From an uncultured Bacteroidota bacterium (GTDB lineage Bacteria > Bacteroidota > Bacteroidia > AKYH767-A > OLB10), in contig CAADHD010000024.1 of assembly GCA_900696575.1 (NCBI GenBank), forward strand, positions 36,818 to 100,817: a stretch of 64,000 nt of DNA, given 5' to 3'. The notes under the pieces were generated by a model that was given only the letters and a program-made list of their open reading frames with translations, was not told the origin of the DNA and did not search any database. Shown here in pieces: positions 1 through 64,000 of the stretch (position 1 is its first letter; the number at the start of each line of letters is the position of its first letter). A program made the translations under genes and the position numbers.

Positions 1-3000
1 TTCAGCGATTTTGATAATTTCATTGAAAGCATTCATCTCCACTCTGATTTTGAAGAATCTCAGATACACTCCCATGACCTTGCCTTTTTTGCTCCTGAAC
101 TAAAAGGTATGAACCGTTCAGTTATATTTTCAGGAATGGTAAGAGGAACGGTAAATCAGTTAAGGCTGCGAAACTTTGCTTTCCGTTACGGCAATAACAC
201 AGAGTTTAAAGGCAGAATAAACCTGAACGGGTTGCCTGACACAGAAGAAACTTTTATTGATTTGATTGTGGAAGAAATGAAATCTTCCTCTGCAGATATT
301 GCCACCATTCCGGTTCCTCCTTATGATTCGAATCAGCTTATTTCTGTACCTGAAGAAATTAAACGCTTAGGTAATATCAGTTTCAACGGAAAATTTACCG
401 GTTTTTACAATGACTTTGTAGCCTATGGAAACATCCGTACCGATCTGGGCTATGCTTCTACCGATATCAATCTGAAGTTTGATAAAACACCGGTTTACTC
501 AGGAAAACTTTCTCTGGATAATTTTCAGTTAGGCCGGTTTGTTAGGGCAAATGAGCTGGGAATTCTGAGCATGAACGCATCGGTAACCGGAAATCATTTT
601 GACCTGAACAAACTGAATGCAACCGTTAAAGGAAACATTGTAAGACTCGACTTCAGAAATTACCCGTATTCCAATATGGAAATTAGCGCTAATCTTTCGC
701 GCAAACTGTTCAATGGTTCATTAAATGTAAATGATGAACATATAGACCTTGATTTCAGCGGAAGCATTGATTTTACCGGAAAAATACCGGTAATGGATTT
801 CAGCGTTGATTTGAATCACGCAAATCTCACTGCTTTGAATCTGATGAAAAGAGATTCCGTTTCGCGGCTGGCTTTTCATACCGATATTGACCTTGCCGGT
901 AATAACATGGATGATATAGCCGGGCTCGTTCAGTTTAAAGATGTGATTTATTCCGAAGGCAGACGTAGGATCTCGATGAAAGATATCATCTTGAAATCTG
1001 AGTTTATGAATGGCCACCGGAAAATACTTCTTAATTCGGAAGGAGCAGATGCTTCGCTGACCGGAAATTTTGAATTTGAATCACTGGTTCCCGCTATTCA
1101 GAATATGTTACAGTTGCATTTTCCATTGCCTGTAATGAAAACAACTTCATCGCTGAAACCACAAAACATTACGTATTCCGTTACCCTTAAAAACATTCAA
1201 CCATTGCTGGACGTAGTGATACCTGAATTGAAAATTACTGAAGGAACCGCCATTACCGGAAAATTTTCTTCGCCAAACGATGAGTTTTCAATTCAGCTTA
1301 AAGCTTTAAAGATTGCATGGAATAAAATAGTGTTAAACAGAATTGATTTTAACGGAAAGACCGAAAATGACCAATTCTCTTTTCAATTTCGATCTCCGGA
1401 AACTAGCATACGCGACAGCCTGGTTTTTAAAAATTTTTCGCTGATCGGAAATTCATCATTCAATAAGGCAGACTTCCGGCTGATGTTGCACGGGCGCGAC
1501 TCCTTAAGCGATAACCTTGAATTGAATGGACAAATGGTATTCAGCGGAGGGGGAAAGTCAACCCTGGAACTGGGTCATACCGTATTAATGGTTGAAAAAA
1601 TGAAATGGCAGACCGAGCCGGGCAATCAGTTGCGTTTTGATTCAACAGGAACATTTATCAGCAACCTTAAAATGTATTCTGAAAACAAGCATATTGCCAT
1701 TGACGGATATGCTGGCGCTGATCCTGACCGCAGCCTTCGTATGCTGTTTAGTGAATTTCCAATTCAGCCTTTGAACAAAATTCTGCATACATTCGGAATT
1801 ACTGCCGGAGGAATCATAAACGGAGAATTGAACTTGCGTGAAGTAACGGTTAATCCTGTGATACAAACAAACCTGCAGATATCGGAGTTCAGCATGTTTG
1901 GCGATACGCTGGGTCATGCAAGAATGAATGTGGATTTCCCTGTCGGGAAGAAAAAACTAACAGCTGATATTGATGTTTCGCGTGATGACATTAAAAATCT
2001 CAGCATAACAGGCAGTTATGACCTCTCGGAAGATAAATTTGACTTCCGTATTCTTCTCAACAAACTGAATGCTGCACCATTCGGGCATTACCTGAATGAT
2101 TTTGCAACCCGCGTTAGGGGCTATGCCAGCGGTGAAATAACCCTTACCGGAAGTTCTAAAAAACCAGCGATAAAAGGTAAAGTGAAACTGCAGAAAGCAG
2201 CTATGACCATAGATTACCTCAACTGTCGTTACAGCTTCAGCGATGAGGTTAACATTACCCCTACCGCCTTTTCATTTAACAACATCACACTTTCCGATTC
2301 GCTCGGGAATACGGCAATACTGAATGGTAATATATTGCATAATTATTTCGCTGATTTTAAACTTTACCTGAGCATTCGCACCAAAAACCTGATGATGCTG
2401 AATACCACAGCCGCACAAAACAGTTTGTTTTACGGCAGCGGTTTTGCTTCGGGTCAAATGATTATTTCAGGGCCGTTTGAAATGATATCATTCAATGGGT
2501 CCATGCGTTCGGAAAAAGGGACGGAAATTTCGATTCCGCTTTCGAATCCTGAAGAGGTAACACCAAGTTCATTTGTTACATTTTTTACGGCCGATACCAC
2601 TCAGAAATTAAACCCGGCATCCAAAATTGACTTATCGGGAATATCGCTTAGGCTTGATTTGAATATTACAGAAGATGCGTTGGTAAAACTGATTTATGAT
2701 GAAAAAATTGGTGATGTGATGGAAGGCCGCGGAAACGGAAACATTGTTTTTGAAATTCTGAATGATGAAACTTTTACAATGCGCGGTGACTATACGGCTA
2801 CCAGCGGAAACTATGTTTTCACATTGCAGAATGTGATTAACAAACGGTTTTACATACAACCCGGAGGAACGATACGCTGGAACGGCTCACCTTATGAGGC
2901 ACTTATTGACATTGATGCCGTTTACCGCACGCGAGCAAGTATGTATGATTTGTTGCAGGATTCTTCGGCAACGGCACGCAGGCGCATACCGGTACTGATT

Positions 3001-3624
3001 AATCTTTCGCTGCGTAATCGGTTGCTTAAGCCCGATATTAATTTCAACATTGATATACCGGATATTGACCCTACAACACAAGGGCTTGTGCAACAGGCCA
3101 TCTCCACAGAAGAAAGCAAATCAAAACAGACGCTCAGCCTTTTGGTAATGAACCGCTTTTTGCCGGGAGACAACCGCAGTACCAATTTCGAAGCCTCTTC
3201 AAGCGGCTTCAGTGCAAATGCCAGCGAACTGCTTAGCGTACAGCTTACCAACTGGGTTTCGCAATTAACAGACAGGGTTGATGTAGGTATTAATTACCGC
3301 GCAGGCGACAAGCTTAACAGCGACCAGCTTGAGGTGATGCTTGCCACCCGTTTGTTTAATGATCGTGTTGCGGTTGAAACAAATGTAGGATTTATGGGAA
3401 GTAATTCAGGCAACAGCCAGAGCAACTCTAACCTTGTGGGTGATTTTAACGTGGATGTTAAAATTACGGAAGACGGTAAGTTTCATTTCAAAGCATTTAA
3501 CCGCTCTAATAATATTAACTTTCTTACCAACTTCAACTCTTTATATACTCAGGGAATCGGGTTTTATTACAAGCAGGAGTTTAATACGCTGCGCGAAATC
3601 TTTACTAAACGCAGAGAAGAGTAA
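1..3624 (+). CDS. tamB: Translocation and assembly module TamB (DUF490/AsmA-like), 5'-truncated by the window edge
   Basis: Frame is open from base 1 (FSDFDNFIESIHLHSDF...). Long beta-rich repeats and a typical Bacteroidota TamB C-terminus (GTIRWNGSPY...VGDFNVDVKITEDGKFHFKAFNRSN...YTQGIGFYYKQEF). Confidence 0.85.
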   Translation, partial: FSDFDNFIESIHLHSDFEESQIHSHDLAFFAPELKGMNRSVIFSGMVRGTVNQLRLRNFAFRYGNNTEFKGRINLNGLPDTEETFIDLIVEEMKSSSADIATIPVPPYDSNQLISVPEEIKRLGNISFNGKFTGFYNDFVAYGNIRTDLGYASTDINLKFDKTPVYSGKLSLDNFQLGRFVRANELGILSMNASVTGNHFDLNKLNATVKGNIVRLDFRNYPYSNMEISANLSRKLFNGSLNVNDEHIDLDFSGSIDFTGKIPVMDFSVDLNHANLTALNLMKRDSVSRLAFHTDIDLAGNNMDDIAGLVQFKDVIYSEGRRRISMKDIILKSEFMNGHRKILLNSEGADASLTGNFEFESLVPAIQNMLQLHFPLPVMKTTSSLKPQNITYSVTLKNIQPLLDVVIPELKITEGTAITGKFSSPNDEFSIQLKALKIAWNKIVLNRIDFNGKTENDQFSFQFRSPETSIRDSLVFKNFSLIGNSSFNKADFRLMLHGRDSLSDNLELNGQMVFSGGGKSTLELGHTVLMVEKMKWQTEPGNQLRFDSTGTFISNLKMYSENKHIAIDGYAGADPDRSLRMLFSEFPIQPLNKILHTFGITAGGIINGELNLREVTVNPVIQTNLQISEFSMFGDTLGHARMNVDFPVGKKKLTADIDVSRDDIKNLSITGSYDLSEDKFDFRILLNKLNAAPFGHYLNDFATRVRGYASGEITLTGSSKKPAIKGKVKLQKAAMTIDYLNCRYSFSDEVNITPTAFSFNNITLSDSLGNTAILNGNILHNYFADFKLYLSIRTKNLMMLNTTAAQNSLFYGSGFASGQMIISGPFEMISFNGSMRSEKGTEISIPLSNPEEVTPSSFVTFFTADTTQKLNPASKIDLSGISLRLDLNITEDALVKLIYDEKIGDVMEGRGNGNIVFEILNDETFTMRGDYTATSGNYVFTLQNVINKRFYIQPGGTIRWNGSPYEALIDIDAVYRTRASMYDLLQDSSATARRRIPVLINLSLRNRLLKPDINFNIDIPDIDPTTQGLVQQAISTEESKSKQTLSLLVMNRFLPGDNRSTNFEASSSGFSANASELLSVQLTNWVSQLTDRVDVGINYRAGDKLNSDQLEVMLATRLFNDRVAVETNVGFMGSNSGNSQSNSNLVGDFNVDVKITEDGKFHFKAFNRSNNINFLTNFNSLYTQGIGFYYKQEFNTLREIFTKRREE

Positions 3625-3781
3625 ACCGGTATTTAATACGACAAAATTGCCCAATTCACTGATGACTTTCTGCCAAAACGTAATTCATTTTTACAGAAAA
3701 CTGTAATACTGGCAGAGACTTTTGGTTGGTACTGTGTTTGAGAAACCGGTAGTAAACACATAAAAACAAAAGGAGGTAAAT

Positions 3782-4231
3782 ATGACACTCATTAAATTTA
3801 AAAAAGACAACGGAGCAGACCGTTATATGGAACGGCTTCCGCAATTCGCAGAAATGTTTAACGACTTTTTTAACACCTGGCCTCTGGATTCGCGCAGAAA
3901 TACAGTTCCTGCAGTGAATATATCCGAGACCAACGAAAACTTCAAAATTGAAGTGGCAGCGCCTGGCATGAATAAGGAGGATTTTAAACTCAGTGTGGAC
4001 AATGATCTGCTGACCATCAGCGCTGAGAAAAAGGAGGAAAAAGAAGAAAATGATACACGTTACACCCGCAAGGAATTCAGTTTTGTATCGTTTTCGCGCT
4101 CGTTTAACATGCCTGAAATTGTGGATTCGGAAAAGATAGATGCAACCTACAAGAATGGTGTGATGAGCATCATCTTGCCAAAGAAGGAAGAAGCCAGGCC
4201 GCGCCCACCACGTGAGATTAAAGTGAATTAA
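3782..4231 (+). CDS. Hsp20/alpha-crystallin small heat shock protein
   Basis: PAVNISET...IEVAAPGMNKEDF...FSRSF...IDATYKNGVMSIILPK and C-terminal I-x-V motif (REIKVN). Confidence 0.95.
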   Translation: MTLIKFKKDNGADRYMERLPQFAEMFNDFFNTWPLDSRRNTVPAVNISETNENFKIEVAAPGMNKEDFKLSVDNDLLTISAEKKEEKEENDTRYTRKEFSFVSFSRSFNMPEIVDSEKIDATYKNGVMSIILPKKEEARPRPPREIKVN

Positions 4232-4270
4232 AAGGCTTCTTTGCTGAAGACTTTTGGTTGATGGATTGGT

Positions 4271-4304
4271 AACCTCTTTCCGCATAAAGCGGAGAGAGGT
4301 TTTT
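4271..4304 (+). terminator. Rho-independent terminator after hsp20
   Basis: aacctctttccgc-ataaa-gcggagagaggtt followed by a T run. Confidence 0.8.
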
Positions 4305-4653
4305 ATTTCACCTTGGCATTTTATCTCTTCTTGGAAACACCATTGGAAGATTTTACCTATTTAATAGGTACATCGCCTGACAAGTTACAAACTGCTGTAA
4401 AAAATAATCTTTGAAGCGTATTTCAGGTACCGGCTGCAGTTATCCGGTTTTCAGAATTTAAGGAGGAAATGACTGGTGGAAGGTGGGCCGGTTGATTAAT
4501 GAACACCAGCCTGAGGCGGTTACACATTAATAAGACTGCCTTGCTGCCATTTGACGCGCCTGCCGCTCGCACCAGTAATGACCATTAAGCAGGATAGGAT
4601 TGTTTCATGCACTCCACAAAATACCCACCGTTACTATCTCTCATATTTGCGGG

Positions 4654-5340
4654 ATGTTTACTTATTTGACAATTAATTTAATTTCGGTGGCGTTGCCGCT
4701 GGCTTTCAGCTTTCATCCGAAGATTAAATTTTACAGGGAATGGAAATATCTTTTTCCCGCTATTGCCATCATGGGCGCTTTCTTCCTTACATGGGATCAT
4801 TATTTCACGAAATGGGGCGTATGGAGTTTTAATCCGGATTATGTGATGGGGATTTACATAGCGGGTATGCCGATAGAGGAATGGATGTTTTTTTTGTTTA
4901 TTCCTTATTCGTGCCTGTTCATTTATCATTGTCTGAATCTTTTTTTCAAACACAGGTGGTGGGATAAAGCAGTACCATTTATTTCGTGGGCGGTAGTGAT
5001 TACCTGTGCAGGTTTGATGGCGGCAGGTTTGAACCGGTTTTACACATTTGCCACTGCTTTTTTTCTGGCTGTATTTATACTGATGATGATGATTTACAGG
5101 CATAGCTACTGGATGGGAAGATTTTACCGGGCTTATCTGGTAAGTAAAATTCCGTTTCTGATAGTGAACGGTGCCCTTACGGCATTGCCGGTAGTTGTGT
5201 ATAACGATAACGAGAATCTTGGCGTGAGAATTAATACCATACCGGCCGAGGATGCATTTTACAGTATGCTGATGCTGATGATGGTAACGGCAGTTTATGA
5301 AAGGCTGAAGAAACGAAGTTCAGAAAGAGGGAAAGTATGA
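4654..5340 (+). CDS. Lycopene cyclase domain-containing membrane protein (CrtYc/Yd-type, two repeats)
   Basis: Hydrophobic protein with WD...GVWSFN...G.PIEEW.FF..IPY and a second repeat NG.LT...YN...LG.RI.TIPAED.FY; ATG at 4654 preferred. Confidence 0.85.
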   Translation: MFTYLTINLISVALPLAFSFHPKIKFYREWKYLFPAIAIMGAFFLTWDHYFTKWGVWSFNPDYVMGIYIAGMPIEEWMFFLFIPYSCLFIYHCLNLFFKHRWWDKAVPFISWAVVITCAGLMAAGLNRFYTFATAFFLAVFILMMMIYRHSYWMGRFYRAYLVSKIPFLIVNGALTALPVVVYNDNENLGVRINTIPAEDAFYSMLMLMMVTAVYERLKKRSSERGKV

Positions 5341-6359
5341 AGAGAATGTTCGCAAAGGTTTTCATAGTGCTGCTTGTCGCAGGAATTGTTGCGGGAGGTT
5401 GGCTTTATTATGCGGTGATGATGCCTAATGTGAAATATGATAATGGCGGATGGCTGTACATTAAAACAGGCAGCAATTACGATTCATTGACAGCAGATTT
5501 GAAACGAATGGATATATTGAAAGATGACTTTACGTTTCACTTTCTGGCGGAGTTGATGAAACTGAAAGATCGAATAAAGCCCGGCCGTTACAAGATAATG
5601 GAAGGGATGAATAACAATGAACTGATAAGGCTGCTTCGGTCGGGCAGACAAACACCGCTAAAATTTACCTTTACCAACGTACGGACAGTGTATGAATTAG
5701 CCGGAATAATTGACGAAGATTTTGAAACCGATTCTGTTTCTGTTGTTAAAGAAATTTTTAACCCATCCCTGCTCGATTCATTAAAGCTGGACAGTTTGAC
5801 AATAGCCACGATTTTCATTCCCAACACTTATGAATTGTACTGGAATGCAAAGCCATCAACCATCATAAAAAGATTGGCGAAAGAACATACCAATTTCTGG
5901 AATGCAGAGCGGAAAGCCAGAGCGGAAACAATGAAATTATCGCCAACGGAGGTTTCGATACTGGCCAGCATAGTAGAGCAGGAAACAAGGATGAATGACG
6001 AAAAACCGGTGATAGCCGGAGTATATCTTAACCGGATTAAGAAGGGCTGGAAACTTGAAGCAGATCCAACTTTAGTGTATGCATCAGGCAATTTCGGCTT
6101 AAAGCGGGTACTGAATGTGCATAAGGAAATCGAATCGCCATTTAACACCTATAAAAATGCAGGATTGCCGCCCGGACCGATCTGCATCCCGTCAATTGCT
6201 TCTATTGATGCCGTACTTAATAAGATTGAACATGAGTACCTTTTCTTTTGTGCAAGAGAAGATCTGAGTGGTTATCATGCATTTGCCAGAACGTATCATG
6301 ATCATTTGATTAATGCCCGCAGGTTTCAGAAGGAACTGAGCCGAAGAGGAATTAGATAG
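5337..6359 (+). CDS. mltG: Endolytic transglycosylase MltG (YceG family)
   Basis: N-terminal TM helix, LASIVEQET catalytic motif, IAGVYLNR, LEADPT, SPFNTYKNAGLPPGPI. Confidence 0.95.
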   Translation: MKRMFAKVFIVLLVAGIVAGGWLYYAVMMPNVKYDNGGWLYIKTGSNYDSLTADLKRMDILKDDFTFHFLAELMKLKDRIKPGRYKIMEGMNNNELIRLLRSGRQTPLKFTFTNVRTVYELAGIIDEDFETDSVSVVKEIFNPSLLDSLKLDSLTIATIFIPNTYELYWNAKPSTIIKRLAKEHTNFWNAERKARAETMKLSPTEVSILASIVEQETRMNDEKPVIAGVYLNRIKKGWKLEADPTLVYASGNFGLKRVLNVHKEIESPFNTYKNAGLPPGPICIPSIASIDAVLNKIEHEYLFFCAREDLSGYHAFARTYHDHLINARRFQKELSRRGIR

Positions 6360-6441
6360 CACTGAACTTTCCTCGGAAAGGTAATTAAACTAGTCAAAAA
6401 ATCATTGGAATGTTGCTTTTAATTTAAAGCGTAATTTTTCT

Positions 6442-6449
6442 TAGCTTTG
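6442..6449 (+). promoter_or_regulatory. Bacteroidota primary sigma -7 element (TAGCTTTG)
   Basis: Matches TAnnTTTG about 30 bp upstream of ATG 6478. Confidence 0.6.
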
Positions 6450-6477
6450 GCACTTCAAACAAAAAAATCTCTGTAAA

Positions 6478-8352
6478 ATGAAAAGAACAACTACTCTATT
6501 CTTTGCTATGGTCATATTGGTAAATATGGCTGCGGTAGCACAAACTACAAGAATGATTCTTGTAGAAGAATTTACAAATGCATCCTGCCCACCCTGTGCG
6601 GCATACAACCCTGCATTTAATGTGATCCTAAACAATAACCCAAATAACGTGGTGGCTGTTAAGTATCAGGTTAACTGGCCGGGCGCTGATCCTATGAATG
6701 CCCATAACCCGACTGAGGTGGCCAGCATGGTTTCATACTATGGTGTAAGCGGAGTACCCAACGCAGTGCTTGACGGAAATGTTTGGCAAGGCAACCCTGC
6801 CAGCTTTACTCAAACCATGATTAACAACCGTGCACCTGTGGCTTCGCCTTTTGCCATGACGGTAGATCATTCCTTCAGTCCTGATTATTCACAAATTTCG
6901 ATTACCGGAACTATAACTGCAACACAGGCATTTGGTACAGCTACTAATCTGCGCGTAGCAATCATAGAGAGAGATATTTATTTCTGCTCACCTGCCGGTT
7001 CGAATGGCGAAACACATTTCGAAGGTGTCATGAAAAAAATGCTTCCTAATCAGAACGGAACAGTAATGCCTGCAGCATGGACACAGGGACAGGTTGAGTA
7101 TTTTAATTTTACCTGGAATTTGGCCAATGTATACGATAAAACAAGGCTTGCAGTGGTAGCTTGGGTTTACAATCCTCAAACCAAAGAAGTGCAACAAGCT
7201 GCTTTCAGCCCGCAACAAGGCATGCCTGACGATGCCCGTATCACCTGCGCAGGTATTGGAGGTATTCCTTTGGTAAATTGTACTAATGTTATTACTCCTA
7301 CTGTTGAAATTCAGAACAACGGATTGAATGTGCTTACTTCACTTAATATCAATTATACCTTGAACGGTGGAACACCCAACAACTATGCATGGACAGGTAA
7401 TCTGGCGGCAGGTTCAACGGCAGTAGTTACACTTCCAACCATGAATGTAAACCTTGGCGCAAACTCGTTGATGGTTAATGTTACCGAGCCGAATGGGACT
7501 ATTGATTACAATACTTACTATGATCAGGTAACTAAGAACTTTACCATAGCCAACCCTACCGGAACACCTGTTCCTTTGGTTCAGAATTTCGTGCCTACTA
7601 CCTTCCCTCCTCCGGGCTGGGTAAGGGATAATCCTGATAACGGAGCTACCTGGACCCGAAATGCTGCAGGATATACCAATGCAGGATCGGCCAAGATGGA
7701 TTTTTACAATAGTACAGCAGGAAATATAGATGAACTTTGGGTAGAAGCGCAGGATTTCAGCGGAGCATCAGCCATTCAACTTGATTTTGATGTAGCTTAT
7801 GCTCCTTACAGCTCTACTTTACATGACCGTTTGCAGGTGCAGGTTTCTACTAATTGCGGACAAACCTGGACTACCGTTTATGATAAAGCTAATCTTGTAT
7901 TGGCCACCGTTCCTGCACAAACTTCAGCCTTTACTCCCACATCTACTTCTCAATGGAGGCATGAAACTACAAGTCTAAATGCCTTTGCAGGCCAATCGCT
8001 GGTTTTTGTGAAATTTAAAGGCATCTCAGGATATGGCAATAACTTGTATGTTGACAATATCAACTTTGCAGATCCATTGGGTGTAACTCAGAATGCCTTC
8101 AGTAAAGGCATCAGTCTGTATCCTTCGCCCAGCTCAGGAAAAGTAAACATCAGTATTAACCTTGACAAGGTTTCTCCGGTTACAATTGAAGTTTACAGCA
8201 TAGCCGGTGAAAAAGTAGCTTTCTTTAATGAAGGTATGACTGCCGGCACAGTGTTCAATTACGACCTTACCTCATTGAGCAACGGTTTATACACTGTTAA
8301 AATCATTGCCAATGATGAAACAGCCGTAAAACAGCTTCAGATAGTAAAATAA
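6478..8352 (+). CDS. T9SS type A cargo with Omp28-related thioredoxin-like domain, CARDB-like and beta-sandwich modules
   Basis: Signal peptide, LVEEFTNASCPPC, YYGVSGVPNAVLDG, C-terminal ISLYPSPSSG...LSNGLYTVKI...KQLQIVK. Confidence 0.8.
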   Translation: MKRTTTLFFAMVILVNMAAVAQTTRMILVEEFTNASCPPCAAYNPAFNVILNNNPNNVVAVKYQVNWPGADPMNAHNPTEVASMVSYYGVSGVPNAVLDGNVWQGNPASFTQTMINNRAPVASPFAMTVDHSFSPDYSQISITGTITATQAFGTATNLRVAIIERDIYFCSPAGSNGETHFEGVMKKMLPNQNGTVMPAAWTQGQVEYFNFTWNLANVYDKTRLAVVAWVYNPQTKEVQQAAFSPQQGMPDDARITCAGIGGIPLVNCTNVITPTVEIQNNGLNVLTSLNINYTLNGGTPNNYAWTGNLAAGSTAVVTLPTMNVNLGANSLMVNVTEPNGTIDYNTYYDQVTKNFTIANPTGTPVPLVQNFVPTTFPPPGWVRDNPDNGATWTRNAAGYTNAGSAKMDFYNSTAGNIDELWVEAQDFSGASAIQLDFDVAYAPYSSTLHDRLQVQVSTNCGQTWTTVYDKANLVLATVPAQTSAFTPTSTSQWRHETTSLNAFAGQSLVFVKFKGISGYGNNLYVDNINFADPLGVTQNAFSKGISLYPSPSSGKVNISINLDKVSPVTIEVYSIAGEKVAFFNEGMTAGTVFNYDLTSLSNGLYTVKIIANDETAVKQLQIVK

Positions 8353-8371
8353 CAAACTGCTCTTAACAAGT

Positions 8372-8405
8372 AAGCCTCTCTCCTTTAAAACGGAGGGGGC
8401 TTTTA
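8372..8405 (+). terminator. Rho-independent terminator
   Basis: aagcctctctcc...ggagggggctt followed by ttt. Confidence 0.75.
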
Positions 8406-8453
8406 TAATCTTGATTTTAATCAACTAAAAGATTTTCGGAAAGAAATTTACTA

Positions 8454-8461
8454 TAAGTTTG
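8454..8461 (+). promoter_or_regulatory. Bacteroidota -7 element (TAAGTTTG)
   Basis: TAnnTTTG about 25 bp upstream of ATG 8486. Confidence 0.6.
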
Positions 8462-8485
8462 CAAAACAACTCAAATCAGAAAATT

Positions 8486-9550
8486 ATGAAAAAACTATTA
8501 CTTTTTTCCTTCCTCTTCATTACCCTTGAAACACAGGCTCAGATTACCGTAACACAAAGCACCTTTCCTGTTGCCGGAACTGCCTGGCTTACGCGTTCGG
8601 ATAACCGGTATAACATGCACACCATCACTGCTGCTTCAGGAACGGCACAAACATGGAATTATGCCAATGCCTTTGTGATTGATGACTCGAATGCCGTAGC
8701 CTTTGTGCCTCCGGCATCAACTCCTTATGCCTCCAACTTTCCAAATGCCACGCTTGCCGCTTATGATGCACCGAATGACTATGCCACCTATTTCATCGGC
8801 AATACGAACGGATTTTATATTGACGGATTTTATGACGGAATGGGAACCCCTCCGTTTCAGAATGTAAATCCAAACCCGGATTTGTTAATCTTTCCTGTTC
8901 CTTTCACTTACAACAATACCAGAAACAACAATGCAAAAGTGGAAGTAATTCAAAGCGGAACTCCGGCACTTAAAATTGTGCTTACGGTTATTCAGCAGTT
9001 TGTTTGCGATGCTTATGGTACCTTAACAACTCCGGTATATAGCAACCAGCAGGTAATCAGAGTTAAACAAACTCAATTCACAGTTGATACCACTTACATT
9101 GATGTTCTCGGTAATGGCAACTGGACTTACGTGTCATCAAACCCTCCGTCCGATTCCTCTGTCACTTTCTTCTTTGCACGAAATGCTGCTATGCCGCTTT
9201 TAATGGAAATTTCTGCCGAACCTGCCGCACAAACTACTTCCATCAGTGCTTCGTATTATATTTCTGTTCTGTCCGGCATTAACGAGAATTCCTCTAATAC
9301 AGGTTCTGTATCTGTATTTCCGAATCCGGTTGCCAGCGGAGTTTTAAAATTCAATATTGATAATCCCTCTGCATCGGAATTGTTTCTCTATGACCTAACG
9401 GGCAAGCAGGTTTACAATACTTCAGTGTCAGGAGTAAATTCACTTACCGTTTACACTTCCGATCTTGCTGCCGGCTCATATATTTATAAGGTTACCTCAT
9501 CAGACAAGAGCCTGATTAAAACCGGAATGGTGATGATTGCCAAAGATTAA
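8486..9550 (+). CDS. T9SS type A sorting domain-containing secreted protein
   Basis: MKKLLLFSFLF signal peptide; CTD VSVFPNPV...LYDLTGKQV...LAAGSYIYKV. Confidence 0.85.
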   Translation: MKKLLLFSFLFITLETQAQITVTQSTFPVAGTAWLTRSDNRYNMHTITAASGTAQTWNYANAFVIDDSNAVAFVPPASTPYASNFPNATLAAYDAPNDYATYFIGNTNGFYIDGFYDGMGTPPFQNVNPNPDLLIFPVPFTYNNTRNNNAKVEVIQSGTPALKIVLTVIQQFVCDAYGTLTTPVYSNQQVIRVKQTQFTVDTTYIDVLGNGNWTYVSSNPPSDSSVTFFFARNAAMPLLMEISAEPAAQTTSISASYYISVLSGINENSSNTGSVSVFPNPVASGVLKFNIDNPSASELFLYDLTGKQVYNTSVSGVNSLTVYTSDLAAGSYIYKVTSSDKSLIKTGMVMIAKD

Positions 9551-9569
9551 ATAAACATTCCTGTTTCAG

Positions 9570-9601
9570 AAATGCCGGAGAAATTTCCGGCATTTTTTTT
9601 T
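9570..9601 (+). terminator. Rho-independent terminator
   Basis: aaatgccgga-gaaatt-tccggcattt followed by a T run. Confidence 0.85.
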
Positions 9602-9652
9602 AATTTAAGTTAGATTGATTTGCTATACTTGCTCTCCCCAAAAACAGATTCA

Positions 9653-12600
9653 ATGAAAAATTCAATTACCCAACTTCTGGCAAGTTTATTATTTCTGATC
9701 GTCATTCAGAATCAGCCGGCTTCTGCCCAGCAGTATGTTAAAGACGGTGGAGCTACCAACAACAGCACTTTTTGCCTTGGTGCCACAACCTCATGCAAAA
9801 AAGTTCAATTGCTTTATCTGCCAACTAATTTCATTCCGGCTCCACCATCGGGTTCAATTACAACTATTTATTTTATGTATGGAAGCACAGGAATAGCTCC
9901 TGATTATACTATTACCAACCTTACCATTAAAATGGGGCAGACTACCAATACAGGTTTTGTTCCTGCAACTGATTTTTATACTGGGCTTACTACGGTTTTG
10001 AATGAGGCAACTTATACCATACCTGCAGGTGTACAAGGTGGATGGTTTCCTATCACGTTAACCACTCCATTCCCATACGACAATACACAAACGCTCATTG
10101 TTGAAACTACTCTGGATGCCGGTTCAGTTACCACTTTTGGTTTATTCTGCGGAACAACCATTGCAGGGCAGAAACTTTACTCTGCTTCAACAACAGCAAC
10201 TACCGGAACTGTGAATTCAAACCTGCAGAATTTCGGAATGAACATTTCAACTGCAGCGTGCAGCGGCCAGCCCGCAGGGGGTAGTGCCTCAGCTGCTCAA
10301 AATTCGATTTGTGCCAGTAATTTCACTACCGTAACAGTAAGCGGACAAACCACAGACTTGGATATTACCCTGCAATGGAAGCAATCGTCTGTATCGGGCG
10401 GGCCTTACAGCAATGTTACCGGAGGATCAGGTGCCACAACTGCAACTTACACTACTCCTCCCCTTTCAGCAACTACCTATTATGTATGCGAAGTTACATG
10501 CCTTAACAGCGGATTGAGTTCACTTTCCACTGAAGCGGTTGTTAACGTTAATAATCCGCAGGTGGCTTCTACCACACCGGGTACACGCTGCGGAGCCGGA
10601 ACAGTAACGCTTGGCGCAACGGCAGGTGGTGGAGCCAATACCCTAAACTGGTATCTTGCTCCTTCAGGTGGTACTCCGTTAGGAACAGGAACATCTTTTA
10701 CTACTCCTGTCATTACTCAAACAACCGACTTTTATGTTGGCGCATCCGTTGGCGCTGCTTCTAACGATTCGCTGGCTATTCCGCTTGCATCAGGCAATAC
10801 CACCGGAATTTATCATCACATGTTTTTAGTAACCGCCACTAACGATCTTAATGTTACCGGACTTGCGATTAAAGTGAATGCAGCCATTGGCGCACTTACC
10901 AACTGGGATCTTTATTACCGACCTGATAATTTTACTCAAGTGCCCGGAGCCAATACCTCCTCTGCCGGATGGACACTTATTACAAACGCAACAAACGTTG
11001 TTTCGCTTGGTGCTACGGACTACACATACATCGCTCTTGGGATAAGCATTAACATTCCGAGCGGAGCTACTTACTCGTTTTACGTTGCCCCTGCCGATGC
11101 CAACTCAACCCATCAATACCTCACCTCAGCAGCAAATACTGTTATAGCATCCAATCTGAGTTTAAGCATTAAAGGAGGTTTTCGCGGCACCGGCCTGTTT
11201 AATTGTGTTACCAGCGGAGGATGTCCCACTGCCAAGGTGCTGTACACTACAGGCTGTGAAGGAGTGCGTGTACCGGTAACAGCCACCGTAACGCCTTCAG
11301 ATCCGGTTACGATCAATGCCGGTGCCAATGCCTTATGTCTTGGCCAGTCAACTACATTGACTGCGGTTTCGAACAATTCAAACTACACATTTACCTGGTC
11401 TCCATCAATAGGACTTAGCGGAACAACCGGCTCAACGGTAACGGCACAACCTGTTACTACTGTTACGTATCAGGTTTATGCTGATGACGGGACCTGCGGT
11501 GCTTTGGATACCATTACCATAAGTGTAGGGCCAACATCTGTTGCCGGAACTATCGGTATTACTGCCGATACCATTTGTGCCAACACTACCACTACTCTGT
11601 CGTTAACAGGTACAGTTGGTTCTGTTCAATGGCAAAGCAACACCGGCAGCGGATGGGTAAATGAAACCGGACCGGGTAGCAACTCAACAAGTTATGTGGT
11701 TAGTCCGCTGGTATTTACAGAATACCGGGCAGTAGTAACCAGCGGAGGCTGCGCACCTGACACCAGCGGCACGGTCAATGTTGAGGTACTCACCGTTGCC
11801 GACCCTGTAGTTCAGGATGATTCTATATGCGGGCCCGGAGTTGCCAATCTCGGGGCAACAGGAACAGGAACCATGTATTGGTACACCTCACAAACAGGCG
11901 GAACTCCTGTGGCTTCCGGAAATACATACAATCCGAATGTCAGCGCTACCACTACTTTTTATGTGGAAGCATTATCAGGCGGAGGTACTTATAACATTGG
12001 CGCTCCCAATACATCTATTGGAAATCAGTTGGTAAATGCTTCTAATAACTGGGGATTGGCATTCGATGTTCTGAATCAGGCAACCATTGAAAAAGTAACC
12101 ATTGAGCCGGCACAGACCGGAAATGTAACTCTTAACTTACGCGCATTACAAAACGGTCCCATCTTAAATACCACCACAGTGGCTGTTACGGCATTCAGCA
12201 TTACAACCATTAATCTTGGATGGATTGTAAACCCCGGCACCGGTTACCGCCTTGAACTGGCTCAAGGTAGTGTGCAGTGTTATTACAATTCAACCGGAGC
12301 TGTTTACCCTTACACAACTGCAGGATCTCCTGTTACTATTACCGGCTATTGTAACCCGAATTTCAACAACACCGGAACGCTCTATCTCTATTTTTACAAC
12401 TGGGAAATATCGCAGGGATGCCGCAGCAACCGCGTTCCTGTTACGGCTACAGTTCTTGCTGTTCCGCCAACTCCAACCATCAGTCAAAACGGAAGTCAGT
12501 TGACTTCTTCATCACCCGTAAATAATCAGTGGTACCTGAACGGAAATCCGATTCCCGGTGCCACAGGGCAAATTCATAATGTTACACAGGCCGGAAGTTA

Positions 12601-12928
12601 CACGGTTGTGGTTACCGACCCCGTTACCGGATGCAGCAGTGAATCACAACCTGTTATCATGGTAGGCATAACGGAGAACAATGCATCAGCAGGGATAAGC
12701 ATTTCACCCAATCCTGCCACTCATTATGTTACGGTTTCCATGCTTAATCAAAAAGAACTCATTCAGAAAATAGTTCTGAAAGATGTAACCGGCCGTTTGG
12801 TTAAAGAATTTTCCATCATCAGTCCCTCATTAACGCATTTCCTTGCTATGCCTGAAGCCTCAGGAATCTATATGATGGAAGTATTTACCAACAAATCCGT
12901 TTATACCGGTAAGGTCATCAAACAATAA
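9653..12928 (+). CDS. Large T9SS type A cargo with Ig-like (Ig_7/CHU-associated) repeats
   Basis: Signal peptide; repeats CG.G...L.A......WY....GGT....G..F; RVPVTATV twice; CTD ISISPNPA...LKDVTGRLV...SGIYMMEV. Confidence 0.85.
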   Translation: MKNSITQLLASLLFLIVIQNQPASAQQYVKDGGATNNSTFCLGATTSCKKVQLLYLPTNFIPAPPSGSITTIYFMYGSTGIAPDYTITNLTIKMGQTTNTGFVPATDFYTGLTTVLNEATYTIPAGVQGGWFPITLTTPFPYDNTQTLIVETTLDAGSVTTFGLFCGTTIAGQKLYSASTTATTGTVNSNLQNFGMNISTAACSGQPAGGSASAAQNSICASNFTTVTVSGQTTDLDITLQWKQSSVSGGPYSNVTGGSGATTATYTTPPLSATTYYVCEVTCLNSGLSSLSTEAVVNVNNPQVASTTPGTRCGAGTVTLGATAGGGANTLNWYLAPSGGTPLGTGTSFTTPVITQTTDFYVGASVGAASNDSLAIPLASGNTTGIYHHMFLVTATNDLNVTGLAIKVNAAIGALTNWDLYYRPDNFTQVPGANTSSAGWTLITNATNVVSLGATDYTYIALGISINIPSGATYSFYVAPADANSTHQYLTSAANTVIASNLSLSIKGGFRGTGLFNCVTSGGCPTAKVLYTTGCEGVRVPVTATVTPSDPVTINAGANALCLGQSTTLTAVSNNSNYTFTWSPSIGLSGTTGSTVTAQPVTTVTYQVYADDGTCGALDTITISVGPTSVAGTIGITADTICANTTTTLSLTGTVGSVQWQSNTGSGWVNETGPGSNSTSYVVSPLVFTEYRAVVTSGGCAPDTSGTVNVEVLTVADPVVQDDSICGPGVANLGATGTGTMYWYTSQTGGTPVASGNTYNPNVSATTTFYVEALSGGGTYNIGAPNTSIGNQLVNASNNWGLAFDVLNQATIEKVTIEPAQTGNVTLNLRALQNGPILNTTTVAVTAFSITTINLGWIVNPGTGYRLELAQGSVQCYYNSTGAVYPYTTAGSPVTITGYCNPNFNNTGTLYLYFYNWEISQGCRSNRVPVTATVLAVPPTPTISQNGSQLTSSSPVNNQWYLNGNPIPGATGQIHNVTQAGSYTVVVTDPVTGCSSESQPVIMVGITENNASAGISISPNPATHYVTVSMLNQKELIQKIVLKDVTGRLVKEFSIISPSLTHFLAMPEASGIYMMEVFTNKSVYTGKVIKQ

Positions 12929-12951
12929 TTCATTTAAGATCCTGATTATTT

Positions 12952-12980
12952 GGCGGGACTTGCATCCCGCCTTTTTTTTT
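12952..12980 (+). terminator. Rho-independent terminator
   Basis: ggcggga-cttgca-tcccgcc followed by 9 T. Confidence 0.85.
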
Positions 12981-13000
12981 CCAAATAATTTTACCAGCCT

Positions 13001-13031
13001 GTAACAACAGCCATCCTTCAACCGTCCTATT
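13001..13031 (+). promoter_or_regulatory. Putative ECF sigma-dependent (autoregulatory) promoter, copy 1
   Basis: GTAAC-N16-CCGTCCTA; AAC/CGT is the usual ECF -35/-10 core; repeated at 14698. Confidence 0.7.
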
Positions 13032-13055
13032 CATAAATACCCATACTTTTACCTT

Positions 13056-13541
13056 GTGACTGTAGCTGATTACAACCGTTGTGTGGATGATTATTCCGAT
13101 GGCGTTTACCGTTTTATCCTTCATCATTACCGCGATAAAGATGAAGCCAAAGACATTGTTCAGGATGCCTTTGAGAAGTTGTGGATCAACCATGAAGCCG
13201 TGAATGGAGAAAAAGCAAAGTCGTACTTATTTACAACTGCTTACAGAACCATGATTGACAGGATAAGAAAAAACAAACGCAAAGCAGATTTTGACGAAGT
13301 TAATGAACATGAGTACCTTCATGAACAATCTTACTCAGACATAAAATCAGCCGTTAAAAAAGGGCTTCAACGTTTGCCTGATATTCAGAAAACAGTAATT
13401 ACGCTGCGCGATCTGGAAGGCTACACCTATGAAGAAATCGGAGAAATAACCGGATTAAACGAAACACAGGTGAAAGTTTACATCTACCGCGCCCGTACGG
13501 CTTTGAAAAATTTTATCGGAAGCATTGAAAACTTAGTGTAA
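13056..13541 (+). CDS. ECF-type RNA polymerase sigma-70 factor
   Basis: Region 2 (AKDIVQDAFEKLW, KSYLFTTAYR) and region 4 (LRDLEGYTYEEIGEITG...VKVYIYRAR); GTG start. Confidence 0.95.
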   Translation: MTVADYNRCVDDYSDGVYRFILHHYRDKDEAKDIVQDAFEKLWINHEAVNGEKAKSYLFTTAYRTMIDRIRKNKRKADFDEVNEHEYLHEQSYSDIKSAVKKGLQRLPDIQKTVITLRDLEGYTYEEIGEITGLNETQVKVYIYRARTALKNFIGSIENLV

Positions 13542-14686
13542 TGAACATTAACAGAAAAAACTACGAAGCCTATCTGCTTGACCTGTTGGAAGGCAACCTT
13601 TCGGATAAAGATATGTCAGCATTGATATCCTTTCTCGAAGCCAATCCTGATTTGAAAGAAAATGCTGAACTAGCTGATGCCATTAAGCTGAGCACAGATA
13701 CAGTTCCATTTGAGAGTAAACAAAGCCTTTACCGCGGTGAACTGAATGAACAAAACATTGAATGGTATCTGGCTGCACAGGCTGAAGGCGATACTACAGA
13801 AGATGAAAATGCAGCTATCGGAAAATTTATCCTGTCAAATCCTGTATGGAAAAAGCAGCAACAGTTGTTTTCATTGGCCAGACTTACTGACGATAAATCC
13901 TTACGGCTTGAGGATAGAACTTTACTTTATAGAACAAAAACCGTTTCTGTATTTCAGCGGTGGGCTTTTTACTATGCAGCCGCTGCCGTTATTGCTGTTT
14001 TGCTGATAACCGGATTCCTGCTTTTCAAAGCCAATCAGCCCGCAGAATTCACCGCACAGAATGAAATTCCATCTATTGAATTTAAACCTGATGAACCGGT
14101 CAAATACCTCAGCCATCCTGAAGATTCGCTGCAACCATCCGTAAACCCTGAACAGGCAACTCCAAATGAAAAAACGGAAAAAACAAATCCGCTCAATGCT
14201 AAACCTGTAAAGCCGGTATATCGCATTATGGAAAACCGTCCATGGATTGCTGAAAACACTAACCAGGAAACTGATGAGCAAACTAATCTTTCATCAACAA
14301 AAAACAATGTTACTTCTGAATCCGAACTACAAAAATCAACTGAACAATTTCAGAAGCTTGAAACGATGCGTAATGAAATTGCACAGTTTATTGCCGAAAA
14401 TTCTTCTGCCTTTGTTCCGGAAGCACTTGACAAACTCATTGAACGTATGGCTGACGGTGAAACAGAAATTTCACAGACTGAACTTCAGCAACTATTGGTA
14501 AAACCGCCAACCTTGCAAGCGAGTAATCCTGCCCTTGCGAAAACACCTTTGCTTGATGCCCTGGCATGGTCACTCAATAAAATTTCAGGAAAGAATGTTT
14601 CGCTTGAAAAAAAATTCAACGATGATGGCCGCCTCGTAGCGTATGAACTGGATGCCGGCCTCTTTAAAATCGGAAAAGAAGAATAA
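13541..14686 (+). CDS. Putative anti-sigma factor (single TM)
   Basis: Coupled to the sigma gene by a TAATG overlap; N-terminal NYEAYLLDLLEGNLS helical domain, TM YYAAAAVIAVLLITGFLLF, low-complexity periplasmic linker. Confidence 0.7.
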   Translation: MNINRKNYEAYLLDLLEGNLSDKDMSALISFLEANPDLKENAELADAIKLSTDTVPFESKQSLYRGELNEQNIEWYLAAQAEGDTTEDENAAIGKFILSNPVWKKQQQLFSLARLTDDKSLRLEDRTLLYRTKTVSVFQRWAFYYAAAAVIAVLLITGFLLFKANQPAEFTAQNEIPSIEFKPDEPVKYLSHPEDSLQPSVNPEQATPNEKTEKTNPLNAKPVKPVYRIMENRPWIAENTNQETDEQTNLSSTKNNVTSESELQKSTEQFQKLETMRNEIAQFIAENSSAFVPEALDKLIERMADGETEISQTELQQLLVKPPTLQASNPALAKTPLLDALAWSLNKISGKNVSLEKKFNDDGRLVAYELDAGLFKIGKEE

Positions 14687-14697
14687 TTTTTTCCGGA

Positions 14698-14728
14698 GTA
14701 ACATCAGCATAATCTCATCCGTCCTACT
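14698..14728 (+). promoter_or_regulatory. Putative ECF sigma-dependent promoter, copy 2
   Basis: gtaacatcagcataatctcatccgtcctact, same spacing as the 13001 copy. Confidence 0.7.
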
Positions 14729-14740
14729 AAAAAACAAGCA

Positions 14741-16150
14741 ATGAAAAAAATATTTTTAGCAGGCTATATGGTAGCCATCACCTTCAGCGCCTTTGCTCAG
14801 GAAACAGAAATTCGGCAGGCATCGTTCAGCAAAATTGTCATTAACGGAAAAGCTACTGTCATCCTTAAACAAGGAGAAGTATCGCAGTATTCATACAGCG
14901 ATGAACGAGTAAAGCCGGAAATCAAAAATGATAAATTGGTTATCAATGGCGGGCCTGGAACCGTTGAAGTAACTGTAAAGGAGCTTTCTCTCATTGATAT
15001 TCCGGGCGATGGCACAGTGATAAGTGAAGAATTATTTTCTGCCGGCAATTTAAGATTTGACATTTCAGGTTCAGGAAAAATTACATTCAACAATCTGCAA
15101 ACCGGTGAACTGAAAGCAAACATCAGCGGAATTGGGAAACTTAAACTAAGCGGAGAAGCCAAACTCGTTGAGCTCAACATCAGCGGATCAGGTAAAGCAG
15201 ATGCCCTTGCATTCAAAACAAATACTCTCACCACCAACATCAGCGGTGCCGGTAAAATTTCTATGGATGTAACCGATGAACTGAATGCAAATATCAGCGG
15301 CTCAGGCTCTGTTAACTATGTAAATACACCGGCTAAAATCACACGAAGTATTTCAGGCATTGGAAAAATAGGATCTGCTTCTGGCAGTGAGTCATCATCC
15401 AAAAGCGATTCTGTTGAAGTAAATGTTGGCAATAAAAAAATCACGGTTGTTGATAATGACGGCAGCACCACGGTAAATGTTAATTCAGGAAATAAAAAAG
15501 TGGTTTCCTATTCTAAAATTCAAACCGTGCAGCCTCATTGGGGAGGGTTTGAATTAGGATTCAATCAACTGTTTTCAGAACCATTTAATACTGATATGTC
15601 TTCCGGCTATGAATACCTTGAGCTGAACAGCGGTAAATCCATTGCCATAAATCTGAATCTCTTTGACCATGGATTTAAAATTTCCAGGCATCATCTTCAA
15701 TTGGTAACAGGCTTAGGAATTACCTGGAACAACTGGCGTTTTCAAAATGATGTTTACTTGGTTCCCAATCAAACACAACTTACCGGTATGATTGATTCGG
15801 TTTCTATGCGCAAAAGCAAACTTACCGCTTCGTATGCTACCCTTCCTCTTTTGATTGAATTTAACTCGCATGAGATGGAAAGAAAATCCTTTCATATAGC
15901 CGCAGGTATTATTGGCGGATACAGAATCGGCACACACACTAAACGTGTTTACACTGAGAACAACAAAAAACGTAAGATTAAGGACTATGATGATTTCAGT
16001 CTTGATACATTCCGTGCTGACGCAACTGTAAGAATCGGTTACCGCGGTTTTACACTTTTTGCAAGTTACGGCCTGATGCCGCTGTTCAAAACAAGCCAGG
16101 CTCCCGATTTGAAACCCTTCACAGTGGGTGTTGCATTGCTGAATTGGTAA
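14741..16150 (+). CDS. GIN/DUF2807 beta-helix fused to an outer-membrane beta-barrel domain
   Basis: Signal peptide, repeated ISGSG/ISGIG/ISGAG beta-helix motifs, C-terminal barrel (HWGGFELGFN...LPLLIEF...RIGY..FTLF..Y...PLF). Confidence 0.8.
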   Translation: MKKIFLAGYMVAITFSAFAQETEIRQASFSKIVINGKATVILKQGEVSQYSYSDERVKPEIKNDKLVINGGPGTVEVTVKELSLIDIPGDGTVISEELFSAGNLRFDISGSGKITFNNLQTGELKANISGIGKLKLSGEAKLVELNISGSGKADALAFKTNTLTTNISGAGKISMDVTDELNANISGSGSVNYVNTPAKITRSISGIGKIGSASGSESSSKSDSVEVNVGNKKITVVDNDGSTTVNVNSGNKKVVSYSKIQTVQPHWGGFELGFNQLFSEPFNTDMSSGYEYLELNSGKSIAINLNLFDHGFKISRHHLQLVTGLGITWNNWRFQNDVYLVPNQTQLTGMIDSVSMRKSKLTASYATLPLLIEFNSHEMERKSFHIAAGIIGGYRIGTHTKRVYTENNKKRKIKDYDDFSLDTFRADATVRIGYRGFTLFASYGLMPLFKTSQAPDLKPFTVGVALLNW

Positions 16151-16224
16151 ACTATTTCTGACTCCGGTTAGGTGAATTCCTCCGGTTATTGACCGGAGAT
16201 TTTTCATTTACCACCTTTGCGCAC

Positions 16225-18120
16225 ATGTGTGGAATTAACGGCTTTTTTAATTATTCAAATCAAAACATAATAGATGCTGATGCGCTTATTCAGAAAATGA
16301 ATCGTTGCCTTACTCATCGCGGCCCTGACGGAACAGGTATATGGAAGTATGAAAAAGACAGGATTTATCTCGGCCATCAGCGCCTGAGCATTATTGACCT
16401 GAGTACCGAAGCTGCCCAACCTATGCTTTCTGATTCAGGAAATGTAATTGTTTTTAACGGAGAGATTTACAACTACAAAGAACTGAGGAAGCATACCGGC
16501 CGTAATCATTTCAAAAGCAAAAGCGATACGGAAGTACTGCTTTACTTGTACGAAAAATACGGGACAAATTGCCTGCAACTGCTTGACGGCATGTTTGCTT
16601 TTGCATTATGGGATAACGCAAGAAAAGAATTATTCATTGCACGCGACCGAGCCGGTGAGAAACCGTTTTACTATTCGTTGCAAAACGGGATTTTTTCTTT
16701 CTCTTCCGAAATAAAATCATTGCTTGAGCTTCCGTGGATGAAACCACATCTTGATGAAACTGCTTTCTATCACTTCCTCACCTTTAATCAGCTTGCTCCG
16801 CCCTTTACCATGTTTAAAGGAATTGAAAAGCTGCCTCCGGCCTCCATAATGACGGTGAAAAGCAACGGAACTTTTGACATCACACCTTATTGGGAAGTGA
16901 GTTATGAAAACCGTAAGACAAAGACAGAAGAAAACTGGGAGATTGAAACTTATCAGGTTTTTGAACAATCGGTAAAAAGCCGGATGGTAAGTGATGTTCC
17001 TGTAGGCGCATTCCTGAGCGGAGGTGTTGACAGCAGCGCAGTGGTAGCTCACATGAGCCGCATCAGTCCTTACAAAATCAAAACCTACAGCATTGGGTTC
17101 GAAAATCAGCCGGCTTATGATGAATTGGAATATGCCCGAAAAATTTCTGCCATGTTCAATACAGAACATTTTGAAAAAACCGTAACCGCTCAGGAGATTG
17201 CTGATTTTGTTCCTCGCATGGCCGATATTTTTGATGAGCCGCTGGCCGATCCGACCTGCATTCCGATTTATTTCATTTCGCAGAAAGCGCGCAGCGAAGG
17301 AACCATTGTGGTCTTGACAGGAGATGGCAGTGATGAAATTTATGCCGGCTATCGAAATTACCTTCGTTATCTGAAATTCTATCCCGCATATCACCGATAC
17401 ATGAAGCTGCCCGGGTTTATAAAACGAATTGCAGCGCATATTTCACAACTTAAAGATGAAACTTCACCGGTGGGTGAAATGCTGAGCCGGGCAGCATTGA
17501 ATCAGGAATTTTTCTGGGGCTCGGCACGCAGCTTTAAAGAAAGCGCTAAAAAGAAATTTTTAAGTAAAAATTTCCGAGAACGTTCGCATTCACTAAGTTC
17601 ATATCAGCTAATTCAGATGTACAGGAGTATGTATGAAAAGGTAAAGCCGGTAAATGCCACTGACCTTGACTGGATGTGTTATCTCGGTTTTAAAATGAAT
17701 GACCCGAACCGTTATCTTACACGTGCTGATAAACTCGGTATGGCTAATTCTGTGGAAACCCGCGCTCCGTTTATGAGCCATCATGTGGTGAATCATGCCC
17801 TGAACATTCCCGCTCAATTGAAAATGAAAAACGGTGAGCCTAAATACATTCTTAAAAAATCATTGGAAAAAATTCTGCCTCATGAAATCCTGTACCGTAA
17901 AAAAATGGGATTCTCTGTACCACTTCGCGAATGGGCCGGAGGATATATGAGTGATTATGTGGAACAGAATCTGAAAAGCTTTGCTTCTGACACCGGACTG
18001 TTTGATGCCAATGGTCTTACTGAATTAATCCGGCAGATTAAAGCCGGCAGTAAAAGCAATGTGAACGATTTATTTACGCTCTACTTTCTGATGGCGTGGT
18101 TCAGGAGGTGGTTAAAATAG
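16225..18120 (+). CDS. asnB: Asparagine synthase (glutamine-hydrolysing) family amidotransferase
   Basis: N-terminal MCGI, HRGPD, FNGEIYNY, LSGGVDSS, VLTGDGSDE, RKKMGF. Confidence 0.9.
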   Translation: MCGINGFFNYSNQNIIDADALIQKMNRCLTHRGPDGTGIWKYEKDRIYLGHQRLSIIDLSTEAAQPMLSDSGNVIVFNGEIYNYKELRKHTGRNHFKSKSDTEVLLYLYEKYGTNCLQLLDGMFAFALWDNARKELFIARDRAGEKPFYYSLQNGIFSFSSEIKSLLELPWMKPHLDETAFYHFLTFNQLAPPFTMFKGIEKLPPASIMTVKSNGTFDITPYWEVSYENRKTKTEENWEIETYQVFEQSVKSRMVSDVPVGAFLSGGVDSSAVVAHMSRISPYKIKTYSIGFENQPAYDELEYARKISAMFNTEHFEKTVTAQEIADFVPRMADIFDEPLADPTCIPIYFISQKARSEGTIVVLTGDGSDEIYAGYRNYLRYLKFYPAYHRYMKLPGFIKRIAAHISQLKDETSPVGEMLSRAALNQEFFWGSARSFKESAKKKFLSKNFRERSHSLSSYQLIQMYRSMYEKVKPVNATDLDWMCYLGFKMNDPNRYLTRADKLGMANSVETRAPFMSHHVVNHALNIPAQLKMKNGEPKYILKKSLEKILPHEILYRKKMGFSVPLREWAGGYMSDYVEQNLKSFASDTGLFDANGLTELIRQIKAGSKSNVNDLFTLYFLMAWFRRWLK

Positions 18121-18194
18121 TTTAGGCCAGCTTGCGGCTGACTGAATTTATCATGCGAAAAACTGATTACTGCAAATCCCGGTACAATTTTTAA

Positions 18195-21100
18195 TCAGGC
18201 AAGCTTTTGAATTTCGTTAGCTGTTTTATTGAAAATATCATCCAGTTGTTCAATCAGATTTTTTAAACCTGCAGCATTCTTTTCAAGACATTGCTCTTCA
18301 ATCTTTTTACAAAGTGCAGCTATTTTTGCTGCTCCCAAATTAAGGCTACTGCCTTTCAGCTTATGAGCGGCATTTCCTGCTGCTTCCAGGTTAGCTGATT
18401 CGATATTTTGCCGAATGGCCGTTAAGAGAGAAGGAGTGAGTTTCATGTACATTTCGGTAAGCTGTCTGAAAAATTTCCCACTGTCATCACCTCCAAGTTT
18501 TTTTAGCTGAGTTATTACTTTCATATCAAGTAACGGTTCTTCTGTTATTTGAGAAGAAGATATACCGGAATTCTGCAACAGTTTCTTTCCTTTCCATTTG
18601 GTGATGACTGTTTTCAAATCGCTCATACGTACCGGCTTGGTAATATAATCGTCCATACCGGCTGCCAGGCATTTCTCTTTATCACCTTGCAAGGCATAAG
18701 CCGTCATGGCAATGATAACAGGCTGCTCTTTGTCATTTTGTTTACGGATTTCAGCAGTGGCCTGCAGTCCATCCATTTCAGGCATCTGCACATCCATAAA
18801 AATCAAATCGGCTTTTCGGTATTTTATAAAATCTACAGCAGCTTTTCCATCGGCAACCATTTCGGGTTCATAGCCAAGCTTGCCGAGTATGGTTTTTACT
18901 AACAGTTGATTTACCTCATTGTCTTCGGCAACAAGAATACTCAGCGGAATATGCTCCCATTGTGTTTCATCCATGCCGCTGCTGCCTGAAAAATCTTTTT
19001 CGGGCTTTTCGGAAATGGTGAGACTTTCAGTTAAATCAAACTGAGCGGTGAAATAAAACACAGAGCCTTTGCCCGGCTCGCTCTGCACCCATATTTTTCC
19101 GTTCATCAATGAAACCAACCGTGCGCTGATAGCAAGTCCTAAGCCCGTTCCGCCATACTTACTGAATGTACTTGCATCGGCCTGAGAAAACTCCTGAAAA
19201 AGATTTCGCTGCTGCTCTGCTGTCATGCCAATGCCTGTATCGCTTACGGCAAACTGGAGAGTAGATTTCCCACCGGAAAAACTTTCCGGCTTTACCATGA
19301 TAGCAATTCCACCCTCATGGGTAAACTTAATGGCATTGCCTGTAAGATTGATAAGTATCTGCCTAAGACGGTTCTTATCGCCAATAATCTCTGCCGGAAC
19401 AGAGGAATCAAGTTTATAGCTGAGTTTCAGGTTTTTCTCCTGCGCTTTTGCGTAAAGGATATTGAATGTTTCTTCTATACACTGCCGTATGCTGAATACT
19501 GACTTTTCAAGCTCTAATTTTTCAGATTCTATTTTGGAATAGTCGAGCACATCATTGATTATCTGCATAAGCGTTTCGCTGCTTAGCTGCAGTGACTGCA
19601 CATAATTTTTCTGCTGTTTGTCAAGTTTGGTATCGTTAAGCAAATCAAGCATGCCGATAATGCCTCCTAACGGAGTACGAATTTCATGGCTCATAGTAGC
19701 AAGGAAGCGTGATTTGGCCAAATTGGCACGCTCTGCTTCTTCGCGTGCACGGTTAATCTCTTCTTCGTTCAGAATTTGCTTTGTTACATCACGAACAAAC
19801 ATGGAAATGCCGGTAATCATGCGGTTATTGCCGGCTACAGGCCGCAATGACCAATCGAAAAAAACTGTTCGGTTATCCGTTAATGAATACTGTTCACGAA
19901 AAAACAGCGATTCACCTTTCATCACTTCGCTTAATCGCTGTTGCCATTGCTGTTGTGTATTCAGAGGAAAGGCCGAAAGAAAATTTGTATTTGGCAAAGG
20001 AGGTTTGCCTGTTGCTGTCTGTATGCTTCGCACAAACGGCTCATTCAATATGCGTATGCTGAAATCGTAATTCAATGAGCAAATGCCATCATCAGTACTT
20101 TCAAGAAGGAGAGTAAGGTCGGTAGAAGATTGACGCAGCGACTGCTCAAGATTTTTTTCACGGCTTATGTCTTCTACCATGATAATAGCTCCCGGCTCCT
20201 CATTGTCTTTAAAAGCCGATGCGCTGAAAATGGTGTGCACTACAGTTCCGTTTTTTCGAAGCAACTTTAATTCTTCTTTAAACGGCCCGCCATTTCCCTG
20301 TATCAGTCCATTCATTTTATTCCGGAAGGCATTGGCTTCGTTCGGATGAATCAGATCAGGAAGTTTTAACTGACTCAATTCATCGGATGAATATCCCAGC
20401 ATGGAAACCATGACATGATTGGTATGCAGGATCTTTGCAGACGAATTGATAAAAGTGATTCCTGTCTGGCTTTCATCCAGAATTTTTTTGAACACCTTTT
20501 GCCTCTCTCCTACTTCGGCTAAACGATGGCGAGTAACATTGCTGGCAATCCATAAATAACAAGCCGATTGATTTACCGGGCTGATGACTTTCCGTCCTGT
20601 CATCTGCAACCATAATTCATTACCTATTACATCCAGCGTTTTTACCTGAACACTGTGCGAAGAGTCCTGATTCAATAAAGGATTGGCATGAATCAATTCT
20701 TCCAGAAAAGGATGGGTTGTTAAAGTAGAATCGCTTCGCAATCCGGTGAGTTCGGAAAAGGAGCGATTCACCATTACCGGATTGCCGGATTGGTCAAGAA
20801 TAAGAATGCCATCGGTAATTCGATCAAAGAAATGTCGAAGTTCCAATGCATTGGTTTCGCTTTGCGAAAGCTGATTCCGGAAATGAGTAACCTCTACCAA
20901 CTCAACGGATACTAAATTGTTTCCCGGCTGCAGTCGGCTCCATAAAATCTGAATGAAGCAATCCGTGCCGTTTTGCTCAACACTGATTTCATCGTGCAAC
21001 ACTTCAGTAGAAAACTCATGTTTCATCCGTTGCCATACACGGTTATCAAAAAGTTGATCAGCATAAATTTTATCTTCCGTTTTATCTGAAAAGAAATTTT

Positions 21101-21689
21101 TAGCTGCTTTACTCATATATGTTATCCGGCCATCCTTCATATCAACAACAAGATGCATTCCCGGCAAATTCATTTCTGACGAACCTGCTGTTTCATTAAA
21201 TCTGCCTGCTGCCAGCAACAGGGCAGCCATCAGAAAATAAACAATAAAATAAGCTGCTTTGAACGATAAAGAAGCATGGTTAAGAACTATTAAAAGCAGA
21301 ACTGAGAGTAAAAAGGTAAACAACAAACCGTAAATCAGTTTTTGCCGGTCTATGCCCGAGAAGAAATGTAAGGCAATGATTGCCCATGCTAATGAAATAT
21401 ATTCAGGGTTGTAAAAGATAATTCCGCAGAGAAACAACGCCATGAATTTTGAGAATGTATTGAACAGAAAATTCAGTTTTTCATAGCCGCTTATCATCGA
21501 ATAAATAAAAATAGCTGCCGGAAAAACAATCAGCACGGCTCTCGGAATGATAAATTCCTTTACCGAATGGTCAGTAATCTGCCAAGCGAATAACAAAGCA
21601 GCATACCCCGCAAGCATAACTTTTAAAACAGCCGGTTGCCCTAGGCGATTTGTCAGGCTCAAATAGTTTATGAAAAAACCGGAGGTCAT
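18195..21689 (-). CDS. Membrane-bound hybrid sensor kinase (TM, PAS x3-4, HisKA, HATPase, REC, HPt)
   Basis: [50 protein letters not shown]. Confidence 0.95.
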
Positions 21690-21782
21690 CAGAATACAGT
21701 TTGGAAGCCTTTGCGAAGGCTTAAGAACTTATACTCTGAAAATAGCAAAAGGTTAAGCAAGAAATGGCATTGTTTTAAAAGG

Positions 21783-22205
21783 CTAATGAGGAGTATTTTT
21801 TTCATTTCCTTCAGTAGTTTTTTCTCCGGTTTCTTCCGGAAGATCTTTCAGTATCAGGTACCAGGAAACTAATTTTTTAATGTCGGAGGGATAGACTCTT
21901 TCGCGGTCAAAATCAGGAACCACCTGACCTAAAAATTCAATAAGTGCTTTATTATCAGACTTTGGGCTGACAGGTAATTCGTTTCCGAATTTTTCTTTAA
22001 CCAGCTTTAAAATTTCAGACAGCGGTTTGTCTTCACTGGTGGTGAACATGCTGATTTCGCTCAGGCGGCTGATGCGTTCCGAAGCATTAGCCACAGTGCG
22101 TTTCCCATTTGTTAACGATTCAATAACCACCCCGTTTTTTGCCTGAGAAAGCAACCGGTACAAACCGGGTTTACCGGAAATCGAAAGTATTTTTTCAATA
22201 TTCAT
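21783..22205 (-). CDS. DUF5606 family conserved Bacteroidota protein
   Basis: ILSISGKPGLY...RVYPSDIKKL.SWY..L signature. Confidence 0.8.
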   Translation of the reverse strand: MNIEKILSISGKPGLYRLLSQAKNGVVIESLTNGKRTVANASERISRLSEISMFTTSEDKPLSEILKLVKEKFGNELPVSPKSDNKALIEFLGQVVPDFDRERVYPSDIKKLVSWYLILKDLPEETGEKTTEGNEKNTPH

Positions 22206-22326
22206 AACCTGTTAAAATTCATACAGGGTGCTAAGGTGAATAAAAATCAGCACAGATTAACGTGTACTGAATCTTGTTTTTAACTGCCTTGAATTAACTA
22301 TTATTGTAACCTGTAAATCCATCACT

Positions 22327-23571
22327 ATGCCGTCAGTTTGCTTTTATTTTCAGGTGCATCAGCCCTACCGGCTTCGCAGGTATTCTTTTTTAGAATTAGG
22401 CAAAAATCATTTTTACGAAGACGATGAAAAGAACAGGGCCATTCTTAATAAAGTTTCAGATAAATGCTACCTGCCTGCCAATACTTTGATGCTTGAGCTG
22501 ATTAAAAAATACAAAGGCAAGTTCCGTATCAGTTATTCCATCAGTGGTGTAGCCCTGGAACAGTTTCAATCCTTCAGGCCTGATGTACTTAAATCCTTTC
22601 AGGAATTAGCCAAAACCGGTTGTGTTGAATTTCTTTCGGAAACATATTTTCACTCATTGTCTTTTATTTTTTCACAGAAAGAATTCAAACGGCAGGTTGA
22701 ATTGCACCGTACTGCCATTGAAAAACATTTCGGAGTAACACCTGATGTTTTCAGAAACACAGAATTGATTTACAGCAATGCAGTAGCTGCTGTTGTGGAG
22801 AAGATGGGATACAAAGCCATTCTTTGCGAAGGGGTTGACAGAATACTCGGAAACCGTACTCCCAATTTTGTTTATAAACCACAGGGGTCAAAAAAGATAA
22901 AATTGCTTTTGAAAAATTATCGCCTCAGTGATGATATTGCCTTCCGTTTTTCAGACCGCAATTGGAGCGAATGGCCGCTTCATGCCGATACGTTTGCTTC
23001 ATGGGTTCATAAAGTTGCCGGAAATGGCGATACTGTCAATCTGTTTATGGATTATGAAACATTCGGAGAGCATCAATGGGAATCAACCGGCATTTTTGAT
23101 TTTATGAAATACCTGCCCGGTGAAATTCTTAAACATCAGGATTTCGGATTTAAAACTCCTTCTGAAACCATCAAGGCTTACAAAGCGCGCGATGTGTATG
23201 ACGTACCCGAATACACCTCCTGGGCCGATGCCGAACGCGACCTCTCTGCATGGCTTAGCAACAGCATGGAAAAAGAAGCTGCAAAAAGATTGTATGCTAT
23301 GGAAAAAGCCGTCTTAGCAACAGGCAATGAAGAATTTATTCATACATGGGGTAAACTCCAGACCAGCGATCATTTCTACTATATGTGTACCAAATTCTGG
23401 AGTGATGGCGATGTGCACAAATACTTCAGCCCGTATGATTCCCCTTACGATGCCTATATTTTTTACATGAATGCTCTCAATGACTTTGAGGCCACTCTGA
23501 AAAAAATGAAACCTGCCGCACCGGTTAAAATTGTCAGAAAAACTGCTGCTGCGAAAGCGAAAACTGTTTGA
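22327..23571 (+). CDS. Glycoside hydrolase family 57 (alpha-amylase-like)
   Basis: FQVHQPYRL, ETYFHSL, RNTELIY, MDYETFGEHQW, LQTSDHFYYM. Confidence 0.9.
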   Translation: MPSVCFYFQVHQPYRLRRYSFLELGKNHFYEDDEKNRAILNKVSDKCYLPANTLMLELIKKYKGKFRISYSISGVALEQFQSFRPDVLKSFQELAKTGCVEFLSETYFHSLSFIFSQKEFKRQVELHRTAIEKHFGVTPDVFRNTELIYSNAVAAVVEKMGYKAILCEGVDRILGNRTPNFVYKPQGSKKIKLLLKNYRLSDDIAFRFSDRNWSEWPLHADTFASWVHKVAGNGDTVNLFMDYETFGEHQWESTGIFDFMKYLPGEILKHQDFGFKTPSETIKAYKARDVYDVPEYTSWADAERDLSAWLSNSMEKEAAKRLYAMEKAVLATGNEEFIHTWGKLQTSDHFYYMCTKFWSDGDVHKYFSPYDSPYDAYIFYMNALNDFEATLKKMKPAAPVKIVRKTAAAKAKTV

Positions 23572-23577
23572 AAACAT

Positions 23578-25971
23578 TCAACGCAGAAGCGTTACTGTTC
23601 CTTTCCTGCTGAATTTTTTTTCAGAGCCGTATCCCTTGTAAGTTAAGATATAAACGTAAACGCCTTGCCGGGCTGGTTTGTCGTTTACGTTTCCATTCCA
23701 TACAAAGTTTTTTGAATCGGATTCAAAAACAGGCTGACCCCAACGGCTGAATACTTTCACTTCGGCCGATTCGACAAAAGCTGATTCCAATTTCCAGACA
23801 TCATTTTTCCCATCCTGATTTGGTGAAAAAGAATTTGGAATGTAACCGAGCGGTTGCTGGCTTAAAGTAATCTCGTTCGAAACGCTCTGCATAGGTAACG
23901 GCATAGTATCTTCAATAGCGATGATGCGATAATCAAAATAGCCGTAATCCAAATCAAGCTCATGATCGCCATAGGTTGTATCGTTGAATTCGGTTGAAGC
24001 AACCAAGGCAAAAGGCTCATTGCTTCCGTAAGGTCTGCGGTAAACCTGATACCGGTTAACGCCTTGACTCCATTGCTGATAAGAATTCCATTCAAGTTTA
24101 TTAAAAAACATATCACTCTTTCCTTCCAAAAAAACAGTACAGGCCAGGTTGCTTGCCGGGCTTCGGTTATTACAGAGGTCTTCGTTAATCAGATAGTAAC
24201 AATAAGAAGTTTTATTGACTTCTACATTGGCATCCAGATAAGTTTCACCGACCGGATGTACCAAGGTGGCAACCGGTTCATAAGCAGCAAAAGGTTTGTT
24301 TTCTGCCCGGTAAATAAAGAATGTAGATGCAGATGCAGCCGGAAATTGCTCCCAGGTAATTTCAATGGCATTGTTATTAACCACTGTTGCATTCCTCATC
24401 ACATTGACCGCGTTGTTAAACTGGGTGGCCGTGCATACGGTGTCTGATGGCAGGCCTGCACCACCACAATCACTGATTAATTTTACATAGTAGCAATAAT
24501 TATTGTTCAAATAATCTGTTGCATACAGGTCATCAAAGTGATGTTTGGAATAATCGGGTTGATTTCCTATCAAAGAAAAAAGACTGCCGTTCATACTTCG
24601 GTAAACTTCCATTTTTTGAAAATGCTTTTGCGGAACGGTTGGCGCCTGCCATATAACCTCCACTTTATCATCGTCCCGAAGTCCGAGACAAAGTATGTCA
24701 GGTTTGTAATCGTTGGCTGATTTAACTTTTATAAAAACAGAATCAAAAGCAGTGAAAGGTAAAGGACAGCCATTATCGCGCAGCCTGACTACAACCTTAT
24801 AGGGATCATTTCGTCCATGGCCGCAGTCAGTAACCCAGTAATAAAGGGCAGCGGTATAAAACATTCCACTGTCAGCATTGGCGGTTGCCAAAGGCGGGGG
24901 AATAGCGCCCGGTTGCATGGTTTCGCTGTTTACATCAAGCCACAGTGAATCTTCCGTATCCGATCCGGAAATCAATAATGAAATGGTATCCGTTTCGTAA
25001 ATCTCGAAGTAGTTTGTTCCTGTTTGTTGCACGCTTGAAGATAAACTTAACTGCGGAATACTGCCAAAACAAATAATTACAGAGAACTCAATTTCGCGCC
25101 TGATCATTCCAATCTGCACTCCGTTTCTGAATTCGCGAACATTCACAGCCATAGCATACATTCCTAAATTCTGAACGGTAACACTGATTTGTCCGGTTAA
25201 AGGATCAACAGTTAACGGCTGAATGCTTTGACAAACATTGGCAAGCGAGTAACCGGAAGCCCATGTTACGGGAGGATAAGGAGCCGGTAACGGAGTTGGT
25301 AAAATTGCCTGAACCGGGGATGTATTCGGAAGTCCGGTATTACCGGCAAGAGGTGTTGAGAGTTCGTAAACCAAAATATCACCATCCGGATCCACTGCAG
25401 AAAAGCTGTAATTCAATGGTTGATTTTCACAAACAAAAGGCAATGGGTCGTTGCTGAATTGCGGGCTTGAGTTATGAAAAGCGGGATCGGGCATTTCGGC
25501 ATAAAAGGCCATACCGGTTTGCAGCGGACTTTGCATGTTAATGATTGTGGAATTGCGGCAACAGCGTTCCCAAATCAGGTAATATCCGTTGGGGTTGTTT
25601 GGAATAATGATAGTATCCCTATAGATGGCATACTCTACACACACTTCAGGTGGAATTACACAAGAAGCAGATGGCCCGCTGAGGCTTACAGAATCCATTT
25701 CAACCAAATCCATCAGCAAGGTATCTTGTCTGGCATGCGTAACCTTATCAAAAATTCCAATAAGAATGCTTTGGTCAAAACCGGCATTGCCCGGCAGGCA
25801 GTCGCGGTAAATTTTTACAGTAAGTTCAAACTGATTCCCCGTTAACCAACGGTAGGTAAAATCTCCGCCAACAACGTGGGTAGCAGAAGATAATGCCGGG
25901 AAGAAAAACCACAAAAAAATCATGGAAACTTTACACCATTTCAGAAATGCAACATGGCTTTTCGATTTCAT
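23578..25971 (-). CDS. T9SS type B (gliding motility-associated CHU_C) cargo protein
   Basis: ATHVVGGDFTYR, RCCRN, DPDGD.L.YEL, FN3-like repeats; CTD YIPNSFSPNQDGKND...FSRWGQ...WNG...KGTVTLLR. Confidence 0.9.
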   Translation of the reverse strand: MKSKSHVAFLKWCKVSMIFLWFFFPALSSATHVVGGDFTYRWLTGNQFELTVKIYRDCLPGNAGFDQSILIGIFDKVTHARQDTLLMDLVEMDSVSLSGPSASCVIPPEVCVEYAIYRDTIIIPNNPNGYYLIWERCCRNSTIINMQSPLQTGMAFYAEMPDPAFHNSSPQFSNDPLPFVCENQPLNYSFSAVDPDGDILVYELSTPLAGNTGLPNTSPVQAILPTPLPAPYPPVTWASGYSLANVCQSIQPLTVDPLTGQISVTVQNLGMYAMAVNVREFRNGVQIGMIRREIEFSVIICFGSIPQLSLSSSVQQTGTNYFEIYETDTISLLISGSDTEDSLWLDVNSETMQPGAIPPPLATANADSGMFYTAALYYWVTDCGHGRNDPYKVVVRLRDNGCPLPFTAFDSVFIKVKSANDYKPDILCLGLRDDDKVEVIWQAPTVPQKHFQKMEVYRSMNGSLFSLIGNQPDYSKHHFDDLYATDYLNNNYCYYVKLISDCGGAGLPSDTVCTATQFNNAVNVMRNATVVNNNAIEITWEQFPAASASTFFIYRAENKPFAAYEPVATLVHPVGETYLDANVEVNKTSYCYYLINEDLCNNRSPASNLACTVFLEGKSDMFFNKLEWNSYQQWSQGVNRYQVYRRPYGSNEPFALVASTEFNDTTYGDHELDLDYGYFDYRIIAIEDTMPLPMQSVSNEITLSQQPLGYIPNSFSPNQDGKNDVWKLESAFVESAEVKVFSRWGQPVFESDSKNFVWNGNVNDKPARQGVYVYILTYKGYGSEKKFSRKGTVTLLR

Positions 25972-26012
25972 GCCTGCGAATTGATTACTCAAAAATACTT
26001 TATTTGTCGCCT

Positions 26013-27407
26013 ATGAAGCAAGCCCTTTTTCTAAATGACATAAAGATTACCGATATAAGCAATGAAGGAACCGGAATTGGCAGGTATGAAAACAGGGTTG
26101 TTTTTGTGGATAAGGCTGTGCCGGGCGATGTGGCTGATGTAAAAATTTATAAATCAAAAAAAAAATTTTACGAAGCTTCAATTGTAAAAATAAAGGAAGC
26201 CTCAAGCCTGAGAAATGATCCTTTCTGTCAACATTTCGGAACATGCGGAGGATGCCGCTGGCAGCACCTGAAATACGAAGCACAGTTACAGTTTAAAGAA
26301 AAGCAGGTAAAGGATGCTCTTGAAAGAATAGGCAATCAAACAGGTTTTGAAATGGAAACCATTCTGGCTTCACCTGTTCAAACCGCATACAGAAACCGGC
26401 TTGATTTCGGATTCAGCAACAAAAAGTATTTAAGTATTGAAGAAATTCGATCTGGAAGAACATTTGAAGATGGCGCGGTGGGGTTTCATTTGCCGCGGCT
26501 GTTCGATAAAGTGGTTGATATTCAAACCTGTTACCTGATGGACGATCTGAATAATCAAATCAGGCTGGCCGTAAAATCATTTGCCATTGAAAACAAACTT
26601 TCGTTTTACGATCACCGTCAGCACGAAGGATTATTGCGTGGCATGGTGGTAAGAAACACCAATCTTGGCGAATGGATGGTAATCATGATGTTCGGAAAAG
26701 AAGATAACAAAGGAATCGAAATGGTTATGCATTTTATCCGGACACATTTTCCTCAGCTACACTCGCTGATGTATGTAATCAACACCAAACGAAACGATAC
26801 TATTTACGATTTGCCGGTTCAGCTTTATCAAGGCGAAAGATTCATTACGGCATCCATTGATGATTTGAAATTCAGGATTTCACCAAAATCTTTTTTTCAA
26901 ACCAACAGCGGGCAGGTAGCCCGTTTGTACAAGGTTGCTTTTGATTTTGCGGAAATCAAACCTCATGAACATGTGTATGATCTTTACTGCGGTACAGGAA
27001 CCATTTCCTGCATGGCTGCCCGCCATGCCAAGCAGGTAACAGGAATTGAATATGTGGAAGATGCGGTAAAGGATGCCCGGTTGAATGCTGAATTGAACGG
27101 ACTGAACAATCTCTCTTTTCATGCCGGTGATTTAAAAGATTTACTGACCCTGGATTTCTTCCTTACTCATGGCAAACCGCAAGTGATGATGATTGATCCT
27201 CCGAGGTCAGGTATGCATGCTGAAGTAACCGAAGCCGTTAATCAATCAGAAGCTGAAAGGCTGGTATATGTAAGCTGCAATCCGGCAACCCAGGCCAGAG
27301 ATATTTCTTTATTGAGTAATTACAAATTGATAAAAATACGACCGGTGGATATGTTTCCGCATACGCTGCATGTGGAGAATGCAGCACTGCTGATCAGAAA
27401 AACTTAA
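26013..27407 (+). CDS. rlmD: 23S rRNA (uracil1939-C5)-methyltransferase RlmD
   Basis: TRAM domain, CQHFGTCGGC Fe-S motif, SFFQTN, DLYCGTG, DPPRSG, YVSCNPATQARD, DMFPHT; ATG 26013 preferred. Confidence 0.95.
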   Translation: MKQALFLNDIKITDISNEGTGIGRYENRVVFVDKAVPGDVADVKIYKSKKKFYEASIVKIKEASSLRNDPFCQHFGTCGGCRWQHLKYEAQLQFKEKQVKDALERIGNQTGFEMETILASPVQTAYRNRLDFGFSNKKYLSIEEIRSGRTFEDGAVGFHLPRLFDKVVDIQTCYLMDDLNNQIRLAVKSFAIENKLSFYDHRQHEGLLRGMVVRNTNLGEWMVIMMFGKEDNKGIEMVMHFIRTHFPQLHSLMYVINTKRNDTIYDLPVQLYQGERFITASIDDLKFRISPKSFFQTNSGQVARLYKVAFDFAEIKPHEHVYDLYCGTGTISCMAARHAKQVTGIEYVEDAVKDARLNAELNGLNNLSFHAGDLKDLLTLDFFLTHGKPQVMMIDPPRSGMHAEVTEAVNQSEAERLVYVSCNPATQARDISLLSNYKLIKIRPVDMFPHTLHVENAALLIRKT

Positions 27408-27415
27408 AGAGATCA

Positions 27416-27862
27416 TTATTCGACAGGAAGTTTTTCAATCAACACCATGGGACCGGGACAATGTGTCGTATGACATACCACACAGCCTGAAATGAGGTTA
27501 TTATAGTTTTCCTTCAGATCCTTCTTATTTGACTTTGAAAAATTTTTTAATGCTGCCATGTATAAATCAGCATAACTGTTGTAATACTGATTTTTTGTAG
27601 TGGGTGTTGTAGGGGTGGCAGTATAAATTTTTTCAAACTCGGCAGGATAGCCTTTTGTCGGCTTGTTTTTTAATACCTCTTCGCGTGCTTTAAGCGCATG
27701 CTGATGCATCTTACGCATAAGCAATGACAATTCGCTCGATCCATTCGGATTTAAATCGGTGGAATCAGCAAGCAGTGAAGAAGATTGAAGTTTTCCGTCA
27801 GGGTTAATGGAAACCCCGGAAATGATTGCAAGAAGGATCAAGAAGGCGAAGATGTGTTTCAC
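27416..27862 (-). CDS. Exported protein with C-terminal CxxCH heme-binding motif (cytochrome c'-like helical bundle)
   Basis: GTG start at 27862 gives a signal peptide; LNPNGSSELSLLMRKM and YNNLISGCVVCHTTHCPGP. Confidence 0.6.
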   Translation of the reverse strand: MKHIFAFLILLAIISGVSINPDGKLQSSSLLADSTDLNPNGSSELSLLMRKMHQHALKAREEVLKNKPTKGYPAEFEKIYTATPTTPTTKNQYYNSYADLYMAALKNFSKSNKKDLKENYNNLISGCVVCHTTHCPGPMVLIEKLPVE

Positions 27863-27866
27863 TGTA

Positions 27867-28382
27867 TTATTCGGTTTTATTGAGGTGTTTATTACCGGCA
27901 AAGTATTGAAGTACTGGCAGAAGTTGTTCCGGAGTCTGATATCCTGCAATGACATTGAGCATAGAGAAATTTTCATCCAGCACTACAAAACTGGGATATC
28001 CCATTTTTCCATTAAGCAGCGAAAGGGCAATTTCATTGGCTTTGTACTCAGGACGGAAAACAAAAACCTGATCACGGAAACGGATGGTATCGCGCGATTC
28101 GGCATTGAGCTTTACGGCATGATAATACTGATTCATAAAATCAGTAACCGTATCATTTTTAAAAGTGGTAGCATCCATACGCTTGCACCATCCGCACCAG
28201 TCGGTATAAACATCAATAAATACTTTCTTTTTATCCGATTCAGATTTTCTGACAGCCTCTTCAAAGCCCATCCATTGAATGCCGCCAGGCATGGCTGCTG
28301 AGTTATTTTCTTCTTTTGGCTGACCAGTGCAGGAGGCCATACCGAAGAACAAAATCAAAGTTGAAAAAATACGTGTAGCCAT
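27867..28382 (-). CDS. Thioredoxin-fold lipoprotein (DUF255/SoxW-like)
   Basis: Lipobox-like MASC, IDVYTDWCGWCKRMD, cis-Pro loop GYPS. Confidence 0.85.
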   Translation of the reverse strand: MATRIFSTLILFFGMASCTGQPKEENNSAAMPGGIQWMGFEEAVRKSESDKKKVFIDVYTDWCGWCKRMDATTFKNDTVTDFMNQYYHAVKLNAESRDTIRFRDQVFVFRPEYKANEIALSLLNGKMGYPSFVVLDENFSMLNVIAGYQTPEQLLPVLQYFAGNKHLNKTE

Positions 28383-28399
28383 GGTTTTTTTATTTTGAG

Positions 28400-28407
28400 C
28401 AAAGATA
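28400..28407 (-). promoter_or_regulatory. Bacteroidota -7 element (TATCTTTG)
   Basis: TAnnTTTG on the minus strand just upstream of the thioredoxin ATG. Confidence 0.6.
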
Positions 28408-28448
28408 AATTGGTGAAGATGAAAAATAATGAGTTCATTACATGAAGT

Positions 28449-29921
28449 TCAGAATGTAACTTTAGCCAGAGATAATTTTTTCTTGTTCATGCATGGCATG
28501 ACGGCTTCATTGGCCGAAATCTGCTTTCCGAAACGCGGCAATAAAAGCAGCGGAACATTGGTGCGAAGGGTATGGGACTCGTCAAACCGGCCTGAAGCAT
28601 CAATCACAGAGTACTTAACTTCATTATCGCGGTTGCCGAAATTGTTGTAAATCATTATCAGATCATTGTCGGTAGTCATTTGCAGAAAAGAAGAAAACGC
28701 TCCGCCATCATCGGTTGACTCCTGTGTTTTACGGATAACGTTCAGCCAGTGAATCTGCCCGTCTGGGTTGATGGAAATACTCACTACATTGTTAAACTGG
28801 TAATCAATTCTGCGCATGTAGGATTGGGTAAAGTAATCGTAGTAAGAGTATTCATAAGCATAAAAAGCTTCGGCAATGAGCACAACGCCTCCGTCATTAC
28901 GCAGAATCATTTTACGGATAGGATAAGAAAACAATCCGCTGGAAACACTCCTTTCATTAACAGAAGCTAACTTGAATTTATACCTGTCATCAACCGGAAC
29001 CGTTTGTTGAACAGCTGCAGATGGATTCTGAACAGGAATGCGATGAACAAAAATGGAGGTTCGGGAAGTGAGAGAAGGCTCGGCAGAAAATCCGGCACAA
29101 ACCAGCATGTTATTCAAATTATCGAAAACTATTCCGGCTCCGGCAGTCTCCTCCCTTTCGCGCGAAATGACGATATGCTCAGGAGTAAGTGCCGTCAAAG
29201 AACAGAAATGAACACTGTATTCATCCAATTTGTTTTTGTTTTCGCGCACCTGTTGTACGCTCAGCATTGCCAGATCGCCACGGTCGGAAAGCTGATAATC
29301 TTCTAAGTAAAAATTCTTTCTGCGGCAAGGAACTTCAAGGGTCTTATTTCCCATGGTGTTAAAGGTAGAATCGAGTAACAGAAAGTGAATGCGCAGCAAC
29401 TCATCGGTTAAAAATTCGGGCAGCAGTATGCCTGTAAGCCTTCTGTTTTCAGAAATAACCACCCGCGTTTTTTCGGGGGTTGATTTCAGTTTGATAGTAC
29501 CGGCATTGATGGATTCTGTTTTACTTCCTGCATCATCATATTGCCTGATCATCACAGAAGCCTGTTGTTCGCCCGTAGATTTCGAAAAGGAAGTACTAAT
29601 GGCCAACATTCTATTCTTAAAAAAGAAAACTCCCTGAACTGTGGCCTGTGGATCGGGGTCAATGTTCTGATTCCATAACCTGTTAAGTTGATTATTGAAA
29701 AAAGATAAGCGGTATTTACGGTTTTTGAAACCAATCCGGTCGCGGTCGCTTTCAAAAGGAAGATTGCTTTGAAGAACAAAGAAACCCTTCTCGGTATATC
29801 CGGCCACCATTACTTCATCATACCCTACATCGTCAAATGCAAAGTTCGACACCTGGACTGTCTGAGCTGATATAACCCATGAACTAAAAAGCAGAACGCT
29901 ACAGAAGAAAAGTCTTTTCAT
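28449..29921 (-). CDS. Hypothetical exported beta-rich (propeller-like) protein
   Basis: 490 aa ORF with signal peptide MKRLFFCSVLLFSSWVISA; no catalytic motif recognised. Confidence 0.7.
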   Translation of the reverse strand: MKRLFFCSVLLFSSWVISAQTVQVSNFAFDDVGYDEVMVAGYTEKGFFVLQSNLPFESDRDRIGFKNRKYRLSFFNNQLNRLWNQNIDPDPQATVQGVFFFKNRMLAISTSFSKSTGEQQASVMIRQYDDAGSKTESINAGTIKLKSTPEKTRVVISENRRLTGILLPEFLTDELLRIHFLLLDSTFNTMGNKTLEVPCRRKNFYLEDYQLSDRGDLAMLSVQQVRENKNKLDEYSVHFCSLTALTPEHIVISREREETAGAGIVFDNLNNMLVCAGFSAEPSLTSRTSIFVHRIPVQNPSAAVQQTVPVDDRYKFKLASVNERSVSSGLFSYPIRKMILRNDGGVVLIAEAFYAYEYSYYDYFTQSYMRRIDYQFNNVVSISINPDGQIHWLNVIRKTQESTDDGGAFSSFLQMTTDNDLIMIYNNFGNRDNEVKYSVIDASGRFDESHTLRTNVPLLLLPRFGKQISANEAVMPCMNKKKLSLAKVTF

Positions 29922-29991
29922 GCTTCAAAGAAAACCTTAATTCGGTAAGTATTTAATGAATAGCGGCTATGGGGAATAAACAAAGCAAAAA

Positions 29992-30699
29992 CTAAACTTC
30001 GACCAGAGTGCCAACCGGTTCACCTTCTACTAATCTGACAAGATTGCCGGGCTTATTCATATCAAATACAATGATAGGCAGATTGTTTTCGCGGCAAAGG
30101 GTAAAAGCTGTCATATCCATTACTTTTAAATCGCGCTGAATGGCTTCGGTAAAAGTAATCCTGTCATACCGCTCTGCGTTTTTATCTTTTTCGGGGTCGG
30201 CAGTATAAATACCATCAACACGCGTTCCCTTCAGAATTACATCCGCTTCCACTTCAATGGCACGAAGCGAAGCAGCCGTATCCGTGGTGAAATACGGATT
30301 GCCGGTTCCTGCTCCGAAAATAACCACACGTCCTTTTTCAAGATGGCGAACAGCCCTTCTTCGGATAAAAGGCTCGCAGATGGCTTCCATTTTAATGGCA
30401 GATTGAAGCCGGGTATAAACTCCCAATCCTTCAAGCGCGGTTTGTAACGCCATTGAATTAATTACCGTAGCCAGCATTCCCATATAGTCGCCCTGCACAC
30501 GGTCCATGCCGCCTTCGGCCGCTTGCAATCCGCGAAAGATGTTACCCCCACCTATTACTATAGCAACCTGCGTCTTCCGGTCAACTACGCTTTTAATTTC
30601 ACGGGCATATTGAACCAGTCTGTCGTTATCAATTCCGAATTGTTTGTCGCCCATCAGGGCTTCACCGCTCAGCTTAAGAAGGATTCTTTTGTATTTCAT
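29992..30699 (-). CDS. pyrH: UMP kinase
   Basis: [46 protein letters not shown]. Confidence 0.98.
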
Positions 30700-30717
30700 G
30701 TAATCAGGTTTACGTGG

Positions 30718-30725
30718 CAAAGGTA
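30718..30725 (-). promoter_or_regulatory. Bacteroidota -7 element (TACCTTTG)
   Basis: TAnnTTTG just upstream of pyrH ATG 30699. Confidence 0.6.
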
Positions 30726-30759
30726 AAGCTAGAACTTTTAAAGTCTATCATACTTAGTA

Positions 30760-30804
30760 ACAAAACAAATGAGCACGAACCTGAAAACAGATTCAGTGCT
30801 CATT
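30760..30804 (-). terminator. Probable terminator after the WD40 gene
   Basis: aatgagcac...gtgctcatt stem with a T-rich tail on the minus strand. Confidence 0.55.
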
Positions 30805-30830
30805 GGTAAAAAACAAGTGTATTCGTGCTG

Positions 30831-32057
30831 TTACAATTTTATAAACTTTGTAGTTAGCAAAACACCATTGGCTAAGTCAAACTGTAACGAATAAAATCCA
30901 GGGTTCAGATTTTCAGTTCGGATAATACCGTCCTTAGGTAATGTTCCGTCCTGAATCAGCTGGCCGGAGATTGAAAATATATTATAGGTAACTTCCATAT
31001 TTTTCAGTCCCGTTGAAACAAAATCCTTTACCGGGTTCGGGTGTAAATTGAGTTGCATTACATTACCGGGAAAAGAAACCGAACTGACTAAAGAATGAAT
31101 ATCCCACAGTAAGACCTGATTATTAGAAGTACCGGTAAGTACTTTATTTTCGGTAGGCGACCAGGCTACAGTGTATACTTTACCGGCTCCGGGATTATTA
31201 AAGCTGGCTAACTGAGAGTAGGTATTAAAATTCCAAATACGGGAGGTTTGGTCATTCGATCCGCTGAAAATATAATTTCCGTCAGGTGAAATAGCAAGGC
31301 TTCTTACATCACCGGTATGACCATTGATGGTATAAACAAGAGCGCCCGTACTACGGTTCCAGATTTTAATCTTATCGTCAGCGCTGGCAGAAATAACAAA
31401 GTCATCAGCAGGAGAAAATTTAACATCCAATACATCACCGGTATGGCCGCTTAAAGTATGAATAAGCACGCCAGTGGAGTCCCAAATCTTGATTTTGTCA
31501 TCCTGACCGCAAGTAGCAATATATAAACCAGTATGCGACCAGGCAACTCCGAAAATATATCCTGTATGAGCCGTAATGTTATGAAGCAGTATTCCGGAAG
31601 CTACATCAAAAATTTTCAGCTTATTGTTATTTCCTGCTATTGCAATCCTGTCACTCGTGGGGCTGAAGTCAAGTGCAAAGGCTCCTCCGTTGCCAACATT
31701 GATTGAATTACTCAATTGCGGAGTTCCGGAACTAAGGTTAAACAGCAGCAAATGTCCTAACTCTTCAAGCGCTGCCAGATACGTACCATTACTGCTGAAT
31801 TTAACCCCGGCTGTACACATTAAATTGGAATCAAGCTGATAATCCCAAAGCAAATTGCCGGTTACTACATCCCACAGACGCAGTCTTGTATCATGACACT
31901 CGCTGCCACTCAAAGCTTTGGAGCCATCAGCCGTAAATGCAACACCATAAACCTCGCGAGGATCAGGATGCGAAACATTACTCCAAATCAGATTTTGTGA
32001 AAATGTAAAATGAGAAACTGTTAATAAAAGAATACTAAGTATGATGAGATTTTTCAT
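30831..32057 (-). CDS. Secreted WD40-repeat beta-propeller with T9SS type A CTD
   Basis: About 7 WD repeats (GHTGDVLDVKFSP...SASADDKIKIWN), signal peptide, CTD LHPNPV...IFSISGQL...LNPGFY...TKFIKL. Confidence 0.9.
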   Translation of the reverse strand: MKNLIILSILLLTVSHFTFSQNLIWSNVSHPDPREVYGVAFTADGSKALSGSECHDTRLRLWDVVTGNLLWDYQLDSNLMCTAGVKFSSNGTYLAALEELGHLLLFNLSSGTPQLSNSINVGNGGAFALDFSPTSDRIAIAGNNNKLKIFDVASGILLHNITAHTGYIFGVAWSHTGLYIATCGQDDKIKIWDSTGVLIHTLSGHTGDVLDVKFSPADDFVISASADDKIKIWNRSTGALVYTINGHTGDVRSLAISPDGNYIFSGSNDQTSRIWNFNTYSQLASFNNPGAGKVYTVAWSPTENKVLTGTSNNQVLLWDIHSLVSSVSFPGNVMQLNLHPNPVKDFVSTGLKNMEVTYNIFSISGQLIQDGTLPKDGIIRTENLNPGFYSLQFDLANGVLLTTKFIKL

Positions 32058-32159
32058 TGGTTTAAAATTTTTTAAGTTAAACATAAATTAAGAAATTAAA
32101 TAATAATTTAAGAGACTGCTATTGCTTAAGCCGCATCTCCAGAGACTAATAATCAGTAA

Positions 32160-32328
32160 AGCATTTGTCAGGAGACCTTTTGCATAAATGCTCCACACCC
32201 GTGAAACCCTGAAGCTGTACTGCCGGTCAGGCAGGGATGCCAGCGCGCAGTTCCCTTCAGGGGGTTACAGAGTGCGCGAGGAGGGCTTAAATCCTACAAG
32301 TAATTATTTATGCATGAGGTTTAGGATT
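32160..32328 (-). other. GC-rich structured intergenic segment (candidate cis-regulatory RNA)
   Basis: Inverted repeats ccctgaag/cttcaggg, ctgcc/ggcag, cgcgca/tgcgcg, agcattt/aaatgct and aatccta/taggatt within AT-rich flanks. Confidence 0.4.
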
Positions 32329-32695
32329 AAAAGCCGGGCGGCTTTATTAATTCCGAAAGCCAACCTTTGCAAAGGCGACTTGCAAACTCAGTAATAATAA
32401 TTACTTTTATTAAAATATCAGAAAATAATTTTCTGCTTACGGCCTGAAAAAAGAAATTGAAATCAAAATCTGTCTTTAAATTTTTCTGAGGCATATTTTC
32501 CTTTTGTTCTTCTTCTTTAAGCTGTTTTTTTAGATAACACGAGCCATGACACCGGTTATTCTTCACTTCTCTTTTCTCGCACAAGGTGAAGGAGATGTAT
32601 TCCTGATTTATCTTAAATGAAAACAACGTAAACAGGCAACTAAACATGTTCATACACATCACAGCCGATAAAAGCAGAACTACTACCTGTTTCAT
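32327..32695 (-). CDS. Small membrane/exported protein with a Cys cluster and C-terminal Pro-Pro (DUF2946-like leader type)
   Basis: Hydrophobic N-terminus, INQEYISFTLCEKREVKNNRCHGSCYLKKQL, ends LIKPPGF. Confidence 0.65.
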   Translation of the reverse strand: MKQVVVLLLSAVMCMNMFSCLFTLFSFKINQEYISFTLCEKREVKNNRCHGSCYLKKQLKEEEQKENMPQKNLKTDFDFNFFFQAVSRKLFSDILIKVIIITEFASRLCKGWLSELIKPPGF

Positions 32696-32953
32696 GGCTC
32701 AAAAATATGAATGTGTTTTTAAACATGATTGTATTAGTCAGCTAAGTTTTTGCATCATTTATCAACCAAGACACCCCTTTTTATCAGTAACATACATTCA
32801 AAATATAAAATGACACTTTCTTTTGGCTACCCTGAAAATTCTTTTTGAAATAACAGGATAGGGTAAGCAATATGCATCTGTTTGTTAAATGAAATTCACA
32901 TAGCCAAATATTGCTTTTTAGCGCATTTCCTATCTTAGCACTTCCATTTTAAC

Positions 32954-35554
32954 ATGAAAACCATTCGCAAATTTTTTTTTCCCATTTTACTTTTGTTTTT
33001 TGTTTCAAGTGCCTTTGCCACGCATAACCGTGCCGGAGAAATTACTTACGAACGCGATATTAACAATCCTTTGCTTTACTATTTCACCATCACCACTTAC
33101 ACCAAAACCAGCAGCGCAGCCGACCGCGATACGCTTACACTGGAATGGGGAGATGGAACAAGTTCAGTGCTGCAACGGCAATCAAAAGTAACAGTAGGTC
33201 CAGACATCAGCCGCAATATCTATCAGGGTTCGCATCTCTATCCCGGCCCTTCTACCTATATTGTTTCTATGACTGACCCTAATCGAAATGGGGGAGTGAT
33301 AAACATACCGGGTTCGGTAAACGTTCCTTTTTATATTGAAACCCGGCTTACCATTTCACCTTTTCTTGGTTACAACAACTCCCCTGTATTACTTTACCCA
33401 CCGATTGATGAAGGAGTTATCGGCCAGATTTTCGTTCACAATCCCAATGCTTATGACCCCGATGGTGACAGTCTTTCTTATGAACTGATTGTATGCAAAC
33501 GCGAAGGAGGGTTACCAATACCCGGATATACTTTTCCGGCATCTTCCACTTCGTTTACACTTGATGCAGTAACCGGCAACTTAGTATGGGATACTCCCAT
33601 TGCTTTGGGAGAATACAATGTAGCTTTTCTGATTAAGGAATGGAGAAGCGGAACCATGATAGGATATGTAGAGCGCGATATGCAGATTACTATTTATCCC
33701 GGAAATAACCAGCCGCCAGTCATCCAGTCGCTCAGTGATATTTGTGTGAATGCCGGTGACCTGATAGCCTTTAATGTAACAGCCACTGATCCCAATAATG
33801 AATTAATAACGCTTAGCGCCACAGGAGCGCCTTTTCTTTTCAATCCTGATTCGGCAACCTTTCCTCCTGTTTCGGCTACCGGTTCTGTTACCGGAACATT
33901 TGAATGGCTTACAAGCTGTGCACACGTACGCAGAAGTCCTTACCAGGTGCTGTTTACAGCAAGAGATAATAATCCACAGGTTGCACTTACTGCATTGAAA
34001 ATGGTGAACATAACGGTGGTAGGCCCGGCCCCTCAGAATCCTACGGCTGTGTCTTTAGGCAACAGCATCATCCTTAACTGGAATCAAAGCGCCTGCCCGC
34101 AGGCAAAAGGATATCACATTTACAGACGAATGGGATTTTACGGCTTTACTCCTGCACAGTGCGAAACCGGAGTTCCGGCTTATACCGGTTATTCTAAAAT
34201 TGCAACCATAACCGGTTTAACCAATACCACCTACACGGATAATAACAACGGTGCCGGCCTGATACATGGAAACGACTATTGCTATATGATAGTAGCCTAT
34301 TATCCTGACGGAGCCTTGAGTTATGCTTCGGCTGAAGTTTGTGCCGCATTAAAAAAAGATATTCCTGTAATTACCAATGTCAGCGTTACAACTACAGATG
34401 CCTCTAACGGCACTATGTATGTAGCCTGGAGTAAACCTACCGAATTAGATACTGTTGCCTTTCCCGGTCCTTATGAATACCGGTTGCTCAGAGGAAACGG
34501 AATTAACGGAGTTAATTTTTTACAGATTGCTTCTTTCACTGATTTGAATGATACTATTTTTAATGATGCAGGTTTGAATACTGCAAACGGAGCTTTTACT
34601 TACAAAATAGAATTGCATAACAATTCCAATGGGTTCATTGGCAAATCAGCCAATGCTTCTTCTCCATTCCTGCAGATTATTCCCACCGATAAAAAGCTGA
34701 TTTTAAACTGGAGTTTATCTGTACCATGGATTAACAGCAGCTATGAAATTTTCAGATGGAATGGTGCTAACTGGATTTCCATCGGATTTTCCAACACCAA
34801 TTCATTTGAAGATGTCGGGTTAATCAATGGTGATACCTACTGCTACTTTATTCAAACCATAGGCGATTATTCTTCGCCCGGCTTTGTAAGCCCGATTCTG
34901 AACAACTCTCAGGAAGTATGTGCCAGCCCGTTTGATAATGTTCCGCCTTGCGCTATTAATTCATTGGACCGATTCAACTTCAATTGTGCCGAAGGCGAGC
35001 TTACTTTGATTTGGAATGTTCCCGATTTTGATTGCGCACCTGATTTCAGCCATTACATCGTGTATTATGCTCCTGATGAAAATTTGCCATACAGCGTAGT
35101 GGCCGTCATCAATCAGATTTCACAAAACTCTTTTTCCATTTCCAATCCTGATTCTGTTGCGGGTTGTTATTATGTAACGGCTGTTGATACCGTAGGCAAT
35201 GAAAGCCTCAGAGGCAATGTGATTTGTTTTGAGAATTGTCCATTCTACGAACTACCTAATGTATTTACTCCGGACGGAAACGGATTGAATGATTTGTTTC
35301 AACCTTTCCCTTACCGGTATGTTGACCGGGTGGAGATTACCATTGTAAACCGCTGGGGGCAGAAAGTTTTCTCTACTACCAATCCTGATATCAACTGGAA
35401 CGGAAAACTAAATAACACAGGAGCACTTCTTCCTGACGGAGTGTATTACTACTACGGAAAAGTATTTGAGCGGTATCGGAGCGGTCTGCGAGAAAGGCAA
35501 CTGAAACCAGGCTTTGTTCAGATGATTCATAACATCGGAAATCAGAAAAATTAA
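32954..35554 (+). CDS. T9SS type B (CHU_C) cargo protein
   Basis: ATHNRAGEITY, DPDGDSLSYEL, FN3-like repeats, CTD LPNVFTPDGNGLND...NRWGQKVF...WNG...PDGVYYY. Confidence 0.9.
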   Translation: MKTIRKFFFPILLLFFVSSAFATHNRAGEITYERDINNPLLYYFTITTYTKTSSAADRDTLTLEWGDGTSSVLQRQSKVTVGPDISRNIYQGSHLYPGPSTYIVSMTDPNRNGGVINIPGSVNVPFYIETRLTISPFLGYNNSPVLLYPPIDEGVIGQIFVHNPNAYDPDGDSLSYELIVCKREGGLPIPGYTFPASSTSFTLDAVTGNLVWDTPIALGEYNVAFLIKEWRSGTMIGYVERDMQITIYPGNNQPPVIQSLSDICVNAGDLIAFNVTATDPNNELITLSATGAPFLFNPDSATFPPVSATGSVTGTFEWLTSCAHVRRSPYQVLFTARDNNPQVALTALKMVNITVVGPAPQNPTAVSLGNSIILNWNQSACPQAKGYHIYRRMGFYGFTPAQCETGVPAYTGYSKIATITGLTNTTYTDNNNGAGLIHGNDYCYMIVAYYPDGALSYASAEVCAALKKDIPVITNVSVTTTDASNGTMYVAWSKPTELDTVAFPGPYEYRLLRGNGINGVNFLQIASFTDLNDTIFNDAGLNTANGAFTYKIELHNNSNGFIGKSANASSPFLQIIPTDKKLILNWSLSVPWINSSYEIFRWNGANWISIGFSNTNSFEDVGLINGDTYCYFIQTIGDYSSPGFVSPILNNSQEVCASPFDNVPPCAINSLDRFNFNCAEGELTLIWNVPDFDCAPDFSHYIVYYAPDENLPYSVVAVINQISQNSFSISNPDSVAGCYYVTAVDTVGNESLRGNVICFENCPFYELPNVFTPDGNGLNDLFQPFPYRYVDRVEITIVNRWGQKVFSTTNPDINWNGKLNNTGALLPDGVYYYYGKVFERYRSGLRERQLKPGFVQMIHNIGNQKN

Positions 35555-36136
35555 ATGTTTACCGGCATAGTGGAAGCTACCGGAGCGGTGGCAGGCATTG
35601 AAGTTTCGGGCAAGAACATTACGTTCACAATCAGTTCCTCAATATCCTCACAGTTAAAAGTTGATCAAAGCGTTGCACATGACGGAGTGTGTTTAACCGT
35701 TACTTCCATCATGGATGATAAACATAAGGTAACAGCCATTGATGAAACACTGAAAAAAACCCGGCTTACCGACTGGCAGAAGGGAACAATGATAAATCTT
35801 GAACGAAGCTTAACTTTAACTTCGCTGGTTGATGGCCATTTAGTGCAGGGGCATGTTGATGCCGTTGCCGTTTGTGAAAATGTAACTGATGCAAACGGAA
35901 GCAGGATTTTAATTTTTCGTCATCCGGAAGAAGAGTATTTCATTACCGTACCCAAAGGCTCTGTGTGCGTAAACGGAGTAAGTTTAACCGTTGTTGACTC
36001 GGGAAAGGATTATTTTTCGGTTGCACTGATTCCTTACACGCTTGAACACACCAATCTTAAAGAGATAAAATCAGGCAGCAGGGTAAATGTAGAGTTTGAT
36101 ATTATCGGAAAGTATGTAAAGCGGCTGAGAGGGTAA
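35555..36136 (+). CDS. ribE: Riboflavin synthase (alpha chain)
   Basis: MFTGIVE N-terminus, DGVCLTV, GHLVQGHVD, NGVSLTV, VNVEFDIIGKY. Confidence 0.97.
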   Translation: MFTGIVEATGAVAGIEVSGKNITFTISSSISSQLKVDQSVAHDGVCLTVTSIMDDKHKVTAIDETLKKTRLTDWQKGTMINLERSLTLTSLVDGHLVQGHVDAVAVCENVTDANGSRILIFRHPEEEYFITVPKGSVCVNGVSLTVVDSGKDYFSVALIPYTLEHTNLKEIKSGSRVNVEFDIIGKYVKRLRG

Positions 36137-36160
36137 GTAATCTTTTAAACTTGCTTTCCT

Positions 36161-36781
36161 TTACACCATCCTACGCTTCATTGCAATTAAAATAGCTTCC
36201 GAAACAGAATGAACCTGAAGTTTTTTGTAAATGTTTTTGATGTGATGGCGTACTGTATCATGGCTGATGAATAAGGCATCAGCCACCATTTTATAGCTTT
36301 TTCCTTTGCACAACTCGGCAAGAACTTCTTTCTCCCGATCTGTAAGTTCAGAGTTTTCCATAGGCTGAAAAGATTTTACCACCATGCGTGCAATGCGTGC
36401 ACTCATGGGGGCACCACCCTTCTTCACTTCACGGATGGCGTCTAAAATTTCGGAAGGCGATGCATTCTTCGTAATATAACCGCAAGCTCCTGCACACAGC
36501 GAATCAAATACGGTTTTATCATCGGCAAATACCGTAAGCATAATGACATCCAGTTCAGGCATGGTTTGCTTCAGTTTTTTTACGCATTCAATACCGCTCA
36601 TGCCCGGCAGATTGATATCCATCAATGCCACATCCGGCTTGAGTGAAGGAATTTTCTTCAAGGCTGATTCCGCATCAGGAAAAACTCCGATCAGTTCAAA
36701 CTCATTGCTGTTTTCTTTAAAAATAATGCTCATTCCTTCGCGCAGGTCGGCATTGTCTTCGGTTAAAACGACTTTAATCAT
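36161..36781 (-). CDS. NarL/LuxR-family response regulator
   Basis: REC (LMDINLPGMSG) plus LuxR HTH (LTDREKEVL...TVRHHIKNIYKKLQV). Confidence 0.95.
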   Translation of the reverse strand: MIKVVLTEDNADLREGMSIIFKENSNEFELIGVFPDAESALKKIPSLKPDVALMDINLPGMSGIECVKKLKQTMPELDVIMLTVFADDKTVFDSLCAGACGYITKNASPSEILDAIREVKKGGAPMSARIARMVVKSFQPMENSELTDREKEVLAELCKGKSYKMVADALFISHDTVRHHIKNIYKKLQVHSVSEAILIAMKRRMV

Positions 36782-39700
36782 AATGTTCTGTTTTTATGTA
36801 TGTCAATGGTAATTTCAAACTGCATCCCGCTGCCATTGGAAAAAAATCCATGTTTTGCATGAATGATATGAGCACGCTTAATCACATTTTTCATACCGTA
36901 TCCATTGGATGAATCTCCGGTTGGTGAAAATCCTTTTCCGTTATCAGAAAACCGAAGTGTGAGCGAGCCGTTGTGTTGTTCCGCATCAAGATGGGTTGTT
37001 GTAGCTTGAGCGTGCTTCATACTGTTATGCATTACCTCTTTAAAAATAAGCAGCAAATGCCTTTTGTAAGCCAAAGGCAGAATTACATTTTTCAATTCGG
37101 GCAATACCTCTGCAGAAGTAAATTCTATACCGGTGTGATCAAACAATTCATGCCCGAAGTTCCGCAGCTGTTCATAGGTTTCATAAGCAGAATCTTTTTC
37201 GGGATCCATAGCCCAGAGAAGATCTTTCATGGTATGATAGAGTCCGGAAGAGGTTTCAATGATTTTATCCAGATACTGGCGGAGTTCATGCTGCGTTTCA
37301 GGAATTTTATTCCGTAGAATATCACTGAACCAGCTTATGGTAGTGAGTTTGTGTCCTAACTCATCATGAAAATCGGCAGCCGTTTCTTTTCTTATTCTTT
37401 CGGCCTCTTTGATTTTGGCTAATTTTATATGTAACCGGTAACGGTGAATTAAAAGAAATCCAATGGCTATTAAGACAGCAATTAATGCATAAAACCAAAA
37501 GGTTTGATGGAATGGCGGGGTAATAATGATTCTCAATTGATCAGGAACCGGATTGAAAATGCCATCGCTGTTCGATGCTTTAACTTTAAAAACATACTTT
37601 CCCGGAGGAAGACCTGAAAAATTAACCTGACGCGCTGTGCCACCTGGAATCCACTCGCTCTGGAAGCCTTCAAGCATGTAAACAAACTGATTTTTTGAAG
37701 GGTCATGGTAATGGAATGCGTTGAATGAAATGGAAAAACTGTTTTCATAATGTTTCAGTTTTATCTGACGGATGCCTTCATCCGACAAAGCAATTCTTTT
37801 GTTCATATCGGGCATCATAAAACCGCTGATGTACACTTTAGGAGGAATGGTATCAATCAGAATCTGACCGGGATAGAAGGAAGTGTAGCCCTGAATACCT
37901 CCAAAGAAAAACTCACCATCTTCCGAAACAGAATAAGCCCCGCCATTAAATTCATTGCTTTGTAATCCATCATTGATATCAAAATTCACCGTTCGTATGC
38001 CTTCCGGATCGAAACGGGTAAGGCCGCCATTGGTGCTTAGCCATAATAGTTCCGTAGAAGACTCAGGTACACAGGTGTAAATGGTATTGTTGCTGATGTT
38101 ATTCTCCGTGCTGTAATTGGTGAATTGCCAATGCCCCTTTTCTTGGCTTAATCGGGTTAATCCGTTGGCAGTACCCAGCCAGTATTCTCCATTCCTTTTT
38201 TTAGCAATGTGGTAAATGTTGCTGCTGCGCAATGAATTCTTGTTGTAACGGTCATGAGTAAGCCATTCGGGATTACTAAAAGCTTTACTTTCCTTTGCCA
38301 GCAAGGCAAGCCCGGTGTTGGTGCCCAGCATTAAGTAGTTTTCATCGCTATAAAATGCGGTAATGCTGAGCAGCGATGACTTTTTCTCTTTCTCCGTGTT
38401 AAGGTTGGCAACCAGAATGAAATCGTTTGTTACTGCTTCATACCGGTAAACACGCAATCCTTTAATGACATAGATAAACCCGCTGTTATCGGTATAAACG
38501 GCATTGACAAAGCTACGGTCATCTTCTCTTGCCAATGGAAAATGCCTGATTTTCTGCATGGGCATTTCGGTATCCTCAATCATGAAAACACCCAAAGCAC
38601 TGCTAATCCAGATTCTGTGGCCGGAATCCATAATCATTCCAGTTATGAATAGTCTGCCGTTATCTTTTATCAGAAATATTTTTTCGGGTGTTATTTCCTG
38701 GTTCTTCTTCAGAAACAATCCTTCCTGTGTACCTATCCAGATTTGACCATGGTGATCCTTCAATATGCTTCTGACTACCGGGGAGGTTACATGCTCATAC
38801 TCCATCCTGTCTGACTTGAAATTCTTTAACACCGGCACTAACCTTATGCATCCTCCGGCAAAAGTCCCTGTCCAGATAAGATGTCTGCTTATTCTGTCTT
38901 CAAAAAATGCCATCACTGATCCGGTAAGCCGTGCATTACCAAGAGAAACTTTTTCGCAATGCTGCCAGTCAAATTGACCATCAGGTAAACTTTTAACTTT
39001 AAAAAGACCATTCCCGTCAGACCCAAGCCAAAGATGACCGGAGGAAGAAATAAATAATTGCTGCCATGGTGTTCCTGAAGGAATATCGTTACTGTAAGCT
39101 ATGGGTTTTATCTGTAAGTCTTCTAGTTCAAACAAAGATTTTGAAGTGGCCATAACCAGATTTCCGGAACTGCCGGTTACAAGGCTTATTATCCGGTCTG
39201 ACTGTAGGCCGGAGTTTTTTTTGTGAAAATGATTTTTCAAAATGAACGTTTTATTTTTCCACTCATACCCCATTAATCCAACTGATGAAGCAACCCATAC
39301 TTTATCATCCGGTGTAAATGCCAGGTCAAAAACCTGAAACGACTCGCCCGGTTTTTTTAATTCACTGCCGTTTAATGAATGGCATTTGATTTTGACATCA
39401 AACACATCCCTGCCATCTGAAACTTCAAGCAGCGCTAATCCATTTCCTGTTGCAATCCAGATATTTCCAAAGCGATCTGAAGCAATCCGGTAAATGTTAT
39501 TGGAGGGAAACCGCTCCGTGTTCTCCATGCTGATGTGCCTGAATTTTGCGATACCGGGAATAAAAACATTCAGACCACTGTGTTGGGTTCCGGCCCACAT
39601 CCAGCCGCGCTTATCATAATGCAGGGCTGTAATAAAGTTGGAGGAAATACTTAATGAATCAAACGGATCTTCACGGAAAATTTTAAACCCGTTTCCATCA

Positions 39701-39888
39701 TAACGGCAAAGACCATCCTGAGTTCCCATCCAGGTAAATCCGGTTTCATCCTGCGTTATGCAATAGACAGAACTTTGAGCCAACCCTTCTGATAACGAAA
39801 CCGAAACCGGTCTGTATATCTGAGCAAATGTTTCATAGCTGGTGAAACAGGAAAACAGAAATGTTAAAATGCGAAATTTGATTTTCAT
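36778..39888 (-). CDS. Sensor histidine kinase with Reg_prop beta-propellers, Y_Y_Y domain and HisKA_3
   Basis: Repeated W.GT..GL motifs, DGLQSNEFN, Y.LEGF...W, GKYVFKVKASNSDG, TM, AADFHDELG, DNGKGF, GYGMKN; overlaps the RR start (ATGA). Confidence 0.9.
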   Translation of the reverse strand: MKIKFRILTFLFSCFTSYETFAQIYRPVSVSLSEGLAQSSVYCITQDETGFTWMGTQDGLCRYDGNGFKIFREDPFDSLSISSNFITALHYDKRGWMWAGTQHSGLNVFIPGIAKFRHISMENTERFPSNNIYRIASDRFGNIWIATGNGLALLEVSDGRDVFDVKIKCHSLNGSELKKPGESFQVFDLAFTPDDKVWVASSVGLMGYEWKNKTFILKNHFHKKNSGLQSDRIISLVTGSSGNLVMATSKSLFELEDLQIKPIAYSNDIPSGTPWQQLFISSSGHLWLGSDGNGLFKVKSLPDGQFDWQHCEKVSLGNARLTGSVMAFFEDRISRHLIWTGTFAGGCIRLVPVLKNFKSDRMEYEHVTSPVVRSILKDHHGQIWIGTQEGLFLKKNQEITPEKIFLIKDNGRLFITGMIMDSGHRIWISSALGVFMIEDTEMPMQKIRHFPLAREDDRSFVNAVYTDNSGFIYVIKGLRVYRYEAVTNDFILVANLNTEKEKKSSLLSITAFYSDENYLMLGTNTGLALLAKESKAFSNPEWLTHDRYNKNSLRSSNIYHIAKKRNGEYWLGTANGLTRLSQEKGHWQFTNYSTENNISNNTIYTCVPESSTELLWLSTNGGLTRFDPEGIRTVNFDINDGLQSNEFNGGAYSVSEDGEFFFGGIQGYTSFYPGQILIDTIPPKVYISGFMMPDMNKRIALSDEGIRQIKLKHYENSFSISFNAFHYHDPSKNQFVYMLEGFQSEWIPGGTARQVNFSGLPPGKYVFKVKASNSDGIFNPVPDQLRIIITPPFHQTFWFYALIAVLIAIGFLLIHRYRLHIKLAKIKEAERIRKETAADFHDELGHKLTTISWFSDILRNKIPETQHELRQYLDKIIETSSGLYHTMKDLLWAMDPEKDSAYETYEQLRNFGHELFDHTGIEFTSAEVLPELKNVILPLAYKRHLLLIFKEVMHNSMKHAQATTTHLDAEQHNGSLTLRFSDNGKGFSPTGDSSNGYGMKNVIKRAHIIHAKHGFFSNGSGMQFEITIDIHKNRTL

Positions 39889-39966
39889 CCGTTCAACAAA
39901 CATAGTTGAAATTATTCTGCTGCCGGATAACAGCGGCAACATCATGATGTGGAGAATGAAATTTAA

Positions 39967-41001
39967 TTATTCGGTTATTTGATGATAAACCCAACCGCCA
40001 TCAGGAAGCAGCGATTTCAAATCATTCAATTCTTTACTTGCTTCGGATGAGGAGGTAAATCTTCCGGCACTGACCATTGTTAATCCTGCTTTTGATTTTC
40101 CGATGATGGCAGCTTGCAATCCTTGTGCTGATAACCGTTCAAGCAGCTTGCCTGCATTTTCTTCTATTTTAAAACATCCGGCAATGATATAATAACTGCC
40201 CTCTGCCGTTTCAGACTCAGGAACAATTTGTTCAGTTTCCGAAACAGAAACCGGTGATGAATTAATCTCTGCCTTCGCTGCCGTTTCGAAATCATCAGGC
40301 GCGGATTCAACACTATGTTTAACCTCAGGTGGTGCTTGTCTTTCTTCCGGTTGCATTTCTTCCGCAATTTCTGATGGTTTAATGCTTAAATTTTTATTCT
40401 GAAAACCGTCCTGTTTAATGATCCGGAAACCTGCTAAGGATGCGAGATTCATTTCAAACTTAGGGAACATCAGCACGGAAGCTATCAGCAAAGCAATTGC
40501 TGCAGCTGTGGAAATATAATCTGCGGTTTTTGAGACTGCTGATTTTCCGGCTTTTTTACTGACTGCAATCTGCCTGATTTTACCTTTCGCATCAGCAAGC
40601 ACCGCAACTGGCTTTAAACCAAAGGATGACAGCAAAAAATTATTCTGTTTATCAGGACTAAACTGAAGTTTCTTTTCATGATTCAGGTAAAAACTTCCTA
40701 TACCTTCGAGCGAAAACCGATTGCCGGCATTAACAGTGCTTCTGATTTCTTCCGTCCATTTCATCAATTGAAGTGAGGCACCGGCATAGGAAATTTTTTC
40801 CTTCCGGCTGATGTAATTAACTAATAAGCCATCGTTAATGACTAACTGGTTGTTGAATATCAGTTTTCTTGAAGGCGGTATCAGCTTTTTATATTCATGG
40901 TTAAAAGACGCGCCCACCGGCTGCGCTATCAATCCTCCAAAACCCGGAATGATAACACAGTCATGAATAAAAAGCAATTCTGAAATGTATCGGGCTATCA
41001 T
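39967..41001 (-). CDS. HU-like (CCDC81-type) domain + TM + SPOR domain protein
   Basis: HDCVIIPGFGG, NDGLLVNYI, LEGIGSF HU-like repeats; TM AAAIALLIASVLMF; SPOR YYIIAGCFKIEENA. Confidence 0.85.
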   Translation of the reverse strand: MIARYISELLFIHDCVIIPGFGGLIAQPVGASFNHEYKKLIPPSRKLIFNNQLVINDGLLVNYISRKEKISYAGASLQLMKWTEEIRSTVNAGNRFSLEGIGSFYLNHEKKLQFSPDKQNNFLLSSFGLKPVAVLADAKGKIRQIAVSKKAGKSAVSKTADYISTAAAIALLIASVLMFPKFEMNLASLAGFRIIKQDGFQNKNLSIKPSEIAEEMQPEERQAPPEVKHSVESAPDDFETAAKAEINSSPVSVSETEQIVPESETAEGSYYIIAGCFKIEENAGKLLERLSAQGLQAAIIGKSKAGLTMVSAGRFTSSSEASKELNDLKSLLPDGGWVYHQITE

Positions 41002-41033
41002 TTTAATTGCCCGCTAAGATAACCAAACAAGGT

Positions 41034-41768
41034 TCAGAGGCGGTAAGTTTTTATTAACCGTTCCAGATCTTCGGGTGTGTCCACAGCATGGCTGGTTGCT
41101 TCGGTAAATGCAGCATGAATAGTATAACCATTATCAATCCAGCGGAGTTGCTCCAGCGATTCGGCTGCTTCAAGGCCTGAGGGTTTCAGTTGAACAATTT
41201 TATTAAGGGATGGGCTCTTATAGCCGTAAATGCCCACATGAATATAATAATTACGCATCTCAAAAGAAATTTGCTCTTTATAATAAGGAATGGGCATGCG
41301 GCTGAAATAAATGGAATGGCCAATTTGATTCATAACCGCTTTGACGGCATTAAGATTCAAGACTTCTTCCATGCCTGTAGCTTTTCGAACCAGGGTTGCA
41401 ATTTCAACTTCAGGATTCAAAAGCAACTCTGCTATGCGATCAATCTGAGAAGGCTCAAGAAAAGGTTCATCCCCCTGAATGTTGATAACAGCATCTGCTT
41501 TTAGCTGAAGCAAAGACAATGCTTCTGCGCAACGCTCGGTTCCGGTTTGATGAGCTGAACTTGTCAATACCACATTGCCTCCAAAAGAGTTTACGACATC
41601 AAAAATCCGTTGATCATCTGTAGCTACGGCTATTGAATTTAATCGTGTTGATTTTTCAGCCTGACGGTAAACGCGCTCAATCATGGTCATGCTGCCAATC
41701 AAGGCGAGAGGTTTTCCCGGAAAACGGGTGGAACCATAGCGAGCAGGTATGATACCGGTTATTTTCAT
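41034..41768 (-). CDS. kdsB: 3-deoxy-manno-octulosonate cytidylyltransferase
   Basis: IIPARYGSTRFPGKPL, NIQGDEP, YFSR, H.GIYGY, ESLEQLRW, VDTPEDL. Confidence 0.97.
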   Translation of the reverse strand: MKITGIIPARYGSTRFPGKPLALIGSMTMIERVYRQAEKSTRLNSIAVATDDQRIFDVVNSFGGNVVLTSSAHQTGTERCAEALSLLQLKADAVINIQGDEPFLEPSQIDRIAELLLNPEVEIATLVRKATGMEEVLNLNAVKAVMNQIGHSIYFSRMPIPYYKEQISFEMRNYYIHVGIYGYKSPSLNKIVQLKPSGLEAAESLEQLRWIDNGYTIHAAFTEATSHAVDTPEDLERLIKTYRL

Positions 41769-42250
41769 TTGCCTGAAAACTGGCCGGCAGACAAACGCAT
41801 TAAGGTACGCGACAATCCATAGCTCATAAAACGAAGCTGGCTCACCTGATTATCACTTACCACTTTCAAACTTTTGAAATAGCGCTCCCAGAGTTCGAAT
41901 GGTGCATCTTCGGTAGGAATACAGAAATACTCAGGCGGAAACTTGTCTTTAGTATAAATCATAATGATGGCGCATGGATATTCCTCTCCATGCCGAATCA
42001 AACCTTTAAAAGCTACGGTGCGGTCAGGCTCTTCAAAGATTCCAAAATCAGCAATGCGGTAGCCTTGTTTCATCGGGAGTTTATTCTGCAACTGAATTTT
42101 ATATCCAACGGTTCCGAAGTTGTATTCTTCTTCGCTGGTAGGATTTATTTTTTGACAGAAGGCGTTATTGAAATTACTTAAAACCATTAAAAGAGAAATG
42201 GCTATTGAAGCATATTTGAATGGCAGGTTCATGCTGAAATTTATCAGCAC
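41765..42250 (-). CDS. Hypothetical exported protein
   Basis: Signal-like N-terminus; ATGA overlap with kdsB. Confidence 0.65.
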   Translation of the reverse strand: MLINFSMNLPFKYASIAISLLMVLSNFNNAFCQKINPTSEEEYNFGTVGYKIQLQNKLPMKQGYRIADFGIFEEPDRTVAFKGLIRHGEEYPCAIIMIYTKDKFPPEYFCIPTEDAPFELWERYFKSLKVVSDNQVSQLRFMSYGLSRTLMRLSAGQFSGK

Positions 42251-42284
42251 AAATAAAGCTAATTACTGCTGAAAGCGATGTGAA

Positions 42285-43190
42285 TCAGAAACCCGGGCAG
42301 GCATCATTAACATCATGCTTTTTTCTGGTGATACCGAGCAACCCGCCTCGTTTTCCGCGTCCGCCACCGGGAGTACCCGGATTAAAAATAACCGAGATGC
42401 CGATGTGCGAATAGCTGTCTTTCATCTTGGGATTACCGCGGCTGCGCCCGGCAGGCGGATAAAGAGGTTCTAACCTGCGGTTGGCCAGCGCAACGGTAAG
42501 TAGCCCATAAGGGGCAGAAGCAAGCAATGCAGAATCAACATAAAAGGTGCTTACATCGTCAATGTAATCGGTGTTGGTTTTATGATGCCCATAATCTACC
42601 CGTATTCTCCATTTAGGAGATGGCTGAATGGAAATGCCTATTCCCACCGGAAAGGAAATACCTGTTAAGGAATAAGGCTTGTTAAAGGTAACCTCTGTTA
42701 TATTCTGACCTTCTGTTCCCAAAGGATGGAGTTCATACCAACGGCCATTGTACAGGGCTTTGGGGTTAAATTTAAAAGCCCCTGCTCCGCCATAAATAAA
42801 CGGGTTTACAACAGGTCTGCGGTTTAAATTACGAAGTGAAAATTCAAAATGAACGGCCAGTTCGTTGATAGAAGATTTGAAACTTTGATTCCGCAACAGG
42901 TTGTCTTTTTCGGTAGCTCTGGCATCATCAGCCGCTACACTTCCATGCATAAAGTTTATTGACATTTCAGCATGAGAGAAAATGCGGTTTACTACTCCTA
43001 CCCTGACGAATGGTTTAAATGAACTTGTCTTGGAAAAAACCTTATCCAATTTTTCGCTCAGGTCGCCCTGATACCACATTACACCTGTTCCGGCAAGGAA
43101 GCCGGTATTACCTTGAGCAAAAGATAATTGTTGAAAACCTGAAAGCAGGAAGAATAAACAAAGCGAAGAAAAAAACTTAAATTGATTCAT
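42285..43190 (-). CDS. DUF6089/PorG-like outer-membrane beta-barrel protein
   Basis: YQGDL, RNQSFKS.I.E, FNPKA..NG.WYEL.PLGTEGQ, TDYIDDVS, RGNP..KDSY. Confidence 0.75.
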   Translation of the reverse strand: MNQFKFFSSLCLFFLLSGFQQLSFAQGNTGFLAGTGVMWYQGDLSEKLDKVFSKTSSFKPFVRVGVVNRIFSHAEMSINFMHGSVAADDARATEKDNLLRNQSFKSSINELAVHFEFSLRNLNRRPVVNPFIYGGAGAFKFNPKALYNGRWYELHPLGTEGQNITEVTFNKPYSLTGISFPVGIGISIQPSPKWRIRVDYGHHKTNTDYIDDVSTFYVDSALLASAPYGLLTVALANRRLEPLYPPAGRSRGNPKMKDSYSHIGISVIFNPGTPGGGRGKRGGLLGITRKKHDVNDACPGF

Positions 43191-43272
43191 GGCAGTTATT
43201 CAGTTGGAGCAGGTTGCAAGAAATTTCTTACAAATCTACCGGCTGATTATACGGCCACTCTTATGCGAAAGT

Positions 43273-44799
43273 TTAAGATATTAACAAAGTTTTCCCTGTC
43301 ATTTCAACAGGAACAGGAACATTTAAGAGTTGTAAAATACTGGGGGCTAAATCGGCAAGAATTCCGTTTTTAAGGTTTAAACTGCAGGGCTTTCTGTTTA
43401 CCAGAATGCAGGGAACCGGATTAGTAGTGTGAGCCGTATTGGGGCTGCCGTCTTTATTCATCATTTTTTCGGCATTACCATGATCGGCAGTAATTAAAAA
43501 TGTGTAATCCTGTTCCAATCCGCATTCCAGAATTTTCTTTACGCAGGAGTCAACGGTTTGAATAGCTTTGATGATGGCAGACCTGACTCCTGTATGACCC
43601 ACCATATCCGGATTGGCAAAGTTGAGACAGATGAAATCATACTTTTCCGATTTAATGGCAGCCAGCATTTTAGCCGTTACTTCAGGGGCACTCATTTCGG
43701 GTTGCAAATCATACGTAGCCACTTTGGGTGAAGCAATCAAAGCACGGTCTTCGCCAGGAAAAACTTCTTCCCTGCCACCCGAAAAGAAAAAAGTAACATG
43801 AGGATATTTTTCGGTTTCAGCAATGCGGAGTTGGGTCAAACCTGCTTTGCTGATCACTTCGCCTAAAGTATTCTGAAGGTTATCTTTTTCAAAGATAACA
43901 TTTACGTTCTTAAACTTATCATCATACCGTGTCATGGTTACATAATGCAGCGGAATTATTCGCATACCGTATTCGGGCATATCCTGTTGAGTAAGCGCCT
44001 GTGTTATTTCCCGGCAACGGTCAGTTCTGAAATTAAAACACAAAACGGCATCACCGGGTTCAATAACAGCAACAGGTTTTCCGTCTTGTATTATCACTTT
44101 AGGTTTCACAAACTCATCAGTAATTCCGATTTGATACGAATGCTCAACTGCTTCAATGGGTGAATAAAAAGATTCACCTGCGCCATGCACCAGCAAATCA
44201 TAAGCCTCTTTAACACGTTCCCAGCGTTTATCCCGGTCCATAGCATAATACCTGCCGATAACAGAAGCGATCCGCGCTCCGGTTTTATTTGTTTTTTCAA
44301 TCAAATCATTAATATAAGTGAGACCGCTTTTGGGGTCGGTATCGCGACCATCAAGAAATGCATGAATAAAAATTTTATTCAATCCCTTTTCTGCAGCCTG
44401 TTCACACAGCCTGATAAGGTGATTGATATGAGAATGTACACCGCCATCTGAAACAAGTCCCATCAGATGCAATGGCTTGTTATTTTCTAAAGCATAGTGG
44501 AATGTCTGATTCAGGACAGGATTCTTATCAAGCGTTTTTTCTTTAATGGCTTTATGGATAAGCGCCAGCTCCTGATACACAATTCTTCCTGCTCCGATAT
44601 TCAGATGCCCGACTTCTGAATTACCCATCTGGCCATCGGGCAGGCCCACATTTTCACCGGAAGTAAGCAGTTCACAAACCGGATAATTTTTCATCAGTCC
44701 AAAAACATAAGGAGCATTGGCCGGAACCACTGCATTAGCTTCGGAAACGGGAGCATTGCCCCAACCGTCAAGAATCATTAAAATTACTTTTCGTTTCAT
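43273..44799 (-). CDS. gpmI: 2,3-bisphosphoglycerate-independent phosphoglycerate mutase
   Basis: LMILDGWG, GQMGNSEVGH, GRYYAMDRD, AETEKYPHVTFF, NPDMVGHTG, TADHGNAE. Confidence 0.98.
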   Translation of the reverse strand: MKRKVILMILDGWGNAPVSEANAVVPANAPYVFGLMKNYPVCELLTSGENVGLPDGQMGNSEVGHLNIGAGRIVYQELALIHKAIKEKTLDKNPVLNQTFHYALENNKPLHLMGLVSDGGVHSHINHLIRLCEQAAEKGLNKIFIHAFLDGRDTDPKSGLTYINDLIEKTNKTGARIASVIGRYYAMDRDKRWERVKEAYDLLVHGAGESFYSPIEAVEHSYQIGITDEFVKPKVIIQDGKPVAVIEPGDAVLCFNFRTDRCREITQALTQQDMPEYGMRIIPLHYVTMTRYDDKFKNVNVIFEKDNLQNTLGEVISKAGLTQLRIAETEKYPHVTFFFSGGREEVFPGEDRALIASPKVATYDLQPEMSAPEVTAKMLAAIKSEKYDFICLNFANPDMVGHTGVRSAIIKAIQTVDSCVKKILECGLEQDYTFLITADHGNAEKMMNKDGSPNTAHTTNPVPCILVNRKPCSLNLKNGILADLAPSILQLLNVPVPVEMTGKTLLIS

Positions 44800-44803
44800 C
44801 AAT

Positions 44804-45763
44804 TTATTTTTTCAGAATCATCTCTATCACTGCGCCATGAGGCTTATTGTCCTTTATGAAAACTTTTCCTCCATGCAATAAAGCAACATTCCAAACTATG
44901 TAAAGACCAAGCCCGGTACCTTTGGCAGCACGCGTTTCTTCATTGCCGATACGGTAAAATTTTTCAAAAATCTTCTTTCGTTCATGAGCCGGAATGCCCG
45001 GCCCGTTATCGCTGACGGAAAGGATAACATGTTTATCGCGCTCCTTGAGCTGAACCCGAATTTTTCCGTTTTCGGGCGAATACTTTTCCGCATTATCTAT
45101 TAGATTCAAAACAGCCGACTGCAGCGCCAGCGAATCGCCATGTATAAAAATTCCGGGCTGAACCTCGCCTTCTGTTTTCAGATTCTTCTTATTTACGCCC
45201 TGCCGCATGGTTATTGCTTCCTCAACAAGTTCACTTAGATTTATCTTTTCTTTATTAAGATGAAATGATTTGTCTTCGTAACGCGCGGCAGCCAATGCAT
45301 TTTCAACAAGCACATCAATTCGATTGGTTTCCATGATAGCACGGTTGAGAATTTTACTTTGCTGTTCTTTATCCAACTGATGTTTTTCCAGTGTTTGCAG
45401 GCTGAGTTTAATGGCAGCCAGTGGCGATTTGAATTCATGGGTTACAGCCAATAAAAAATTACGCTGCTGGCGGGAAAGGGTAAATTCTTTTTTGAACGAA
45501 CGTTGTGTAAGATGAATTCCGGCAAGCAGGAGCAATCCGAAAACAACGCCTTCTCCGGCTATCATCATCCAGCGTTTGTGCAAACTGTTCAATAAGGTAT
45601 ATTCTTCCTTTTCGGTATTGGCTTGAGCTTTATTCTGAAGTTCAAGAAGTTTGACTTTATGTTCGTAAACCTCGTCATTGAGTTTTACCAGCAGGTATGA
45701 CCACCAGCAGAATTGCAGCAAAATGTAAAGTACCAGTGCATAAAAAAACAGAAGGGGTTTCAT
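44804..45763 (-). CDS. Two-TM sensor histidine kinase (orphan)
   Basis: VTHEFKSPL, NLIDNAEKYS, DNGPGI, FEKFYR, GTGLGL. Confidence 0.92.
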   Translation of the reverse strand: MKPLLFFYALVLYILLQFCWWSYLLVKLNDEVYEHKVKLLELQNKAQANTEKEEYTLLNSLHKRWMMIAGEGVVFGLLLLAGIHLTQRSFKKEFTLSRQQRNFLLAVTHEFKSPLAAIKLSLQTLEKHQLDKEQQSKILNRAIMETNRIDVLVENALAAARYEDKSFHLNKEKINLSELVEEAITMRQGVNKKNLKTEGEVQPGIFIHGDSLALQSAVLNLIDNAEKYSPENGKIRVQLKERDKHVILSVSDNGPGIPAHERKKIFEKFYRIGNEETRAAKGTGLGLYIVWNVALLHGGKVFIKDNKPHGAVIEMILKK

Positions 45764-45790
45764 AAAAAAATGCCGCAGAATTCTGCGGCA
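45764..45790 (-). terminator. Perfect 20-bp palindrome with T tract (terminator of the PKD gene)
   Basis: tgccgcagaattctgcggca followed by 7 T on the minus strand. Confidence 0.65.
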
Positions 45791-45819
45791 AAGTTAGTCT
45801 ATGTTTATGGCCTCAAAGT

Positions 45820-48800
45820 CTATTCATCAATTACGGTTTCGGTTTCATTTCCATCCACTATTTTTATCTGTATCCATTGTCCGTCTGAATTACGTTTTTC
45901 AATTATGTAATAATCCACTCCGGTATCCCACTCCTTGTATTCCGACCAGTTCAGGTTTGTTCTTTCCTGACTCCATTCTGATTGCAGAAGAATGGAAGAG
46001 CCTTCATTGCTTAAGGCTCCGCTTAAACTACAGTCGTTAATAACATCTACTTTGTAGTAATAATGATTTTTGTTCACATTCACTGAATTGTCAATGTAGC
46101 TGTAATTACCTGCCGGAACACTGGCAATAACACTGAAATTGAAATTATCAGTTGAACGCAAAATGTTGTATTTCATCACACGGTCAGGCGCCATGTTGGG
46201 AGCTGACCATTCGGTTAAAACATTTTTATTGAAAATAACCGTAGAACGAACAATCTCAACTTTCTGGCCGGCCAAAGCATTTAGCGGAGTAGCCACAGCC
46301 GTATCGCTTAAAGAATGATAGGGATTGCCACACAAGTCTCGTGCTGTTATGCGATAAGAATAAGGGAAAGGACAATTCAAGGTGGTGTCAGTAAACGTTA
46401 GCGGGCCATTGCCGCTTACCGAACCCACCATTTGAGAAGAACCTGATGGCAATTCTATGCGGTTAATTTCATACACCGAAACCGGGCAGCCGCCATAAGG
46501 AGTCCACGTTACTTTTATGTTGGTACCCTGCGTCTGTGCCGTAACATTAATGGTTGTATGTGCCTGCGACTGGCTTAACGGAAGTTTATACTGACAGCGG
46601 TCAACCGTTTGTAATTTGTAAGTGTAAACATTGTTCAACGTGTTTAACCCATTATCAACATAAACAAGGTTTACATTCGGATTGGTGTTGTTGGTATCAA
46701 CTAATGTATAAATCAAATCATAATTTGCAGTAGTTTGATTGTAGCGGAACAAACGGTATTCATATAAATCTAAAACAGGTGAAGGCATCCATTTCAATTC
46801 AGTGGAAGTATTATTTAGTACAGATACACTAAGTAAAGGCGTAACCGGAGGCGGAATGGTGTCATATACCTCGATTAAATCAACTTCGGTATGCAAATCG
46901 GAACAGCCGTTGTCATTAGTAACAGTAAGGCTGACGGTATAAAAACCGGGATTGGACAGGGTCCATGATGGCGATGGCGCATTGCTAACTAAATTTCCAA
47001 GTGTCCACAGATAGGTTGGATTAAAAGTACCGGTTGAGGTGCTGATAAGTGTAACTAAGGTAGATGGACACAACCCGGTTGAAGATGCCGTAAAAGAAGC
47101 AACTGGTGTTTGTTTTACATGAACCTGCGGCAGATACAATGTATCCGTGCAACCGTTGTTGGAAATGGCCACGAGATAAGGTGAGAATAAACCGTGTTGG
47201 GTGTAGATATGCGAGGCAGTAAAACCAGCAGAAGTGTTTCCGTCTCCAAAATACCATACATAACTGTCGGCATTCAATGAATTATTGCCGAAAGAAACAC
47301 TTAGCGGTTGGCATCCGGCCGTATCGGAGATAGTAGCGATAGCCGTTGGAGAAAGATTTACAGTTACCGAAGCGGATGTTGAATGGCTGCAGCCGTTATC
47401 GTTGGTGATGGTAACATTTATGGTGTAGCTGCCCGGATTCGGATAAACCGTACCGGGAGAAGCCGATGTTGAACTTTGCCCGTTGCCGAAATTCCATACA
47501 TATACAGGATTCTGAAGCAAAGACGACTGATTATTTACCTGCATATTCATGGGTGTACAACCTATAGCAGGAACGGGTGTAAACTGAGCAACAGGGGTTA
47601 TCCAGGCATCAGCCGTGGCTATTTGGGCCGTATCGCTGCAGCCGTATTGATTGTAAGCTACCAATGTTATCGTATAGTTACCGTAAGTGTTGTAAGTGTA
47701 AGTGGGATTATTTGCATTTGATGAATCGCCATTACCAAAATGCCATGTCAGATTTGAATAAGCATACGATTGGTTCTGAAATGATACCTGCAGCGGAGTA
47801 CAGCCTGCCAATGCTGAGGTTGCTATTCCCTGAGCAGAAGGAACTGGATAAACAACAATTGGGTCGGGATAAGTAAAGTAGGACGTGCATCCGAGCGAAT
47901 CGGTAGTAATCAATGAAACAATGTAGCTGCCGGTATCAAGATAATTATGAGAAGGATTCTGTTGAGTTGAGGTATATCCATCTCCGAAGTTCCACAACCA
48001 GGTAGCGGCATTGACAGATGAATCGGCAAACTGAACAAAAGTGTTTAAACAATTGGTGTTTGATGTAAGCGTGAAGTAGGCATAAGTTCCCGGCACTGTT
48101 ATGTAATCGTTTCTCACCTTAACGGCTGAGCAACCCAGCGAGTCCCATATACGAAGGGAAACTGTATAGCTTCCCGGTATGCTGTAGATATGCGAAGGAT
48201 TCTGAACTGTGGAAGAAGTGCCATCCCCAAAATCCCACAGCCATTGCACAGCACCAGTTGAAAGATCATTAAACTGAACCTGAGACGGAGCGCAAACAGC
48301 CACCGTTGGTGAGTTAAAATCAGGAACAGGCCTGATGACATGAATTTTTTCAGGCAAGGTAATAGTGCTGGTACAATTGCCGAGAGTAACGGTCAAAGTT
48401 ACCGTATAAACTCCGGCATTAGTATAAGTGTGTGAGGGATTCTGTTGTGTAGAAGTATTTCCGTCTCCAAAATTCCACAACCATGAAGTGGCTCCCGGAG
48501 AATTATTCTGAAAAGAAGCAACAAATGGTCTGCATCCAATTGTATCAGCTACAGAGGCAGATACATTTACTCCGGTAACATTGGGTTTAGTAACAGATTT
48601 AACACAACCATTAGCATCAGTAATTGTAAGTGTTACCTGACCTGAAGGCTGGTAAGTAAACAAATGCGAAGGATGTTGCTGAGTAGAAATATTGCCATCT
48701 CCGAAATTCCATAACCATGAGACTGCATTGGTACTTAAATCGGTATAACTAACAGAAATCGGAAAGCAGGGACCGCTGGACGTAAAGCTAAAGTCAGCCG

Positions 48801-51360
48801 TTGCTGTACCGATGGTGATGAGGTTATTCTGTATTACAGTCTTAGAACAGTTGCCATTGGTAGCAGTGAGCGTTACAGAATAGGTTCCCGGTGAAGAATA
48901 AGTATATACCGGATTTACATCAGTAGAGGTAACCCCGTTTCCAAAATCCCATAAATAAGTACTTGCACCTGTTGAAGTATTGTTGAACTGAACAGTAAGT
49001 GAATCACATCCTGCAAGAGGGGGTGTTGCCGTAAACCCGACATTAACTAAATACATTCCGAGCGGGCTTGTATAAAAAGTATCGGTACAACCTGCGGTTG
49101 AAGTAGCAATCAACGAAACAACATAGCTGCCCGGTGAAGTGTAGATGTGTGTTGGATTCTGAACTGTAGTAGCAGGGCTGCCATCTCCGAAATTCCATAC
49201 ATAAGAACTGAACTGTGAAGGATTATTGATGTTAAATTGAACAGGTGAATTCACACAACTTGTGTTATTCAGAACCTGAATCGGATTGGGAATTCCGACT
49301 GTAACCGTGGTTGTTACCGATTTTACACAACCATAGATATTGGTAAGTGTCAAGGTAACCGTATAAGTACCTGATTGCGCAAAAACATGCACCGGGCTTT
49401 TTACAGTATCTACCGGTGAGCCATCACCATAATTCCAGACGTAAGAAACTATGTCAGGAGTAAGATTATCAAAGTGAAACTTAAAAGGTTTACACGGAGT
49501 TGAAGATATGGTTAAAATAGGTTCAGGAATGAACTCATAAACTTTAACAATCGCAAAGGGGTTGATGTATTGCCTGCAGCGATCGGGCATACTTCCGTAA
49601 AAAGACACAATGTAGGTACCCGGAACTGTGTACATATATGAAGTGTTGGGTGTAAAAGCCGAATCGCCATTACCGAAAGACCACATAGTAGTATCACAAC
49701 CGGGTAAAGGATTGGTAAACGAAACTGGATAAGGCGCACAACCAATAATTGTGTCCGGCAAAACATAATTAACCTGACCATTAACCACACGCACATAATT
49801 AGACCTTCTGACCGAATCCACGCAGCCTTGATTTGTAGTAATTTTTAATTTGATTGAATAATAACCAAGATTAATGTAAGTGTTAGTTGGAATCTGAAGG
49901 TTTGAAGTATTACCGTCTCCGAACTCCCAGTTCCAGGCAACCGCACCCGGGTAATTGTTAGGAGTAAAGGTAACAGGCAAGGGGCTGCAACCTGCTCTGG
50001 GGGCAGCATTGAAATTAGGAACACGTACAGGAATTACAACGGCATTATTTATAGTCTTGGTTGCGGTACATCCGTTTGGTGAAACTGCCGTTAAGGTAAC
50101 GTGATACGAACCAGCAGCGGGAAAAGTATGCAATGGATTAGCCAACGTGGAGGTGGTGCCGTCACCAAAATCCCATTGATAAGTTACTGCATTGGTTGAC
50201 GTGTTATTAAACTGAAAAGTAAAATAACTGCATGGATCAGGCTGCGTAACCGTAAAATTTGCCAAAGGCAATGTATCCACCATAATTCCGTTGGGATAAG
50301 TAGCTGTACCGTTACAGCCATTCGAAGTAGTTACGGTGAGTGTTATAGCATAATTTCCGGGAGCAGAATAAGTATGTGATGGATTGGATAAAGTTGAGAC
50401 CGGTGAACCATCACCGAAGTTCCACAGCCACGATGTTGCATTCTGCACAAGGGCTGTAAAAACCGTGGTCAAGTTATTACAACCGGTAAGGTTAGTGGCC
50501 GTGAAAGAGGGTACGAGGCTGTTTCCTACATTGATGTAAGCAGGTTTAATAACGGTATCTTTACAACCGTTATTATTGGTAGCAATAAGCGATACTGTAT
50601 ATGAACCAATAGCGCCATAAACATGAGAGGGATTCTGCTGGGTAGAGGTATTGCCATCACCGAAATCCCACTGCCATGAAGAAATACCGCTGCCGGTAGC
50701 CGTAAATTGAAAAACATCATTGGCATTACAGGACGAAGTAAAGCCAGCTGAAAAATTTACCGAAGGCTTGGGGTGAATTGTAATGTAATTACTCCTGGTT
50801 TGAATGGTACTGCATCCGAATCCGTTGGTTGCTATTAATTTTACTGTATAAGTTCCGGAATTAGCATAAATATGGGTGGGACTCACGGCTGTTGAAGAAT
50901 TTCCGTCCCCGAAGTCCCATATATATGAAATGGCTCCGGTAGAACTATTCAAAAAATTAATGACATGACTGTTTATACATGCTGCCAGAGGCGAGGCCGT
51001 GAAGACAGTACTGGGTGCCGGTACCGCATGTATGTAGTTTTGGGCAATGAATGTATCGCGCTGGCCATTAAGAGAATTGATGGCAACTAAAGTAACCGTA
51101 TAAAATCCTGAACTAAGATAAACAGTAGTAGGATTCTGTAAGGTTGAGGTGTTTCCATTGCCAAAATCCCAATAGTAGGCATTTGCATTAGTTGAATTGT
51201 CGAAAAAATTTACAGTTAAAGGTACACAACCCGATGTGGGACTTGCCGAAAATGAAGCGACTACTTGTCCATGAACCTTGACAGAATTAAAAGAGAATAT
51301 GCTTGCTGAAATGAAGCAATAAAGGATCAGATGTAAAAATCTTTTTTCCGGAATCGCCAT
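45820..51360 (-). CDS. Giant PKD-repeat secreted protein with C-terminal FN3-like modules
   Basis: Signal peptide, 17 clear W-x-[FY]-G-[DN]-G PKD motifs plus one degenerate, then FN3-like repeats. Confidence 0.9.
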   Translation of the reverse strand: MAIPEKRFLHLILYCFISASIFSFNSVKVHGQVVASFSASPTSGCVPLTVNFFDNSTNANAYYWDFGNGNTSTLQNPTTVYLSSGFYTVTLVAINSLNGQRDTFIAQNYIHAVPAPSTVFTASPLAACINSHVINFLNSSTGAISYIWDFGDGNSSTAVSPTHIYANSGTYTVKLIATNGFGCSTIQTRSNYITIHPKPSVNFSAGFTSSCNANDVFQFTATGSGISSWQWDFGDGNTSTQQNPSHVYGAIGSYTVSLIATNNNGCKDTVIKPAYINVGNSLVPSFTATNLTGCNNLTTVFTALVQNATSWLWNFGDGSPVSTLSNPSHTYSAPGNYAITLTVTTSNGCNGTATYPNGIMVDTLPLANFTVTQPDPCSYFTFQFNNTSTNAVTYQWDFGDGTTSTLANPLHTFPAAGSYHVTLTAVSPNGCTATKTINNAVVIPVRVPNFNAAPRAGCSPLPVTFTPNNYPGAVAWNWEFGDGNTSNLQIPTNTYINLGYYSIKLKITTNQGCVDSVRRSNYVRVVNGQVNYVLPDTIIGCAPYPVSFTNPLPGCDTTMWSFGNGDSAFTPNTSYMYTVPGTYIVSFYGSMPDRCRQYINPFAIVKVYEFIPEPILTISSTPCKPFKFHFDNLTPDIVSYVWNYGDGSPVDTVKSPVHVFAQSGTYTVTLTLTNIYGCVKSVTTTVTVGIPNPIQVLNNTSCVNSPVQFNINNPSQFSSYVWNFGDGSPATTVQNPTHIYTSPGSYVVSLIATSTAGCTDTFYTSPLGMYLVNVGFTATPPLAGCDSLTVQFNNTSTGASTYLWDFGNGVTSTDVNPVYTYSSPGTYSVTLTATNGNCSKTVIQNNLITIGTATADFSFTSSGPCFPISVSYTDLSTNAVSWLWNFGDGNISTQQHPSHLFTYQPSGQVTLTITDANGCVKSVTKPNVTGVNVSASVADTIGCRPFVASFQNNSPGATSWLWNFGDGNTSTQQNPSHTYTNAGVYTVTLTVTLGNCTSTITLPEKIHVIRPVPDFNSPTVAVCAPSQVQFNDLSTGAVQWLWDFGDGTSSTVQNPSHIYSIPGSYTVSLRIWDSLGCSAVKVRNDYITVPGTYAYFTLTSNTNCLNTFVQFADSSVNAATWLWNFGDGYTSTQQNPSHNYLDTGSYIVSLITTDSLGCTSYFTYPDPIVVYPVPSAQGIATSALAGCTPLQVSFQNQSYAYSNLTWHFGNGDSSNANNPTYTYNTYGNYTITLVAYNQYGCSDTAQIATADAWITPVAQFTPVPAIGCTPMNMQVNNQSSLLQNPVYVWNFGNGQSSTSASPGTVYPNPGSYTINVTITNDNGCSHSTSASVTVNLSPTAIATISDTAGCQPLSVSFGNNSLNADSYVWYFGDGNTSAGFTASHIYTQHGLFSPYLVAISNNGCTDTLYLPQVHVKQTPVASFTASSTGLCPSTLVTLISTSTGTFNPTYLWTLGNLVSNAPSPSWTLSNPGFYTVSLTVTNDNGCSDLHTEVDLIEVYDTIPPPVTPLLSVSVLNNTSTELKWMPSPVLDLYEYRLFRYNQTTANYDLIYTLVDTNNTNPNVNLVYVDNGLNTLNNVYTYKLQTVDRCQYKLPLSQSQAHTTINVTAQTQGTNIKVTWTPYGGCPVSVYEINRIELPSGSSQMVGSVSGNGPLTFTDTTLNCPFPYSYRITARDLCGNPYHSLSDTAVATPLNALAGQKVEIVRSTVIFNKNVLTEWSAPNMAPDRVMKYNILRSTDNFNFSVIASVPAGNYSYIDNSVNVNKNHYYYKVDVINDCSLSGALSNEGSSILLQSEWSQERTNLNWSEYKEWDTGVDYYIIEKRNSDGQWIQIKIVDGNETETVIDE

Positions 51361-51412
51361 ATCGAAATCATAAGTTGGTGGTTAAAGAAAAGCTTGGCGC
51401 ATTTTAAGTTTA

Positions 51413-52039
51413 TCAGTTGCCGTTACTGTTAGTAGTCTGCTTTCTGGCATAACCTGCCTTAGGATTATAGCTGGCATCCATGTTTATAATTGCATTGGCT
51501 GCACTGTAAAACTGCATGCCATCCCGTGTAATTTTTTTCACTCGGTAATAGGCAAAACCTTCGGGTGGCGACTCATCCATCCAACTATAAAAGAGTTCAA
51601 TTTCAGTACCGATGCCTTCTTTCACTCCGATGGAAGCATAGTCTCTTCCATCCTGAGAACGCTCTATGATATAAATGCAATCGGCAGGCTCGTTACGCGC
51701 TGTCCAGTTTAAAAAGACTTTACCGGAATTATAAATAGTAGAGTAATTGGATATGGTGCCGGCTGAAATTCCTGTAGATGCAGTTTCAGGATTCTCTGTT
51801 GAAACCCGCTGTGCCAACACATTACTTATCGTAAGCATTACCAAAAGGAATACTACTGCGTAAGTGAGAAACAAAAATTTCAGCGCACTGCCCTTCTCAC
51901 CATCGCGATTGAAATACCTGCGAGGCTTGGCATACATGGCTAATCGGCCTTCGCGCATTTGCCTGTAGAGATCTGTATTTTCCCGGATTGTATTCATAGC
52001 ATTTGTGCTTTGATCAAATGTAAATTGTTCTTGTGTCAT
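51413..52039 (-). CDS. Hypothetical protein with hydrophobic segment and single FN3-like domain
   Basis: VFLNWT..NE....YIIERSQDG..Y..IG...G.G......YSW.D..P..G.AYYRVK....DG...YS. Confidence 0.7.
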   Translation of the reverse strand: MTQEQFTFDQSTNAMNTIRENTDLYRQMREGRLAMYAKPRRYFNRDGEKGSALKFLFLTYAVVFLLVMLTISNVLAQRVSTENPETASTGISAGTISNYSTIYNSGKVFLNWTARNEPADCIYIIERSQDGRDYASIGVKEGIGTEIELFYSWMDESPPEGFAYYRVKKITRDGMQFYSAANAIINMDASYNPKAGYARKQTTNSNGN

Positions 52040-52431
52040 TGTCGTTTTATTTTGGTTTAATAATTTCAGGTGTAAGATTTCACGGATTATTACGGAATGA
52101 ATTATAGCAAGGTTTCAAAATTTCGATTTTGTTTCATTTTTACTTTAATGATATCTGACTTTTAAAGGGTTTTACCTGATGTCTGTATCAAGGGTTACGT
52201 TTGACAAAAAGATTTTTATTTACACTGCATTTTAGATCAACTACTATGGAATGTCATTATACTGCTACTGTTGGGCTTATGGTTCAACTACTGATATCCA
52301 ACCAGCAGCATTTACTCATTTAGAGAGCAGCTTTTATAACGGTGGTAACAAAATCAAAAAGGATAAATTTTAATTGTAACCTTACAAAGTGCTGAAACGT
52401 TTCAATGCTGGAAAAGACCACTGACCACACC

Positions 52432-53889
52432 ATGGATACACTTAACAAAACCATTAAAAAACTATCACAGGAAGAATATCAGCAACTCATACAGCTGGTT
52501 TCAGGAGGCAGGCACAATAAACCATTCAAGGTTCTAGAATCAGCCCGCTATCAGGAGAAAACGGATAGTGAAATGATGAATGAACTTGAAGTAAGTCCAA
52601 GTGCATACTACACTTTAAAATCAAGGCTGAATGATAAAATCGCCTCCCTGTTTGCTCAAAATGCAAAAAGCCCTGTAAACGTTCTGATGGATGAAGTTAC
52701 CCGGGTTCCCGCACAACTATATGGAACAAACCGTGAATTTGCCATCCGTGCACTATCCGACCTTGAGAAGCAACTGCTGGAATACGACCTTTCTTCAGAA
52801 TTGATCATTGTTTATAAAACACTTGCGCAGTTAAATCTCTATACAGAAGACTACAGCTATTACATCAAATTGCATGATAAACATGTAGCCTACTCGCTGG
52901 CTGTTTCAAAAGCAGAAAATACTTTTTACCGTTTCATACATCAATTAGGAATTTATTTAATTAACAGATCAGAAAAAGATTTTGATGATTTGGTGATGAT
53001 GAAACGTGAATTATCAAACATCAGTGAAATGTATGATTCGCACCGCCTGTATGTCTATTACAACATTGCCAACATCTATTACCAATGCTCCTTACCTGAA
53101 AAGAGAGAAGGTATTAAAGCAAAAGAAACTGAGCTTACAGAGTCAATCAGAAAGATAGAAAGCATTTTTGAAACTTACAATCAGGATACCTATTACCAAA
53201 ATATCCGATTCATCCTACCTTTTCTCTATTTTACCGTTTATCAGCATTCAGGAAATCAATTACTGGCTGATACCTATTATCAACAGTTAAAAGTGTCATT
53301 GCCGGAAATCAGCAACAAGCATTTCCATAATTATATTCTGATACACATGCTTAACACCAAAGTTGATAAATACCTTGCTGACAAGAATGAATCTACACTT
53401 GCAGAATTGAACAGCTTACTTCTGAGCAAAGCAGAAATTGATTTAAACGAAGCCTTCCATCAGATTTCATTTGCAAAGTTTATTGCCATTACTCATTTCT
53501 ACAAGAGAGAATACACGGAAGCGGCAAAAGCCATTAATAAATTAAGGAACCATTTTCCTCTTAAGAAATACACTATTGCAGATGTTGAATGCCGTTTATT
53601 TCAGGCCCTGCAGTATTGTATCATAGGCGAAGACGGGCTTTGTAATCAGATTATTGCCAGTCTGCGAAGGCAGCTGGCCAACGAAGAACAGGAATGGACT
53701 TCCGCTTTCACCTTCATGAAGTTATTAAAAAATGCTCTTAAAGCCGTTGACCTTCGCAAGAAAATTAAGCGTGTTCAGGGTTTATGGGATCAGTTTCAGA
53801 TGGAGAATAAAGGAAAACATGCCATACTTCAGTTTGTACGGATTGATGACAGTGCCATCCGTAAAATGTGCAACCCTATTAAAGGCTGA
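52432..53889 (+). CDS. Hypothetical protein, N-terminal HTH-like segment plus helical repeats (putative regulator)
   Basis: MDTLNKTIKKLSQEEY start, ELEVSPSAYYTLKSRL HTH-like motif, all-helical remainder, no signal peptide. Confidence 0.7.
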   Translation: MDTLNKTIKKLSQEEYQQLIQLVSGGRHNKPFKVLESARYQEKTDSEMMNELEVSPSAYYTLKSRLNDKIASLFAQNAKSPVNVLMDEVTRVPAQLYGTNREFAIRALSDLEKQLLEYDLSSELIIVYKTLAQLNLYTEDYSYYIKLHDKHVAYSLAVSKAENTFYRFIHQLGIYLINRSEKDFDDLVMMKRELSNISEMYDSHRLYVYYNIANIYYQCSLPEKREGIKAKETELTESIRKIESIFETYNQDTYYQNIRFILPFLYFTVYQHSGNQLLADTYYQQLKVSLPEISNKHFHNYILIHMLNTKVDKYLADKNESTLAELNSLLLSKAEIDLNEAFHQISFAKFIAITHFYKREYTEAAKAINKLRNHFPLKKYTIADVECRLFQALQYCIIGEDGLCNQIIASLRRQLANEEQEWTSAFTFMKLLKNALKAVDLRKKIKRVQGLWDQFQMENKGKHAILQFVRIDDSAIRKMCNPIKG

Positions 53890-53962
53890 TAAATTCAATT
53901 CAGGAAAATTATTCTTTACTCTCGAATTTCAGGGAGATGAAATGAAGCGTGAATTCAAGTCA

Positions 53963-54934
53963 CTATTTTCTCCTTTCGGTAGAAAAAATAACCAATTGCT
54001 CAAGTGATTGCCGGTAAACGCTTTGACTGAACCTTTTCAGAATTTCAAGTGCCCGGTCACGAAACTTATGCATCATTTCTGCAGCGTATTTTAATCCCCC
54101 TGATTCATTGACAAATTTTATTACCTGAGCCACATCTTCAGGACGTTGCCTGCTGCTTTTAATCAATCTTATAATTCTTCGTTTTTCCGAAGTAGAAGTA
54201 TTGCTCAGTGCATGTATCAGAGGAAGCGTCATCTTGCTGTCTTTTATGTCAATGCCGGTCGGTTTTCCTGTGTTGAGATTCTTCTCAAACTCAAACAAGT
54301 CATCTTTTATCTGAAAGGCTTGCCCGGCAAGTTCTCCAAACAATCTCATTTGTTCAACTGCCTGAACATCTGCTCCTGAAGATTTTGCACCCACCGCACA
54401 GCACGAAGCAATTAATGAGGCAGTTTTCTGCCTGATAATGTCATAATAAATCTGCTCATTCACATCTAATCTTCTCGCCTTTTCAAGCTGAAGTAATTCG
54501 CCTTCGCTCATCATCTTTACCGCCTGAGATACAATTTCGAGAATATCATGCTCTCTTCTCTCTACTGCAATCAGCAAGCCTCTCGATAAAAGATAATCGC
54601 CCACCAAAACGGCAATTTTGTTCTTCCATAAAGCATTAATTGAGAAGAAATCTCTTCGTTGTAAACTATCATCCACCACATCATCATGAACTAAAGTTGC
54701 AGTATGCAAAAGCTCAATCAGCGCAGCACCAGTGTATGTTGAGTCTGTTATTCGGCCACACATTCCGGCTGTATGAAACACGAACATTGGACGCATCTGC
54801 TTGCCTTTGCGTTTTACAATGTAATGCATAATGCGGTCAAGCAAAGGTGTGCGGCTACGCATGGCATCCCGGAAGCGGTGCTCGAATTCAGCCATTTCTT
54901 TCTGAATTGGCTGTTTTATAGTTTCAAGGTTCAA
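53963..54934 (-). CDS. ispB: Polyprenyl (octaprenyl-type) diphosphate synthase
   Basis: GKQMRP, ELLHTATLVHDDVVD..RR, KTASL, AFQIKDD, GKPTG.D. Confidence 0.85.
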   Translation of the reverse strand: MNLETIKQPIQKEMAEFEHRFRDAMRSRTPLLDRIMHYIVKRKGKQMRPMFVFHTAGMCGRITDSTYTGAALIELLHTATLVHDDVVDDSLQRRDFFSINALWKNKIAVLVGDYLLSRGLLIAVERREHDILEIVSQAVKMMSEGELLQLEKARRLDVNEQIYYDIIRQKTASLIASCCAVGAKSSGADVQAVEQMRLFGELAGQAFQIKDDLFEFEKNLNTGKPTGIDIKDSKMTLPLIHALSNTSTSEKRRIIRLIKSSRQRPEDVAQVIKFVNESGGLKYAAEMMHKFRDRALEILKRFSQSVYRQSLEQLVIFSTERRK

Positions 54935-55065
54935 AGGCTGAAAAATGAGGGCACGAAGATAAACACTATGCCAGCCTTCTTATATCATTTTAATAACATA
55001 ACTGGTCATCAGCGTTGCAACATACCTTACAATGATTAGCCATCATATAAGGAAGCAGTGATGAA

Positions 55066-55413
55066 CTAAATCAGCTTTTTTGCTGAAAAGTGAAAGCTGT
55101 TATCATAAATGAACCAGATGATGGATTCTCCATCGGGATTTTCCACTTTAGTAAAAATGAAATCGCATACAGAAGGAAAGTTTTTTAAATTCATTCTGAT
55201 GTCCTGAAAGAATAATGGCTCATCTCCGGGTTTTAGTTTTTTTATTTTATGAAAAATCTTTCGTAAAAACGGAATCATCATAGTAACCGGTTTACCCATC
55301 AGGCTTCCGGTATTAAACAAGGAGTTGTCGCTTTCGGTAATAAAACCTGAACAGTTTAACGAAATGCACTGGCATTTCTTAGGCTGAAGCGGAATAAAGT
55401 TACTGAAGCTCAT
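55066..55413 (-). CDS. Small hypothetical protein (possibly PAS-like)
   Basis: 115 aa ORF filling the intergenic space; weak PAS-like pattern (GFITESDNSLF...IIWFIYD). Confidence 0.45.
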   Translation of the reverse strand: MSFSNFIPLQPKKCQCISLNCSGFITESDNSLFNTGSLMGKPVTMMIPFLRKIFHKIKKLKPGDEPLFFQDIRMNLKNFPSVCDFIFTKVENPDGESIIWFIYDNSFHFSAKKLI

Positions 55414-55521
55414 GCTGGTTCATTTGTATTCCTTTTACTGAAAATCTTGCAAAAAGTTGCTTGGGCGAAATGAATCATTTTACCAGTTTTGCCATTCCTT
55501 GCATTTTTGCGATCTGAACAA

Positions 55522-55608
55522 GGAGAGATGGCAGAGCGGTCGAATGCGGCAGACTCGAAATCTGTTTTCCGGCTTGCCGGAACGGGGGTTCGAATCCCTC
55601 TCTCTCCG
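55522..55608 (+). tRNA. tRNA-Ser(CGA)
   Basis: Acceptor ggagaga/tctctcc, anticodon arm gcaga-ctCGAaa-tctgt, long variable arm ttccggc-tt-gccggaa, T arm gggggTTCGAATccctc, G discriminator; CCA not encoded. Confidence 0.97.
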
Positions 55609-55614
55609 CTAAAT

Positions 55615-55650
55615 AAAAAAGAGGCTGTAATGATTACAGCCTCTATTTTT
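55615..55650. terminator. Bidirectional terminator between tRNA-Ser and the M43 protease
   Basis: A run, agaggctgtaat-g-attacagcctct, T run. Confidence 0.85.
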
Positions 55651-55667
55651 AAATTTCATTTTGAAGA

Positions 55668-57791
55668 TTATCTTTCGATACTTAACCGTTTGGAATAATG
55701 ATTTCCGTTGTGGTTAATGTCGAAAAGGTAAATTCCTTTAGCGTTTTCAGAAAGGTCGAAAGTTACCTTTCTTGATTCGGCAGTGTTTATACGGTAAGAA
55801 ATTACAGCGCTTCCTGTAGCATTAAGAACATTTACATAAACAACACCGTTCATAGTTTCGGGAATAATCATATTGATAAGGCCGCTGGAAGGATTCGGGT
55901 ATAAGTTAATGCCGGCAGCTTCTGCATTCTCATTAATTCCAACCAATCCCTGAATGTTGATATTATCAACATAAAGGTTGTTTTCGTAATCGCATATTCC
56001 CCGGAAACGGACAATAGCAGATGATGCAGTCGCATAAGGAGCAAGAGAAACGGTTTCCTGTCGCCATTGCGATGCTGTAGGCACAAACGCAATTTGCGAA
56101 TTGGGAGCAGTAGTAAGCGGAGTACCGAATTTTTTGTACACAGAAGTCCAGGTAGAACCGCAGTTGGTAGAAACCAGAACTTCTAATGTGTCAGAAAATC
56201 CGGTAGCAGAATACAATGCATAGGCCACCCAAAATTTCAATTCAGGATTATTCTGTGTAGCTAAGTTTACAGAAGGCATATCAAACTCATCAATAGCACC
56301 TGCAGAATTGTAATCGTAATAATTCAAAAACATGGAAGCATTACTGGCCTGGCCGGCTGCCATGGTCCGTTCCCACGTATAGCTGCCATCCGGATTATTT
56401 ACGGTATATCCTGCCGGAGGGAATGTTATAGCTTGAAAGTCTTGCTGAATAGGCAATGCCTGACCAATAGCTACATTGCTGAAATTAGAATTGGAAGCAT
56501 CGTTGGAAGCATTCTGGTCGGTTGTGCCATTAGGATTCGTTGTATAGGCATTAAAGGTGTGCACTCCTGCCCCGAAGGTTATGTTGCTTAATGTAACATT
56601 AGCCGTGCTATTGGTAGAAAGGCTGCCTGTCCAGCTATAAGTGTTAACTGTTCCGCCATCAACTTGATAGTTAATAGTAACTGAAGTGAGAGTGTTAATG
56701 CCAAAATTTCTGAGTGTAACCTGAGGAGCAATGGAACTGGCACAAATAGCACCTGAGGGTTGAATAATTGCAGAAATACCGGCATCATTTTGTTGTAAAT
56801 TAACCGGTACACAACCTAGAGAAGACTGCAGCGGCAACCGCGGTCCGCTGAGGGCAGCATTCATCCGGGCACCTTGCCCGAGGGTAAACATGTACATACA
56901 GGGATCGTCAGTATAATCCATGTAGTTCATGGTCAATTCGCCATTCGGACTTGAGCCGGCACCACAGGCGTTGGTATGATGAGGATGAGCAGGGCAACCG
57001 AAATGACTACCATCAGCTGTCGGGGTATCGGCAACCTGATCATTACCACAGTTTGCATCGCCCCATATATGAAACAGATTCAGCCAATGTCCTACTTCAT
57101 GAGTTGTTGTTCGTCCTATATTGTAAGGGGCACCCCCGGGAAACGGGTTTGAAATACTGCCAATGGATGAGTATAAAGACACAACTCCATCCGTATTGGC
57201 TGTTCCTCCCGGAAATTGAGCATACCCAAGCAGCCCACCGCTTAAATTTCCAATCCACAGATTAAGATATTGATCGCGTGGCCAGGCATTGCTTCCGCCT
57301 TGTGCATCAAATTTAATGGCATCATTTAAACCAAAAGAAGCCACTGTTGTCTGCTTGTGGATAATTCCGCTATGAGGATTTCCGTTCGGATCGCGCTGAG
57401 CTAAACAAAATTGAATATTTGTATTACCAACCAGCGATTGAAAAACTGAAGGCACATTGCCGATGTCAGAGTTGGTGGCTGCATAATCTGCATTTAACTG
57501 GTCTATTTGAGATTGCACTCTGGTATCAGGTATATTTTGTGCAGCCGTTTGATAGACCACATGTACCACAACAGGAATTACAATAGGTACTGAAGATGCA
57601 CGGTAATCCGGATTTTGCGAAATGACCTTTGCAGTGTGTTCTTCAATTTTTTGTCTGTTTTTAACAAATTCGGGGTTCTGCATCATTTGCTGATACAAAT
57701 CCATAGTACCGCAAGTGCGGCCGGTTTGTGAATAGGCCATGTTTGTAATAAGGACGATGGTCAGAATGGAAAGTGTAATTTTCAATTTCAT
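55668..57791 (-). CDS. M43 (pappalysin/ulilysin-like) zinc metalloprotease, T9SS type A cargo
   Basis: Propeptide RTCGT cysteine switch, HEVGHWLNLFHIWG zinc motif, Met-turn MNYMDY, CTD INLYPNPSSG...KGIYLF...KRLSIER. Confidence 0.93.
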   Translation of the reverse strand: MKLKITLSILTIVLITNMAYSQTGRTCGTMDLYQQMMQNPEFVKNRQKIEEHTAKVISQNPDYRASSVPIVIPVVVHVVYQTAAQNIPDTRVQSQIDQLNADYAATNSDIGNVPSVFQSLVGNTNIQFCLAQRDPNGNPHSGIIHKQTTVASFGLNDAIKFDAQGGSNAWPRDQYLNLWIGNLSGGLLGYAQFPGGTANTDGVVSLYSSIGSISNPFPGGAPYNIGRTTTHEVGHWLNLFHIWGDANCGNDQVADTPTADGSHFGCPAHPHHTNACGAGSSPNGELTMNYMDYTDDPCMYMFTLGQGARMNAALSGPRLPLQSSLGCVPVNLQQNDAGISAIIQPSGAICASSIAPQVTLRNFGINTLTSVTINYQVDGGTVNTYSWTGSLSTNSTANVTLSNITFGAGVHTFNAYTTNPNGTTDQNASNDASNSNFSNVAIGQALPIQQDFQAITFPPAGYTVNNPDGSYTWERTMAAGQASNASMFLNYYDYNSAGAIDEFDMPSVNLATQNNPELKFWVAYALYSATGFSDTLEVLVSTNCGSTWTSVYKKFGTPLTTAPNSQIAFVPTASQWRQETVSLAPYATASSAIVRFRGICDYENNLYVDNINIQGLVGINENAEAAGINLYPNPSSGLINMIIPETMNGVVYVNVLNATGSAVISYRINTAESRKVTFDLSENAKGIYLFDINHNGNHYSKRLSIER

Positions 57792-57811
57792 AATTTTTTA
57801 GTTTTAAAGTA

Positions 57812-57819
57812 CAAACGTA
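57812..57819 (-). promoter_or_regulatory. Bacteroidota -7 element (TACGTTTG)
   Basis: TAnnTTTG about 20 bp upstream of the protease ATG. Confidence 0.6.
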
Positions 57820-57908
57820 AGTAAAAATCTTTAAGCCAAAAAACAGATATACTTTATATTTTCAAAGCATGATTATGCAGTAATGACTGCATCCTTTTCC
57901 TGTTAACT

Positions 57909-57916
57909 TACATTTG
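57909..57916 (+). promoter_or_regulatory. Bacteroidota -7 element (TACATTTG)
   Basis: TAnnTTTG about 20 bp upstream of the TolC ATG. Confidence 0.6.
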
Positions 57917-57936
57917 CCGTCCCTATTTTAAACCAG

Positions 57937-59364
57937 ATGCAAAGAATTCTATGTGCTATTTTGTTTTTAATCTTTTCGGCCGTTTCAAATTTTTTAAATG
58001 CCCAGAAGGTGTGGACATTACAGGAATGCGTAGAATATGCTTTAAAGAATAATCTTCAGGTAAAACAAGGTGAAATAAGCAGTTCCATTGCCGAAGCCAA
58101 TAAGCAGCAAAGCCTTTTCAGTTTTTTCCCTTCGATTAACGGCAGCGCATCATACAATTACAATACCGGCCGCTCGGTTGATGCATTCACCAATACTTTT
58201 ACTACCCGCTCAAACCAGTCGGCCAATTTTTCAATAAGCTCAGGTGTAACATTATTTAACGGATTTCAATTACAGCATCAATACCGCCAGAGCCGTTCCA
58301 ATCTTAAAGCTTCCGGATATGACCTTGATAAAGTAAGAAACGACATTTCACTGAATGTGGCGGCTGCTTATCTGCAGGCTGTTTATGCCAAAGAAGAAAC
58401 AAAAGCAGCCGAAGACCGCCTTAAATTAGCTGATGAGCAGCTTTCAAAAACTAAAAAATTAGTCGAGAATGATTTACTGGCCAAAGGAAGTTTGCTTGAA
58501 GCAGAAGCACAAATGGCTACAGAGGACTACACCCGCATCACCGCTCACAATGCTTATCAAAATGCAATTCTTACGCTTACTCAGTTAATGAATCTTGAAT
58601 CTGCTGACGAATTTGAAATTGAAGTTCCGAGCATTGACCTTCCCAGACAGGAGATCTTAAGTCTTACATCAGAGATGATTTTTAAAGATGCCATGAACCG
58701 GCAGCCTGAAATTAAAAGCGCAGCATGGAGAACTTTTGCAGCAAAATCAGGCTGGAAAGGTTCTCTTGGCGGAAGATTGCCAAGACTAACATTATTCGGA
58801 AGCATCAGCACGCTTTATTCAAACCAGGCGCAACGGATTAAAGGCGTACCTTTATTTTTAGGTTATCAGCCAACCGGCTCGCTCACCACCGGAGGAGATG
58901 CTGTTTTATCACCATCCTATATTTACGAATTTGAAAAAACACCCTTCTCCGACCAGTTTGATAATAACCTGAGCAAGTCATTCGGATTCAGCTTAAGCAT
59001 TCCGGTTTTTAACGGTCGCAGTACAGAAATGTCTGTCAAAAGATCAAAACTGAATTATGAAAACGCCAGAATCAATCAACAGTTAGTCGAAGATCAGCTT
59101 TACAAAAGCATACAACAGGCACATCAGGATGCTGTGGCGGCATTGAACAAGCTCGAAGCCGCAAAAAAAAGCGCAGATGCACAAACGGAAGCATTAATGT
59201 ACATGGAAAAGAAATACGAAGCAGGCCTGGTTACCTCACTCGAATACAACACGGCACGCAACAATCTTACCCGTGCTCAATCAAATATGCTTCAATCAAA
59301 GTATGATCTGATTTTTAAAATAAAAGTACTTGATTTTTATGCAGGCAAACCTTTGAGTTACTGA
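57937..59364 (+). CDS. TolC family outer membrane efflux protein
   Basis: WTLQECVEYALKNN, two OEP repeats, LSIPVFNG, KYEAGL, KVLDFYAG. Confidence 0.92.
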   Translation: MQRILCAILFLIFSAVSNFLNAQKVWTLQECVEYALKNNLQVKQGEISSSIAEANKQQSLFSFFPSINGSASYNYNTGRSVDAFTNTFTTRSNQSANFSISSGVTLFNGFQLQHQYRQSRSNLKASGYDLDKVRNDISLNVAAAYLQAVYAKEETKAAEDRLKLADEQLSKTKKLVENDLLAKGSLLEAEAQMATEDYTRITAHNAYQNAILTLTQLMNLESADEFEIEVPSIDLPRQEILSLTSEMIFKDAMNRQPEIKSAAWRTFAAKSGWKGSLGGRLPRLTLFGSISTLYSNQAQRIKGVPLFLGYQPTGSLTTGGDAVLSPSYIYEFEKTPFSDQFDNNLSKSFGFSLSIPVFNGRSTEMSVKRSKLNYENARINQQLVEDQLYKSIQQAHQDAVAALNKLEAAKKSADAQTEALMYMEKKYEAGLVTSLEYNTARNNLTRAQSNMLQSKYDLIFKIKVLDFYAGKPLSY

Positions 59365-59365
59365 T

Positions 59366-60718
59366 ATGGCAAAAAAGAAAAACACCTTAAGAAACATCCT
59401 TATATCAGCAGGGATACTGATTGTCGTTTTAACCATTCTGAAATCAACCGGAATAATCGGTGACGATAATTCCATAAAAGTAAGCGCTGAAGAAGCTGCT
59501 GTTCGTACCATATTGGAAACGGTTTCGGCCAGCGGAAAAATTCAGCCTGAGGTAGAAGTAAAAATAAGCGCAGATGTGTCAGGTGAAATTGTAGAGTTGC
59601 CTGTCAAGGTAAGTCAGCAGGTGAAAAAAGGAGATTTGCTATGCAGAATCAATCCGGAAATTTATGTCAGTAATCTGGACCGTATGATAGCTTCTGTCAA
59701 TTCCTCAAAAGCTAATCTTGAAAGTTCAAGACAGCGTCTCCAGCAGGCACTCTCTCAGTTTGAAAAAACAGAATTGAATTTTAACCGGAATAAAAAGCTG
59801 TTTGCAGAAAAAGTAATCAGTGCCTCCGAATTTGAGGCAATAAAATCTTCTTATGAGGTGTCAAAAGCAGAAACAGAATCAGCGCGGCAGGGAGTAAAAG
59901 CAGCAGAATATGGAATAAACAGTGCAGAAGCTGCATTGAAAGAAGCACGAGAAAATCTTAATAAAACAACCATTTATGCCCCTGTTGACGGAACCATTTC
60001 GAAACTGAATGTAACCCGAGGTGAACGTGTACAGGGAGTTACAGGATTTCAAGGAACCGAGCTGATGCGGATTGCCAATCTTAATGAGATGGAAGTACAG
60101 GCCGATGTAAGCGAAAGTGATATTATCAGAGTAAAACTAAACGATACTACTATAGTGGAAGTGGATGCATACCGCGATAAAAAGTTTAAGGGAATTGTAA
60201 CTGAAATAGCCAACTCTGCTGCGATGACCAGCCAGGTTGCTACCGATCAGGTTACAAATTACCCGGTAAAAATCCGTGTGTTGAGAGAAAGCTATGAAGA
60301 TTTGCTTCAGCAACAGACTACACCTTTCCGTCCGGGCATGTCAGCTACTGTTGAAATTCAAACCAAACGCGTAGGAAATGTGATTACTGTCCCCATTCAA
60401 TCCGTAACCATGCGCGATACCAGCGAAACAGGAAAAAACAAAAAGAAACTCGAAACAGAATCTGAATCAACAACCACAAATGAAACTCCTGAAACGAAAG
60501 ATAAAAGAATAGAGTGTATTTTTGTAATTGAAAAGGATCATGTGCGCTTACAGCCTGTTAAAAGCGGCATTCAGGATAATACCTATATTGAAATAAAAAC
60601 GGGATTGAAGGAAAAAGAAAAAGTAGTAACCGGCCCTTTTAATGTAATAAATAAAAAACTTGAGAATGGAGATAAGGTAAAGGTTGTTGAAAAGGAAAAG
60701 CTGTTTGAGCAGCAATAA
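59366..60718 (+). CDS. Efflux transporter periplasmic adaptor (MacA/HlyD-like)
   Basis: TVSASGKIQPEVEVKISADVSGEI, coiled coil, TIYAPVDGTI, FRPGMSATVEI. Confidence 0.92.
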   Translation: MAKKKNTLRNILISAGILIVVLTILKSTGIIGDDNSIKVSAEEAAVRTILETVSASGKIQPEVEVKISADVSGEIVELPVKVSQQVKKGDLLCRINPEIYVSNLDRMIASVNSSKANLESSRQRLQQALSQFEKTELNFNRNKKLFAEKVISASEFEAIKSSYEVSKAETESARQGVKAAEYGINSAEAALKEARENLNKTTIYAPVDGTISKLNVTRGERVQGVTGFQGTELMRIANLNEMEVQADVSESDIIRVKLNDTTIVEVDAYRDKKFKGIVTEIANSAAMTSQVATDQVTNYPVKIRVLRESYEDLLQQQTTPFRPGMSATVEIQTKRVGNVITVPIQSVTMRDTSETGKNKKKLETESESTTTNETPETKDKRIECIFVIEKDHVRLQPVKSGIQDNTYIEIKTGLKEKEKVVTGPFNVINKKLENGDKVKVVEKEKLFEQQ

Positions 60719-60724
60719 TCAAAA

Positions 60725-61411
60725 ATGGCTGTAATCCTTCATATAGAAACAGCGGAAGAAATTTGCTCGGTTTGCGTTGCGGAGAATGGAATTATTATTT
60801 CGCTGGAAGAAGACTCTACCATGTATTCTCATGCTTCATCATTAACCATTCTTATTGAAAATGCAATTAAAAATGCCGGCCTGAAATCTTTAAACGATTT
60901 AGATGCAGTAGCTGTCAGCATGGGTCCCGGCTCCTACACAGGATTGCGAATCGGCACCTCTGCTGCAAAAGGAATTTGTTACGCTTTAAATAAGCCGATG
61001 ATTGCTGTTCCAACTCTGCTTTCTATGGCTGAAAGTTTTAAAGCCGAAAATAATATCAAGAAAGATGACCTAATTGTTCCATGCATTGATGCACGGAGAA
61101 TGGAAGTTTATTATTCGGTTTTCACTTCTCAATTAATGGAAATAGAACTTACCAAAGCAGAAGTGATTAATGAAACAACATTTAGTAATTTGTGTAACTT
61201 TTCCATCGAAGTAAACTTTATTGGAAGTGGTGCTGAAAAAATCAGTACTGTTTATCGTTGTCCGAACTTTAAATACTTCCCAAAACATTATCCAATCGCT
61301 AAAGGAATGGTTAATACAGCATTTCAAAAGTTTAAAAATCAGGCTTTTGAAGATTCAGCCCACTTTGAGCCTTTTTATCTGAAAGACTTCGTTTCGACTT
61401 CAAAAACATGA
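60725..61411 (+). CDS. tsaB: tRNA threonylcarbamoyladenosine biosynthesis protein TsaB
   Basis: ILHIETA, AVAVSMGPGSYTGLRIG, IDARRMEVY, FEPFYLKDF. Confidence 0.95.
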   Translation: MAVILHIETAEEICSVCVAENGIIISLEEDSTMYSHASSLTILIENAIKNAGLKSLNDLDAVAVSMGPGSYTGLRIGTSAAKGICYALNKPMIAVPTLLSMAESFKAENNIKKDDLIVPCIDARRMEVYYSVFTSQLMEIELTKAEVINETTFSNLCNFSIEVNFIGSGAEKISTVYRCPNFKYFPKHYPIAKGMVNTAFQKFKNQAFEDSAHFEPFYLKDFVSTSKT

Positions 61412-61498
61412 TAATTAGTGGTTTTTGTTGAAAAAATAGACAAAAAAATCATCCTTTTGTCGTATATCGCGTAGAATGAATTTTATATAACAACTCCT

Positions 61499-61506
61499 TA
61501 TATTTG
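61499..61506 (+). promoter_or_regulatory. Bacteroidota -7 element (TATATTTG)
   Basis: TAnnTTTG about 45 bp upstream of ATG 61551. Confidence 0.6.
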
Positions 61507-61550
61507 TCCTTGAATTTCACCACCATAGAACTCTCCTAAATTCAAGTAAT

Positions 61551-64000
61551 ATGAAAAAGTTGTTTACGCTGTTAATGCTGGGAATAACCTTCCAGGCAAA
61601 CTCTCAATTCTTAGTAAACACAACACCAAATGCAGCCACCATGGTTACGAATCTTTTAGGGGCCGGTGTAACTGCAACCAGTCCAACTTTGAATGGAGCA
61701 CCTCCCGATGCTTCCGGTACATTTACCTGTACAGGAGGATGTAATCTTGGCTTTGCAAGCGGAATTATACTTACCAGTGGCAGTGCTAATGTAGCTACTC
61801 AGGCAAATAGCGGAACAGGTCAGGGAGCAGCTTTCCCTTCCTCTCAGAATGACCCTCATCTTGCCACTTTGGCAACAGGATCTATCTTTGATGCATGTGT
61901 TTTGGAATTTGATTTCTGGGTTGCTTCCGATCGAATGAGGTTTAATTATATTTTCGGTTCAGATGAATATAGCGACTATGCCAACACAGGTTTCAATGAT
62001 GTATTCGGTTTCTTCCTAAGTGGCCCCGGCATTACTCCTTCTCCAAAAAATATCGCCATAGTTCCCGGTACCCCAAGTACTCCTGTTGCCATCAACAATG
62101 TAAATAATGGTGGACCCGTAGGACATGGCATACCTCCACCGGGACCCTGTATGAACTGTGCTTATTTCCGTGATAACAGCGCTCCGGTAACTTATACCAC
62201 AGCCTGGGACGGAATAACCACATCACTGATGGCTCAGTCTAAAGTTTGCCCTTGCGAAACCTATCATATAAAATTAGCCGTTTCTGATGTAAATGATCAG
62301 GTATTTGACTCAGGGGTTTTACTTGAACAAAATAGCTTCAGTAGTGTAGGACAGGCTGCGATTTATATTAATGGTGTTCAGCAACCAAATAACCAAATCA
62401 TTTACCTGTGCCCGGGTCAGTCTGTTGATTTATGTGTTCTTGATAATCTTACCTGTACAAGTAATTTGAACTATTCATGGAATGGAGGTTTATCAGGAAC
62501 AACTCAATGCATTACAGTCAACCAAGGCAATCTTGCTGCGAATGGTAATTATACTTGTGTTATTACTCACACTGTAAACACAGGTTGCTTTGTGTGGACA
62601 TCATCTGTTAAAGTTATTTACCTTACTCCTCCTCCTGCACCTTCCATCACACCGGGCGGTTCAACTGTAATCTGCCCGGGTGGTTCTGTAAATTTAACTG
62701 CAAGCCCTGCCGGATATAACTACCAATGGTCAACCGGTGAAACAACGCAAACAATTACTGCTTCAGCAATCGGAACTTATACTGTAACGGTAAGCAATCA
62801 ATGCGGAAACACTTCTACTTCTATAACAGTTACAGCAGGCAGCGCTCCGGCAAGCATCAGTGGTGTTACCGCTATTTGCAATGGGGCAAGCACTACTTTA
62901 ACAGCCAATGCCGGTCAGAGTTATCAATGGTCAACCGGGGATGTTACTCAATCCATTAATGTAGGCTCATCCGGAACTTACACAGTTACTGTTACTCAGG
63001 CTGGAGGATGTACAGCTTCTGCTTCTGTAAACGTTACAGTAAACACCTCACCTACTCCTTCAATAAACGGGAACCTGAATATCTGTCCCGGAATTTCAAC
63101 GGTACTTGATGCCGGTGCAGGCTATGCCAGTTATCAATGGAGCAGCGGTGGTTCAATTTCACAATTTTTAAATGTATCAAGTGCCGGAACATACACGGTT
63201 ACCGTTTCGAATGCAGCCGGATGTACCGGAACTGCCAGTGTTACGGTTAATCTAAATCCGGTTCCAAACCCTACAATTACAGGAAATACCACCTTCTGCC
63301 AGGGCAGCAGTTCTACCCTCAATGCCGGTGCCGGATTCTCATCCTACCTCTGGACAGGAGGAAGCACTTCTCAAACTTTGAATGTTACTGCCAGCGGCTC
63401 TTATGTTGTTACCGTAACGAATAGTTCCGGATGTACCGCTTCCACTTCTGTTAATGTTACTGTCAACAACAATCCTTCACCGACCATTGCCGGAACGCTC
63501 GCTTTTTGTTCAGGTAATAACACAACACTTACTGCCCCTGCCGGATTTGCAAATTATCAGTGGTCTAATGGATCTGCAACTTCTTCCATAACGGTCAATA
63601 ATGCTGCTACATATACCGTTACGGTGACCGATGCTAATGGTTGTGTTGGCTCTGTTTCTGCCACTACAGTTGTTAATTCGCTTCCTTCACCTTCCATCAC
63701 AGGAGCAAATTCCATTTGTCAAAATCAGACTACCATTTTTGATGCAGGTATTGGTTATGCAACTTATCAATGGTCAAACGGTGGTTCCGGACAAACGATA
63801 AGCACTGGCACTGCAGGCAACTACGTAGTAACCGTTACCGATGCCAACGGATGCACCGGCTCAGCATCAGTTAACCTTACTGTTAATCCTCTGCCCTCTC
63901 CTTCAATCACCGGAAATACCACCTTCTGCCAGGGCAACAATTCAACCCTTAATGCCGGTGCCGGATTCTCATCCTACCTCTGGACAGGCGGAAGCACTTC
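61551..64000 (+). CDS. Choice-of-anchor L domain surface protein with ~70-aa Ig-like repeats, 3'-truncated (missing from the ORF track because there is no stop in the window)
   Basis: Own translation: MKKLFTLLMLGITFQANSQ signal, GIILTSG, DACVLEFDF, FNYIFGSDEY, FNDVFGFFLSGPGI, TYHIKLAVSD..D..FDSGV, then repeats C.G....L.AG.G...Y.WS.G...Q.......GTYTVTV....GC. Confidence 0.85.
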   Translation, partial: MKKLFTLLMLGITFQANSQFLVNTTPNAATMVTNLLGAGVTATSPTLNGAPPDASGTFTCTGGCNLGFASGIILTSGSANVATQANSGTGQGAAFPSSQNDPHLATLATGSIFDACVLEFDFWVASDRMRFNYIFGSDEYSDYANTGFNDVFGFFLSGPGITPSPKNIAIVPGTPSTPVAINNVNNGGPVGHGIPPPGPCMNCAYFRDNSAPVTYTTAWDGITTSLMAQSKVCPCETYHIKLAVSDVNDQVFDSGVLLEQNSFSSVGQAAIYINGVQQPNNQIIYLCPGQSVDLCVLDNLTCTSNLNYSWNGGLSGTTQCITVNQGNLAANGNYTCVITHTVNTGCFVWTSSVKVIYLTPPPAPSITPGGSTVICPGGSVNLTASPAGYNYQWSTGETTQTITASAIGTYTVTVSNQCGNTSTSITVTAGSAPASISGVTAICNGASTTLTANAGQSYQWSTGDVTQSINVGSSGTYTVTVTQAGGCTASASVNVTVNTSPTPSINGNLNICPGISTVLDAGAGYASYQWSSGGSISQFLNVSSAGTYTVTVSNAAGCTGTASVTVNLNPVPNPTITGNTTFCQGSSSTLNAGAGFSSYLWTGGSTSQTLNVTASGSYVVTVTNSSGCTASTSVNVTVNNNPSPTIAGTLAFCSGNNTTLTAPAGFANYQWSNGSATSSITVNNAATYTVTVTDANGCVGSVSATTVVNSLPSPSITGANSICQNQTTIFDAGIGYATYQWSNGGSGQTISTGTAGNYVVTVTDANGCTGSASVNLTVNPLPSPSITGNTTFCQGNNSTLNAGAGFSSYLWTGGST
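63282..64000 (+). repeat. Near-identical intragenic direct repeat (63282-63370 and 63912-64000)
   Basis: 89 bp with 5 mismatches by manual alignment, offset 630 bp (210 codons). Confidence 0.85.

Follow-up and report, generated by a model that had tools for sequence, protein, structure and literature searches.

CruR (Bp2923) of Bordetella pertussis, a member of the DUF2946 family (PF11162), is described by Roy et al. (2022; PMC9426467) as the leader of the cruR-bfrG(crtA)-bp2921 operon. According to the same account, DUF2946 genes head units that encode TBDT, PepSY_TM, Sco, PCuAC, YcnI, CopC and MbnPH proteins, they are followed by long spacers, and the Cys-to-PP spacing is 45, varying by one or two residues. 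Arrest on CruR has been demonstrated in vitro (PMC12992588). CutF of Rhodobacter capsulatus (cutFOG), which is encoded upstream of a copper gene, is reported to act solely in cis (PMC9973294; bioRxiv 10.1101/2025.02.05.636593), and the CutF protein was undetected in membranes in the experiments reported in PMC9973294. The RAPP-like ('RQH family') arrest peptides include ApdA/ApdP and uORFs located upstream of secA/secDF in Bacteroidales and Flavobacteriales (Fujiwara et al., 2024; PMC10987492), so leaders that act by arrest are at work in Bacteroidota as well; the RAPP-like leaders from this phylum are reported in that study to stall poorly on E. coli ribosomes.

The window, which is the whole 64,000-nt stretch of DNA analyzed here, contains a small ORF followed by a gene for a secreted WD40 protein. 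The reading that we favor, at a probability of roughly 0.5, is built on analogy with CruR: the small ORF would belong to a family of copper-operon leaders that act by CruR-like pausing, with the WD40 gene as its cargo. The features of the locus are given below as positions within the window.

32700..32707, minus strand: promoter box TATTTTTG, which matches the -7 consensus of Bacteroidota, TAnnTTTG, perfectly
32327..32695, minus strand: small ORF of 122 aa, stop codon included, of a so far unnamed Cys3 / C-terminal Pro-Pro family of Bacteroidota
32609..32692, minus strand: N-terminal hydrophobic helix, codons 2-29, assigned from sequence, AlphaFold2 and family conservation
32537..32581, minus strand: Cys cluster C-x9-C-x-G-x-C (CEKREVKNNRCHGSC), codons 39-53, a putative periplasmic metal-binding motif
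32336..32341, minus strand: Pro-Pro, codons 119-120, in K-P-P-G-F-stop, 2 residues ahead of the stop, a putative ribosome pause site
32058..32326, minus strand: spacer that separates the small ORF from WD40, with a length of 269 nt if measured to the ATG at 32057 and of 242 nt to that at 32084
~32173..32322, minus strand: interspersed repeat of ~150 nt, the inverted ends of which (..ACCTCATGCATAAAT / ATTTATGCAAAAGGTCT) close a GC-rich hairpin
32058..32125, minus strand: conserved AT-rich block of 68 nt ahead of the WD40 start, kept in genomes G475 and G471
30831..32057, minus strand: WD40 beta-propeller ending in a T9SS type A sorting domain, the putative regulated cargo

The small ORF reads from an ATG at 32695 to 32327 on the minus strand and encodes 122 residues. 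The N-terminus (MKQVVVLLLSAVMCMNMFSCLFTLFSF) is hydrophobic, with K2 followed by a hydrophobic run at residues 4-27. AlphaFold2 places a helix at residues 2-29 (pLDDT 92-96), and the length and character of this region are kept across the family alignment; the helix is predicted to be an export signal or a membrane anchor. Three Cys residues follow in LCEKREVKNNRCHGSCYL, which reads as C39-x9-C49-x3-C53. The protein contains no CXXC; C49-H-G-S-C53 is a CxxxC, which forms C-x9-C-x-G-x-C together with C39. The C-terminus is L-I-K-P-P-G-F, and 66 residues separate the third Cys from the first Pro. The first-pass annotation had described this same 122-aa ORF (32327-32695, minus strand) with its hydrophobic N-terminus and KPPGF end, and the sequence and the AlphaFold2 helix bear it out; the Cys cluster reported there is also present, its motif being C-x9-C-x-G-x-C, not CxxC. 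Residues 1-67 are modelled with a pLDDT of 88-96 and residues 71-100 with a pLDDT of 55-61, a profile that would fit a sensor head with a spacer under little constraint behind it.

A phmmer search with the small ORF returned 2044 cluster representatives at E<=1e-3 (clusters at 50% identity), the best of them at E 2.7e-47, and in a sample of 401 genomes of the phylum, 147 contain a match to the family profile. The ORF itself matches the family profile at E 7.6e-40 and 2.2e-41. No Pfam or NCBIfam model covers this family, and its members are named 'hypothetical protein' at source, one stray label excepted. They share a layout of ~120-130 aa (about 125), in which the export/anchor helix is directly followed by C-x9-C-x-G-x-C, then by a poorly conserved linker of ~65 residues and by [F]-[H/R/K/Q]-P-P located 2-4 residues ahead of the stop. 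Conservation ceases at about residue 67, and ~45 residues without consensus precede the invariant PP. C39, C49, G51, C53, P119 and P120 are invariant in 77/77 aligned members, window ORF included, so the conservation of the Cys and Pro-Pro residues in homologues, on which the first-pass annotation had let its proposal turn, was confirmed. Both motifs occur in 233 of 248 family sequences. Among these 233, the 15-residue span of the Cys cluster is exact in 228, the Cys-to-Pro distance is 64-69 in 214 (full range 62-72), 2-4 residues follow PP in 187 (2 in the window ORF), and position -1 of the PP motif is occupied by H, R, K or Q in 206. The I-K-P-P of the window belongs to a minority (I at -2 in 10/233, K at -1 in 17/233). 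The small ORF is at most 43% identical to every relative except P0002, which is 75% identical and retains all of the invariant residues; when metagenomes were scanned for the surroundings of P0002, a single 20-residue match (L098) came up and no P0002 neighborhood was recovered. As judged from these matches, the small ORF is an intact member of the family, beyond chance.

Members of this family resemble CruR, as portrayed in the reports cited above, in being small first genes whose products begin with a predicted export signal, contain a Cys motif and have a Pro-Pro near the C-terminus (~3 residues from it in CruR). A conserved Cys-to-PP distance, a long spacer and cargo comprising TonB receptor with PepSY_TM, MbnPH-like and Sco proteins are also common to both. 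They differ from the published CruR in having no detectable sequence similarity to it, in their motifs (C-x9-C-x-G-x-C where CruR has CXXC, and [F][HRKQ]PP where it has RAPP), and in a spacing of ~66 versus 45 with a wider spread. Furthermore, unlike that of CruR, the host is a low-GC member of the Bacteroidota with leaderless mRNAs, and a T9SS WD40 propeller occurs as cargo. PF11162 matches 0/77 aligned members at E<=0.01, and the window ORF not even at E<=0.1; the source genome contains no PF11162 match anywhere, and the control genomes of Caulobacter and Deinococcus did match. The likeness to DUF2946 is therefore an analogy, or a homology too distant to detect. The proposal in the first-pass annotation that the ORF is a Bacteroidota analogue of CruR and CutF is supported, by comparison, in the shared anatomy and the same kinds of operon; by sequence the ORF does not belong to DUF2946. 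DUF6660 and DUF6769 ('DUF2946 domain-containing') are leads as relatives, at a score of 0.89 each. PF20365 has no match in the source genome, and the control genomes likewise have none; the match of PF20558 in the source genome is sub-threshold, and PF20558 matches 2 of 201 sampled phylum genomes, too few for a profile comparison.

The resemblance to CutF, again as far as the published descriptions go, would lie in an exported nascent sensor with a CxxxC (C49-HGS-C53 in the window) and a C-terminal proline motif. CutF is described as melting a stem-loop that hides a Shine-Dalgarno site, and no comparable conserved hairpin was found for the family; its cleavable signal peptide, PPP repeat and multicopper oxidase cargo are likewise unlike the window unit. 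The RAPP-like peptides, in the description of Fujiwara et al., share with the family an N-terminal membrane-targeting region and a Pro-containing C-terminal motif that follows R, Q or H. Their motif is [R/Q/H]-[A/G]-P-[P/G] and they monitor Sec/YidC, whereas the small-ORF family lacks the A/G position, possesses a Cys cluster and heads metal-type operons. The window ORF does not classify as RAPP-like, with its L-I-K-P-P-G-F end and a WD40/T9SS neighbor, not sec/yidC. The arrest motifs presented as tested in these sources are RAPP, RGPP and RAPG, and [F][HRKQ]PP is not among them (PMC12992588; PMC10987492).

The G of the promoter box is located only 4 nt ahead of the ATG of the small ORF, which predicts an mRNA with little or no leader. 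Bacteroidota are largely without Shine-Dalgarno sites. A scan of the minus strand from 30726 to 32699, spacer included, found no second perfect TAnnTTTG, and the four remaining WD40-type loci of the bacterial family have none in their spacers either. Across the family loci, which are relatives taken from ranked match lists and not independent samples, a perfect TAnnTTTG abuts the start in 55/97, compared with 5/94 spacers, which are twice as long. The G of the box lies 116-148 nt ahead of the first Cys codon, with the same geometry as in the window. The downstream neighbor is co-oriented in 96 of 97 loci, the remaining locus having reached the end of its sequence, and the spacer that separates the two has a median of 95 nt, against 27 nt at the following junction. 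Family members, as these sequences indicate, usually open their unit, promoter-proximal and often leaderless.

The genes downstream of the family members encode outer-membrane and periplasmic proteins of copper type. The first gene (n=96) encodes a TonB receptor in 32 loci, MbnP in 21, a YtkA-like protein in 12, a Phenol_MetA_deg-type barrel in 6, YHS in 2 and CCP_MauG in 1, and has no Pfam match in 22. The second gene (n=80) encodes CCP_MauG in 20, a TonB receptor in 14, PepSY_TM in 7, SCO1/SenC in 7, MbnP in 2, DJ-1 in 2 and other proteins in 12, with no match in 16. The units headed by the family are of several types: TonB receptor with PepSY_TM, MbnP with the MbnH-type peroxidase, YtkA-like protein with receptor, and porin-like barrel with Sco1. 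MbnP/MbnH (PF20243, PF03150), which are copper-acquisition pairs, form the commonest non-receptor cargo of the family and are not leaders. The window unit has neither; the MbnPH operon of the source genome lies on another contig (C18:87598-90950), where a second family member is followed by MbnP, an MbnH-like protein and a barrel. On these profile matches and neighborhoods, it is nearly certain that the small ORF belongs to the family and that the family is linked to copper-type operons.

The WD40 protein matches PF00400 (E 1.8e-47) and TIGR04183 (E 3.7e-12), in agreement with the first-pass annotation, which had placed a co-oriented T9SS WD40 gene directly downstream. Its start at 32057 was chosen by alignment with the starts of orthologues; the longest ORF begins at 32084. 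Of the 83 genomes in the bacterial family, 5 contain a WD40 homologue at E<=1e-60, and a co-oriented family ORF lies upstream in all five. In a class-wide sample, 14 more WD40 homologues have a family ORF upstream in 7 cases and none in 6, with one locus cut by a contig end, which gives 7/13 informative loci. The tabulation of downstream genes that the first-pass annotation had envisaged yielded outer-membrane and copper-type cargo; seen from the WD40 side, 5/5 homologues in the bacterial family and 7/13 elsewhere in the class have a family ORF upstream. TIGR04183 is present in 10/10 tested WD40 homologues of positive loci, and in three genomes (G003, G662 and G753) MbnP/MbnH lie in one cluster with the WD40 homologue. 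This recurrence in the sequences indicates that the position of the small ORF next to a WD40/T9SS gene is not an accident but that of a recurrent partner, and that the unit holds a T9SS-secreted WD40 propeller in several lineages, including that of the window. The small-ORF copy of G471 has lost its PP end, with a frame break in a T run, and neither the small ORF nor the WD40 gene was found with these queries in G001, a genome of the same genus that is 99% complete. When the window ORF was ranked by phmmer against 108 family ORFs (97 other locus ORFs, 10 WD40-linked ORFs and the source-genome paralogue), the WD40-linked copies did not group at the top. The WD40-linked ORFs are thus not the closest to the window ORF, which gives no sign of a WD40-specific subfamily.

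The core of the spacer has a GC content of 0.52-0.59, compared with ~0.3 around it, and can fold into a long hairpin. The length of the spacer (269 nt) agrees with the spacer of about 270 bp in the first-pass annotation; its description as structured is not confirmed, as the minimum free energy is -69.4 kcal/mol versus -62.6 +/- 4.7 for shuffles (z -1.44), with 19 of 200 shuffles as stable or more. The Rfam 15 covariance models found no family inside the spacer at E<=1 (30000-34000). The sole match in that search, P9, was rejected at 23.2 bits against a gathering threshold of 43 (E 0.074); it covers 32329-32401, the last codons of the ORF, and sits on a hairpin formed by the K-P-P-G-F codons. 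The GC-rich core corresponds to the repeat, for which nhmmer detects copies at C24:27957-28113 (E 1.2e-9), C25:317136-317279 (E 1.1e-7) and C17:79154-79259 (E 0.0013), and a weak copy at C32:39795-39883 (E 0.68). All five copies lie between co-oriented genes and in the orientation of those genes, and the neighbors are unrelated. A search of 82 other genomes of the bacterial family did not find the repeat, and by alignment it is absent from the G475 and G471 spacers. As judged from these comparisons, the GC-rich spacer 'structure' is a later, genome-specific repeat insertion and no dedicated switch. Against the leader reading, the Cys-to-Pro spacing is looser than that reported for DUF2946, and the 150-nt repeat between the ORF and the WD40 gene could uncouple both.

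The alignment with G475 and G471 holds 57 invariant columns from 32125 to 32041, and the WD40 proteins are only 59% identical; the block at 32058-32125 may be a cis-element for WD40 expression. Across the family spacers, no recurrent RNA device was found. Terminator-like hairpins after the stop codon are limited to 13 of 97 loci, which gives no general attenuator, and 62 of 89 spacers have more C than G, a bias too slight to make a case for rut sites. Genes for Rho and EF-P are present in the source genome. RNA-library contigs cover the small ORF in 4/4 runs from 2 studies, spanning 32226-32684, although DNA may be present in these libraries. They extend 47-101 nt beyond the ORF stop and end inside the repeat, at 32226-32280. 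The WD40 gene is covered by separate contigs, and no contig covers 32086-32225 or joins both genes; this uncovered stretch speaks neither for nor against co-transcription.

Under the leader reading, the nascent chain of the small ORF would be exported during translation, by analogy with CruR and CutF, so that the Cys cluster would already be on the periplasmic side when the ribosome reaches Pro-Pro. A metal, probably copper, bound at the Cys cluster would alter the dwell of the ribosome at Pro-Pro beside the stop codon, and the dwell time would decide whether transcription or translation proceeds into the downstream gene. Here that gene encodes the WD40 propeller, possibly a cell-surface protein for the capture of copper or a ligand. 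Whether the small-ORF protein is such a cis-acting sensor and leader through Pro-Pro pausing is an even bet on this analogy, and its control over the WD40 gene in the source genome is given slightly poorer odds.

The same operon co-occurrence would be shown by a structural subunit, and the small protein may instead belong to the uptake machinery as a stable component, anchored in the inner membrane and serving in the periplasm as a Cys3 metallochaperone or as a thiol-redox partner of MbnP/MbnH, the receptors or WD40, with F-H-P-P as a docking motif. The well-conserved N-terminal 67 residues with their confident AlphaFold2 model, the three invariant Cys that could form a metal site, and a Cys-to-Pro tolerance (62-72) looser than that of CruR are all compatible with this role. 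However, ~45 non-consensus residues followed by an invariant PP near the stop form a pattern typical of arrest leaders, the gene comes first in its unit with an unusually long spacer behind it (median 95 nt vs 27 nt), and a cargo as varied as receptor, MbnPH, Sco1 and WD40 is more in keeping with a regulator than with a dedicated subunit. We consider a stable subunit rather unlikely. An equally doubtful alternative concerns the locus instead of the protein: the repeat would end the small-ORF transcript and the WD40 gene would use its own non-consensus promoter in 32058-32125, leaving the small ORF an orphan or active in trans only. The placement and orientation of all 5/5 repeat copies between co-oriented genes would suit a terminator or RNA-end element, the RNA-library contigs stop within the repeat, the 68-nt block is conserved with G475 and G471, and a canonical copper operon with its own leader exists elsewhere in the source genome. 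Against two separate units stand the lack of a perfect TAnnTTTG in the window spacer and the four other WD40-type spacers, a consensus scan that found 0 terminators (and 4 sigma-70-like sites vs 3.5 expected, with a sigma-70 consensus inapplicable to this phylum), the retention of every invariant residue in the small ORF and in P0002, by which the small ORF has not been released from selection, and the fact that the ends of RNA-library contigs are not RNA ends.

Decay of the small ORF into a functionless paralogue, stranded next to WD40 once the remainder of a G003-like operon had been lost, is very improbable. The ORF is divergent, its -2/-1 residues (IK) are atypical, G001 yields neither gene with these queries and the G471 copy has lost its PP end; yet the six invariant residues, the spacing of 66 and the tail of 2 are all retained, in P0002 too, the promoter box is intact, and RNA-library contigs cover the ORF in every run. 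The switchable RNA that the first-pass annotation had proposed for the spacer, a riboswitch-like or similar element controlling WD40 by itself, is largely refuted and has the least claim of all. A 269-nt spacer with a GC-rich core able to form a long hairpin had invited it, but the fold is no better than that of shuffles, no Rfam family matches, and the core is a repeat found beside unrelated genes and missing from the G475 and G471 spacers, and a search of 82 related genomes did not find it.

More broadly, and tentatively by the same analogy, Bacteroidota may possess their own phylum-wide, leaderless Cys3 sensor peptides, co-translationally exported and provided with an F-H-P-P stall site. 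Replacing the DUF2946/RAPP leaders, these would couple periplasmic copper to uptake operons and, in several lineages including that of the window, also to a T9SS-secreted WD40 propeller that would capture copper, or a carrier of it, at the cell surface. Only DUF2946 proteins of Proteobacteria have been shown to sense copper post-transcriptionally as nascent exported peptides; if the leader reading is true, the family would fill the Bacteroidota gap by a different sequence solution and would provide a second independent test case for how periplasmic metal reaches the ribosome. Naming the family would annotate thousands of genes and mark their operons as copper-regulated. The repeated pairing with a T9SS WD40 protein points to a so far unstudied component, at the cell surface, of how Bacteroidota from wastewater and soil acquire copper.

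The small ORF of the window has an ATG start and is followed on the same strand by a WD40 propeller gene. The first-pass annotation had described a hydrophobic N-terminus, a Cys cluster and a KPPGF end, all of which are seen in the translation: the hydrophobic run is MKQVVVLLLSAVMCMNMFSCLFTLFSF, the cluster is LCEKREVKNNRCHGSCYL (C39-x9-C49-x3-C53) and the C-terminus reads ...ELIKPPGF. The T9SS WD40 propeller placed directly downstream in the same orientation is likewise borne out (PF00400, E 1.8e-47), and its protein carries a T9SS type A sorting domain (TIGR04183, E 3.7e-12). The local features are as follows.

32700-32707, minus strand: TAnnTTTG box, 4 nt before the ATG of the small ORF
32695 to 32327, minus strand: small ORF, 122 aa, read from the sequence
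32336-32341, minus strand: Pro codons CCG CCC of the small ORF, read from the sequence
32173-32322, minus strand: interspersed repeat, about 150 nt long, with inverted ends that close a GC-rich hairpin

Elsewhere in the window, a 186-aa ORF ending in a CVVCH haem-c-like motif (27416-27976, minus strand) overlaps a 171-aa thioredoxin-like ORF of the DsbH/Thioredoxin_7 families (27867-28382, minus strand), and one of the two start calls must be wrong. As far as seen, the pair has no relation to the leader finding.

No Pfam or NCBIfam model matched the window ORF above curated cut-offs. Pfam DAN (E 0.011, 16.1 bits against a cut-off of 22) and NCBIfam DppA (E 0.042) were rejected as its identity, both falling far below. 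A word-indexed protein search returned only the window's own protein and one close relative (P0002, 75% identity), and an exhaustive phmmer search returned 2044 cluster representatives at E<=1e-3, nearly all of 120-130 aa. The Cys and Pro-Pro residues, the conservation of which was at stake in the first-pass annotation, are invariant in an alignment of 77 members (C39, C49, G51, C53, P119 and P120); N30, I34, L55 and K57 are nearly invariant, and residues about 70-115 have no consensus. None of the 77 matched a relevant family model at E<=0.01. A profile search of proteins gave 1441 matches, and a precomputed Pfam domain was absent from all of the best 120 of these. Among the matches listed, any name given by a source is 'hypothetical protein' except for a stray JGI label 'FliL', and the named sources are Bacteroidota, Bacteroidia, Saprospiraceae, Chitinophagales, Thermonemataceae and Ferruginibacter. 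The profile matches 30 of 61 genomes of close relatives and 147 of 401 genomes sampled across the phylum; the genome tallies include one unpublished genome (G034), as a count only. Full-text literature on DUF2946/copper, MbnP/MbnH, CruR, arrest peptides and ribosome stalling in Bacteroidota yielded no paper describing the family; supplementary tables may list related ORFs.

Motif geometry was scored in 248 sequences (98 ORFs of fetched loci and 150 phmmer hits). A C-x(7-12)-C-x-G-x-C cluster and a C-terminal PP are both present in 233. Seven have the cluster without PP, and eight have a shorter Cys spacing outside the search pattern, which left their PP unscored; all eight end in PP plus a few residues. 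Within the 233, the third Cys lies 62-72 residues from the first Pro, with one outlier at 78; the distance is 64-69 in 214 and 66 in the window. PP is followed by 2-4 residues in 187 (two in the window); the residue before it is H in 133, R in 40, K in 17 and Q in 16, and the second residue before PP is F in 177. AlphaFold2 run on the alignment predicts helices at 2-29, 31-38 and 52-67 (pLDDT about 88-96), with a pLDDT of only 55-61 across residues 71-100. Taken together, the motif spacing, the conservation and the predicted fold give the architecture of the family: a conserved head, a loosely constrained linker and, almost always equally far from the head, an invariant PP beside the stop.

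An HMM built from the alignment found 98 family ORFs in the window and 91 fetched loci. Eleven of these loci came from the search of close relatives' genomes. The other 80 were picked down the ranked list of the phylum-wide search so that the number of genomes covered was as large as possible; this is no random sampling, and related genomes do not count as independent. Of the 97 non-window ORFs, 96 are followed by a co-oriented gene, and the sequence of the remaining locus runs out. The median spacer after the family ORF is 95 nt, compared with 27 nt at the following junction. The Bacteroidota -7 promoter consensus is TAnnTTTG. A perfect copy occurs within 60 nt before the family-ORF start in 55 of 97 loci, and in only 5 of 94 spacers (mean length 132 nt). 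The window spacer has none. The G of the box lies 116-148 nt upstream of the first Cys codon, and the distance from the start codon to that Cys is typically 38 codons; the family mRNAs are therefore predicted to be leaderless or short-leadered.

The tally of downstream genes across Bacteroidota that the first-pass annotation had proposed gives the following cargo.

Pfam assignment of genes downstream of the family ORF
First gene (n=96): TonB-dependent receptor 32; MbnP 21; YtkA-like 12; Phenol_MetA_deg-type barrel 6; YHS 2; CCP_MauG (MbnH-type peroxidase) 1; no Pfam match 22
Second gene (n=80): CCP_MauG (MbnH-type peroxidase) 20; TonB-dependent receptor 14; PepSY_TM 7; SCO1/SenC 7; MbnP 2; DJ-1 2; other 12; no Pfam match 16

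No WD40 gene is among the 96 first genes. The window's own genome has a second, canonical family copy heading an operon (C18:87598-90950, minus strand), in which a 123-aa small ORF (..GIFHPPRA) is followed by an MbnP-like protein (268 aa), an MbnH-like/di-haem peroxidase-like protein (345 aa) and a barrel-like protein with a CDVCGC motif (343 aa). Roy et al. 2022 (PMC9426467) describe DUF2946 genes heading operons with TBDT and/or PepSY_TM, Sco, PCuAC, YcnI, CopC and MbnPH-like genes, with long spacers. Both the anatomy and the cargo of the Bacteroidota family closely parallel these; PF11162, the DUF2946 model, had no match in the window's own genome.

Another kind of small leader-like ORF was observed in the same genome (C16:54852-55268, the same locus as L102:1471-1887, plus strand). 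Its 138 aa begin with a hydrophobic segment, include a long run rich in His and carry ..DQPPPYQ.. close to the C-terminus, with a weak, sub-threshold match to DUF6769 (19.2 bits). It lies 30 nt upstream of a putative efflux operon, as suggested by TolC-like, membrane-fusion-like (HGD motif) and RND-pump-like genes recognized by eye from translations.

The WD40 partner of the family ORF is conserved. A WD40 homologue at E<=1e-60 is held by 5 of the 83 genomes of the bacterial family to which the organism belongs, and in each of these a family ORF precedes the WD40 gene on the same strand. The other four loci are arranged as follows.

G475: 126-aa ORF ending ..VFHPPAIAVC, 102 nt, WD40
G471: arranged as G475; small-ORF frame broken in a T run, PP end gone
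G003: small ORF, barrel (two ORFs), WD40, MbnP, MbnH-like
G490: small ORF, 136-aa ORF, T9SS protein, WD40

In G471 (L099:8490-8822, minus strand), the ..VFHPPAIAVC end is lost by a one-base T-run difference from G475; misassembly, phase variation or decay may account for this. The G003 barrel gene (CDFCNC motif; L097:5614-6572, plus strand) is split into overlapping ORFs (198 and 144 aa), through either a genuine frameshift or an error in sequencing. The class-wide sample has a WD40 homologue at E<=1e-50 in 15 of 401 genomes. Among the 14 besides the window's, seven have a co-oriented family ORF upstream within three genes, six have none upstream in the sequence fetched (only 336 nt in L107) and one is cut at a contig end. 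The family ORF directly adjoins the WD40 gene, 77 nt apart, in L113; MbnP and a barrel are also present in L110 and L116; and in L111 (3543-4403, minus strand) and L114 (3223-4089, minus strand) the gene of an AraC-family regulator separates the family ORF from the WD40/T9SS gene. TIGR04183 was found in 10 of 10 WD40 homologues tested from positive loci. No perfect TAnnTTTG occurs in the spacers of the five bacterial-family loci, and one abuts the small ORF in the window and G490. The window ORF is not especially close to WD40-linked family members.

The first-pass annotation placed a structured, switchable RNA of about 270 bp between the two genes. The length stands, at 269 nt if the WD40 gene begins at 32057, the ATG that matches the orthologue starts in alignment (242 nt up to the first ATG). 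The structure does not: the fold has a z of -1.44, with 19 of 200 shuffles folding at least as well, and the spacer has no Rfam family at E<=1 and no terminator-like site by consensus scan. Further copies of the repeat were found by nhmmer in the same genome at C24:27957-28113, C25:317136-317279 and C17:79154-79259, and weakly at C32:39795-39883. All five copies lie between co-oriented genes and are oriented like them. The repeat has no Rfam family and was absent from the 82 other genomes of the bacterial family by a BLAST-type search, and it is missing from the spacers of G475 and G471. Possible identities are a terminator or RNA-end element and a small non-autonomous mobile element. Minus this insertion about 120 nt of spacer would remain, an ordinary length for the family. 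The 68 nt directly before the WD40 start (32058-32125, minus strand) are conserved with G475 and G471. The distal part of this block lines up with the end of the G475 small ORF, its last codons and stop (..GCAATCGCAGTCTGCTAA). Two readings of the block are a remnant of an earlier ORF end and a cis-element common to these loci.

Metatranscriptome runs (wastewater, a bioreactor) hold 20-33% of the sampled words of window 30700-33000. Four runs from two studies were compared with the window as contigs only. Their contigs (32274-32684, 32280-32684, 32242-32684 and 32226-32651; 0-1 differences each) reach from just inside the ORF start to 47-101 nt beyond the stop, and parts of the WD40 gene lie on separate contigs. 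DNA can be present in RNA libraries, and contigs reveal neither the ends nor the levels of RNA; all that follows is that the ORF region occurs in RNA libraries as a contig of its own. The contig of run X4 departs from the window at 32226, inside the repeat, with 9 unmatched letters, and may come from a strain without the insertion or with a different one.

According to PMC12992588, no RAPP/RGPP uORFs were found for copper-related genes in Bacteroidota, and PMC10987492 shows that RAPP-like and Pro-stop leaders precede sec genes there. The anatomy, first-gene position, cargo and WD40 linkage of the family are shown by comparison. By analogy with CruR and CutF, the copper-sensing leader peptides of Proteobacteria, the nascent chain of the small ORF would be exported during translation. 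At PP, about 66 residues would separate the Cys cluster from the peptidyl-transferase centre, enough to put the cluster across the membrane, and metal binding would alter the ribosome dwell time there. Rho and EF-P are both encoded in the window's own genome. The leader model is weakest at the downstream step, since no RNA hairpin common to the family spacers was found: a ribosome held 2-4 codons before the stop would cover the start of the spacer and, by doing so, may set Rho access or downstream initiation.
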